Origin: Camelus ferus | Lineage: Eukaryota | Length of the DNA: 64,000 nt | Assembly: GCF_009834535.1 (NCBI RefSeq) | Contig: NC_045696.1 | Coordinates: 61,816,001 to 61,880,000, forward strand | Direction of reading: 5' to 3' | Shown here: positions 1 through 64,000 of the stretch, piece by piece | Position numbering within the stretch: the first letter of the stretch is position 1 | Layout of the letters: every line of letters starts with the position of its first letter | Program-made: the position numbers and the translations under genes | The notes under the pieces: generated by a model | Told to the model about the DNA's origin: nothing | Seen by the model: the letters and a program-made list of their open reading frames with translations, nothing else | Databases searched by the model: none

Positions 1-377
1 TACAGTTCTTTTATACACACTGTCTGGCATAGATGAAAACATTACCAAGCATATGAAGAGGCAGGAAAATGTGACTGATAATCAAAAGAGAAAAATGAAC
101 CATTGAGCCAGACCAACAAATAATCAAACGTTGAAGTTAGCAAGCAAAGACTAAAAAAAAAAAACAAAAACAAAAAAACCCCAAAAACTATGATAAATAA
201 GATAAAGAAAGTAGAGGGAAAGATAAAATAGATGAAAAGATGGAGACTTTTTATGGAAAACTGGAATCTATAAAAAAAAACATTAAATTCTAAAACTAAA
301 AATACAGTATTAAAAATTAAGAACACTGCATAGATTTGACAGCAGACTGGACGTCATGAAAGAGAATTAGTAAAGTC
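1..377 (+). mobile_element. Old L1 (L1M-type) ORF1-region fragment, left part
   Basis: A-rich degenerate sequence resembling L1 ORF1; appears to continue at ~1830 after two younger insertions. Confidence 0.55.
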
Positions 378-393
378 AAAAACAGGTCCATAG

Positions 394-1672
394 GCACAGC
401 AAAGGAAACCATAAGCCAAACAAAACAACAACCTACGGAATGGGAGAAAATTTTTGCAAACGATGAAACCAACAAAGGCTTGATCTCCAGAATATATAAG
501 CAGCTCATATGACTTAATAAGAAAAAAACAAACAACCCAATCCAAAAATGGGCAGAAGACCTAAACAAGCAATTCTCCAAGGAAGACATACAAATGATCA
601 ATAGGCACATGAAAAAATGCTCAGTATCACTAATTATCAGAGAAATGCAAATCAAAACTACAATGAGGTACAACCTCACACCAGTCAGAATGGCCATCCT
701 TCAAAAGTCCACAAATGACAAGTGCTGGGGAGGCTGTAGAGAAAAGGAAACTCTCCTACACTGCTGGTGGGAATGCAGTTTGGTGTAGTCACTGTGGAAA
801 ACAGTACGAAGATTCCTCAAAAGACTAGGAATAGACTTATCATATGACCCAGGAATCCCACTCCCGGGCATATATCAAGAAGGAACCCTACTTCAAAATG
901 ACATCTGTGCCCCAATGTTCATAGCAGTACTATTTACAATAGCCAAGACATGGAAACAGCTTAAATTTCCATCAACAGATGACTGGATAAAGAAGCTGTG
1001 GTATATTTATACAATGGAATACTACACAGCCATAAAAATGACAGCATAATGCCATTTGCAGCAACATGGATGCTCCTGGAGAATGTCATTCTAAGTGAAG
1101 TAAGCCAGAAAGAGAAAGAAAAATACCGTATGAGATTGCTCATATGTGGAAGAAGAAGAAGAAGAAGAAGAAGAAGAAGAAGAAGAAGAAGAAGAAGAAG
1201 AAGGAGAAGGAGAAGGAGAAGGAGAAGGAGAAGGAGAAGGAGAAGGAGAAGGAGAAGGAGAAGGAGAAGGAGAAGAAGAAGAAGAAGAAGAAGAAGAAGA
1301 AGAAGAAGAAGAAGAAGAAGAAGAAGAAGAAGAAGAAGAAGAAGAAGAAGAAGAAGAAGAAGAAAAATACAAAACAGAAACAGACTCAGAGACATAGAAT
1401 ACAAACTTGTGGTTGCCAAGGGGGAGGGGGGTGGAAAGGGACAGACTGGGAGTTCGAAATTTGTAGATACTGACAGGAATGTGTAGAATAGATAAACAAG
1501 ATTATACTGTATAGCACAGGGTAATATATACAAGATCTTGTAGTAGCTCACAGTGAAAAAAAAAGTGACAATGAATATATGTATGTTCATGTATAACTGA
1601 AAAATTGTGCTCTACACTGGAAATTGACACAACTATTGTAAACTGACTATAACTCAAGAAAAAAATGTTAAA
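394..1672 (+). mobile_element. 5'-truncated young L1 (end of ORF2, 3'UTR and A-tail)
   Basis: ORF2 C-terminal-like peptides ([39 protein letters not shown]), L1 3'UTR, A-tail; TSD aaaaacaggtc(c/a)atag at 378-393 and 1673-1688. Confidence 0.9.
1149..1364 (+). repeat. Compound microsatellite (GAA)18(GGAGAA)12(GAA)30
   Basis: Counted directly; lies inside the L1 3'UTR. Confidence 0.97.
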
Positions 1673-1688
1673 AAAAACAGGTCAATAG

Positions 1689-1830
1689 AGGGAGGGTGTA
1701 GTTCAGTGACAGAGTGTGTGCTTAGCATGTACGAGGTCCTCGGTTCAGTCCACAGTACTTCCATTAAAAAAAAATTTAAATAAACCTAATTACCTACCCC
1801 CCCCCAAAAAAAAACAGATCAATAAAAAAA
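1689..1830 (+). mobile_element. tRNA-derived SINE (camelid Vic-1-like)
   Basis: Degenerate A box (gtagttcagtg) and B box (ggttcagtcc), taaacctaattacc tail motif, A-rich end. Confidence 0.8.
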
Positions 1831-2168
1831 CATTCAAACTGAAGCATCAAGAGAGAGAAAAAAAAAAAGATGATACAAAGTGTAAAGCACATAGTGAACA
1901 AGTTCAACTAATCTTACACATGTACTCGGACTCCCAGAGGAACAGAGACAAGACAATGGAGCAAAAATAATACTTGAAGAAACAATGGCTGATTATTTCC
2001 CAAAACTGATAAAAGACATCAGTCTATACATCAGAGAAATTTAGTGAAATCCAGGCCTAATAAATACAAAGAAAACCACAGTAGGGCACAAAATAGTCAA
2101 ATGTCTATTTCATGTCAAATGTCAAATTCAAATCAACAACAAAGAAAAAACACTTAAAAGCAGCTAGA
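1831..2168 (+). mobile_element. Old L1 ORF1-region fragment, right part
   Basis: Degenerate ORF1-like sequence (gaaacaatggctgattatttcccaaaactgataaaagacatc ... ttaaaagcagctagag). Confidence 0.6.
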
Positions 2169-3439
2169 GCTTTCTCTTCAGCAGCTCCCTCTTCATGGGA
2201 GACTCTCTCCTGTGAACTCTGTGTGCTTTGGACTTCCCAGTCTCCCTCCTTTTTCCCCCTCTACTCAGGGAGACCAGGATCCTCCTGGTTTCCCTACCTG
2301 TGATTGTCCTGGAGACTCTTGCTGGGCAGTAAACTGGTGCATTTGAGGGTCTCATCCCATTTATTGTCTATCTCTTTGGGATCAGTATTCTTCCTGTGCC
2401 TTATGTCAAATGTCTTTAACTATTGTTTCATATTTTTGTCTGGTTTTTTAGTTGTTTCAGTTGGAAGGGTAAATCTGATCTCGTTATTCACTCTTGACTG
2501 GAAGCGGAAATCTTTAAGATTCAAGATTTACTTTTAAACTGAAGAAATATTCCAATCTGAGCTTACAGATCTATTATTAAAACTCAGTAATAACTACAGC
2601 AATTGTTTATAAAGAAGACTAAGAAAAGCTTTTGTTTGGGAAGGAGTGTCAGTGACATTGGTTAGGATTTGCTGACACGCGTATTAAAAGCAAACCACAT
2701 TATAGTCGGTTTTACTATTTTTAAAATCGCTGCAGTCAATACACACCCTTATTGCTGGTACCTGGGGCACAAGTCTCCCAGCACCCCACCCTTGGTGTTC
2801 CATTGTATCCATCTGCACTCTATTTCAAATCGAATATGGCCAAAATTGAATTCATCTTCCACCATAAATCTATTATTTTATTTTCTACCTATCAGGATAT
2901 TGCATTATAATTACTTATATCTCTTCCCCCCAATTAGATTGAGGGCTTGCAAGAGAAAGACTACTTCATGTTCATATTCAAATAAATGCTTGTTGAAAGA
3001 AGGGCGCTTCAACTTATCAGGCTGAAGTCAATTTTCCTCTCTTCAGAAAGAGAATGACACATTTACTGCAGACTTACTAAGCACTTGTAGGCCTGTCACT
3101 ATTTGGTGGGGGCTGGGGCTACAGCGGTGAGTAAGACCGGGCTCTTGCCCTCCTGGGGAAGTGTTCTCAGTTGAGGAGAGGCGGGAAAAGGCATATCACA
3201 ATTCTTAGGATTAAGATCATCATGGGAAAACCAGAGAAGAAAAACCCGGGCCAGGCCTCAAAGTGCATCCAGAACAGGAAGGTCGTCTTTCGCTTTTGGA
3301 AGCGAAAAGAGAAAAAGGATTAGTGGAGGGAAGCTCCATATAGTAGCTGTGGTCTGCCTTAGACCTTTGTGGGTTAAAAGATTGAGAGCAGGCGGAAAAG
3401 AAGTCTCAAACCCACTTTGCAATTTCTCGATCACTGTTT

Positions 3440-4200
3440 CTACCATCCTCACGTGCTCGGAGCAGGGCGCGAGGTGGGGGCTGCTGGAGTGGACCAAGTG
3501 CTACCCCCGACGCGGGCGCCGCGACGCGTCAGAAAGACGTCCAGGGACTGGAGAAGAGCGCGCCGCCGGAAGCGGAGGGAAGGCGGAGCCACTCCCCTAG
3601 ACCCGGGCCTCGGCTCACTCTCCCGCCCCCTGCACGGGGCGCGGGTGGGGCTAAGGCGGAAGGGTTCGGAAGGAGATGACGATGTAAGTGAGCGCCGGCG
3701 TCGCGGCAGCGGCTCCAGAGGAAGCTCGGCGGCCGTGGCCGCTGTGAGCAGGCCGGACGCCGCCTGGCCAACGGGACTTACCCTAAAGCTGGCGAAGGCG
3801 GGGCCGCAGTCCAAGCTGCCGCAGTATCTGGACCCACAGTCGGGCAGGTGCCGGCAGCGAGGGACGTAGGTAAGCTGGAGCCCGAGTGTCAGATCCGGCG
3901 AATGCCTTACGGAGCGGGGTGGCTGGCCATTCCCGCGCCAGTGCGCGCCAGCTCAGCACCCGGGCCTGGAGGCCTCGAGGGCTGCTTTCCCCTCACGCTC
4001 GTACCAGAGGCAGCGGATTTCTCCCCGGGCGCTGCTGGGCCTTTCTGGGGGCGGGAGGGAGCTCGTTCTGAGGGACCGCTGTCCTCCCCTCTTTCTCTCT
4101 AATCTGAGCTGTACGACGTAGAAGCGGAGAGGGCTAGCGCCCCCGCCTCTCCTGCTGAAGCCGGGGGAAGCTTTGAGAGGAAGCGCTGTCGGTAGAGGTC
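3440..4200. promoter_or_regulatory. CpG island / SENP5 promoter
   Basis: High GC and CpG density; E-box CACGTG 3450-3455, ETS-type CCGGAAG ~3565, GC box ~3622. Confidence 0.85.
3680..3869 (+). other. SENP5: SENP5 non-coding exon 1 (5' end approximate)
   Basis: Inside the CpG island; strong donor TAG|GTAAGC at 3869/3870; TSS cannot be fixed from sequence. Confidence 0.7.
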
Positions 4201-5167
4201 CTCCAGCTTCTGCTGTATTGGTAGTGAAGGGGTTTTACTTGTTCGGTTAGTTCTGCTTCCTTCGTGCCTTTGGTTCTTTCTTCCACACTCCTGGGACCCT
4301 GTTCTAGTGAATAGGTCTTGCACAATTGAACATTACGGTGGTGGCAAGTCTGTTTTTCTGTTGTCTGTGCTAGACAGTGTCAACCCAGGCTAGACTGTTT
4401 GACCACTCTTTTGGAAGAGGAGGGATGCGAAGAGGATATGGGAGATAAGGGTTTTGGACTTGGAGTCAGAGGAGCTGAGTTTAAATCTAGCCTGCCATTT
4501 GGTAGTGGCTTTAAATCTCGTGTAGACATTGTTAACCCATGTAAAATGGAGCTTTCTTTTACTTATAAAAGTTGGGGGAATTAAATGAAATGAAGAAAGC
4601 AGAACATTAATCATGATATGTTTGGGGAATCCGGTTAAACTCGACTTCAGAATATCCAGGACACTTACTAGTAGGTTCTTAACTAATTCCGGTTTTTTAC
4701 CCGAAATAACTAAGCTCGGTATGGAGAAGGGTGCCAGAGGAGATAGTGGAATCTTGCGTGGTTAAAACCTAACTGCAGTCTCTGCTTTGAGTTGGGCAGC
4801 ATTAGGAAAAAACCAGCCTCTTCCTACTCACCCAGATGTCTCATGCTGATTGATAACACATTTTTGGTATTCGAGGGATGCTCTAAATTAGTTTTGCTCT
4901 TATTTGACGTAGTTAGTGGACCCTTTCTAGGAGGAAAGCTGGAAGGCGCCTTCCTTACACGTTGGCCCACTTTAGAAGGAATTCTCTGCCCAATTTTGAG
5001 GACTCCTCACTCTGCCTCTAAAACATTTCATGTTAATTGAAAATGTGCGGAGAATAAATACAGGAATTTGAATCCTTTGAGTGGCTGGACATTACCATTC
5101 TAAATTAATCCGAGGGGATGACTTTCTCTGTATTGGAGGAAGAAGAACATTCACCACTCTGAAGTTT

Positions 5168-5336
5168 GTGGGGTTTTTTTTTTTTAGTATTTTATTTTAT
5201 TTATTTGTTATTATTTAATTATTTTATTTTGGTAGTGGTGGGTCATTAGGTTTATTTATTTTTAGAGGAGGTACTGGGAATTGAACCCAGGACCTCATGC
5301 TAAGCATGCTCTCTACCACTGAGCTATACCCTCCCC
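5168..5336 (-). mobile_element. tRNA-derived SINE (Vic-1-like)
   Basis: Minus strand ggggagggtatagctcagtggtagag...gggttcaattcccagtacctcc; 14-bp TSD ccactctgaagttt at 5154-5167 and 5337-5350. Confidence 0.9.
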
Positions 5337-5589
5337 CCACTCTGAAGTTTAATAGACCCTAAGTTAGAGAAGTGTTTAGGGAGGAGGAAGAGGGATGCAA
5401 TCAGTGACTTGAGTGAGTAGCACCTGTTCTTAAAATTGCTTGTTCAGACAAATTAAGGATACTTTCCTCATTGGAGCATGATGATGTCAGTGGAGCCTGA
5501 TGAAGTGCAGTCTTCAGTTCCTTTGACACAGAATTGTCAGTTTGGAATTTTAAGTCATGAATATGAACGAGACCTTGAAGGTCATCTAA

Positions 5590-5745
5590 TCCAATGGTTC
5601 CAAAACCTTGGGGGACATTAGAATCATTTGGAGAATTAAAACAAAACCCCAAATGCCCACACACTACCTTAATAGATCTAAAGTGGGACCTGGGTATTTG
5701 AGGTTTTTAAAAAGCTTCTCAGGTGATACTCATGGTTTGAGAACG
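5590..5745. mobile_element. MER5-like hAT-Charlie DNA transposon remnant
   Basis: caatggttccaaaacctt...tttgagaac terminal-repeat-like ends. Confidence 0.5.
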
Positions 5746-6530
5746 CAGATGTAGATCTTAATTTATAAACAGGCTCAGAGAGAGAGTGTCGTGCTTATCT
5801 AGTTGCCTTCTATGCCTTCTCATTTTTTTTTCTCTTCCTTTCCTTAACAAATAACATTACTTGAATCAATAGTACTGTTTCAGGTTTTGTAGTGCCTTGA
5901 GCCCAGAAGGGAAAAAAAAATTTGTCAGTAGCTCTGTGTAATTCTGTTTTCAGTTTCCTCTGCAGTTAGACTCCTTAATGCTCTTTGATGGAAGTATTAG
6001 ATTTTACAGTAAAATTTCTTACTGAATGTTGCTTAGGTTTTTGTTGTTGCTTGCAGAATTATATAGAGATCATATCACTTTATAAATCAGTTTTTAGTAG
6101 GCTATAAAAGCATAAAGTCAAGTCTTCATAAACCAGGGGGAAATTTCAATTTAAGAATATTTAGCTTTTGTTCAAACTGGCTTGTCATAAACCCACTGTA
6201 CTATACACAGGCTCCCCCCGACCCTTCCTCCATCCTGGTATGCATAACCTCTTACTTTGTATCAACTAGCCAGCTTACTATGGAACTTAGTTTAGGAACT
6301 GTTAGAGTTCTATGTCTCTAATTGCCTTATAAACACCTGATTGAACTAGAGGCTCTCAGCATTTGCTTTAAGCTTGTCCTTGAATTTTTAGCCCCTTTTT
6401 CTTTCTTAGTTAAATTGTACTATGCTACTAACTTAAAAGAATTTGGTAGCTACCTAGAAAGGATCAACTGATGGAGCAATAACAGTGCCTCATGTATCTT
6501 TCTTACCCATTTTAGTGAAAATGTCCTGAC

Positions 6531-6631
6531 TTTTTTTTTTTTTTCCCTTAACGAAGGCACTGGGGATTGAACCTAGGACCTTGTGCATGCAAAGCATGTG
6601 CTCTGCCACTGAGCTACAGCCCCCAAACCCC
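6531..6631 (-). mobile_element. tRNA-derived SINE (Vic-1-like)
   Basis: A and B boxes on minus strand; poly-T tract at left. Confidence 0.85.
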
Positions 6632-8227
6632 GTGACTCTTTTTTGGGGGAGTAATATTTTCAGAATTATTAAGGTAATTACAGGCCATCAGGCAGAGTTG
6701 AACATTCTCTTTTTTGAGAGATATATTCATTATCAAATAATTCTTTGATAGCCTTTTCATTGCTTCAGTCATTCTCTTTTTTTTTTTAAGATATCACACT
6801 TCAGTGATTATTATTTTGTGTTAGTAGTAGAGCCTGAAATGGACCCTACATCACAGATTCTTTAAAGGAAGATGCTGAATTATTTTCTTTTAAAAATGAC
6901 CCTATTTATAGCATGTTAACTTCCTACAACCAGATGACAAAAGGTATTCTGAATTTGCTGATTTAAAAAGCCATGTTAACAGAGAAGCAGTCTATAAATT
7001 CAGAATCTAGAGAGATACATAGTAGGTGTATGAAATGAAAAAAACAAGTTGCTGAGTCTCGTTTTTTATTTTTGTCTGAAATAGCTTAATTTTGAAGTTT
7101 AAAAATTATTGAATTTCAGATTCTGACAGAGCGCAGTTTTCAAGTAGAGGTATTTAGAAAGATAAATATGAACCCAGGGTCACAATTTTAGTCTAAACTG
7201 GTACATGTTAAACATAGAAACCAAGTCAGGGTGGGATAGGAACAACTTGAAGACCAGTGAAAAGTGGAGTTTAGAAGTCACTTGCTCATTCTTGAGGCAG
7301 TCTTCTCTGTCTATAAGGACTTAGACCAGGGTTGTATACTTAACTAAATCCACTTTATATCTGGTGGCTGAGTGTGGTGAGACTATCATGAGAGGTACCA
7401 TAAATGTGCAAGTCTCCAGTTCTCAGTCAGTCTTTTTATGGTTCTTTCATACCCTCTGATACCAGTGGGCAAATTTTCTTTTAATTTTTATTTTGTTTTT
7501 AATCTTGTTTCTTACTACAAACTATTGTCTCATTTTTCTGGGGTGGGTAACCCCTCCCCTGTTTATTTACTACACAACGGCTATTCTCATTACTGTCTTA
7601 TTACCTCCAGGAGAAAGAACTTTTTCATAGTGTTGCTTGAGTTAACCTGTACAGTGGCAGCATGCAAACTTTTACCCAAATATTGGGCCTCTTAAGGATT
7701 GTTCAGAGTTCAGGCTGTCCCAGGGTCAGTGAGTATCTAATCTAGTAAGAGTTGAAAGCCCAGTTCTGTTTCCCTTGTGTGTATGTTTTATCTTTGAAGG
7801 AATATTGGTATTTGGTGAACATGAGCACACAACAGCATGATGGAGAATACAGGGGCAGAAATGTAAAAGGACCCCATGTGGAGGTTGCTTTTAATTTTAA
7901 TCACTTGTACTCTGAGTTGATGCTTGGGATTTATTGATTTTAGGGTACACTGGCTAGACTTTTACTGGAGAGCCTTCAATGGTAGTATCTTTATCTTTTT
8001 TCTTGGGCTAGTTGGATTTCCCAAAGAAGAGTCTTTAAGTCTCCTGCTTGGAGTTTATAAGCTGGGCTATCAACAATCTGGTAGCTAAACTGAGGAAAAT
8101 GGTAGAGGTCTTAGAATTCAGTATATAAACAGTCATTTATGTACACTTAACTATTTTCAGTATGATACCCTCATTCTCAACTGGACCGGATGTTTTCCAG
8201 TCTCATAATCCTTTGTTTTATCCTTTA

Positions 8228-8436
8228 GATCTGTGCTACCAATATGTAGCCACTAGCCATGTGTAACAACTTAAAAAATTAAAATTAAATAAAATTAAAG
8301 ATTTGGTTCCTCTGTTGCACTAGACACATTTCAAGTGGTTGGTAACCACATGTGTCCGGAGGCTACCAAATGGAACAGAGCAGATACAGAATATTTCTAT
8401 CATTGCATAAGTTTTGTTGACCAGTGCTGTTCTACT
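8228..8436. mobile_element. MER3/MER33-like hAT-Charlie element
   Basis: tagccactagccatgtg...cactagacacatttcaagtg...gaccagtgctgttcta signature. Confidence 0.6.
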
Positions 8437-8789
8437 CTAGGAAAGAACACACCAGGCTTCTGCACAGATGGGGAAGGGGCAGTTGGCTGGATTTTGTGGA
8501 GAGTAGGAGGGTATCTAAATGATTGACCTATCCTCTTGTTTTTTAGCATCATGTTCACATCACTCGTATAGAACCTGCTGTTGCCAATTCCTGACCTGTT
8601 TTGAGGCACTGTTGTATAAATTGGATTGCTTTCCTCGTTGCAAGCTTGACATTTTACTTTCTTACGTCTTTAAGTCAATCCACATTCCAGCTTCCTCTCT
8701 TCTCTCTTACATATGCTTAAAAAAGAAAACCCCTGAAGATTTCTGCTTTTCATTGTATGTATATTATATTTTAGAAAAAACTTTAAATT

Positions 8790-8940
8790 TATTTTAAAAA
8801 ATAATTTACTTATTTTGTTTTTTGTTGGGGGAGGTAATTAGGTTTATTTATTTATTTAATGGAGGTACTGGGTATAGAACTCAGAACCTCATGCCTGCTA
8901 AGCATGTGCTCTACCACTTGAGCTAAGCCTCCTCACTCCC
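8790..8940 (-). mobile_element. tRNA-derived SINE (Vic-1-like)
   Basis: ggaggtaattaggtttattt tail motif plus tRNA-like head on minus strand. Confidence 0.85.
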
Positions 8941-9016
8941 AAAAATTCTTTATTCTCATCTTAATAAGGTTTTAGGAGGGAGTGAAAGTAAAATGTCTCT
9001 TCAGTCTGCTGTCTTT

Positions 9017-9339
9017 TTTTTTTTTTAATTTTTTTTGACACAGTGTGTCAATTTCTGGTCTACAGCATAATGCTTTAGTCATACATGAATATACACATTC
9101 GTTTTCATATTTTTTCACCATAAGTTACTGAGATATTGAATATAGTTCCCTGTGCTGTATAGTATGAACTTCTTGTTTATTGGGTTTTGTGAGAATCCTC
9201 CTGTATTTCAAAACAAGACACTGCCAGAGTTCAGTAGGTGTTCTGTGCGATTCAGTGAATTTGTAGATGTAATTCTTGGTGTATTTGTGGGAGAGGGTGA
9301 GTTGTGAGTCTCTACTCCACCATCTTGGCACCTCCCTCC
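9017..9339 (-). mobile_element. Bipartite mini-L1: ~159 nt L1 5' end fused to L1 3' end plus polyA
   Basis: Minus strand begins gggagggaggtgccaagatggtggag (L1-like start with YY1 motif); from 9180 it resembles the L1 3'UTR at 1492-1660; polyA; TSD cagtctgc(t/c)gtcttt at 9002-9016 and 9340-9354. Confidence 0.75.
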
Positions 9340-9379
9340 CAGTCTGCCGTCTTTATCCATAAATAAAGTACTCCCTCAG

Positions 9380-10470
9380 CATTTAAACATGTACAGATAT
9401 CTCTGTTTAAAAAAAGTCCGCCCTCTCTCATTTACTCAGGCTTCTTGAGCAGTTTTACATATTGTCTTCTGTACTCCTTCTTGGGTTTTGTCCTCTCCAT
9501 TCTACTAAAATTTCTTTTGCAAATGTTGTAAGAATCAGATGGACACTTTTTAATTCTTACCTTGCTTGACCTCTCAGCAGCCTTTGACTGACCATTTCCC
9601 TCCTTCTAGAAACTTTCCCTAGCTTTCCTAACACCACACTTACCTGATTTTCCACTTTATTTCCCGGTCATTCCTTTTCTTTACCTTACTTTTACATGCT
9701 AGAGTTCCTCAGGACACTGTCCTCAGGTGCATTCCCTTCTACCATTTACAAATTGTCCCGAGGTGAGCTTATCATTTTCTGTAGCTTTGGTTACTATAAT
9801 CTGATGACTTAAACTGGGATTTCTGTGCTATCTTCTTTTCAGAGTTCCTGACCTGTATGTCCAACAATATGCATCCACTTGGATTTCTTACAGTCACCTC
9901 ACATCTAACATGTCTAAAACTAAAGAGATAGCCAGTATAATCTTCCTCCCATCTTTCTCCATTGTTCTGTATAAACTATACCACCATCTCCCCAGTAACT
10001 CATACTGAAATTCTTACCCTCTCACCCCCACAGGCTTTCTCTCAGTCTTGACATTTCTGACCTGAAAAATCTCAAGGTCGATTCACTTTGCTACTTCTCC
10101 CAGTTTTCCTTTAATCCAAGCAGCTATTGCACTTTGCCAGCATTTACCTGTAATAGCCTCCTAACAGGTTTCCTTTGCTGTGGCTTTCTTCCTACTGTTC
10201 TGCACACTGCAGACAAAATTATCTTTTTAGCCATACTAATCAGATCTTATACACCTCTTTGTCTTTCAGTGGCTTCACACTACCTTTATGTTAAGTAGCA
10301 GCATTATTAATTTAGCTTTTCTATTCCTTGCCTACCTCTCCAGCTCCTCCTTTAAGTGATATTGAAGTTTTTTTAGTTCCTTGGCATACTACATTCCCCC
10401 TCCTGGGCTTCTGTTTATCTGTTCCCTTTGCCTAGGTACGTTCTCATCCTTTGTCTCAGCTTAAATATCT
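9380..10470. mobile_element. L2 LINE remnant
   Basis: Pyrimidine-rich L2-like motifs (cttgacctctcagcagcctttgac; aacatgtctaaaactaa; taatagcctcctaacaggtttccc-like). Confidence 0.6.
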
Positions 10471-10594
10471 TATTGATGATTTCTCAGCAATTATATTACC
10501 TTTAAGTATTATGAAGAGTAAATTCCAAATCTCCTTTTATATTGGTAGTATACAAAGAGAACATGTTTGAATTTCATATTAAGAAGTTTATTTG

Positions 10595-10718
10595 TGGGGG
10601 AGGGTATAGCTCAGTGGTAGAATGCATGCTTAGCATACAAGAGGTCCTGGGTTCAATCCCCAGTACTGCCACTTAAAAAACAAATAAATACATAGCCTAA
10701 TTACTCCCCCCAAAAAAA
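10595..10718 (+). mobile_element. tRNA-derived SINE (Vic-1-like)
   Basis: ggggagggtatagctcagtggtagaatgcatgcttagcat...gggttcaatccccagtac plus A-rich tail. Confidence 0.9.
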
Positions 10719-10784
10719 GTTTGTTTATTTTTAAGTGTTTTTTTCCCATTAATAAAGAAATAGACTAAAATACAATACTCTAAA

Positions 10785-11325
10785 GCAGAGGTTCCCAAAC
10801 TTTCTCTGTTCACAAACCCTTAATGTCTTTTTCGTAGTGCCTTTAGGCTTAACAGTTTAATTTATTCAGTAATTAGGTCTAAATAACTTATTAAGTACTT
10901 ATGATCTAGCAACTTAATAGTTGGTTTTTAAAAAAAATACATAAATTGAAAGACAAAATAGTAGTATTATTTCATTCTTAAATAATAAATAACCACGGTT
11001 ACTTACTGTATGCACTTATTGGGTACTATAAACTTCACAAACCTTGGAATCGTTAGACACCACCCACATTTCCTGTTCCAAATTGATTTTTGCACAGTAT
11101 TTTTTTTAAATCATAGCAATCAGCAAAAAGCCAGCTTTGCAAAGATATGTCATCAAAAGGAAGATAGCATATATAGCATGATCTGATTTGAAACTGAACT
11201 GTCTTGAACTGGCAGTTTGCAGGGTGTTTGACAGAATATCACTTTCCCCCTCTAATTTAAACAATTATGACATCCTTGTGAATTCACTGCAGAAGCCAGG
11301 TGCTCAGTTTAGGAACTGTGGGCCT
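10785..11325. mobile_element. hAT-Charlie-like DNA transposon remnant
   Basis: Inverted-repeat-like ends cagaggttcccaaact ... agtttaggaactgtg. Confidence 0.45.
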
Positions 11326-11496
11326 AAACTGTTGATAGCTTGGTATAAATTTTTTCAAACATTTTTTCCTCTGTAAATTTTCAAAATATACATACATTTT
11401 TTCCTTTTAACAAAAGTGGGTTCATACATATTGTTGAGCAACTTTTTTTTATTCAACAATATATTATGGTAAAGCTATTGGGTTGAATATACACAT

Positions 11497-11703
11497 TTTT
11501 AAAAAATTAAAGTATAGTTGGTTATATATATTCTTTTTTATTATAGGTTATTACCAGCTATTGAATACAGTTCCCTGTGCTGTACAGTGGGACTTGTTAT
11601 GTATCAGTTCTGTGTATAGTAGTGTGTATCTGCTAATCCCAAACTCCTAATTTATCCCTCCCCACTGACCTTTCCCCTTTGGTAGCCATAAATTTATTTT
11701 CTA
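11497..11703 (-). mobile_element. L1 3'UTR fragment
   Basis: cagttccctgtgctgtacagt...ctaatcccaaactcctaatttatccctccc, homologous to the other L1 3' ends here; flanked by tatacacat repeats. Confidence 0.7.
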
Positions 11704-14029
11704 GAGTATACACATCTAATTCCAATCCAGCCTGAAAACTCCATTAAAACAGTAGAGAAGTCTTTTTTTTTTTTTTTTTTAAATCAAATGACTAAGAACA
11801 AGAGCAGTGAGAATAGCAACAATATTCTGGAAGCTGAAAAGCAGAAAAGGTGAGCAGTAACTGATTAGCAGACTAGAGAAAGCTGAATCCTAAACCAGCA
11901 AGTGGAGAAAGCCAACAAATAGTCATATTTGTGTTTCATAACCTTTTGAAAGTTTCAAGATTTAGTGGTGTCATGTACTGTGGAAATGGAGATGAAGGTA
12001 GGACCAAAAAAAATGTGATTGTGTGAAAGTCTGTTCAAGAAAATTACCTCCAAATCTGACTTTGTTCCCATACATATAAACAGAATTAACTAGAGACTTA
12101 GTATCTGGAGTGGAGAGGATAAAACAGTCCCTGGACTGGGGGATACCTGCATAATTAAGGGTGGGGTACAGTGATTTATAAGGGGACTAAGTGGAAATTT
12201 ACATACTGAAGGCAGAAACCTCTAGCCTTTTTTCCCCAACTTAGTTCCCAGAATCCTGCCCCTTTCCAGCATTGCCCGTTACCCAAAGACTGCCTCTTTT
12301 TCTTTGTCTTTGAGCTTTTCTTTTGGTATAAACAGCATGTCTCTAAATGCCTTCTTATAATGTTACTTTTGATTTCCTAGTTTTAGGCTTTATCTGTTAA
12401 CTGTAGAAGATGAAGATTTAGTTCTTTCACATCTGCTCCTCACTTCTATATATGTGTGCACTTTTTATCTACCCTCCCACCTATCCTAATATAGCAATAC
12501 CATAATTTTGACTAGAATCAGTTTTTCTCAATAGGGGCACTACTGTCATTTTGAATGAGGCAGTTCTTCATTATCATGTCCATTACATGATGTTTAGTAT
12601 TACTGGTCCTGAGGCACTAAGTATCAATACCAGCCTGAATTCATTGCTATAACCAGCAATTTCCCATACATTTCCAAATGTTGGGCTGGAATGACTGGTG
12701 GAGAACCATTGGGTTAGATCAGTGTTTACTTTATTACAATTAAGTGGTAGTCACAGCTAAAGCTGTGTAGTATACAGTGATTTACAGTGACCTTTTCCTT
12801 TCTTATACAACTCTTTGTTTCCTCTGAAATTAATTATCCTTTTTGTTTAGTGTTCTATGTACTAATTAATCTTCCGGCTCTCTTCCAGTTGTCTATATCT
12901 CCTGTCTTTTCATTCAGACACTTTAGAAATTCTGTCAATTTCACATTTTCAGAGACTTCTCTTCTAGAGCCTTCTGACCTCTTCCTTCTGGATTGGTGGC
13001 CCTCTCAGTCTGAGGCACAGTTGTCACTGTTATCTTTCTTTAGTATTCTTTAGTATTCCTCTTGCCTGTCTCTTGTTTTGTTTTGTAAAAGTTTAGTGTA
13101 TTTTAAAAGAATAATATTGCCATCTAAGAATTTTGATTAACATAAAGCTTTAGGAGAGTCCATTGCATACAGCAGGCAAGTGTATTTTGTTTCCAGTTCC
13201 CAATTCTAATATATTTTGTCCTCATTTTTCTCTGTTGCAGAAATATAGATCATGTTGCCTATATTTTGCTACTTGAATACGTTTTTCTTCCATCAGAAAG
13301 GCAGTTATTGATTGGGCCTGTCTCTAGTTTTAGATCTCATTTCCTGGATCTCATGACTTCTTTCTTGATTTTCTCCTTCATTCTGAGTACCTCATGCGGC
13401 TCCCTGAAAAAGGGATACATGGTGGTGTATATTTAGATAAACTTTTTTGTATCCTCAATTTTGATAGTTTGGCTAAGTCTTAAATTCTGTGTTGAAAATA
13501 ATTTTCCCTCAGAACTTTGAAAGCATTAGTATATTTTCTTCTTTCAGTCTTGCTGTTTAAGAAGTTTATTGCCATTCTTATTTCTGATTTTATTTGTATA
13601 TGTAATATGACATATATAAATTACACAAATATAGTTATATAAATCTCCATTTTACATATAAATGTTTTTATATATTTTGTTTTTATGTTATGGATCCTTT
13701 TTTTATTACCTGCCTACCCCCACCCTCAAGCTTATAGCGTTGTTTTGCTCCCAGTGTTCTGAAATTTCATAATTGATATGTCTTGGTATGAGTCTGTTTT
13801 CATTCGTTAGCAGATTCTTTCCTTGTACAAAATCAGATGTCTTTTAATTCTGAGAATTTTCTTGAATCTTATTTGACACCTCCCTCCTTTTGTAATTTCT
13901 TAGTTTATTTTCTGTAACTTTTATTTGGATATTTGATATCCTGACCTGATCCTTTAATTTTCTTATCTTTCTTCATGATTTTCCAATCTGTCATTTTATG
14001 GTACTTTCTGGGAGATTTCCTAAAGTTTT

Positions 14030-15800
14030 TAAATGTTTAAGAAAAATTTTAACTTTGTACTTTGAAATAACTTCAGATTTATAATTTTTAAAAACTTCAC
14101 CCAACTTTTCCCCAATGTTACATTATGTAACTATAGTATATTATCAAAACTGGGAAATTAAGATAATACTATTAACTGATCTAAAAACCTTATTCAGATT
14201 TTGTCATTGTCCCACCAGTTTCCTTTTCCTGGACTAAAACCCAATCCAGGATTACATGTTGTTTGTCTTCTTAGTCTTCTAATCTGGGACAGTTCCTCAG
14301 TCTGTTTTATCTTTTATGACCTTGACACTTTTGAAGAGTATTAGCCAGTTATCCTATAGAGTGTCCCTCAATGTGGGTCTGTCTGTTGTTTCCTTAGGAT
14401 TAAATTCAGGTTGTTTTTAACAAGCATACCACATAAGTGATGGTGCCACATCAGGAAGCATACAATGTCCACATGTCTCATTACTAGTGATAGTAACCTC
14501 AGTCACCTGATTAAGGTGATGTGTGCTGGGTTTTTCCATTGAAAAGCACAATTTTTCCCTTTGTAATCTGAAGTATCTTGTGGGAGATACTTTGAGACTA
14601 TTAAATACCTTGTTTCTTATTATACTTTTACTCTCTAATTTTAGCATCCATTGATGATTCTTGCCTGAGTCATTTCTGAGAGGAGTTGCAAATTGTAACT
14701 TTCTATTTCCATCATTCCTTCTGTATTTATTAATTTGAAATTCTCTATAAGGAAGAGCTATCCCTTCTCCCATTTATTTATTTAATCAGTTGTTTATATC
14801 ACTATAGACTCAGGATGTTTTATTCTTGAGTTATAATCCATTACTATCATTATATATTCAGTTGCTCAGGTTTTTTGGCTGTTGTGAGTCCCTTCAGGTT
14901 GGCTTCTGTGTCCTTTTGACATGTCTTTTTTTTTTTTTTTTTTTTTTGAGCACTTGTCTACTTTTTGGCGCTACACTGATGTTTTAGGCTCCACCTTCTA
15001 CTTCTGCTCCATCTCTGGAATCAGCTATTTCTTTTAAGTGGACAGTAATATTTAGAAACCAAGATCTGAGTGCTAGTGGTGCTCATTGCTACTGGGATGT
15101 AATTACTTCAAGGCCCTCTAAGCAGACAGAGCTAGGAAGTAAATGTCTTGTGTATGTGATCTCTAGATCTGTATTTGTGTGTGTGTATAAAACACACGAT
15201 GAGTTCATATGGATACCACCAGTTTCATTCTGTCACTACAGATTTAAAGCTATCTCACTGTCTTTTTCATTATGTGTAATTCCTTTCACCAACAGTGTGA
15301 AATCTAGCTCTAATTATCTATAGCATATTTACTTATTTGCTCAATTTTGGATAATTTACAGAGTAGTTTCAGAATTAACTCATTCCTCTGTGAAAAATAA
15401 ATTTGCTAACTAAAGAACAATATTTGTATACAGTCCTTTTGTTTCTAGTCTTACTCAGTCAAAATAATGTTTTCCAAAGTTGCTTTGGCTAATTCTTCTC
15501 TGCTCTAGTCCTTTTGGTGCAATTATGTTCTTTGTAATATAGTCATGTTCATCTGTTATTGTTTGTATTTCATTTTAATTATTTGTATATTTTTAAAGTA
15601 TATGAAGCATTGACATAGGCCATAAAAGTCAGAATTTTACAAAAGCATCTTCTGAGAAGTGCCATTCCCCTCTCATCCCTTCTACCATTTTCCTATTCCT
15701 CATTCTTTTCACCCCATTCCCTACCATGCCCTAGGTAACTATTCTCATTAGTTTCTGGTTTATCCTTCCTGTGTTTTGATTTTTCTATTATGAGTTTATT
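14030..15800 (-). mobile_element. Old L1 (L1MC/ME-type) 3' region, antisense
   Basis: Motifs such as ctgggacagttcctcagtctg...atgaccttgacacttttgaagagta and ctaatttagcatccattgatgattcttgcctga-like sequence. Confidence 0.55.
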
Positions 15801-15864
15801 TTATGGGGTGCACAAAGAGGCAGAAAATGTGTATTTTCTTATTTTTTTATTTTATGAAATATGG

Positions 15865-16520
15865 CTATAGTAAAGAATTTAACCTTGTCTCAAAAGAAAG
15901 CCTTTATCCTTGGCTTTTAGGAGGTGACCTCTAAACACTTGGAATGTCATGCCTGATTGGGGTATCTTTATTTGCCTGGGAGCCTTGGGTCACCCTCAGT
16001 ATAACAGTATGATTTAGGATGGGGGTTGGCCACACCAGAAAAAACAACAGCATGATTTAGGGTGATGACTTTGGTATCAGTGGATCTCCAGAGGGGCTGA
16101 AGACTGAGCTCAGTCTATGTGGTCCATCAGTTAGGCCTATAAGCCCCAATAAAACCTCTGGACATCGAAGCTCAGGTGAGCTTCCTTGGCTGGCAGTCCT
16201 TGTCACAAATTGTCACACATTGGTGTTGGGAGAATAATCTGTCTTGGCTCCATGGGGACAGGACAGCAGGAAGCTCCTCATTTATTACCTCTTCTGGACT
16301 CTGCACTGTGTACTTCTTCACTTGCCTGATTTTAATCCATATTCTTAAGCTATAATAAACCATAGCTATTAATTTAATAGCTTTCAGTGAGTTCTGTGAG
16401 TCTTTCTGACAAATTATCAAACCTAAGGTTGATTTTGGAAACTCCTCGACCTTGCAGTTGTTGTCGGAGGTGAGAGTGATCTTGGGTGGACTGTTCTAAC
16501 TGTATGCTTGGCTGAATTAT
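15865..16520 (+). mobile_element. MER21-like ERVL LTR
   Basis: gtaaagaatttaaccttg...cccaataaaacctctggacatcgaagctcaggtgagcttcc...ctttcagtgagttctgtgagtc signature. Confidence 0.65.
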
Positions 16521-16931
16521 ACCATACCATTGATACTCACTTGAACTTTGTGTTTTTCACTTAATCTGGGAATCACTCCATTTTAATTCATAGACCACAT
16601 CCTTATGCTTTTATAGCTTCATTCATTGTGCAGATGAATCATAGTTTATGTAACCACTATCCTATGTATGGGCATTTAGGTTGTTTCCAGTGTTTTGTGA
16701 TTACAAACAGTGTTGCAGTGAATAACCTTGTACTATGTATTTTCATTATTACTGAAAGTATATCTTCAAGGTAAATTTCTAAAAGTTGAGTTGCTGGATT
16801 AATACTTCTATAGTTTTGTTAAATATTGACATATTTCCCTGAAATGATTTTATCAATTTATGTTTCCACCAGCAAAGAATGAAAGTTCCTTTTCTCCCAC
16901 CAACAGAATGTGTTGCATAATTTTTGCCGAT

Positions 16932-17270
16932 TTTTTTTTTTTACTGAGGTAAAATTGACATATAATATTATATTAGTTCCAGGTGTACAACATAATGATT
17001 TAATATTTGTACAATTGAGAAATGATTACACAGTAAGTCTAGTTAAATCCATCACCATACACAGTTCTAGTTCCCTCTAATAGTTTTTTTTTTTTTTTGT
17101 GATGAGGACTTTTAAGATTTACATTCTTAGCATCTTCTAAATATACAATAGAGTGCTGTTAATGATAGTCACCATGCTGCACATTTACATCCCACAACTG
17201 ACTTATTTATGGAAGTTTGTACCTTTTGACCCCCTTCACCCATTCTATCCACCCCCTCAAGCCCCCTTGA
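16932..17270 (-). mobile_element. L1MA-type 3' end
   Basis: poly-T then gaggtaaaattgacatataat...gaagtttgtaccttttgacccccttcaccc. Confidence 0.65.
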
Positions 17271-19195
17271 CGGTTTTTTAATGAGTGAGATTGAACATCT
17301 TTTCTTATGTTTAAGGGCTATTTAAAAATCTTTATTTGTGAATTATCTTCTTATGTCTTTTCTCCATTTTTCCATCAGCCTTTTTGTTCTTTATCCCTTA
17401 ATTTAAGATATTAAATATTAGAGATATTAGCCCTTTACTTTCTATTGAGTTTTTCATTTTTGCTATTTTTAATTTCCAAGGCCTCCTTATAATTTTTTAT
17501 TGTTCATTTAAAAAAAAATAATAACATCCTATTTTTTTCCACCCAATGGATGTAATATTTTCTTCTTAGAGGATAGTGTTAGTTTTTTTTTTCCTTCCCT
17601 CTTTTGTTTCATTGTGGTAAAATATACATAACATAAAATTTACCATTTTAATCATTTTTAGGTATAAAGTTCAGTGGCATTAAATATAATCACATTGTTG
17701 TGCAACCATCACCACCATCCATCTCCCAGATCCTTTTTTATCTTCCTAAACTGAAGCTCTACTCATTAAACAATAACTTTCCTTCTCTCCCCTCTTCAGT
17801 ATTTTAAAATTGACTTCTCTAAATAAGCTTTTGCTTTAATCTGTTTTAGTCTACTTTTTACCTTTAGAAATCTAGTGATTCTTAGTTATCCAGTCATTTT
17901 AAAGGATGACCACTAAGAAGTTGCTTGAAAATTCTGAGCATGTGGTGTGACTTGTTAACTGTGGGTCATGCTGGGCCATTTTGGGGGGGATATCTGTCTT
18001 TTTTTTGTGGACGAATCAGATTCTTAGGGAAGAATCTTCCAAGCTCCTACTTGGCTGGGTAAGACAGATTGCCAGGGTTTGAGGAGATGAGTGGGAAGGT
18101 GTTAGGGGTCTTGTATTCAATATATTATTTCATCTTCAAACTGTGCTTGGGACCCCCTGTCTGCAGAACTTCCGTTTTATTCTTTCTAAAGGAGAACTTT
18201 CCAGTCTTGGGTAGGGGAGGGACAATTAATTAACTGCTGTGTAGAGTTAAAGAGAGGTTTGGGGTCTGATTGCTTCTTAAATTTGGGAGTAATTATTATG
18301 GCCTGTTTAATTGAGGCATCCCCTAATATCAGTATCTGTTGGTCTTTTCTCTTTGAATTATCTGTCCCTACTCCCAGGACTGATCTTCCCCTTAGGGGTA
18401 TAAACCTTTCTGGGAGCTGAGTGGGGAAAGAGGTTAGGGAGGAATTCCCTATGTAAACTAATTTATCCTCCTACTGTGCCCCTGCCCTGAGTTGTGCATG
18501 ATGTGCTTGACTGTTCTGATTCATCCTCCTCAGAAAGCGAAACTTTGGTTATCTGTTTTGTCACGGTAGGAGAAGGGATCTTGCTTCTGTTTCAGACTTC
18601 CAACCAGTCCTTACTTTTTCAGTCTCCTCATACCCTGACCTTCATAAGTGTTGCTGCTTCTGCTTCCAGAGCCTTGCCAAAGTCCTGTAACTTGCTTCTT
18701 GGCTTCCCCTGCTGCTGGCTTAGATTTCAGCTCTTTTGACCTTCTAAGTCTGTTATCACTCATTCATCTGCTTTCTTCTTTCAAAATTTTTATTGCTCTA
18801 GTCTACTTTTTGGTTGTCTTTGCCCTTGAGAGTTTTTGCCTTTTTAAAAACTCTTGTTTCTGAATTCTTAATGGGTTTGGGAGAGGGAACAGAGGTAAAC
18901 ACGTGTACAGTCCTCTTCCCACTCCCCACCCCCCTGCAGAGGAAACCGATGCACAGAAAGGTAGTACAACTTTTCTTAGTATATTATTAGTAAGCTGAAA
19001 TTAGAATATTGAATTTTTGATTCATAGTTTTGCATTTCTTCTGCTCCACCTGCAGTGGCTCATGCCTTTCTTTCTAGGCTAAAGAACCTTCAGTAGTGTT
19101 AGATCTCATTAAATCTGAGGGGAAATCATGTTTGGTTTTTGACTATCATTTTCATCTACCATTTCTTGTAAGTGTGTTCCTGAAGTTTATATTTG

Positions 19196-19201
19196 TATGT
19201 A

Positions 19202-19253
<52 letters not shown>

Positions 19254-19270
19254 CACATATATATATATAT
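19196..19270 (+). repeat. (TG)n(TA)n microsatellite
   Basis: Seen directly. Confidence 0.9.
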
Positions 19271-19990
19271 GAAATTTGTGTTGGTTCTTTTATCTTATAT
19301 TCACTTGAGAGCCAGACTACAACTGGATGAGAGCACCTGATAGAGTCCTGAGTCCTGTCTCCACATAGTCACTCAAAAAGTTTTTGACCGATGGACAGAG
19401 GGGAGACTGGTCCCCCTTTTGAGATACTGATATTTCATGAATGTATTGAATTTATGCCTGTGGATGACTAGACAGAGCAAAAGTACTTGCCCACCCTTTC
19501 TAAAATTTGCTGTATGGAACAAATTGTTTTCATATGGACTCAGTCTTAAATGGTGTCTAGTCCCCTGTCCTTTCTCTTTCATTTTACAAATGAGAACACA
19601 GAATTTGAGTGCCTCACTTAAAGTCACTTAGCTATTGAGAAGCAAGGCCAACACTTAAAAATTCTCTCCTGATCCGTGCCCTGCCTACGACATCAGAAAC
19701 TGGCTGCATATTGGAAAATGATCCTTGAAACTTACTTCTGTCAGAGGCAGGTACAGTAAATGCAGTCATGTTGGAATACTCATGTCTTCCCTCTTTAATT
19801 TTCACTGTGAGGAAATCTTGATCAGGTGGAATCTCACTAGGTCTGATAGTGTAAATTGGACTTCATGTGCTTTTCTCCAATTTTCTAACTCATACTGTGG
19901 TGAATAATATGACCTTATTTTTAGGGTAGAAATGTAACTTTTCTTTCTCTTCTTTCCAGCTGCTTCCAGGTCTCATTATGCATCAGAAAA

Positions 19991-21500
19991 ATGAAAAAAC
20001 AGAAGAAAAGTCTATGGAGGAAAAGAATCCACTTAGCCTTTTCTGAGAAATGGAATACTGGGTTTGGAGGCTTTAAGAAGTTCTACTTTCACCAACACTT
20101 GTGCATTCTGAAAGCTAAGTTGCGAAGGCCAGTTACTTGGAGCAGGCAGTTGAGGCATTTCCAGTGCAGAAAGAGGGCCCTTCAAAACCAGAAAACGTGG
20201 AACCAGGATGAACCCCTTATTGCTAAGGCAAAGTCCAGTGTGGCTGCTCAGAATCTTAGTACTTTGTCCTCTAAAGTGAAGAGAAAAGACACTAAACACT
20301 TCATTTCCTCCTCAAGGACACTCCTGAAATTTCAAGCAGAGAAGTTGCTGTCATCAGCAAAGAATTCTGACCATGAATACTGCGGAGAGAAAAATCTCTT
20401 GAAGGCAGTTGCTGACTTACCAGCAAATTGTGTGTTAAGTCAGGCCAATGGTCACAGACCTAGGACGGAGTCACAGGCTTCTGACTTTCCTATGAAGTTC
20501 AATGGGGAGAGCCAAAGTCCAGGTGAGAGCGGCACAGTTGTGGTCACCTTGAGCAACCATAAGAGAAAGCGCTTTTATTACGGCTGCTGCCAAGGGCTGG
20601 AGCGCCACAGGAATGGGGGACCCCTGATTCCAAAAAATTTCCAACTTAAGCAACATAGAAGAATAAAAGTATCTCTTCATATGATGTATGAGAAATTATC
20701 GATGATTAGATTTCGGTACAGGATTCTCAGATCCCAGCACTTCAGAACAAAAAGCAAAGTTTGCAAGCTAAAAAAAGCTCAGCGAAGCTGGGTGCAGGTC
20801 ACTGGGGACCATCAAGAGACCCTTAGGGAGAACCGTGAGGGTGGCAGTTGCAGCCCATTCCCTTCCCCAGAACCTAAAGACCTTTCTTGTCAGCATCAAC
20901 CATACCTTTCAGATATGGACAGCAATGCTGTGGTGAAGGGAAAGAACTCTCATGTGCCTGATGGCCACGCTAAAGGAAGCCCTCTCGTGGGCAAGGAGCT
21001 TAGTTTAGACGAAGCATTCCCTGACCAGCAGAATGGCAGTGCCACATATACCTGGGAACAGTCACCCTGTTCCTCTCCTAAGTGGGAGTGTGCAGAGCTG
21101 ATTCATGATTTCCCCTTACCAGAACATCGTTCTAGTAGTGTGTTTATCTCGGAAACTGAGAGAGAAGCTATGGCTCTGGGTCAGGAAAATCGGACAAGTA
21201 CTGTCAATGATGACAGAATAAAACTGTCAGAGTCTGGGGCAGATCAGTCTGTAAGTAGTGTAGATGGGCCTGTGTCTGAAGAGACTGTTCAAAATGAGAG
21301 CTCATGCCAGATGGATGAGGATGGATCATTCAAGCAGAACATTCTTAGTTCTAAGTTGCTGGACCACCCTTACTGTAAAAGTCCACTGGAGGCTCCTCTG
21401 ACGTGCAGTGGACTCAAACTAGAAAATCAAGTGGGAGGTGGGAAGAACAGTCAAAAAGCCTCTCCAGTGGATGATGAACAGCTGTCAATCTGCCTTTCTG
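19991..21500 (+). CDS. SENP5: SENP5 exon 2 coding part (exon starts 19960); long N-terminal region, 503 codons + 1 nt
   Basis: MKKQKKSLWRKRIHLAFSEKWNTGFGGFKKFYFHQHLC...DDEQLSICLS is recognisable SENP5; acceptor ttccag|19960; donor CTG|GTATGC. Confidence 0.95.
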
Positions 21501-24444
21501 GTATGCACTCTTCCTTTATTCTCCCCAGTCTCCAGCCACACTTGCTGTCCATTGTCCTATCTAGGAGAGTCCTGTTGTTTCCTTCCACACATGGATTTCC
21601 CTTTAAGCAAGTAGACATTCTTTTTGAAGCCTTTGATATTGCTGTATTATATAGATGTTCCATAACTTACTTAATTCTTGACTGACGGACACTTGTGTTG
21701 CTTCCAGTTGTTTCCTTCTATAAACAATGGTGCAGTGAAATTACTTCTTTATACTTATACAGTTGTTTCTGTAAGTTAAATTCCTAGTAGTAGAATTGAT
21801 GGTAAAAGAATACTCACACTTAAATTTTTAAGTTAATTGCTAAGTTACCCTCCGAAAAGTTAAACGAGTTTGCACTTGTTAAACTTTGCTAGTCTCATAG
21901 ATTGCATGAGAATTCTTTGTTTTAATTCTTTGTGTTTTTAGGTTTAAAGTTTGAACATCTTTTTCTATGTTGGCCATTTTTTATTTGTACATAATTTTCC
22001 TTTGCCTATTTTTCTGTTGAATTGTTTATATTTTATTTAATATATAAAAAGCTCCTATGTACCAGGCACTGTACTAGTTCTAAGAATGTAGCAACAAACA
22101 GGATACACTGATTCCTACCTTCATGTTCCTTAGCATCATTATAGTTTTAAAGATGTTAAATTAAATTTTGGTAAAAGCCTTCAGTATCCTGACTTTGTAA
22201 CTGATATTTTTGCTCAACAGAAAACTTCAGTTCTTACATAGTACAATTTATATGTCTTTACTTTATGGTTTCAAGTTTCTACATCATGCTTTCAAGTCTT
22301 CTTGTCAAAATCTACCTCCATGAAGTCAGTTAGTATAAACATTCTTGGAAGACAGTAGAGCAGTATCAGTCTTCAGCTCATTCCTTTCCTTGTAATTTGT
22401 CCAAGATATAAAAGAGTACAAATATATTTGTACAGGGACATTACGTATAGTATAGTCTTGGTAGTAAAAACTGAAGACAGCAACAAGTGTTTCTATGGAC
22501 ATATAAATTACAGCACATCCAGACACTAGTATACCATGAAACTGTTAAAGAAAAAATTCAATCTTTATTTTGATACTAACCATTGTCTATGTAAAGTCAA
22601 AAAAGCAAGTTGCAAAACAGAAGGATGCCGTTTTGTTAAAAGATATATGTGGACATATGTAGGATGAGTACATATATGTACGTGTGATGTGCATTTGTAT
22701 AGGACAAATCTGGACAGATATATCAAAGTGTTATAAATGTCTTATTCTGGGGAGTTAGGAGAGTTCTTAGTGGTTTAAACAATTCTAACACTTTGTTTTC
22801 TTAACTATTAAGTATGTATAAAAAAGCTTTTCCCACAAAAAAGACAATACAGAGTCCTAGGAAATCTTTAAAAAGATAATTTGTTGTTTATTCTGTCCTA
22901 GAATGAAGATAGATTTTCCTACTATGAGGTTAGCAGAACCATGATTCATAAACCTGAAAAAGTTAACATTTACCCACAAATACCAGTTAACTTATAAATA
23001 TAGATGTAGCACTTCCAAAAACAGTTATTAAATTGAATATATCCTATAGTAAAACTGCAGCATGACATGAAGACATAGGAATTGTCATAGAATTCGTAGT
23101 TCATGATCTGTACTGTAATTATTTTAATAGGCTAAGGGAGAAAAACCATGGCACCTCAGCAAGTACTGTAGGCTTGTTTCCCTTATGTTTAAATCTCTTA
23201 GAAAACTAGAAATAAAGAAAACTTCCTTCACTTGGTAAAGAATATCTGTCAGAAACCAATAGCAGTTCCAGGTTTAAGAGGATGAAATAAGCCCATGGAA
23301 TCTTTTCCTCTCCTATGAAATCTATAAAATTGTAGAAAATATGTTAAAAACATGTGTGTCTCTGTAGTCAAAAACAAGAAGAGTTTTGGTGGATCACAAA
23401 CAGAAACTCCTACATGGCAGCAAGTAGAGACAGGGTCCAGAGAGGAACCCCAGCAGCAGAAGGAAGATTAGTGCAGGAAAATGGTGCAACACTGGGAGTG
23501 TCCCATTTCTGGAGATAGTGGAGGTGAGGAGGAAAGGGGAGACTTATTGTAAAAGGTTGAGGAGTTGGAGAATCTCCACAAAAGCATCTCTCCCTGCCTG
23601 TGCCACATCCCAGCAGAGAGGATATCTCTTATCAAGCTGAAATCCCTCCCCTCAATTTTACTGAAATATAATTGACATACAGCGCTGAAATTCTAAGGAT
23701 AGGTGGGGAGACACAGGACATTTCCCTCTCCCCCTGCTCCATTACTTGTAACACCTGACAAGAATGAAGAACAACCCTTTCCAGAACAGTGTTGGAGGTT
23801 CTTAGCATCCCCACATTGAAAACAGTTCCAAGACATAGCAAAAGCTCCTGTCCATTACAGCCCTCCCTCCACCCAGCAAGTTACTCAAGTAGTGATGAGC
23901 CTACATCTACCACCAGACATCTGAGGAAAGCCAACACAATGGACGAGACAAAACAAATAAGAGAACTAAACCTGAGTAATAAGAATGAATAGAGCAATCA
24001 GAATAAGAATCAATATAGGACAATCAGTATGGTAGATACTCCTTTGACTGACTGACAGCATTGTTGCATGGTATGCTGAATGCTGGCTCTTCTCTAATAT
24101 AACTGCATGTTATGCTCATTTTGTATTTATATATTTATTAAGATCCCATTTTACTTATTAAAATTTACTTTTTGTTTCATGTTTTTATCAAATACTGCAT
24201 CAGCTGATGAAATATGAATTCAGAAAGTTACTCCCTTCAAATCAAGTTGAATGCTTTGCAGTGACAGTAAGTTGCAGAAAAATAATACTGGGTTATATTT
24301 GTACAAGACAACTTTAAAAGATTTGAGGGAGGATAGAAAAATCTAGATTGTATTCAGATTAGCTATCTGTTTTGGAAGGATAAGAAATAGATTCCTATAT
24401 CACAATATATTCCAGATGGATTAAAAATTTAGTTAGAAACAGAC

Positions 24445-24925
24445 ACAAAAACTTGAACACAAATGTTCGTAGCATTGTTATTCATAATAGCCAAAAAGGG
24501 GAAACTACCTAAGTGTCCACCGAAGAATAGATAAATAAAATTTGGTATATCTATACAATGGGATATTATTCTGCCATAAAAAGGAGTGAAGAACTGATAT
24601 GTTTCAGTGTGGGTGAACCTTGAAAACATGCCAAGTGAAAGAAATCAGACATAAAATGTTACATACTATATGATTCTGTTGATTTGAAATGTTCAGAGTA
24701 GGCATATAGAAAAGTAGATTAATGGTTGCCTGGGGGTGGGGAGAGCAAGGAATGAGGAGTGACTGCTAACAGGTGCAGAGATTCTTTGTGGGGTAATGCA
24801 GATGTTCTGAAATTAGATAGTGGTGATGGTTGTACAACTCAAAATATACAAAGAAATCTCTGAACTGTAAACTTTAAAAGGGTGAATTTTGTGGTACATG
24901 AATCATAGCTCAAGCTGTTAAAAAG
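24445..24925 (+). mobile_element. L1MB-type 3' end
   Basis: aaatgttcgtagcattgttattcataatagccaaaaag...gatagtggtgatggttgtacaac...tttaaaagggtgaatttt. Confidence 0.7.
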
Positions 24926-27489
24926 CAACACAAGAGACCATTTTTTTAAATCTCATGTTGATAAGACATTTTAAGCATGGTGGGAAACTCAAAAGTAATA
25001 AAAATGTACTAATTTGATTCCATAAATGTTAAATGAATTAAAGGTCATCAGTAGGGAATTGATTAAAATGTGGCAAATCAACTTAATGGACTACTAGATT
25101 GTTTTGAATTGACTTAGGAAAAATAAAATTCATGTATTGAATGGAAAAAAGTGGCTTCAAGAAGAGTGAGTATAGTTTGCTGTTTACATGTTTCAGACAT
25201 ACATGTTCATAAGGGCAAAAAATTTCTAAAGGAATTACGGATTGACTGCCATTTTATTTTAAAATGTTTATGGTCCTATGTTAGGAAAAAAACTACTTAA
25301 AGCTTGTTCCCATTTCAAGTTTATAAGAGTATTCAATCCTATTTTCTTCTCGACTGTTAATGTGTTATTTTTACATTTAGCTGTTTGGTAAAAGGAAAGA
25401 CGGATCCTCACCTCATTCTTTACACCAAGATGAATTTCAACTGTGAATAAAATGTTTAGTCAGTAATTCTAATACTGTTTACTGATTAATTCATCTTTTC
25501 CCCATGATTGCCGCTTGCCATTTGGATCCCTTTCTAGTTGGTTTCTCTCCATAATAACACTGTTGTGCTTTAATTACTGTAGTTGGTTTTATAGTTCAAC
25601 GGACTTGGCCCTCCTCCTCTTCTCTCTTGCTCCTATTCACCTCTTTCCTTAAAATCCTTACCAAAAATTTCTAGGAATTTCCTACATTTTTGTTGCACAA
25701 TGAATTTGGGGTTTATTTTTAAATTAAACGAACAATGGTGTTTGATTTATTGCATTATATTAATAGATTAATCTAGGGAAAATTGCATTCATTTCAATCT
25801 GGAGTTTTCCTGTTCAAAAAACAATTACTCCATTTATTGACCTATGTCCCTTACTAAAATTTGGTAGTGTTTTACACATTCCTTAAGTTTATTCTTCGAT
25901 ATCTTACACCTTTGTCATTTGTGGTGGGACCTTTCTGATGTGTATTGTATGTTTTAGGAGAACCAAATGGCTGCATTTCTTGTGTGCACAACACAATGAA
26001 CACCTTTCCACTTATAGGGTGGGATGTGACCCAAGTCAGTTGTCTAAAGAAAAAACTGTCCACTACAGTTGATTTAACATGATGAGTAATTTAACTTCTA
26101 AAATAACATCTCAGTTTTTGTTTTTCATATTATTACTTTTTGTACTTTCAGGATAGAATATAATTCAAACTCTAGTTGTTGTTTTGTTTTTTCCTAACAT
26201 TTTATCCTTTGTTTCTTGGTCATATTGAAATTTTAGTACTTTTGGAGTAAAAGAAATTGTGTGTTCCAAATGTTTTTTCCTTTTTGGTTCCTTGGTTTGG
26301 TAAAAGCAAGTGGATAAAGAATAATGAATTTAACTCTTTTTAAGAAGTCTGTGTTCTGGCCCACGGATATTAAAAGGGAAAGGTAAAGTGAAGAACTAAG
26401 TTGTTTATGTAGAGAAAAGATAATAGGTATTTCCTGCTTAGGAGGTGGCACAGCATAGTAGTTAATGGCTCAGTTTCTGTTGTCGCATAACCTACAATCA
26501 TCTTAGTTCTGCCGTGTGTTCGTTAAGGGTCCTTGGGGAAGTTACTTAACCTCCTGTCTCCATTTGTAAAGTAGGGATGCTTTCTAACACATAGGATAGT
26601 TAAAAGGATGAAATGAGATATGCTAGTGCTCGTCTTATGAGTGCTTTTTAACTGTTGTTTTACTTCTGGTCCTAGTGAGATAATGGTGTGCATCAGAGAG
26701 ACGTCGTTAGGGTTCTCTTTGAAGATCAGGTAGGGTCTTTCTACTGCGTTAGGAGTCCATGTTTATCATCTGAAAATGAAAACAAAAATATAGATTAAGA
26801 GGAAAAATATAACAACTTAACCCCCTCCCCTCCCCCAGATACTACCATCCAGAAATAACATTGTTAGTGAGGACACTCTTGTTACATGTTTGGAATTGGA
26901 GTCCATGTCCCTTTGATAGAGGAGACTGCTTTCATATTTGGAGGGTCTCAATTAAGGTTGCTGGACCTAAAGTTTAATTTTTTGTTATTAGGGGCATTAC
27001 TTTTTATAAAATTTATTCCTTAAATGCAGTTTCTCAAATGTTAGGATTCCTTATCGTCTGTTGAGGTCCATTCTCCCATGTAGACACAAGGCTCTGCTTG
27101 GATAACTATAAGGTATGATACAGTAAACACTACACGGAAACATAGGCTCTGTTCCTAGTTTGGAAGTCCCAAATCTTCACCTCCTACTCTGGCTAAACTG
27201 GAGCACAGAACTCCCTTTCTGTTTTCCTTATGCGTAAAGCCTAGACCAGAACCATACATAAGCAAGCACCTTTTTCCTGCTTACTACATCCTACCTTTGC
27301 TCTTGTCTTAAGCCTTTCAAATTGAGAGCCACTCTGGTGGGAGACTGACAGGAGGAAAAAAAGGTTTTTCACACTTTTCTCTGTCCTCTCCCTTAACAAA
27401 ACACTCCATTCCCAGTCACTCTGTTGTGATTATTCCTGTTCATTCTGTATTGATGCATAGCAGGGGCCATTCTTCAAGTTAGAAAGGGG

Positions 27490-27596
27490 GCTGGATGTGA
27501 ATATATGTGTATATATATGCATGACTGGGACATTGTGCTGTACACCAGAAATGGACACATTTTAACTGACTGTACTTTAATAAAAAAATTTTTTTA
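27490..27596 (+). mobile_element. Very short L1 3' end
   Basis: tgtgctgtacaccagaaatggacaca...actgactgtactttaataaaaaaa, homologous to 1575-1670. Confidence 0.7.
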
Positions 27597-28542
27597 AAGG
27601 GAAGGCAGATAAAATAAGTGGCTAACAGTCTTTATTTTTTCCATCTTAACTCAGTGGACTTAAATGTGGGACTGATGGTTAGCCAGACTGTTGCTCTCCC
27701 CACTCAGCATCAGTGAACAGCCTAAGTCATACACTTCTCTGAACCTCTAAGCCTTCCCTCAGCTTCTTTATATTTACTTAGAAGTAATGGCCTGGTTTTA
27801 TTTCCTAGGGTATTTTTAGGTATATTTCTTCAGTGGATCCTCTTGGAAGCCATTAAAATGCATATACATATTTAAATTGACCTGAAGACTATCCTATATA
27901 CTGACCAAGAAGTCATCCTTTAATTCTGTTTCCTCTTTTAAAATGTGCCTCACCAGCTGTTATCCAGTTAAGTTCACCTCACAGGGTTACGCAGTATCAT
28001 GAGTATAATAACTGTCAAATTGTATGTTACTAAAAATGCTTTAGAATTTGTCCCTTGTTATTAATAAGATGTGAAATTACACACCTTTGTCAAATAATAC
28101 AGTGACAGTGATCTCAATTAATTCCCTTGTTATTTTTAAAAAGATAACTTCTTTCGTTACTAAATGTGATAGACATATTTAACCAGGTGATTAAGCCCTT
28201 TAGATTTTACTCTTTAGGAGAAAGGATTCTTCTCCAAGGTTAAGCTACTAAAAAATGTCAATCTTTAGTTTCAGGTAGCCATTCTCTTTCTAACAATGCA
28301 TCAGTAACTTAAAACTCCAATGTGAAATCATGACCTAGAGTATTTCTAGATTGGAATGGTGAGGGCCTGATCCATTTCCTTTTTTTAAAAAAGATAACTT
28401 TAAAAATTTTTTATACAGTATAATACATGTAGCAGTGCTGGTTAAATGTATATTAAGTGTTGTGTATAGGTTAAGTATAGAGAGAATGACTTTACTGAAA
28501 ATGGCTTTTCCATCTTAATTTTTCTTCCTTCCTTTATTTAAG

Positions 28543-28648
28543 GATTCCTAGATGAGGTTATGAAGAAGTATGGCAGTTTGGTCCCACTCAGTGAAAAAGA
28601 TGTCCTTGGAAGATTAAAAGATGTCTTTAATGAAGACTTTTCAAATAG
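28543..28648 (+). CDS. SENP5: SENP5 exon 3
   Basis: (G)FLDEVMKKYGSLVPLSEKDVLGRLKDVFNEDFSN(R); AG/GT boundaries; phases match neighbours. Confidence 0.95.
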
Positions 28649-28802
28649 GTTTGTTAATGATGCTTAAGTTAAGCCCTTGAAAATAAAATTGTTGACATAT
28701 ATGACTTTTCTCTTGATTAAAGAAAAAGATACTTAGCAATAAATCGAGTTGAACTTATGTGTTTTTTTTTTTTTTCCTTTTCTTTCAAAATATTTGTTTC
28801 AG

Positions 28803-28941
28803 AAAACCATTTATCAATAGGGAAATAACAAACTATAGGGCCAGACATCAAAAGTGCAACTTCCGCATCTTCTACAATAAACACATGCTGGATATGGATG
28901 ATCTGGCAACCCTGGATGGTCAGAATTGGCTGAATGACCAG
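28803..28941 (+). CDS. SENP5: SENP5 exon 4
   Basis: KPFINREITNYRARHQKCNFRIFYNKHMLDMDDLATLDGQNWLNDQ, containing the Ulp1-family WLND motif. Confidence 0.96.
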
Positions 28942-29203
28942 GTTAGTGTATTGTAGATTCTCAAAGTGGAAAAGTTGCAGAGGATGTTGGACAATAAAAT
29001 ATAATTGATAACCTCTGGGTTGGTCTCACAATTATCTTTTGGAATCAAGGATTCTTTATTGCTTACTGAAGTGACTTATTCATTAATCCCAGTATCCAAA
29101 AGGCTTGATTACTATTAGCAGTATCAATATGTTATTCATTCTGAATGGGGCATTCTGAATTGGATAGGGGTTAGTGAGCTGGTTTTATGTTGACTTTTTG
29201 TAG

Positions 29204-29251
29204 GTCATTAATATGTACGGTGAGCTGATAATGGATGCAGTCCCAGAAAAA
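29204..29251 (+). CDS. SENP5: SENP5 exon 5
   Basis: VINMYGELIMDAVPEK; tag|GTC and AAA|gtaagt. Confidence 0.95.
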
Positions 29252-29874
29252 GTAAGTGAAAATTTTCTCTTAATTCAGGAGGGTCCTTGTATATTAAAGG
29301 ACTTTTGTTTTGTTTTGTTTTTTAACTATATAATTATTTGATATTTCTTAGATTTTTAGAAAACATTAGGTTTTGTCTTTGTCTTGTGCTAGGGTTGGGC
29401 ATAAGTTCTGTAAAGTCATGTCAGCATAAGAAAGTCATGATCCCAGTGTTTTCCTGCTTATTTGTTTCGGAGTGGATTTTTTTTGATATCTTGAGGAGGC
29501 TTTTTTTTTAAGTAGGGAGATGCACAAAAGGGATTATTTGATTTACGGTTTTAAATTTAGCTTAATGTCTTACTCCCTTTAAAAATGTAGTAAAGTAGTA
29601 TTCATTTTCATTTTTTCTTGGATTAGTCTTTGATAGTTCAAATACAGACCACCCCCCTTAAACTCTAAAATTCCCTTAAGACCTTAATTACGCATCAGAA
29701 CTTTTAAAAAATTTAATATGTTAATTTTTCTTTCTGAGTGTTTAAATTCCCTGATGGGCAGCCTTTGATTTCAACAAGCAAAACCTTTCAAGTTCTTCCT
29801 TTTTCAAGGTCTGTCTTCCCTCGATCCCTCCCTCCCTCCCTCGCTTCCTCCTCCCCCCACCACCTTCCCTTCTT

Positions 29875-29950
29875 GTAGGTACTGGGGATTGAACCCAGGA
29901 CCTTGTGCATGCAGAGCACGTGCTCTGCCACTGAGCTATACCCTCCTCCC
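29875..29950 (-). mobile_element. tRNA-derived SINE (Vic-1-like)
   Basis: ggtactggggattgaacccagg...ccactgagctataccctcc. Confidence 0.85.
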
Positions 29951-30273
29951 TCCAAGTACTTTATAAACTTTTATAAATCTAATAATTTAGACAGGCAAAT
30001 ATAATGAATCTCAGATTCCAACACTACTTTATGAATATAGACAAAATGTCTGACATTCCACTTAAAAATCACAAATTTGTTATGCATTTTAAATTGAAAT
30101 GAGGGTAGTCTGTCAGATTCTTTAATATGTCTAATTCTCTTAATCATCAGTTTAAATCTAAACACATACAGATGATTTTTAATATAAAGTATTAATTTCA
30201 GGGGTATAATTTCCCTTCATAACTGCTACATTTAATTCTAAACCTTCATTGGATTAAAAGGACACTTAATAAG

Positions 30274-30695
30274 GCAGTGGTTTTCCAAGTGTAGTCCCCA
30301 GACCAGCAGCATCAGTATTACCTGGGAATTTACTAGGGATGCAGATTTTTGGACTCTAGCCCACATCTACTGAATCAGAAACTGGAGGTAGGGCCCAGCA
30401 ATCTATGTTTTGACAAGCCTTTCAGATTCTGAAGCCCTCGAAGTTTGAGAATCACTGCTCTAGAGATAGCCAGAATCACTACACCCTTTTTATTGATATG
30501 TAGAGGTGCGTGGTTCTCAAAACAAATGTGTAACAGAATCGTCAGAAACCAGATTGCTGAGCCTCACTTCAGCCTCACCTCAGAGTTTCTGCTTTATTAG
30601 GTCTGGAGTGGAGCCTGAGAATTACATTTTAACATGTTCCCAGGTGATGCTGATACTGCTGGTCTGGTGACACATCCTGAGCACCTCAGCACTAA
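30274..30695. mobile_element. Two adjacent MER5A-like hAT elements
   Basis: cagtggttttccaagtgtagtccccagaccagcagcatc...gtttgagaatcactgct; second copy from tggttctcaaa to ttcccaggtgatgctgatactgctggtc. Confidence 0.7.
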
Positions 30696-31298
30696 GGGAT
30701 CAGTTTTACCATCTCAAGAGAGTCAGTTACTGAGTGAATACTTTAAGACCACAGTATGTTTACTCTCAGGTGAGCTGATACTAATTTATAAGTCAGAAGT
30801 TTGAAAAAGCCAAGGATGCAGGCTGTGATGCCGTATGACCAAGTAATTCTTTCAGTGCTAGAAATGATCACGCTAAGGCCTTTTTATAGTTGTGACTACA
30901 GAGTCTCCAAATCCACATCCTTCAGTTGGGGTTAGTTTTGGAATCCACATCCCTTGAGTTCAAGGTATTATTACCTCATTCTTTCATAGCCTCTTTCAAA
31001 TTTATCACCTAATTTGAAGAGATTTATCAGGTTGCTTTTTTACATGATTGGATTCAGGTAATCTATTTACTTCCCCATTCCACTTCTGACTACACCCCAC
31101 AGCTGTAAGGTCATTCTAATGAAAATTTGAAAGTCTTCTGTGAACTGAGTAATACATTTTGGTCATTATTCTTAAGAAGAAGCTTTTCCTCATTTTTATG
31201 TTTATCTTACATTGAGAGATTTTTAAAATTTCCGTTTCTTTTGACGTTAAATCTGGGTACAGCTTAATCTGAGTGCTTGTATTTGATATCTCTTCTAG

Positions 31299-31376
31299 GT
31301 TCACTTCTTCAACAGCTTTTTTCATAGACAGCTGGTAACCAAAGGATATAATGGAGTAAAAAGATGGACTAAAAAG
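31299..31376 (+). CDS. SENP5: SENP5 exon 6
   Basis: VHFFNSFFHRQLVTKGYNGVKRWTKK; AG/GT boundaries. Confidence 0.96.
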
Positions 31377-31899
31377 GTATTCTATTTCTTTTTTATTCTA
31401 AATTTGAAATGCAGATGATAAGCCACTTTGAGTGGAAGGACAACTTTAATGCCAATATGATGTTAATTAGAAACAGACTCTAATGTAAGTTTTTTATTGT
31501 TTCTTTTAAATCTTTTTGTTTGAAAGACAAGACACTTGAGTCTTGAGCCTACCCAGTTGACTGGAATATGCTATAACAGAAAGCCTGGGCTGGAAGTAAA
31601 TAGTTCTGACAATGCTATTAGCTTGCTGTGCAACTTGGAAAAGACACTTAATTTGGGCTTTAGATTGCTTATTTATAAAACAAAATGATAAATCACAGTA
31701 ATCCCTAAGGTTCCTTCCAACCTTAATTTCTCTCTATATTCATTGATTTGTCAGAGACATTTTAAAAGCCACCTTATATTCTGTTTTTGATATTTTGGAA
31801 AAAATTACCAGCAGATTCAAATTCCACAATCATTGTTCTAGAGATATTGTAACTTCGCCTTTTACACTGAATGGGTTAGTGAAATTAAGAGTAAGTCTT

Positions 31900-32003
31900 G
31901 GGGCAGGGGAAATAGCTCAGGGATAGAGTGCCTGCTTAGCATGCACAAGGTCCTGGGTTCAATCCCCTGCACCTTCATTTAAAAAAAGAAAAAGGAAAAA
32001 AAA
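31900..32003 (+). mobile_element. tRNA-derived SINE (Vic-1-like)
   Basis: A and B boxes, A-tail, flanked by aagagtaag(t/a)ctt TSD. Confidence 0.88.
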
Positions 32004-32149
32004 GAGTAAGACTTACATTGTGGGTGGAAATAATTTTTTGCAAAGTTCGAATACCTGATTGAGCATTGCTTTGTAGCTAATATGTGCAAGGTGTCATCAG
32101 TAGTGCCAAGATAAATGAAATGTGGTTTAAGGGCGCAAATCTGGGGAAA

Positions 32150-32350
32150 TAGATATAATGAACTCAGGAGTCAGACCTGGTTCAGAGCCTAGTTCAGCTA
32201 CTTACCAGTTGTAAGACCTTGGGCAAATTACTTAATTTCTTTAAGCTTCAGTTTCCTCATCTTTAAAATAGGAATATTAATGGTATTTACCTTGTTATGG
32301 GAATTAAATGAGATAATGCATGTAAACTACTAAGCACATGGTAAACAGTA
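32150..32350. mobile_element. MIR SINE
   Basis: MIR core gaccttgggcaaattacttaatttctttaagcttcagtttcctcatctttaaaatagg. Confidence 0.75.
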
Positions 32351-32911
32351 AGTGGTGATCTTTTTCATATTATGATGGTAGAAGCATGGGAGACTAGTGT
32401 AGCTGGAATGCAGAGAGCAAAGAAGAGAGTGGCATGAAGTAGTCTGATTGAGACATGTAGGGCCTTAAGGTCTATGTGTTGAATTTTATCCTAAATGTGT
32501 AAGAATCTCTTGAAGGGTTCTAGGTAACAATAGCCAACTTGTAGTCTGCTCTAGCGGCACTGAAGATGATGGATGACTGTGGAAGCAAAGTTGTTGTGGG
32601 TAGAATAGGAGGCCACTGAAGATTTTAGAATGGTAGCAGGAGAGATGAGTGATGTACACAATTATGAGTGTGATCTAGGAAGTAAAACTAACAGGCTTGG
32701 TGGAGTTTGTTATGAGGATGAAGGAAAAAGAAGTGTCAAAGATGACTTCCAGTTATGGGTTTGTGCCACTGGATGGGCTGTGGTGGTGTTTATATTAGAA
32801 AAATTGAGGACAACTAATTAGTAGGGGACTGGTCAAATTAAGATTATACACTCATATAGTAGTATGTAGCTGAGGAAAGATAAATACATATAGTATGGAG
32901 TAGAGAAAAGA

Positions 32912-33348
32912 AATATTATTATGGGTTTGGTTCCAGACCACCACAATAAAGTAAGTCACCGAATTTTTTGATTTCCCAGTGCATGTAAAAGTTATATTTA
33001 TACTGTATTGTATTAAGTTTGCAATAGCATTATGTCTGAAAAAATAACATACATACCTTAATTAAGAAGTATTTTATTGCTGAAAAATGCTAACCATCAT
33101 CTGAGCCTTTGGTGAGTTATAGTAGTAGTATCAAAGATCACTGATCCAGATCACCATAACAAATATAATAATAATGAAAAAATTTGAAATATTGTGAGAT
33201 CTACCAAAATGTGACACAGATATGAAATAAAGAAATGTTGGAAAAATGGCACCAATAGACTTGCTCAGTGCAGGGTTGCCAAAAACCTTCAATTTGTAAA
33301 ATAAAAACACAATATCTGCAAAGTGCAGTAAAACAAAGTATGTCCTGT
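32912..33348 (-). mobile_element. Internally deleted Tigger1-type DNA transposon
   Basis: Both Tigger1-like ends present: ggttccagaccaccacaataaag at left; minus-strand ttacaaattgaaggtttttggcaaccctgcactgagcaagtctattggtgcc at right. Confidence 0.75.
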
Positions 33349-33389
33349 AAATAGCATGGAAAAATATATACTCATGGAATAATATCTGA

Positions 33390-34560
33390 ATAATAAACAT
33401 AAGAATGAAGGAATAAAGTCAAGTATAAATTTATGAGTCATTTCATTAAATAGAATTAAATTGTTCCATTCTCTGGATCCTCTCAGACTGGATTAAATCA
33501 CAAAATCCAACTATATGCTGTATATAAGAAATAAACATAAGATAATATAAAAAAGAAAGCTTGAAAACAAGGTGACAGGTGAAGAGGTACAAGGCAAATA
33601 CAAACTAAAAGAAAGAAGTGGCAGACAGAAAAAGGAATAGCAGTATTAACAGCAGATGAGGTAGAATTTAAGGTGAAAAGTACACTGATAAAACTTCTGT
33701 ACATAGAAGATATAACAGTATTAAAGAAACAAGGAGACCTTGATAAACAGGTCTTGATAGTGGAAGGCCTCTCATAGTTGAACAATCTAGTAGACAAAAA
33801 ATAAGATCATAAATAAAAATTATACAACTAACATATTTGGATTAATAGATATTTACTAGATCTCTATACCCCTCAAAAAGAGAATAAATATACATTTATA
33901 CCTGCATCTAAGGAACATTTGTAAAAATTGATCATGTAAGCTGGCCACAAAGAAAATTACACACACACTTTCTTGAGCACAATTAAGTCAAATTAAAAAT
34001 AAATAATAAAAGATGACTAAAAAACCTTAACTGCAAAATTTTACATATGATATAACCCTTGGACCTAAAAGAAAATAAAAAAGGAAATTATATACAAACT
34101 TTCTAGGAAGGGATGGAAAGGGGAACACATCTTACCAAACAACTATGGAACGTAATAAAGCTGTTTTGAGGAAAAAATAATGGCCATAAATGCCATTATT
34201 ATTAAAAGATGAAAAATAGAAGAATTAAGTACTCACTAAATTAGATTACATTGAGATAAATTACAGAATGACCAAGGATTTGAATGCAACAAAACTTACA
34301 CAATGAAAGTACTAAGAAAATCCATAACAAACTTTTAGAAACTACTCTGAGAGTAGCAAATTCCATTCTAAGTATAGCTTAAAACTCAGATGGTATAAAA
34401 GAAAAACAAATTAATTCAAATTTACATAAAAAGACAAACAGGAAACTAGGGAAAATATTTACAGCTCATATATTTCTTAATATATAAAGGGCTTCTACAA
34501 TCAATAAGAAAAAGACCTCACCAACTCAATAGAATAATGGGTTAAATGACATGAATGAAA
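33390..34560 (+). mobile_element. Old L1 ORF2 fragments
   Basis: Degenerate endonuclease-region motifs (gactggattaaa...ccaactatatgctg; ggaacatttgtaaaaattgatcatg). Confidence 0.55.
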
Positions 34561-34566
34561 AATTTG

Positions 34567-34689
34567 AGGGTGGGGGGTGTAGCACAGAGGTAGAACGCAT
34601 GCTTGGCATACATGAGGTCCTGGGTTCAACCCCCAGTGTCTCTGTTAATGAGGAAAAAAATAAAAGTAAAAAAATTAATAAATAAAAAA
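34567..34689 (+). mobile_element. tRNA-derived SINE (Vic-1-like)
   Basis: gtagcacagaggtagaacgcatgcttggcat...gggttcaacccccagt plus A-tail. Confidence 0.8.
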
Positions 34690-34704
34690 GTTTGTAGTAA
34701 AGAA

Positions 34705-35995
34705 AGGCTTATTATTGAGTTGTTCTGGATATAAGTCCTTTGTCAGATCTGTGTTTTGTGATTATTTTCTCTGTCTGTGGCTTTTCTTATTTCTTAAACA
34801 TGCCTTCTGATGGAGATTTTTAATTTTGATGGAATCTAATTTACCATACTTTTTTTTTTAATAGTTCTTTCTTTCCATATCCAGTCTAAAAATATTTGCC
34901 CTATATGTTTTCTTCTAATAGCTTTATAATTCTAGGTTTACATCTCGGCTACATCTCAATTTTTGTGTAAGACATAAAGTAGGGATCAAGGTTCTTTTTT
35001 TTTTTTTTTCTTCCTCCTCCATATGGATATCCAGTGTCATTTGTTGAAAAAGCTTCTCTTTCCCAGTTTAATTGTTTTGGCATCTTTGTAGAAAGTCGAT
35101 TGACCATATATGTGTTGGTCTATTTCTGAACTTTATGTTCTCTTACACTGATCTCTTTGTTTTTACCATACTGGCTTGATAACTGTATTTTTATAGTATG
35201 TCTTAAAATCGGTGTAAGTGGCCAGCTTTAACCTTTTTCCAGATTGCTTTGGCAATTCTTGGCCCTTTGTATTTTCATATTCATTTTAGAATCAGCTTGT
35301 CAATCTGTGTTTTTAAAAAACTTGCTGGATTATGATTGGGATTGTGTTTAATCTATATATTCATTTGGGGAGAATGGACATTTTAACAATATGAAGCCTT
35401 CCAGTCCACAAATTTAGTATATTTTCCATTTATTGTGTCTTTAATTTTTCTCCGCAACGTGTCATAATTCCTAGTGTACAGATCTTGCATGTATTTTTAA
35501 AAGTGTATCCCTAAGAATTTTCTACTTCTGAAGCTGCTATAAACAGAATTTTTAAAATACTATCTTCCAGTTGTTTGCTGTTAGTATATAAAAATACAAT
35601 AGATTTCTGTATATTGACCTTGTATTCTGTGACTTGCCAAACTCACTCACTGGCTCTAGCTAGTGAGTTTTAATTCTTCCTTTCTAAACTGTATGCCATT
35701 TTTTTCTTGGCTTACTGCACTGGGTAGGACTGGCTAGTACATTGTTGAATAAAAGTAATGAGAGAGGACACCTTTGCCTTGTTCTTAATCTTAGGAGGAA
35801 AGCATTCAGTTTTTCACTATTATTTATGAGGTCAGCAGTAGGTTTTTTGTAGATGTTCTTTATCAGGTTAAGGAAGTTCCTTCCCATATATGGTTTGCTG
35901 AGAGTTTTTAATCATAGATGGATGTCGTTTTACCAAATACTCTTCCTGTGTCTAAGGAGATGATCGTATGTTTTTTTCCTCTTTATTCCTTTAAT
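34705..35995 (-). mobile_element. L1 ORF2 (RT region) fragment, antisense
   Basis: Peptide FLNLIKNIYKKPTADLINNSEKLNAFLLRLRTRQRCPLSLLLFNNVL is a degenerate L1 RT segment. Confidence 0.8.
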
Positions 35996-37620
35996 GGGAC
36001 CCAGACTGAAGGAGCAGCACCTAATCTAGAGACATGCCAGTCTCAGGGCCACATGATGGCTCTTGAAGCTTCAGCTTGGTCTTGACATAACTTCATTTCT
36101 CTTTACATTGCATTGGTTAAAGCAAATCATATGACTGCTTTTCTCCCCACCGCGAGGGGCAGTAGGCAGTTGTGTATAATTCTTTTATAGGGAGGACAGA
36201 CAGCAAATAATTGGGGTCAGTAATACAGTCAATCACACACATCATTCTTAATTATATGGATACGGTTGTGTGAGTGTTTGTGTGTGTGTGTGTGTGTGTG
36301 TGTGAAAATATATTAAAAAGAAGAAAAAGATCTGGAAAGATACATACTTAACTGTATCTTTTCATCTGTATTTTCTAATTTTTATTTTTAAATTGTTTTT
36401 ATAATTTAAGTTTCTTTTTGAGGAAAATATAAATTTGTTCTCATTTAATACTGTATTTTAAACATGATTCTTGGTTTAGATACTCAGAATTTTTGAGTTG
36501 GAAAGGACCAATTGTCTGTCCTATTTAATATTTCCTTCTGTTTACCTCACCTCCCAGGTTTATGGATGCTGAAACCAAAAAACAGAAGTGCTAATGTGCT
36601 TTGTACCAAAGCCATGTAGACTAGTAGAAGGTTCATCTAGAGCAGGACATTATCTGAATGTAAGAAAGCAAGGAAAGCTTGAGAAATAGTTTCTAAGAAT
36701 CTGTTATAGTTTAAAATAGCCTTGTAATTGTTTTAACCCAAAGAATCACCAAGATACAAAAAACATCTGAAAAAAAGAAATCCATTCACTCTTTTATGAA
36801 TGTTTATTGAGTACCTACTACTTCATATCCAATCCACAACTTGGTTTTTGACTGGTACAGTGAATATTTCTAGATTTTAAAGAATATGTATTAGGATATG
36901 AAGGATGAGTTAGGATGTAAAGGATGTATAAAGAATTAAGTATACTCAACATCTGAGAGACCCATGGTAGTAATAATGATCTAAGATTTATTGGCTACAA
37001 ATAATGCACCAAGCACACTTTTGTGCATTTTACATGTATTATCACTCTCACCAACTTCATAAGCTGGGTACTATTGTTATCTATATTTTATAGTTGAGGA
37101 AATCAAGCACAAAGAAGCTATGAAAAATGCTAAAGTTATCTAGTCAATAACTGAAAGAGCCACAATTTGAACTTGACCAGACTCACTTCAGAACCCATGA
37201 TCTTAACTACTACACCACATCTGTGGAAAGATAGAAGGCGAATAGATGGCTGTGCTGTTTTCTAATACCATGATTCCTTCCTAATTAAGAATTGATTCTA
37301 GGTCAAATATGTATGTAAGAAAATTAGTTAAGCTTAAAAATAAGGGGCTAGATCATATTATGTAATTGATAAGCACAGGTTTAGCGGGTTAAATGAAAAA
37401 CAGTGCTTTCTGTATCTTCAGTTTTCTTATTGTTATGTGTTACAGCTTAGTAGTTATAAACAGGGCTTTAGACTAAGATCTGGGCTCATATTCTGGCTTC
37501 ATCACTTCCTAGTTTTATGACTGAGTAGGTCAAAGGTCAGTAAATGTAAGCTGCTGTTTATTGTTACTGGTTTTGAAAACCTGTGGTGATGACTCCATTT
37601 TTTCCCCTTTTCTTGATCAG

Positions 37621-37758
37621 GTGGATTTGTTTAAAAAGAGTCTTCTGTTGATTCCTATTCACCTGGAAGTCCACTGGTCTCTCATTACTGTGACACTCTC
37701 CAATCGAATTATTTCATTTTATGATTCCCAAGGCATTCATTTTAAGTTTTGTGTAGAG
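37621..37758 (+). CDS. SENP5: SENP5 exon 7 (catalytic His and Asp)
   Basis: VDLFKKSLLLIPIHLEVHWSLITVTLSNRIISFYDSQGIHFKFCVE; HW and YDS motifs of C48 peptidases. Confidence 0.97.
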
Positions 37759-38119
37759 GTAAGTTAATATACTGCACTTTTTTTCCATTTATCTTGTGAT
37801 TAACCAAATGGTATCTTAGCTCTGGACAGAACAGCATAAGTCAGTACCATGGATGATCAGTTTCTGTCATGTCATGCCAAAATGTTGGCAGAGAAAAGGA
37901 CTACAAGAGGAATCTCCAGGTGGGAAGAGGTAGTGGTCTATGATCTGGATCCTTCTCTGAGATACATGCTGTTTGGATTCTGTCAGATTTTTGTTCTTTT
38001 CTTTCCCTTAAAACTACATTTTGAACGTGGATAGAAGTCATTTTCTTTGGTTTCTCTTAGAGCCAAAATTGGCTTGTATCTTCAAAATAACTTCTGTAGA
38101 ATGAGAATCAGCTGGCAGT

Positions 38120-39700
38120 ATTAGAATTCAACTAAAAGAGTTCAACAAGATGGTGGGATATAAAGCAAAAAAAATCAGTATATGTTTCCTGATTTTCCTG
38201 CACTAGCAAGAACCAGTTAGAAAATGTAACTGAAAACAGAAAGATTCCATTTTCAAAAGCAACCAAGATGTGAATTATCCAGGAATATACCCTAGCAAAA
38301 TTGGGGACATTCTTTGAGATGAAAACTCTTGAAGTATTTAAAGGAAATCTGAATAGATGGAAAGATAGGCAGACTCAATATTGGAAGGACATTAATTCTC
38401 CCCAAACTAATATAAACCAATTTCTGTCCTAATCAATTTCCCAACAGGATTTTGAATGAAACCTGATAAGCTCATTCTAGAATTCAAATTGCAGAATTCA
38501 TGTGAATGAACAGCTAAAATAGTTTTAAAGTAGAATAAAACTAAAGGAATACTTGTCAAACCATATCACAAAGTTTTAATAATTGAAACTATTATACTTG
38601 TATTGGCTTTGGAATAGACATGTAGATTGGTGGAAAAGCATAGAGAATCTAGAAGTAATTCATGTATATGTAGGAACTTTGTATATGATAAAGTTGGGAA
38701 AGTACAGGCTATTCAATATATGCCATTGGGAAAATCAGCTATTTGGAAAAGTTAGATATAGATCCTACTTCATACTGTTTATAAGAACAAATTCCAGATA
38801 GAATAATGACCTAAATATAATACACAAAACTATAAAATTAGACTAAAATATAGATTTTATGCTTTAAGAGTAGGGAAGGCCTTCTTATACAGAACCAAAA
38901 AGCAAAAGACAAAGGGACAGACTGATAAATTTGACCATCTCATAATTTAAAGCTTCTGTTATGTCATAAAGTTAAAAGGGACAGACTTGGAGAAAATGTT
39001 TGTGACATATATAATAGATAGTCCCTATCAAAAATATATAAAGAACACCTACAAATGAATAAGAAAAATAAGGATCTAATAGAAATGGACAGAGGATAAA
39101 ATAAGTAATTTTTAGGAAAAATGCATATATCTGTTAAACACATGGAGGGATGCTCAGCCTCACCAGAATTAAGGGAAATGCAAATGAATACTTCCTCAGA
39201 ATTTTTTTAGGAAAAGTTTGATGGTATTAAAGTGGGTATAAGGAAAAGTTTGCAAAAGTTTGATGATATTAAGGTGGGTATAAGGAAATAGTTATTCTTG
39301 TATTTTCTGGTGGAGTATATACATTAATACAGCCACTTGGGGAACAGCTGCAATTCCTAATCAGTTTTAAGTGCCTTATAAAGTAAAAAGATGCATATCC
39401 TTTTACATTCTAGTTCTGTTTCTTGGTATCCACTCAATGAAAATGCTTGTATTTGCAGCACAGGGATGGGGCACACAGCAGGATGTTCATTGCAGCATTA
39501 CTGATAATAGTGAAAAATCAAAACCACCTAAATTTAACTCTACCAGCAGAATAGCTAAATACATACACTGTAGTATATTCACACTGTTGAACCAACCATA
39601 GCAGTTAAAAAGAATATAGATCTACATGTCCTAACATGGAGGGATCTCCAAGACTACTGATTTTGAAAAAGAAAGTTGCAGAATGATACGGTACGTGGAA
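38120..39700 (+). mobile_element. Old L1 ORF2 3' part / 3' end
   Basis: Degenerate L1 motifs (gaatagatggaaagata...agactcaatattg; gatgctcagcctcacc...gggaaatgcaaat; ggatgttcattgcagcatt). Confidence 0.65.
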
Positions 39701-40463
39701 AGAAAATAATATATGCAGACATATATATGTATGAATGTACATACCCATACAAACCCATGTGTATATACACGTACATACATCTACTCCACCTTCAGAGGAG
39801 TTAATTTCATTCATGTGACCTTTGACATAACCCTTAGAAAAGATAGGCAGAGAAGGATATGCACAAAGAGGTAGAAGGCATAAAGGAAATTTTGAAACTC
39901 TAATAGGCTTTAGTTACCTTGGTAGAGGTTCCAGCAGTGGACTTGACTGTATTTAGTATCCAGAATGGGTTAAGTGTAACTTACTAGAAACTGAATAATA
40001 CTTTTAACCTGCAGCCCTCACAAATATAGACTATATCTAAGGCTACAGTGTTTTTTTTTTTTTAACTTAGTTTTCATTATTAATGATTTCTGCCATGGGT
40101 TCCTTCCCTCTGTTGAGCATTGGCAGTAGTTAAGACTTTTTGTTTTGCCAGTATTTATTTAAGCTTCAAATTCAGCAACTTGACTTACTGCTACAAAAAG
40201 CCGACCATCTCATAAAAAGTTCTAATTAAACCATATACCATTGTCTACAGTCTGAGTGCATACCTGAGTACAGGAGGTCTGAGTCCTTCACACTATAAAG
40301 TGTAAAGGTCTGAAATCAAGTTCTAGCTTTAAACTCTTTAATGCATTCTCTGCCCAATGGTGGGGCCACAGCCTCCTCCTTTGCTTCTGTCTGCTGTGGG
40401 CAGGTTCCATTTTTCACCAACTGATGGAACACAGCATCTGTGTTGTGGTTTCTTTTTAACCAG

Positions 40464-40547
40464 AATATAAGAAAGTATTTGCTGACTGAAGCCAGAGAAA
40501 AAAATAGACCTGAATTTCTTCAGGGTTGGCAGACTGCTGTTACAAAG
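40464..40547 (+). CDS. SENP5: SENP5 exon 8
   Basis: NIRKYLLTEAREKNRPEFLQGWQTAVTK; cag|AAT and AAG|gtaagt. Confidence 0.96.
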
Positions 40548-42030
40548 GTAAGTATGTGATAAAAATGAAAACCCAGGCATGTCAAGGGGATGGAATTATC
40601 TAAGGGGTGGGTGTCTTTAAAAGCATTTGAAGAGTGGTCACGAAGATGCCAACAGAGAGTCTGGAGGCTGCAGGGAGGTAGCTCAGAATAAATCTCAGTT
40701 CAGTATTCATCATCTGGCTGCCCAATTTCTCACTGCTTGCTGGAAACAAGTAAATTCAGTCATTTCATCCCAAGGGCAGCTGCTAATGATATGGCTGCCC
40801 TATTGAAAAAAAAAAAAAAAAAGAAAAATTTTTTGTTGGTACCTGCCTCTTGCCTCATGGCTCTTTATTTCTGAATGACTCATACAGACCCAGAGAAATA
40901 CTGTAATGAGTCTTTGGATTCACTAAGGGAGCAAGTGCTCTGGGCTACTTTCCAGGCATTTGGGGAAGACAGTGGTATGAGTGCTTCAGTCTGAACACAG
41001 TCTAGAAGCAACACTGTGTTTGGCTATAGATATTAAATAAGCTGTATGTGGGGCAGAGCAGCAGACCTAGCCTCTCAACCTTGTCGCAAATACCAGTGTC
41101 TTACATTATGGTCACTACTTTGTTTTCAAAATGTTTTTGCATGTATTATCTCATTTGATCCTTACAGTCTATGAGGCAGGCAAGTCATTCAGGGATAAGA
41201 ATCCTCTTTATTCTACTATAGATGAGAAAACTGCAGTCTAGGTGTGACCTTCCTCAAAGGCCATCAAAACTACTGGCAGTCGGGTCCTTGAACTTAGATC
41301 TATCTGGATCATTGACACAGCGTTAAAGAGGCAGAGTCTTGAAATAAACCTTTAACCCAGACCCAAAGGGACAAGGTTTATTTGTTCATCCTTGAACTGA
41401 ACTAAACGCTAACTTTTAAACTTTGGTTTTGTGTTTTAAATAACCTGCCATGTTAGTTCAAAGCAGAATTGAACTTGTAAATTTTCTGAATTTACCCACC
41501 TGTCATATTCAGGTTTTCTCCTAAATTCAGTCAGGATCTGTCATATCCCAATATGCCTACCACCTGAGGCAGAATGCAGTAACCAGTACTTTGGAAAATG
41601 TAACTGCTTACCTTTACGATTTCTTTAAAAGAACAGGACAGAGTTGTGTCACGTGTGATAAAAAGTGAAGACTGCCAAGCAGGATTGTTACTGTCTTGAG
41701 TATTCAGAGTCTGGGCGTGCATTCTCTCATCCACAAATCCATTTTGATTCCATTGTCAGTAAGTTGATAGCAAAACTGATTATTCAAATGGAAGTTTTAA
41801 AATAGGATTTTGATTTCCCATTTCTCATATTTAGACAAAATGTTCTGTAAGTTGTGGTCTTTTCATGTGGTCAGATGCCTCAAACACTTTAAATACCAGA
41901 AGTATCCACCAGCTGTCCTGGATACAGATGGGTTTCCCGTCTCTTGCTCATTTTTCCATAAAAACAGCTTTTCTTATCTGAAGAGGAATACTTGGACTTA
42001 CTTTAATGATCATTTTGTTTTTCCCTTTAG

Positions 42031-42081
42031 TGTATTCCACAACAGAAAAATGACAGTGACTGTGGAGTATTTGTGCTCCAG
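42031..42081 (+). CDS. SENP5: SENP5 exon 9 (catalytic Cys)
   Basis: CIPQQKNDSDCGVFVLQ; PQQxNxxDCG motif. Confidence 0.97.
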
Positions 42082-42946
42082 GTAAAGAAATACCCTTTTC
42101 ACTATTTATAATGTGTAAATTAAATTTGTTGGGCTTAGAAGTGAAATCCCTGTGATGTGTACATGGTACTAGGTACAAGTAACCGAGTATGTTTCCTCCC
42201 TCTCTTCCTTTGTTGCTGGGAAGCAGTCATTTCTGCATTTTCAAATATTACCACTAGGAAGAACAATCTTCTAAGGCTGAAGATGAATAATTGGTATCAT
42301 CTGTGTCTTAGAGGTTATTAGTAAGCCACATTGGAGACTGACTGAATTTGACCATATCATAGACCCTTGGCATCTGCAGAATTAACTTTTTTTTCTAGCC
42401 ATTAGCAGGTGGTCTTTAACCACAGAGTAAAAACTAATTAGATTTTAAACAAGTGCCACATTCAGATACTGTGCTTTTCTCATGCTGTAGGTTCCCTTAG
42501 TAGTCCCAAAGGGCTACTGAAAAATGTGTTACACATTACATTTATGAAGGGAATTAGTTTGTCATCCATGAATTTAGAGACTGCAAAGATCTTGGAAGAT
42601 GTGCTTATTCATATGACTAATGAATATCTGGGGTTTGTGAACAAATTCAAGTTTAAATGGCCATGTTAAGTCTAGCTGCATTCTCAGCAGATTGCATCTT
42701 GAGAAAAATCAGAGCCCCCTTTTCACAATATTGAGTGAGGAGGGAGGGAGAATCCCAGGCCATTTCCTTGCCTGGAAATAGACCAAAATTTGGAGGTAAA
42801 TGTTTTAAAACAATGTGAATTACAACAAGTTTAAACAGACTTTGACATTCACCTAAGAGCCTATTCTATGAGATCTGCATCTGGTAAAGTACACTGGGCT
42901 GGTACTAACTCCACATGCCACTTAAGTGTTTCTGGGACCTTTGCAG

Positions 42947-43057
42947 TACTGCAAGTGCCTCGCCTTAGAGCAGCCTTTCCAGTTTTCTCAAGAAGACATG
43001 CCCCGAGTGCGGAAGAGGATTTACAAGGAGCTGTGTGAGTGCCGGCTCATGGACTGA
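42947..43057 (+). CDS. SENP5: SENP5 exon 10 coding part; spliced CDS totals 2265 nt = 754 aa + stop
   Basis: [36 protein letters not shown]. Confidence 0.96.
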
Positions 43058-43795
43058 AACTCAGCAGGGACTCTGGGAAGTCTGACCAAGTTGGAGCAGA
43101 TGGTTTGTTACTTGAATCTCCAAACACTTATTTGAATTTTTACAGATATTTCAGATCAGTGGTGTTGGGCCACTCTTGTTACCTCAAATTTATTTTTTGC
43201 CCTTATTCATTTCTCCAGCTACCATGTACTATTTTTTAATGTTCAGTTTGGTTTCATTTTTAATTTTATGGATTCTGTGTGTCTCTCCCCTCCCCCATAT
43301 TTAATATTTATTATCCAAACGCATGCATATAGACAGAGCATGCAGTGCAGAGTATTAAAAAAAAAAACAACAAAAAAAAACGCCTAGTAGATTTGGTGCA
43401 GCTTTTGAAACTTAGCTAGATGTGAACTGAATACAGGTTCAAATTTTAATTCCAGAACCTAAAAATGCAGGATGTTTTTGATACAACATAACTGAGAATA
43501 GTAGATGTTCCCTGGGGCATAAAGAGTAGCTAGGAGGGGTTTTGACAAAGCCAGTCGTTTTGTCTTTACCAGCAGGACCTTTCACTGACTTCCCTCTCCA
43601 GGAGAGTCGCTTTCCTTTTGAAGGGTGAAAAGGAAGTGGCCATAAACTGACTGGAGTGTTTACGTAGGCACACTTGTAAGCGCAGTACCTGCTGTGGGAA
43701 GAGTTGATTAAGGTATGAGAAAAAGACAGTGACCTTGGGGGTCCAGTCAATCTTCACACAAGAGAGATTTCAATCCTGGTTTTAAAAAGAACAAT

Positions 43796-43801
43796 AATAA
43801 A
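43796..43801 (+). terminator. Candidate proximal polyA signal of SENP5
   Basis: AATAAA ~740 nt after the stop. Confidence 0.45.
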
Positions 43802-46223
43802 TGCTTTAATCTTATAAAGGCTTTTGCTGGAAGGCTGAATTCCGTGGATTTCTTGTTTTTGACCCATTAAAAAAAAAATCTGTCAAACTAGTGGTCAAAC
43901 AAATGAGAACCCAGCCTTTCTAAGAGTAATTTACAAGTTGTCACTTTCCTTGTATTGTTTCCTTTATGGAAGAAATTAAGATTTGCCAAATATCTTTCTA
44001 TTTCAAGGATATTTAAAATATAGACATTCAAAACCGAAGATTGACTTCATGTCTTTTGCAGGTGGATGGGAAGGGGAAAACAAGAAAGGTAATTAGGAAG
44101 ACTTGATTCTGCCAGGAGTACAGCAAATGTTTTGACTTTTTCCCCCTCTTATTTCTTTAGTGATCTCAGAGACGTGCAGGGCTCATTTGGCCTCCACTTG
44201 ACCAACCCTGAGATTCCAGCACAGGGGTCCTTTTTTTTTTTTTTTGCTTCCATGAACCTCATCTTCTGGGGAAAGGCATTAGTGGCCCTGTCCTCAACCT
44301 TAATTGCCTTAGGATTAAAGTAATGGATCTTGCATCTTTAGCTTTTTGTAGTATTGGAAAATATAAATAAGGAAAGATGCATGTTAAACTAACCAATTAT
44401 CTTTTCTGAACTAGGACAGTTTTGAAAAACAAATATAAGAAACTCAGTAGCTTATACAGAAAAATACCAAGTAAATGGCAGAAGATACTTGGATTTATGC
44501 CTAGTTAGGTGTGGGGTGTTGAAACTAAAAAGCTCTAATTAAGGGTGGCGTCAGAACATGTTTACATGCAGGGTTCCTTCCCCAGACATTCCAAGCACCA
44601 GTACCAGTGTTTACATTGTAAACAGCCCAGCACTTTTCTAGTCCCCTAGACTAAAACTCCTTAGTACAAAACCAGGTCAGTATTTATTGTGCTTCAACTC
44701 ATTAAAAAGACTGAGATTAGAGGCATTTTGTGCTGCTACAGGTAGGTTTGTGTCAGCATTAGTCAAGGTGACAAAGTGAGTTGGGTGTCTTCTTGAGGTT
44801 TTCAGGCATAGTTATGCAAACATGAGATTTTTCAAATCTGTATGCAAGATATTTGCCTAGTTTTCTTTCTTGGTAACTAAGCTATCAATTAAAAATGTCT
44901 TATACTTTAGAGCTCCGTATCTCACTTCCTGACAGAACCACGCATGCAGAAGAGACAGAATTATGTTCTGGCAAGAATCTTAAGGCCCAAAGCTCGACTT
45001 AACCATTTCCTGTAATCTGAGAGTGGTCATGCTGTCAGCAGGGAGGCATGCAAGGATGAGCAGAACCTACAGTGAGCTGTCCCAACTCTAGGGTCTCTCT
45101 CTATGTCCAGTTTCACAGGGCACCTTGAGGTGCACCGTCCAGCATGCTTCAGCCTAAATGTCAAATATTTTAAGTCTGGTTCAAATGTTTCTGTTCATAA
45201 AACTTGGTTTTAGCACACATAGTTGGTTTTCCTCCTTCTTGTAATTAGGTATAAAACTTCTATTTAGGCCAAGTCCTACGTTAGAATAGCATTTGTCCTG
45301 ATGTTTGCAATAATTGCTTCCTTGCAACGTTTTTGAAATTATAGTCTGGGCTGTTGGTATAGACAGTTATTGTTTTACTGTCACTAGCTTGGCACTGAAT
45401 TGTCTTGAGTGCCCACAAGGTGGGCAGACCTTATGCTTTTGGGGTTGAGGGCAGGCCTTGTACAAACTGAAAGCTGCTTATGATGTGCCTTCAACAAGCT
45501 GCTCAGTCCTCTCCGTCAGCAAACTTACTAGTCTAGTTGCTTTTTTCCTTTTGTTAAATCTTTAGCAGTGAGTGTAGATTTTAGTTCAACTTTTAGTTAA
45601 ATTCTCTCAAAAATCATAGAGAACCAACCTTCTCTTAAGGAAGGGAGCCTCTTAAGGAAAGGAAAAGCAGCAGTTGCTGCCAGTAGTCCCTGAATCTTTT
45701 TTTTTTTTTTGGGCTTTGCATTTTATTTTCTACTTATCATTGAATATTATTAACACTGGTCATCTTGAATTCATAATTGGAACAAAACAATAACAGACCT
45801 AACAGGGACACAGCCAGCACTAGCCTAAGTTGAGCTGCCCTTTCTCTCTGTAGTTGTGGTTCATGACTTCCCTGGGTTAGAAGAAATAACTGGGAGCTCT
45901 GGGTGGATCAGACCCTTCAGGCGAGAACCAGTGTGTTAATAGTGTGAATTAGATATACTGACTACCTGCTCTGCTTGTTATGAAACTGAACTAATCAGCA
46001 GTTATAAAGCGCATACTTTATGTGCTAGGCTCTGCCTCCCAGCCTGTAGATAATTAAGATGACCTAGGGAATACCACCAGAAGTGCTAAATGTATTTGGA
46101 CTTTAAGCAGACCTAGACAAGCTGTCCACTTAAATGGTACCTTTTGGTCAGAAAAAGAATTTATTTAAAGATTGTGATCATGTAAAATTACTCAAACCTT
46201 CTAGCAAAAATATTTTTTTGAAA

Positions 46224-46229
46224 AATAAA
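46224..46229 (+). terminator. Candidate distal polyA signal of SENP5
   Basis: AATAAA followed by a GT/T-rich element (tgtgtgttctctcgtgttg). Confidence 0.6.
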
Positions 46230-46379
46230 CTAAACACCTTTATAAATGTGTGTTCTCTCGTGTTGAATAACATGAACTGTTTGGTGAGTAACAATTTTTT
46301 CCCAGTGACATTCTAGTCATGACAAGGCTTATCTATGAACAGTGACCAGTGTAGGCTGTAAGCAGCCTGCCCTAAAACA

Positions 46380-46545
46380 ACAGTGTCCAGTAGCATTCTC
46401 TGCAGGGATGGAGATGGTCTACATTTGCACCTATTACAACAGCCATTAATCCCAGGTGGCTGTTGAGCATTTGAATAATGTGATTGAGGAACTGAGTGTT
46501 TTATTTAACTAGCTACATGTGGCTGGTGGCTACCATATTAGGTAA
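46380..46545. mobile_element. MER3-like hAT remnant between SENP5 and NCBP2 3' ends
   Basis: tgtccagtagcattctctgcagggatggagatggtctacatttgcac...tagctacatgtggctggtggctaccatatt. Confidence 0.6.
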
Positions 46546-46683
46546 CTGTCAAATCCAAATGGACATACAAATTCTGCACATTATTCATAGATTTCCCAAA
46601 AAAGAGTGCATTATTATTCCACAGTAGGAGCATTTCAATGTCTTATTGGTGAGGAAACACAGGCAATGATAAGTTGGTCCAAT

Positions 46684-46689
46684 TTTATT
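46684..46689 (-). terminator. Candidate distal polyA signal of NCBP2
   Basis: AATAAA on minus strand; another at 47742-47747. Confidence 0.6.
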
Positions 46690-48187
46690 GAAATCTGTTA
46701 CAGAAGACAATTCAAATAGGAACCACTGTCTGGTTTTAAGGCCTATAGAAATCTGAGTTATATTTTAGTGCAAAAGAATATAAAATACATTACTTTAAAC
46801 TACAGTGTAAAAAGATTTTAAAAATGAATTTATGTCCTCATTAAATATTTGCAAATGGTTTGTTCCTAAGTACTTACAACTAATTTATAGATAGCACTTT
46901 TAAAGTTCAAATAGCCAGTTTAAATTTGAGAAAATATACACTTACTGTAACATGAAAGAGGTTCACATTGAGATACTTCAGCCCCAACTTCAAACTACTG
47001 GAAATTAGGAGATACTTAGTTGCTGGATGAAAAAATTTCACTTTTATCAGGGAAAATTATACAGATTAGCAGTCTAAAATGAGCATAATATATTAGAAAA
47101 ATTGTCTCTTGCTTACAAATGCAAAATAAATCCTCTAGACTCCCTCATCTGTAGAGATCATCAGTTCACTAGCAAGGCTCTGAAACTTAGCACAATTAGA
47201 GAAAAAAAGACTTCAAATGAGAATTGGCCAAAACATTTCCAGAGGGAAGCATTTCTGATTGTTTTTGTGAAGCTTTCTCCCGTATCTTCAATCTTTTTTA
47301 AAAAACCCACTCTCTCCCAAGATCAGTCCGAAAATGGAGGGGAAAAAAAAATCTGAGGGCTGTCACAGCGACCTTTATCATATCAAGGCAGTGTTTTAAC
47401 TCACAGCTCCTGATATTTCATCTGTTTCTTATTGACAGTGTCCCCCTGCCCTCAGACTTAAGGTTCCCTATAATACAGACCCTTGGTTTTTTATAGGTAA
47501 AACACATCTTTTGAAAAATATGTTTAGTAAATACCCTCCAATTCCTGTACCTAATTTCCTGATACATCTAAAGCATGTAAGCAGCGGTGTCCCCTAGGAC
47601 TGTCTGAGGCTTACTTTTGTAACAACTATTTAGGAGGTTCCCTTGACTCTTGTTTGTAGTGATTAGAATTCCACATAGAAAGAAATTCAGTTGTCAAACA
47701 TCTGTTTCTAATTTACAGCAGAGCTATAGAGCAAAACTCCATTTATTAAACTTCAGCTCATGCAGACTTAAAATTTTTTAAACAATAATTCCAGGCCCCG
47801 ATGTAGACCATGAACATACTTAGATGTAAAACATGGTACACTCTTTAAAACTTTTTTCCAACTGTTTAAAAAGAAGTGTGCAGTTTTTGGCTGATAGATC
47901 AACATTATACATTAAATCTGCTGCTAAGGAGCACAATTTTTGACCTGGTAACAAATCATTCTGATAATCTGACACACAGCCAAGATTCTAAGACTACAGA
48001 ATTAAAGGCATTCTTTCGGATTCTGTCCTTTTAATAATTTTAAGAGGAAGACCAGGAAGAAGCTTCCACCTCAGTAGAGACATTGATTAAAGCTTGGTAA
48101 AAATGGGCAGGTTTGCAGACCTTGGGTAACGCACGTCAAATTCAAAAGGCCAAAGGAGTGAGTTTTTCATGATGGGGCTCTCACCAC

Positions 48188-48259
48188 TCACTGGTTTTGG
48201 GCCAGTTTTCCGTAGCCGCCTCTCCCAGCATCATAGTCCTGCCGGTACTCATCTCGTAC
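48188..48259 (-). CDS. NCBP2: NCBP2 (CBP20) exon 4 coding part
   Basis: VRDEYRQDYDAGRGGYGKLAQNQ*; aag|GTA acceptor. Confidence 0.97.
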   Translation of the reverse strand, partial: VRDEYRQDYDAGRGGYGKLAQNQ

Positions 48260-48805
48260 CTTAATTGAGAAGAACACATTACAGTATAGAGAAGACTGAT
48301 GTAATAGATATGCCCCCCACAAATATGTCAGCCAGCTGAGCTTTTTCAGGTGTCATAATGTGAACATTGAAGCAGAGCATAATTTTTGAGCAACTGATAT
48401 AAAGCTCAACTGTTCTGCAAAATTATTTAAGACTATCTCATGGTTTTTTAACCAGACACCAGGCTCATACCAGCATTCAAAAATAGCACATTCCAAAGAA
48501 TATTAACATACTTAAAATAAAAATGTAAAAGTCATTTCAGTGTATTTTTGCTTTTGTTCTAGATACTCTTGCAGGTGGGGATATTAGCCCCTAGCAGAAG
48601 TCCAATAATGGTTGTATGGATCATACTATTTAATGGTTTTAAAAAATAATTTACCAGCCCCAGTGGGTGGCTTTCAGATTCACTTCAAGCCAAGGTTATA
48701 GCCACAAAGTCATTTTCAAAAGAGCAAATGCAAACTGACAAAACACTTGTCATTTAGGACCAGAATCCCAGGTAAAGGCTGAGCCCGGAGAACCTTCCTG
48801 CATAC

Positions 48806-48944
48806 CTGGCCCCCAGATCGCCCACGGCCATACTGCCTGCCCTCTTTAAAGCCCGCATCCCAGTCTGTGCGAATGATCCGGTCATCCAGACGAGTTCCAT
48901 TTATGTACCGCATGGCATTTTCCGCATCTGCTCTTGAATAGTAT
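48806..48944 (-). CDS. NCBP2: NCBP2 exon 3
   Basis: (E)[46 protein letters not shown]; donor CAG|GTATG. Confidence 0.97.
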
Positions 48945-51214
48945 CTTAAGTATAATTATTAAGGAATTAGCATTTCTCCAGACGTTTTTATAAACAGAGG
49001 AAAAAACATCGAAATGAAACTGAGTTAAGAAAAAGTACAAAAACCAATCCAACCTGATGGAGTTCAAAGACAATAATGTGGCTTGCACAGGCCTGTTTGA
49101 GGTTGGTCCAGGAGCACTTAGTCAGATATGACATTTATCCATGGCTACACTGATCATGATTTTCTGGATAATCCTATTAATTATCTGGTCCTATATTTTG
49201 GTTTGCAGAATATAAAATATGTTCAGTGCAGGCTTAAACCACGGACTATTATCCAAGGAAACAGTAGCATCCAAATTAGGAGCTATATATTCAAGAACAA
49301 CCTTAAAAAGAGGTCACAGTACCTACGAGTTGCCATTATATTTCATTAGAAGGGAAGTATCACTCAGATTAATGGTTCCAAACCTATTTCATCAGATCTA
49401 CTAAATCTATGGGGTGGTATTCAAGAAAAAAATCTCTATGCAATTATGTTTATTAACTGGGTTTAGAAAATACTGATCTGGGCTTTTTCCCCTTGTCTTT
49501 AATTACACAGGTAGGGAAACACTTGTTGAAATCCCAATGTCCAGTATCTACACAATGCCTAGCACATAGAGGGCATTCAATAATTTTTTGTTGAATAAAA
49601 TGAATGCTAAAGGGCACACAGAAAAAAACACTAGCAGTGAATGGCAGCCTCTTTCTGGTATTTGCCTTTAAGATCGTTGATCTTTGAACTTCAAGGCAAA
49701 TGCAAAAACACCCCAGTTCTTAGAGCCTGGTTATTATCTAAGAGTTTCTTTGCCTTTTTGTCCCCTGTGAACTATTTTACACTATTGTCACCATCGGTGA
49801 AACTCATACCTTGTGGAAGAGGCTTGCAGAACCCAGAAATCAGATTCCAAAATCAAAAGTGCAAAACAGGTTCAAAGTGGGTCTTCTGGTTTAAGTTGAT
49901 AGAATGAGCACACTTTTCCTTCGTTCCTTCTCAAGGCCCCCATTAAAACAACAGAAAAGAAACACAGACTCAAAGAGTAGAAGAGGCCATCAGCAGACTA
50001 GAGATTGGGTAAAAGCTGAAGAGTGCTAATGGATGAAGTAGTCACAGTACAAAGTACTCTTGAAGGGCCTTAAAGAAGAGACAGCAAATTCAGGAGGCTT
50101 TTAATTCAAAGTTGAATAAGGAGTGAGGCTGCAAATAGGGTCTAATTAAAGGTTTTTATGTGGGAAGACGACCTGCTGGCAGGAAGGCATTTAATCCAAG
50201 GCAAATAAAAATAAAATGACAGGGTTCTGAACTAACTGTCTGGAGGAACTAGGGCATTGTCTTTGATGTTAGCATGCCAAAATAAAATCCCTTTTCAAGC
50301 TAGCATTTGAGAAACCCGTATGTCCCAAAGGCAAGGCAGCAACTTAAGCAGCCCTACCTGGTTCCACTAAGTCAGCCTTCTTTCCCCTGATTATGACCAG
50401 AAACCCAGGGATCACCAGAATAAAGAGATTTACAGCATAAACACAACCGAAAGAAACGATTCAGGGTACAGTAAAGAAAACTCAAAAGACATGTTATGTC
50501 TGATCAGGTCTAGGAAATTTCTCACACAAAATGACCAAAAATAAAAATATTAGTTAAAAAACAAAACATCAGGATAAATCCAGACGGTCCAGTATTTGGA
50601 GAGTTTCCAGGGAGAGAACAGTCACACATAAATACAGTTTTGATTTTGACTTATAAGATCAAACTACATACATCTACATAATAAAATACTACGTAGCTAC
50701 CTTAAAAAGAGGTAGATCTATGTGAACATGGAGCAATCTCTAAGATGAGTGGGGAAAAAAAAAGTCCATGCAGTACACTACCACACATCCATAGGATTAC
50801 TTCTGGAAAGAACCATGAGACTCGTAACTGATTGTTTCTGGGCTTAAAAGAGTTCTTTTTGAAACACCATGAACATATACATTCTCAAAAGCCTTTTTCT
50901 TAATCAACTACAAACGAAGTGTGGATTTCAGAACAGGATGTAAATGTTACCAGCTTTCCCAGTGTAGGTGTAGACGACAGGACGGTACAGCTCAGTGGTA
51001 GAGCATGTGCTTAGTATGCATGAGGTCCTAGGTTCAATCCCCAGTACCTCCATTACAAGAAAACTTTTTCAATTAAAAAAAAAAAAAGATTAAGGAAGGA
51101 GAGGTAGTAAGTGTAAGGACACTCATGAGCGAATAGCCTCAGTCATTTTTCAAAACAGGTAACCAGCCACTCTCAGCCCCACCCTTCGCCAACAGCTGCA
51201 TCAGACAAGGATAC
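48945..51214 (-). other. NCBP2: U12-type (minor spliceosome) GT-AG intron 2 of NCBP2
   Basis: 5'SS GTATCCTTG (51214-51206); branch site TTCCTTAAT (48966-48958) just upstream of the AG; no polypyrimidine tract. Confidence 0.92.
50976..51088 (+). mobile_element. tRNA-derived SINE (Vic-1-like) inside the U12 intron
   Basis: cagctcagtggtagagcatgtgcttagtatgcatgaggtcctaggttcaatccccagtacctcc plus A-tail. Confidence 0.88.
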
Positions 51215-51396
51215 TCCACAAAGCAGAACCCACATGCTGTTTTCTTCATCTTATCCAGGCCCATAATGATTTTCTTTATGTCACCACTTTTGCTGAAGAG
51301 TTCATAGATTTGTTCTTCAGTTGTATAAAAGGAAAGATTTCCAACATACAATGTACAGCTTTTCTTTAGTAATTTTTCCTGTTCTTCATTGTCACC
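51215..51396 (-). CDS. NCBP2: NCBP2 exon 2 (RRM)
   Basis: [60 protein letters not shown](E); RNP2 and RNP1 motifs. Confidence 0.97.
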
Positions 51397-51788
51397 CTAG
51401 AGTTTCAAATAGAGAAAAAATCTAAGCAACACAATCTTAAAAGCTGTGCTTAAATAGAATCCCTAAGTATGGGAAAAACTTTCATTAATTCTGACCTAGG
51501 AATTAGTTTCTCTAATCATCCCAATCCACCACAAACCCCTTGCCAAGAGAGGTGTTCAGATTCTATGAAGAATTTATACAAGGACCAGACTCCTTTTAGT
51601 AGAGGGCAGAGAAAGGGATACAGTGATATCCAAACGCCCTTTCAGCATCCATTCCTCTGCAGGCACCGAGGCCTCCCTAAGAGTTTCGGGAAACCAGACA
51701 ATGCAAGACGACACAATGAGACAAGAGCAAACCGATTCTTGGCGTTCTGGCCCGGGGCCTCCCCTTCTCGTGGCCCTGCTTTTCTCAC

Positions 51789-51866
51789 CCGGAAGTGCTG
51801 GTCCCGGTACTGGCTCAGCTCGACGTAGGAGTCGCTACGCAGCGCCTTCAGGAGGCCACCCGACAT
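51789..51866 (-). CDS. NCBP2: NCBP2 exon 1 coding part; full protein 156 aa, nuclear cap-binding protein subunit 2
   Basis: MSGGLLKALRSDSYVELSQYRDQHFR; donor CGG|GTGAGA. Confidence 0.97.
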
Positions 51867-52034
51867 ACCGCAGAGAAGTGGCCGAGGATGCCTCCACTCT
51901 AGGAATAACGAGGCCACCCAGGCGCTGCCGGAACCGGAAACGCGGAGGCAGCTGCTGAAAGTGGCTATCTCTCGGTCCAATCCCAGCGCGGCTGTGTCGT
52001 CACCGGGCGGCGCCGGCGCAAACGTGGTCCGTAG

Positions 52035-52394
<360 letters not shown>

Positions 52395-52845
52395 ACCCAG
52401 GCTGGGCGGGGCCGAGGTCGCCTGCTTTCGTTCTGGGCTCGACCCCGACCTCCGCGCTACGGAGTCATCCAGGACACTGGGCACGGCTTCGAATCCTGAC
52501 TCAGATTGTCCGCCTACAGTCCCACCCATCAGAGAGCCCAGGTCTAACCGACATCCCTGGTGAAGTTCTGCAACTGGACAGAGCACAGTGTGTGAAGAAA
52601 ACCCCCGAAGCCTGACGGAAGTAAAAGCAGTCTGGGCCCTGGTACACCATGAGCAGAGATCCATGGACCAAAGTACAGCCAGAAAGAGAGTCTGCCCTCT
52701 GCGAATAGGACTAAAACTGGTAACAGATGATACTGCCTCCGAACTGATGTCGCAGGGGCTACTTCCAGGGGAGATCCTGGATAGAAAGACAATCTTGCAG
52801 TTGCCAAAGTCCTGTGATTAAATGTGTGAGCTGAGTAATGGGTAT

Positions 52846-53387
52846 TGTTACTGGACCAGATTCTTTTCCCCACTTATCAAGCCAAATGCTGCGATGCAGA
52901 GGTTTACAGCAAAGAGAGTTTATTCACAAGGCAGCCGAGCAAGGAGAGGGGAGAACTAATCTCAGACTCTTCCCCAAGGCAAGGTTATTTATAAAGAAGC
53001 AAGGCCGTCTGAGGGGGTGGGGGGTGTGGGGAAAGGTAATTGGAGAAAGGTGTGGTTATCTAGTTCTACACAGTTGTAACTAAGCTACAGGCTTCTGCAC
53101 ATTGAAAATGGAGACTCAGCACCAGCTGAGGGTGGAGTTTTCAGCCCTCTGATGTCAAAAGGTCAGAGCAGACTCTGGCGCATGCCTAGTTGGAGGGTCA
53201 GTGGTCCTATCCAGTCTTAACTAGTTCAGCTTGAATTAGACACAGCTGACTGCAAGTTCCTGGAAAACAACTCCAGCAAACATTGTTTAGGCTTCATGCT
53301 GCTTGAAGGACGTGCAAGTCTTAAAATGACCTTGATTGGTGGAGGCAGGTAAAATGGATGGGACTCATTACCCATGGTTTCAGTATG
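52846..53387 (-). mobile_element. Probable ERV solo LTR
   Basis: Minus strand ends ...ccagtaaca with TATAAA (~52990) and AATAAA (52919-52924) in LTR-like order; no clear TSD. Confidence 0.5.
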
Positions 53388-56300
53388 AGTGGAACTTAGC
53401 GGGCAAGGTGGATTATGATTCTGGGGACTGTAGGCCTCTGATAATACTAGTTTAACACATATTGAGTACTTCTGTGCTGGCATTTGCTAATTGCACTTTG
53501 TGTGGGTTATCTCACTGCTTCCAACCACTTTCACATGAGGAAGTGCAGGCTACTTCTTAAGTTTCCCAAGGCCTTACCGAGTGGGATATGATACAGGTTT
53601 AACTCCAGAGCCCAAGTCCTTAATCATAGCTCGCTGCAGCATTTACCCTGGCCTTCACTGCCTCCTTTCCCTGCCACTGGGCGTTAGGACTATTGCCTAA
53701 CCTGGAACAAGCTACCTGGATTCCTAGTCCCTATTTTAGAGGGTCTGGGATCCAATCTAAAGACTGGTACAGCTAATAGACCCATGATTAGGAAATCCAT
53801 TGTATACAAATGCTGTCATTTGAGGCTTCCTCCTGAATTTCTGATCCCCTTTAATCAGGCTACACAATCATGCAGTCTAGAAAGCTCAAAGCCACAGGAG
53901 AAGCTTTTAGGCTGGTGAGCATTAGAACTTATACTCTAACTTCTCCACCAGTCACAGAGGGAGCCGGATAGAGCCAGAGACACCCCCTCCCCAGGGATAG
54001 AAAAGTAAAAGTAGCTTTTCTTCCACTTTCCTAACGGTGAAAGTTCTGATTTGATAGCCCGTTCTCCAGTCTTCCCATCAGAGGTGCTTCTATTTAATAT
54101 CCTCTTTGAGGCCAGTGTCCTACTCTTCTCATGACCAAAGTTCTAGTTTAGTATCCTCCCTCTCCCAGACCAAAGGCAATTCCCTGGATTCTCTTGTGAG
54201 CTTGGCAGTGAGGAGCCCTAGGAGCTTGTTCATTCTACTGCCTTGTTTGCCTCATTGGTGTCAATCTGACTCTCTGGAACTGGGTGTCAGCGGCAGAATG
54301 TTCACAGTCCCCAGCCAGACCCCCTACCCTCAATATAAACAGTGCAGGAAATAATGAAGCTTCTAGACAAACTGACCATTTGGTAAGAAAGGAAGGAAAG
54401 CAGGAGATGGAGGCAGTTGTTTATATTTTTGTGGAAGAAGTAAGGACTAAGTTCTCTCCATTTTTGTAGAAGTCTGAGAGCAGAGACAGAAAACTGGGCA
54501 TTTTCTGCTCCAGCTAGAGGTGATTTGGATGCCTCCCTGCTTCATTGGGGAAGCCTCCACTGTAGTCACTGGCTTGTCATCTCAGCAGTTACCCTGTTAT
54601 CAAAGAAACAGGACAAATTCTTCCCACCATCCCCAGTGGCAGCAATCTCCCAGCATGCCTTTCAAGCTCTTCTAAGCTTTGCCAGAAAGTGAAGCAGAGA
54701 AGCAACAAACTCCGCTACCCTGCAGGGCAATTCTAAATCACCCCTTAATGCCACACAAATCTAGATATCAACACTTTATAGATCAATTTGATAGAGCTCA
54801 GACCACTGCAATCTATGTGGACTGCTATGCCAGCTGTTCCTCCAGGGAATTCTGAGGCTGTGAACCCAGCTTGGGGAGGGAAGAGACAGAAGTCCCAAGA
54901 ATCCCAGAGGAATTTGGGACTTTTAGAGTCTAGGATGTCTCCAAGTGGCACTTGGTTTTTAAGTGTTAGTCAGAAAAGCCATCTTTGGCTTCAAAGTAAA
55001 CAAGTAAGTGCTTATCAGGTGCCCAGTAGCAGTAGGAAGACAATCTAAGGGTCAAAACAGAAACATAAACCACAAGAACAAGGAACTACCATGAACGGGT
55101 ACTAGAGAGTCTAAAAGAGGGAACTCTCCAGAGTGTGCTACAGCCAGCTTACACTGACTCAGGAGAGAGGCCCTTGGCATCTCCTCCCAACTCAGAGTTC
55201 GGTAATATAATTTTAGTAGTTTGAAAGTGGCCATGGTGAGGGTATTGACAGCACAGAAACTGACAAGTGCTACAAATTGGGGCTGTTCTGCCCCAGAGAA
55301 GGGGCTGCTAAACATTTACCAGCATACCACTGACTCCTCTCCCTAGGGGCTGGAGTCCTGAGGAACGTGTGGCACTAAGACCCCAGCAGCAGCATCAGGG
55401 CAGCTTACTTGTGGGAGTGGAACTTTCAGGTGACACAGGCTTCAGGCAGCAGAAGTAAGGGCTAGAAAAGTGCTCAGGTTTGGTCATTCGTACAGGTTTG
55501 GTCTCCTGCTCTGTGCTGACCTCCAGCACACTACTGTCTGGCCTGGGCATCTCTTCTCACGAGATGTCAAGGCTGTGAGGAGGCAGAATGAGGACAGGCT
55601 TGGTGCCACAGTCCCTGAGGGTCCCAGTTGGGGTGCCCTGTGTCAGAGGGAGCAGCGTGCCCAGGTGTGATGGCTTCCACCAGGGCAGCAGGGGTTGTTT
55701 GCTCTCCATCTTATGAAGAGGAGCTTCAGACAGGGGCTTGGAAAGTAACAAGACCACACTTAAGGATTTGTGCTCAAGGGCCACCGATGCTGACTGAGCC
55801 TGGTGTCTCCATTTCCCCTGGGGCTGGCAGAGGAGGGAGAACATCTGGGTTCCCCGATCTCTGAAAGGTGAGATGGAGAAGTGTTCCACTACTTCTCTCA
55901 GGACAGGAGTAGAGGAGACTGGGTGTGGAGAAAAGTTCCAGAGACAGCGATGAGACAGCAGGCACAGAAGTGCCATAAAATACACCACCACACCTACTTC
56001 TATACTTAAAGAGCTTTGAGAGAGACATGCCTTTCTAGCCAGGGGACACATGCTGCAGGCTAAGGAACGACACAGTGTTCCTGTGCTGGCAGACACTTCA
56101 GAGACGCTCTGATCCATCCTACAGATTGGAAGACTAAGGCTGGGTGAAGGAAAGGGGCTTTCTTAAGCTCACATAACCAGTGTAAGCAGACCAGGGACTA
56201 GAAGTAGGTGCCCTGAATCTGAGCTACCTGCTCTTTCTACGTCACTACACTGCCTCCTTCCAGTTACCTAGGAGGCCTAAGGGTTGTCATGCCAGCAAGA

Positions 56301-56656
56301 GGTAAGGCATCCTGGAAGGTATGGGAGAGGTCGTTCAGGAATGTCATTAGGAGATCATTGTCTCCTTTCACACCCAGGTACTATTTATATATTTAAAACA
56401 TCACAGTGGCTGGAAGGAATAGGGCAGGGACAGACATTTGGCATTGTTGATTATATCAATTCTTTGGGGACCTTGGCATCAGGACTGTGGTTGGTCAGAT
56501 CTTTGGTCTTTGAGGGAAAATGGGTGTCAGTTTACTCAGAAGGTGAAGCAGCTGAAGACTGTGCACAGGAGAGACAGCGGTGGGAATTCTGGAAAGGAAA
56601 AGAGTCAGGGCTCTGTCCTCATCCAGCTACCCATGTAGACAGAGTGGTACCTTCAC

Positions 56657-58224
56657 CTATGGCTGAATCTTGGGCAGTGGACTTCCTGTCATATTGTCAG
56701 GCTTCTCCCCCAGCTCCAGGATGTGAAGGCTGAGAAGGTCCCTCCAAGCCCCACTCAGCAGGGAGGACAGGGATGGTGGGTCCTCAAGGGTCACGTGAGG
56801 AAAGATGAGTGTCTCATTCTTGAGGGGGAAGCTGCACTTCTTCACAGCGGGCCTGGCGGTGCCAGGGGTCACCACAAAAAGACGGCAGAGCCATGGCCCA
56901 CCAGCCACCTGGCAGGCCGGCTGTCTGATGAAGCTGTTCAGGGCTTGGCACAGGACCCGGTCCTCAGTCCCACCCATGTCCACCACCTCCACAGGCGACC
57001 CCAGGCCTGGGAGGTGTAGGAGGTGCCGGGGGGGCATGTAGGTGTGGGTGAAGAGGAGCGTGTAGTGGGTAGGTACCTGCGGGAGCATGGGAGTGTGAAC
57101 CACCTGCTCCAAGTGCCCCAGGCCAGGCAGTAGGCCCCCCTGGTGCAGGCAGCCAAAGAAGAGGGCACCCAGGGCATTGAAGAGGACCAGAGTGCCCTTG
57201 TGGGGCACGAGCTGGCTCTGTGGACTACAAAGCAGAACTAGGGGGACCAGGAGAGGGATCAGGAACCGAGCCTCCTGGTGGCTAAAGGCAGACAGCAGGG
57301 CCAGGGGCATGAAGTAGAGGAGCAGGAGGTGAGACCTGGGGCAGGACCAAAGGCTCCGGGCGCCCAGCATCCTCGGGAAGCCTGTTGGTGCGAAGGCCTG
57401 GAGGCAGGCTTGTAGCTGTTGCCACGCAGCCTGCAGGGCCTGGGCGTGCAGCACCCCAAAGAGCAGGAAGCCATTGACTGCCAGGTGAGTGAGCCGCATA
57501 TGCGTGCCGTGCCTCGCCAGGTTTACAGGATCCAGGTTGTAGTGCAAGAAGTTGGCAGGTGTAAGGACAAGGGTACTGGATCTAGATGGACTGGAGAAAT
57601 ACCAGCTGTCCACAGCCACAAACACTGCTGCTGTGAGGGTCGCCCCTGGGAGCAACACCAGGGCTTCCTTGGTCAGTGACTTCAAGCTGGAGTTTGTGGC
57701 TCCATAAGTTCCCCAGAGGAAGAGGGGGACTAGAGCAAAGGCCAGAAAGGTGGGCCGGTTGAAGAAGCCAGCAGCCACAATGCCCCCAAGAAGCCAGCTC
57801 TGCCACCACGGTCCTGGAGCAGGCTTCATGGGTATAGGGGTCCAGGCTGCACGGGGGGATACCAGTACCAGCAGCCACGCAAAGAGCAGTCCCTCGATGG
57901 CATTGGAGAAGGTCCTTGTGTAGAAGACCAAGGTGACATAGGAACCAGACAGCAGGACCAGGGCGTTCCAGCGCTCCGCCCCCCAGCATGGGGCCAGGTG
58001 GTACACAGCCATGTCCAGGGCAAAGGAGAGGGCAGTAAGGAGGAGTCGGGGCCCCACCAGCAGCACGTAGCCACTCACTGGGCCAGGCCATGCCCCCGAC
58101 TCTTCCCAGAGCCTGAGCAGCCAGAAGGCAGAGCCAGAGGTCAGCAGTGGGAAGACCACCGTGCGGCAGGGGCTGCTGGGGTGAAACTCCCATGGCCGTG
58201 CAGCCTCTATGCCCAGGACGTCCT
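56657..58224 (-). CDS. PIGZ: PIGZ (GPI mannosyltransferase 4) last coding exon, intact
   Basis: ctgcag| acceptor then (E)[27 protein letters not shown]...[12 protein letters not shown]...FFNRPTF...[11 protein letters not shown]...HQGG; multi-pass membrane protein of the ALG9/PIG-B/SMP3 type; open to TAG. Confidence 0.95.
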
Positions 58225-58329
58225 CTGCAGAGAGAGAAGCAGGGGTGAGCCAGGTCCAAGCTCAGAGAATGTGATAGACAAAATTCTAGGATGGCCATCA
58301 TGGTTTCCCAGCCCTCTACTGTCCAAGCC

Positions 58330-59470
58330 CCAACATAATTCCTGGGACTGGGAAGATGATGGATTTTACTCCTGTGATTAGGTCACGTTGCCGGGGACAG
58401 CTGATCCTAAGATAGGGAGATAACCTGGGTGCGCGTGACAAAATCTCAGGAGCCCTTTAAATCAGTTTTCTCCACCTGGTGGCAGAAGAGGACATCAAAG
58501 ACGAGAAGGATTTGCTGGCTTAAAGATGGAGGGGGCCATTGTTCATAGCAGCACTATATACCATAGCCAAGACATGGAAACAACCTAAATGTCCATCAAC
58601 AGATGACTGGATAAAAAAGACATGTGGTATATATACACCATGGAATATCATTCAGCCATAAAAAGAGTGAAATAATGCCATTTGCAGCAACATAGATGGT
58701 CCTAGAGATGATCATACTAAGTTAATCAGACAAAGACATATCAAATGGTATCACTTGTATGTGGCATCTAAAAAAATGATGCAAATGAACTTATTTACAA
58801 GCCAGAAATAGACCCACAGACAAAGAAAACAAACTATGGTTACCAAAGGGAAAAGGGGGGGTGGGGATAAATTTGGAGTTTGGGATTAACATACACATAC
58901 TATTATATGTAAAACAGATAAATAACAAGGACCTACTGTATAGCACAAGGGGTTATATTCAATATCTTGTAATAACCCTTAATAGAAAAGAATCGGCAGT
59001 ATATATATATATATATGTGTGTATGTATGTGTGTATATATATATATATACACACATACATACACACACATACACATACATACATATATATTCAGATACAT
59101 ATATATATCTGAATCACTTTGCTATACACCTGAAACTAATGTTGTAAATCAACTAAAACAAACAACCCCCTCAAAGATGAAGGGGGCCATTGGCAAGGAA
59201 TGTGGGTGGCCTCTATGAGCTGAGAGCAGCCGTTGGCTGACAGCAAACAAGGAAATGGGACTTAGTTCTATAGCCTCAATAAACTAAAATTGTCCAGCAG
59301 CCAGAATGAGCTTAGAAGCAGACTTCCCCCAGAACTTCCAGACAAGAAATCAGCCCATACCTTGTGATACCCTGAACAGAGAGCCCAGGCTGGACTTCTG
59401 ATTTACGGAAATGTGAGCTAAGAGTTTTAAGCTCTAGATTTCTGATGGTTTGTTACGCAGCAGAAATGAA
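58330..59470 (+). mobile_element. MLT1-type MaLR LTR split by an L1 insertion
   Basis: MLT1-like motifs on both sides (gattaggtcacgtt...taagatagggagataacctggg; aaggaatgtgggtggcctcta...gacttctgatttacggaaatgtgag). Confidence 0.7.
58542..59172 (+). mobile_element. 5'-truncated L1 3' end with internal (TA)/(CA) microsatellite
   Basis: Homologous to 918-1660; 20-bp TSD aaagatg(g/a)agggggccattg at 58522-58541 and 59173-59192. Confidence 0.88.
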
Positions 59471-60134
59471 TCAGGGGAGCTCTGCCCTTCCAAGGCCCCA
59501 CACCTGGGAAGTGAGGTGAGAACGTGCCCTGGACAAGATGGCTGGGGAGGAGCAGTGGGAGGCTGCATTCCTCTTCTAGGAGTTCTAAAGTTCCAAAGTC
59601 AGAGTTAAACATGCACCTCTGTGATTGTGACTGCCTGATTGGACAGGCAGCACGAGGATGGGGGAGGAGAATGAGCAACTGTGGTTATGGTCACAAGTGA
59701 CTTTAGTTTTATAGACAAAACAATTCTTAGGATTTTTTTTTTAATAAGAAGAGTGTATTCAAGCAGTAAAATTATATTAAAATTACTTGCTGCCTGGGGC
59801 TAGTCATGACCCTGTGCCCCACTGTCCCAGAGCTCTGAAGGGTAAGGGTGAGGGAGATAAACTCTTAATTTCTGCATCTTAGCTCCAAGCCCCACAGCAT
59901 CGCACACTTGATAACACTGCTGATTGTTTAAGGCTCTTTACATCTCCATCTTACTCCTCCAGCCTTTTGGCAGTTTTCTCTATGTCAGAAGGTGAAAGGG
60001 AAATAGAAAATCTAAGATCAGATCAATCTGGCTGCTTTTTACTGGCTCAGGTTAAAAAAACAGCAACAAAAAAACAGGGGTAGAAAAGAAGACTGGGCCT
60101 TTCAGCTTTAAAACCAAATCCACCTGTTGAGCCC

Positions 60135-60435
60135 TGTGGCAGAGATAGCTGATGTCTCCCCAGTATCCATTTGCTCCTTCTTCCTTGGTCTCTTTAGCTG
60201 GGCATTTGGTCACATATAAAGACTATATTTTTCAGCTTCCCTTTGCAGCTAGGTGTGGTCACATGATACATTCTGACCAATGGGATGGAAATGGGCAAAA
60301 AGTATGACTTTCAAAATAAGCCCTTAAAGAGAGCAGGCATGCCCATCTCTTCTCTGGTGGCTGGAAAGACTTAGTTTTAGACTTGATGGCTGGAGCTCAA
60401 GCAGCCATCTTGAACCATGAGGAGGAAGCCTCGTG
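60135..60435 (+). mobile_element. Old MLT1 (J/K/L-type) LTR remnant
   Basis: cttccctttgcagctaggtgtggtcacatga...gatggctggagctcaagcagccatcttgaaccatgag. Confidence 0.6.
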
Positions 60436-60925
60436 ATCACAGTATCTGAAAAGCCTCAAGGTATCTGGCAACCAACTTCATGATATGTCCTATACCACGT
60501 AGAAGATAAGTTCTAACAAGTGAGCATTCTAGGTCTGGGTTCCGCCAGCCATCACATGAACGTATGGAAGAAAAGTTTCATTATTTTATATTACATCCCT
60601 GTGTAAGCTTCTGCAACCACTGGGGAAGCCCAACTCCAAAATCCTTCCACTGAGAAGCCCAAATCACCTTTCATTCTGAATGACCTGTACTGTTGGTATC
60701 AGCAGGAAAACATCAAAGAGGCTGGCATTTCACTGGTATCATTTAGAAGGTCAATGTCACCATTCAGGAAGGAGATGTGAAGCCCCACTCCTAAGTTCTT
60801 ATGCCAGAGAGGCTGGTGGATTTACTGCTTACCTGCATTTTTTTCTCCCTCCACACTAAATATCCAATCAGCTCTTCAATCAGACTTTGTTGCAACTTAT
60901 CTTAACCACACATGGGGAACTTTAC

Positions 60926-61044
60926 CTGCCATGACCTCGGGTGACTGGAAGAACTCATCGGGGTGCACATAGCCTGTCTGCGGAAGGAGACACCACAGCC
61001 AGGCGGAGGAGGCTGAGGCTGCCCCACAGCACCCTGGCTGCCAT
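60926..61044 (-). CDS. PIGZ: PIGZ first coding exon (exon acceptor at ~61135), carrying an apparent +1 frameshift at ~60999-61000
   Basis: [15 protein letters not shown] in one frame and [24 protein letters not shown] in the next; donor GCAG|GTAAAG; 119 nt where phase requires 118. Confidence 0.85.
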
Positions 61045-61696
61045 CTTCATCTCAAATGGCTCCCAAGACACTGGGCCAAGAGCCTAGGATGACTTCAGCT
61101 GCTACAGATGCTATTCTGGTTCCACAGATCTGCATCTGCTGAGGATAACATTTGTTAGTCATTATAATGTAAATTATATGTTTAATTGTCTGAACAAACT
61201 CAAAATGTTGATAAAAATAGCAGCTATTTACTAAGCCCTGCTAAATGCCAGGAACTTTACATACAGATCTCATTTAACCCTTTCCACAGTCTGGGACAGT
61301 GAGCCTTATTATCTCCATTTTACAGATGGGGAAACTGAGGCGTCTGTTGAGTAACCCAGTTGCTTGCTAACCATGTTGGCTAAGTGTTTAAATTTGACAT
61401 TTGCTAAATACATTTGCTAATATGACATTTTGTTAAGTGTCTATATATGACATGTGCAAGTAGGATGAGGGTACCTTCCATATCTGGGTCTCACAGCCCC
61501 ATCCTATTCACCAGCTCCTATCCACAAACCAGCATTGCAGCCTGGTTCTTACACTTCTGAAAACTTAGGAACCTCAACAGCTTCCATCCATTTCTCTGCA
61601 AAAATGAACTACATTTGACCCCACTGTCTCCAGTCACTCCCTCCAAGTTTCCAACATCCTGGAACCTCCCTTTTGGAAGGTGATGGAAACTTACCG

Positions 61697-62052
61697 CTAT
61701 GGTTTGAATGTTTGTGCCCAACCCCTTCCCAAATGTATATGTTGAAATCCTAATGTGATGGTACCAGGAGGTGGGACTTTTGGGAGCTGCTTAGGTCATG
61801 AGGGTGGTTCCCTCACGAATGGGATTGGTGTTCTTGAAAAAGAGACACCAGCCATTTGTAAAAGAGCTCCCTCACCCCTGCCACCATGTGAGGACACAGT
61901 GAGAAAGTGCGGGCTCTGAGCTAGGGAGAGGGCCCTCATCATGCTGGCACCCTGATCTTAGACGTCCAGCCTCCAGAACCGTGAGAAATAAAGCTCTGTT
62001 GTTTATAAGCCACCCAGCCTGGGGTATCCTGTTACAGCAGCCTCAGCAGACT
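61697..62052 (+). mobile_element. MLT1A-type MaLR LTR
   Basis: tatggtttgaatgtttgtgccc...tgttgaaatcctaa...ccagcctccagaaccgtgagaaataaa...tttataagccacccag. Confidence 0.8.
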
Positions 62053-62927
62053 CCTCCTGATGGGGATTCTCACTCCTATAACTCAAAGACCAGTAGGAAC
62101 ACGAGCCCACTGCATGATGGACATTTTTTATCAACACCAATGTATTATCTCGGGTGAACGGAAAAACAAGGCTGACTGTGTTTGCTGCTCCCCCAGAGAC
62201 ACACGGCAACTGTTCCCTGACTTCTCAACTTTGATATTTTAAAGGCTGACCTTAAACAGCTTTTGTTCGCAGGCATGATATCAGGTCATAACAGAGGAGA
62301 CACGACAGAGTGAAGCAACAGAATAGGAATCTGGCAGATGCTGAAAAGGAGCCTCTTGATACTAAAACCTCATGGAGCTGAAAAGATAAATTTTGCAGCC
62401 TCTGCTCTAACGTTGCAACTGAATCATACGGACTATTTTTCCAGAGCCAGTGAATATCCTGAATTTTAGAGTAGAGTTTTCAGATAGAAGATGAGGTAAA
62501 ACTTAGCACTAGGTTGCAAAGGTTGAATCTGAATTTTTTTTTCATTAATAGCCAATATGCAGGCTGCAGGATGGGGTGGGGGTGTGGGTTGGGGTTAGGG
62601 GTAGGGGGAAAGCATGGTACCCATCACAGAGAACAAACTTCACAGTCCAGCAGGCCTGGTTCAGAGCCCAGCTCTGCCATTATTAGCTGTGTTAGCTCGG
62701 GCAAGCTGCCTGTATCCCCAAACCTCGGGTTCCTTGTCGGGAAAGTCAGATGATATCAAGCTCATAGGGTTGAGGGAGGTTTAGAGCTGATGCGTGGAGG
62801 GCACTTAGTATACAGAGCTTGCCTGTACAGGTGATCAGTGGGAGGTTGCTGTTACCACTTCTAGTTGAGGCACAAATAATAAAATCAAGTTGCTCCAGAC
62901 ACTCTAGGTATTAGTTCACAACCTCAT

Positions 62928-63315
62928 TGGGAGCTTCTGAACTGGCCCCAAAGGCAAAAGGCAGGGAGAGACTGAAGAAAGAGGCAGACTACTGCAGATT
63001 GGTGGGTGGCAGGTTTAATAAGCAAGAGAACATACTTACCAAGCTTGTCTTGGGTGGCCGCTACAAGATGAACAGATCTCCGCACCCGCCTGCCAGAATC
63101 TTAAAGTTTATATAGAGCCCTTAACTGGGCTTCATCCTGTATGCCATCCAGATGGTCTCAACACCACACGACTGTCTCAAAGCTGTGTCCTTGGGCAGCT
63201 TCTGGCCTCAGGAAGGCAAGCGGAGCACACATTCCAAGGATGGGGTTGGGGATGGGCTTTCAGTTTCCTGGGTCCAGCTTGGAGTCAACCAGCGACCACA
63301 TCCCCTCCTCCAGCA
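62928..63315 (-). mobile_element. Probable ERV1-type solo LTR
   Basis: Minus strand TG...CA ends with TATATAA (~63110) followed by ATTAAA (~63015); TSD not evident. Confidence 0.5.
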
Positions 63316-63579
63316 CTAGGACAGCCTCCAAATCAGCACTTTGACTGGCTATAAAAATAAACGGGATTTGGTTTAGTCCAACTGTCTAGATACATTTATG
63401 CATGTGTTTGAAATGTTTCTATAAGTACAGAGCTTTTACATGGTTAGAATAAAATATCAAATCCATTACACTGATTGAGAACACAGAAACCCAGCCTGCC
63501 CTGCCCTGATGTGAGTCATTACAGAACAAGCCTGGATCCTAAGTCTGCACTGCTTTCCCTCTGCAGCAACAGGAAATTC

Positions 63580-63965
63580 AGCCAGGGGACATCTGTTTAG
63601 TGCCCACCATCTATTCCCTTTCCAGGTAACAGCACACCGAATTCCTCCTGAGAACTGTACTTCTCACCCTCTACCACCAATTTTCAGCTATGCAGCTTGG
63701 GATCTGATCCTATCCCCAGACCCAGGTATCGACCCTCAATGGTTTAAGCCAAATAACATTTCTCATTCCATTGGCCACACTGATTGGTTCAGGGCTGGGC
63801 ATATGACAAGCTGGTCTGATCCAGGGAACTAGGAAAAGTACTGGTAAAGGTGGGTCATGGTCCTTCTCTTCTCTTCCAGGATGGGTGGGGTGAGGCTGCA
63901 AGGGTGGGAGGGATGTGTCATGGTGAGAACTGTGTGCTTTGCACCTTCCTGCGGCTGGTGAGCGG
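63580..63965 (+). mobile_element. Old MLT1K-like LTR remnant
   Basis: ccattggccacactgattggttcagggctgggcatatgac motif. Confidence 0.5.
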
Positions 63966-64000
63966 GTTTTACATAACACTCCACTCTAACATTCCAATCT

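Follow-up and report, generated by a model that had tools for sequence, protein, structure and literature searches.

The element described here lies on the minus strand of the window, the whole 64-kb stretch of DNA analyzed. The host is a mammal whose L1 heads resemble those of pig, and the look of its SINEs suggests a camelid. Two exons, at 19925-21682 and 28753-28953, have Pfam matches to SENP3_5_N, and the second also matches SENP3 and SENP5 structures. The element is antisense to these exons and upstream of them, probably within intron 1 of a SENP5-like gene. At 56657-58261 (-) lies an intact frame of 533 aa for an Alg9-like mannosyltransferase (Pfam PF03901), and a short GC-rich open reading frame (ORF) that has no Pfam match occupies 52035-52394 (+); from the gene order, we take these two to be PIGZ and NCBP2-AS2, respectively. 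Repeats are frequent in the window. Seven tRNA-family matches from Rfam (5266-5333, 6552-6623, 8860-8932, 10600-10671, 29874-29945, 34573-34644, and 50981-51052) mark the heads of a single short interspersed repeat, with matches of ∼74 to 87% between most pairs. An L1 3' end spanning 1-1680 contains a long GAA/GGAGAA microsatellite at ∼1145-1365.

The minus-strand insert at 9017-9339 comprises 323 nt enclosed by TSDs (Table 1), in agreement with the earlier note, which had described an insertion of ∼325 bp between 15-bp TSDs with one mismatch. That single mismatch falls at a CpG. In the 64-kb window, the TSD pair is the sole 15-nt repeat outside low-complexity sequence that combines at most one mismatch with a spacing of 300 to 400 nt (one match). 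The insert shows the TSD, the poly(A) tail, and the AT/AAAG endonuclease-type site characteristic of TPRT. It is bipartite, built from LINE 5' and 3' ends alone, and carries no ORF: no ATG-initiated frame longer than 50 aa overlaps the element, the longest reaching exactly 50 aa. Compared with the copy at 1492-1680, the 3' block is missing ∼20 nt before the tail (alignment A2). No Rfam match lies inside 9002-9354, the nearest tRNA-like match (8860-8932) being a separate element, and this interval shows no Pol III head derived from tRNA, 7SL RNA, or 5S RNA as a SINE in the strict sense would have. The AATAAA that spans the junction was considered as a functional signal and rejected, as it is a product of the decayed base 9181.

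Table 1. Parts of the insertion, listed in the 5'-to-3' direction of the element
Feature	Position	Strand	Basis or remark
5' TSD, 15 nt	9340..9354	-	Starts with AAAG after AT, an L1-endonuclease-like site
L1 5'UTR head, 159 nt, predicted first exon of the spliced RNA	9181..9339	-	Likeness to L124-L129 and pig LINE/L1 heads
Presumed YY1-type motif CAAGATGG	9320..9327	-	Adjoining base 9319 is CpG-decayed in the window copy
Head/tail junction	9180..9181	-	AG acceptor observed; GT donor likely by homology
Terminal L1 3'UTR, 144 nt, predicted last exon	9037..9180	-	75.5% over 143 nt to 1492-1631
Poly(A) tail, A8-TT-A10	9017..9036	-	Sequence
3' TSD, 15 nt	9002..9016	-	Sequence

The insertion is also present in a second species, organism B (run X11), where the 161 nt compared contain a single difference, at 9349, and this difference affects the other base of the CpG that is decayed in the 3' TSD copy. 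The insertion is therefore older than the split of the two species. At 9319, the CpG letter is present in 912 of 3,032 depth units in run X1. Depth is zero over 8940-9029 in all four runs, where reads seem to be cut, and the comparison between runs covers the element apart from its left TSD and tail.

The L1 origin of the head follows from two collections. A degenerate head motif matches six stretches in metagenome contigs (L124-L129), five of which share 74 to 79% identity with the head over 76 to 123 nt, the sixth sharing a 26-nt match. The heads in L124-L129 run on into long GC-rich sequence without a tail, and the contigs stop short of an ORF. The second collection is the pig L1 library of PMC6501411 (supplementary file 1), which was searched with the motif and whose matches were compared by eye. 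Here, the motif occurs 47 times, each time at the start of a consensus labeled LINE/L1, which identifies the head as L1 derived. The ∼159-nt L1-like 5' start (9339-9181) proposed earlier is thereby confirmed, and the head of other origin for which the earlier note had left room is not what was found. BLASTN of the element against the window returns no second head copy within the 64 kb. The head motifs have no match in the collection of genome contigs (0 and 0) or in viral contigs (0), and a 14-mer scan of the viral contigs yields chance matches alone (123 loci, the best of them a 24-nt BLAST match). A BLASTN search of plasmids and phages gives no match, and the head motifs are absent from the supplements of two camelid papers, PMC6675863 (nine files) and PMC6726744 (four files). 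As a separate observation, L128 contains a 43-nt tandem duplication inside its L1 head, at ∼300-370 on its minus strand, which doubles the search motif.

On the acceptor side, the window L1 3' ends at 1492 and 58918 both begin to match exactly at element base 9180, which bears out the abrupt switch at 9181/9180 into L1 3'UTR sequence that had been reported previously. The claim that AG precedes the homologous point holds for the two copies then cited (1490-1491 and 58916-58917). Two further L1 3' ends, one on the minus strand near 11600 and a poorly aligned one near 27450, have TG instead, so that AG is found in two of the four L1 tails in the window. Sequencing data extend this comparison. 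Four of the 24 runs listed (X1, X11, X24, and X16) were matched to 8940-9470 at 80% likeness, and loose ends at 9180 occur in 433 contigs of X1, 498 contigs of X11, 554 reads of X24, and 181 contigs of X16, forming the largest class among those listed for X1, X11, and X16. The commonest loose-end consensus at this position reads AG on the element strand in all four runs. The parent L1 thus has an AG acceptor immediately before the 3' block. A pyrimidine tract is absent at this acceptor, with 4/16 and 8/16 pyrimidines in the window copies and 7/16 in the X24 consensus. In the X24 consensus, a TACTAAC puts the branch A at -19, and there is no intervening AG; the consensuses of the other three runs (X1, X11, and X16) read TACAAAC. 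In the young L1 copy at 1452-1491, a branch-like CTGAC stands at the same distance from the AG with two AGs in between, and the subfamily of this tail might splice to another acceptor or to none.

On the donor side, multiple alignment A1 places the junction on a GT column in all five of its heads; L128, omitted from A1 because of its internal duplication, has the GT as well. At the homologous place, the 47 pig consensuses read GT in 25 (L1B1-12 and L1C1-13), GC in 21 (L1D), and AT in 1 (L1A7). The register can be followed from a common CAC, which by eye is 8 nt from the junction in the element and 8 nt from the GT in pig L1B9 and the L124-type heads. The exact register is critical, as a shift by a single base would undo the GT-AG reading. 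When the head by itself is aligned pairwise, 9 of 30 alignments end at the GT (2) or one base before it (7), two of these 9 having other equal-scoring ends, and the remaining 21 end 9 to 22 nt upstream. Other copies carry G at 9181 in 1,297 of 2,640 depth units across 28 contigs of X1, in 31 contigs of X11, in 13 contigs of X16, and in 6 of 16 reads of X24. A G here fits the -1 position of a donor, as expected, and the A of the window copy is the expected product of CpG decay. One G alone is common to both sides, which gives a microhomology of 1 nt. Records 10 and 22 match four bases beyond the junction and then stop, which fits a GTAA donor in register and is given little weight. By homology to the related heads, the host L1 likely has a GT donor at this point.

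The pig families show a pattern of their own at this site. L1D, the youngest family according to the available part of PMC6501411, has GC in all 21 consensuses, compared with GT in all 25 of L1B and L1C. The GC of L1D could reflect selection against this splice. With this contrast, the copies make it directly testable whether the donor is abandoned as L1 lineages evolve.

The junction is not confined to the window copy. The 24 longest records were classed, with 20,939 further records standing outside this count. Six of the 24 are bridging records that extend 31 nt or more to each side of the junction (two from X1 and four from X16), and three more bridge it with 29 to 30 nt. The rest comprise four unspliced heads that run into 60 to 301 unlike letters, two records of the window locus, and nine records that stop before the junction or too close to it to be classed. 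The bridging records differ from the window copy by 10 to 15% and the four clearly unspliced heads by 12 to 15%. Five bridging records mutually overlap in X16, a run in which the right flank of the window locus has zero depth, and two carry 524 and 3,464 nt of unrelated sequence past the head. In record 1, three of the final four bases of the head (from_end 71, 70, and 68) seem to differ from the window copy, which argues against an assembly path through the window locus. With alleles allowed for, the junction is present at several other loci, at least two or three in X1 and at least three in X16, and contig counts at 9181 suggest tens of such loci. The junction pattern has no match in the metagenome contigs, a collection with just the six head-motif stretches described above.

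Depth at 9181 amounts to 89 to 181 times the single-copy depth in X1 and 134 to 277 times in X11, figures to which unspliced heads contribute and which were rejected as a measure of copy number. In both DNA-type runs, it is less than 6% of the depth at 9172, so that a small fraction of L1 tails is in the joined form. The match of record 18 ends at 9135 with 56 letters remaining, while that of record 1 continues to 9111, a difference that hints at two types of tail. The bridging contigs of X16 are from RNA, and 6 of 16 raw reads of X24 carry G at 9181 together with at least eight other differences. Both may originate in intronic genomic copies, and the X16 contigs are for this reason not accepted as proof of expression.

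The element is a recurrent by-product of LINE-1 and not a one-off, and it is most likely splice born. A splicing origin as such, whether the copies arose independently or by self-amplification, is considered highly probable. Within it, we favor, as the probable course, repeated independent events in which an L1 RNA was spliced from its 5'UTR to its 3'UTR and the product was mobilized in trans as a retrocopy. In a full-length L1 RNA, a donor ∼159 nt into the 5'UTR would be joined by the spliceosome to an acceptor ∼165 to 190 nt before the 3' end, ORF1 and ORF2 being lost together as one intron. The polyadenylated, noncoding remnant of ∼330 nt would then be reverse transcribed into an AT/AAAG site by the proteins of another L1, a step that would produce the TSD and the A-tail. 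The splice event would recur, each time from some full-length L1, and give rise to a class of copies that are mostly dead ends like the human SpIREs. The earlier note proposed that the insert was retrocopied from an L1 RNA that had lost both ORFs through splicing. The L1 head, the GT in related heads, and the recurrent junction support this proposal; the combination of a missing GT and a single-copy junction, which that note had set against it, is not observed, as related heads have the GT and 6 of the 24 longest records bridge. As for the independence of the copies, the bridging copies are no nearer to the window copy than are the unspliced heads, and the tails of records 1 and 18 seem to differ, which faintly suggests separate events. 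The similarity argument is weak because much of the distance is the window copy's own decay.

The same splice might instead have founded a SINE-like family, the second suggestion of the earlier note. One or a few spliced copies that kept a sufficient part of the internal Pol II promoter would have been recopied in trans by L1, so that 5'UTR-to-3'UTR splicing would have made an ORF-less, Pol II-driven, self-amplifying L1 parasite here, perhaps independently in several mammals. Such a family would be the first in the L1 clade to be both bipartite and ORF-less. A nonautonomous family of this kind is a tentative reading that we consider unlikely, though the best placed of the alternatives. It draws on the single fixed junction in several copies and on the depth at 9181 in X1 and X11, which, while no copy number, is high for a rare splice. 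The head also retains 159 nt, compared with 97 nt in the human SpIREs of the available passages of PMC5860796, and the retained start site and YY1-type motif form a predicted part of a promoter. On the other hand, the copies are 10 to 15% from the window copy with no homogeneous group visible, and the tails of records 1 and 18 are possibly of differing types. The passages of PMC5860796 also report reduced promoter activity for human SpIREs and judge them dead ends, and the easy full-length insertion of short RNAs could raise the copy number without a master.

Less probable still is an origin without splicing, in which an internal deletion or a template switch of the reverse transcriptase, occurring once and then amplified or repeated at a hot spot, made the join and the AG and GT are coincidental. 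An AAAAT-like run does stand 3 to 4 nt before the junction on both sides, the pyrimidine tract is poor, the GT of the host donor is read from homologous heads, and the available passages of PMC5786205 attribute the bipartite LINE derivatives of other clades to internal deletion. Against this, the join directly follows AG and coincides with GT or misses it by no more than one base, a combination with a rough chance of 0.008 at a random join, conditional on the homology. The join also retains head-specific letters beyond the AAAAT-like run, so a switch would not have taken place inside the homology. A single-copy accident, either a postinsertion deletion in a full-length L1 or two adjacent insertions, would accord with the lack of a second head in the window and of the junction pattern in metagenome contigs, yet it is very improbable given the six to nine diverged contigs that span the junction across three runs, the five overlapping X16 bridging contigs where the window's right flank has zero depth, the distinctness of record 1 from the window locus, and the one TSD pair that surrounds both halves.

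If the favored reading of repeated trans-mobilized splice products is correct, spliced L1 retrocopies extend from small 5' trims in primates to the removal of the whole coding body in a nonprimate, and the copies would be the trace of a splice by which an L1 transcript becomes a noncoding competitor for L1 proteins. Such copies may escape notice, as repeat annotation would likely report each as a pair of unrelated L1 fragments. Should the self-amplifying reading be true, it would provide a route to SINE-like elements through splicing and not deletion.

No account of an L1 class spliced from 5'UTR to 3'UTR came to light in the literature searched, a set apart from Repbase, Dfam, and Belancio 2006, the last of which may include acceptors farther downstream. 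A survey of L1 chimeras (bioRxiv 10.1101/2025.02.02.635956) describes, in its available part, joins of mRNA to L1 and not 5'UTR-to-3'UTR splices of L1. The closest known relatives are the human SpIREs, retrocopies of spliced L1 numbering 116, 4, and 11 copies and ∼2% of full-length L1PA1-6 in the passages of PMC5860796 available. They have a donor early in the 5'UTR, where the window element has a likely one, and share with it a fixed recurrent junction and L1 sense order on both sides. The acceptors of SpIREs in these passages (620, 788, 851, and 974) lie in the 5'UTR or early ORF1, and the rest of L1 is kept; in contrast, the acceptor of the window element lies in the 3'UTR, both ORFs are lost, and the resulting element of ∼0.33 kb would be wholly dependent on L1 in trans. 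Although SpIRE-like in its workings, it belongs to neither described SpIRE class, both of which have their acceptor in the 5'UTR or ORF1, and it keeps no ORF.

SpORF2 and other spliced L1 RNAs, as far as they are covered in the passages of PMC2896524, use 5'UTR donors at 97 and 290, and long internal parts are removed by the spliceosome, as is proposed here. Their SpORF2-type acceptors (1837 and 1920) keep ORF2, and they are RNAs and not a genomic ORF-less class. HAL1, in the available passages of PMC5786205, resembles the window element as a nonautonomous, internally shortened L1 derivative; it retains an ORF1-like gene, in contrast to the window element. RIME, NARTc, Bov-A, and RTESINE in the same passages likewise consist of LINE 5' and 3' ends, carry no ORF, and depend on a partner. 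Bipartite LINEs are reported there just for the RTE, Ingi, Vingi, and R2 clades, internal deletion is blamed for their origin, and no word beginning with "splic" occurs in that paper. Compared with RIME, NARTc, Bov-A, and RTESINE, the window element belongs to the L1 clade and appears to be bounded by splice sites, and an amplification of its own is putative.
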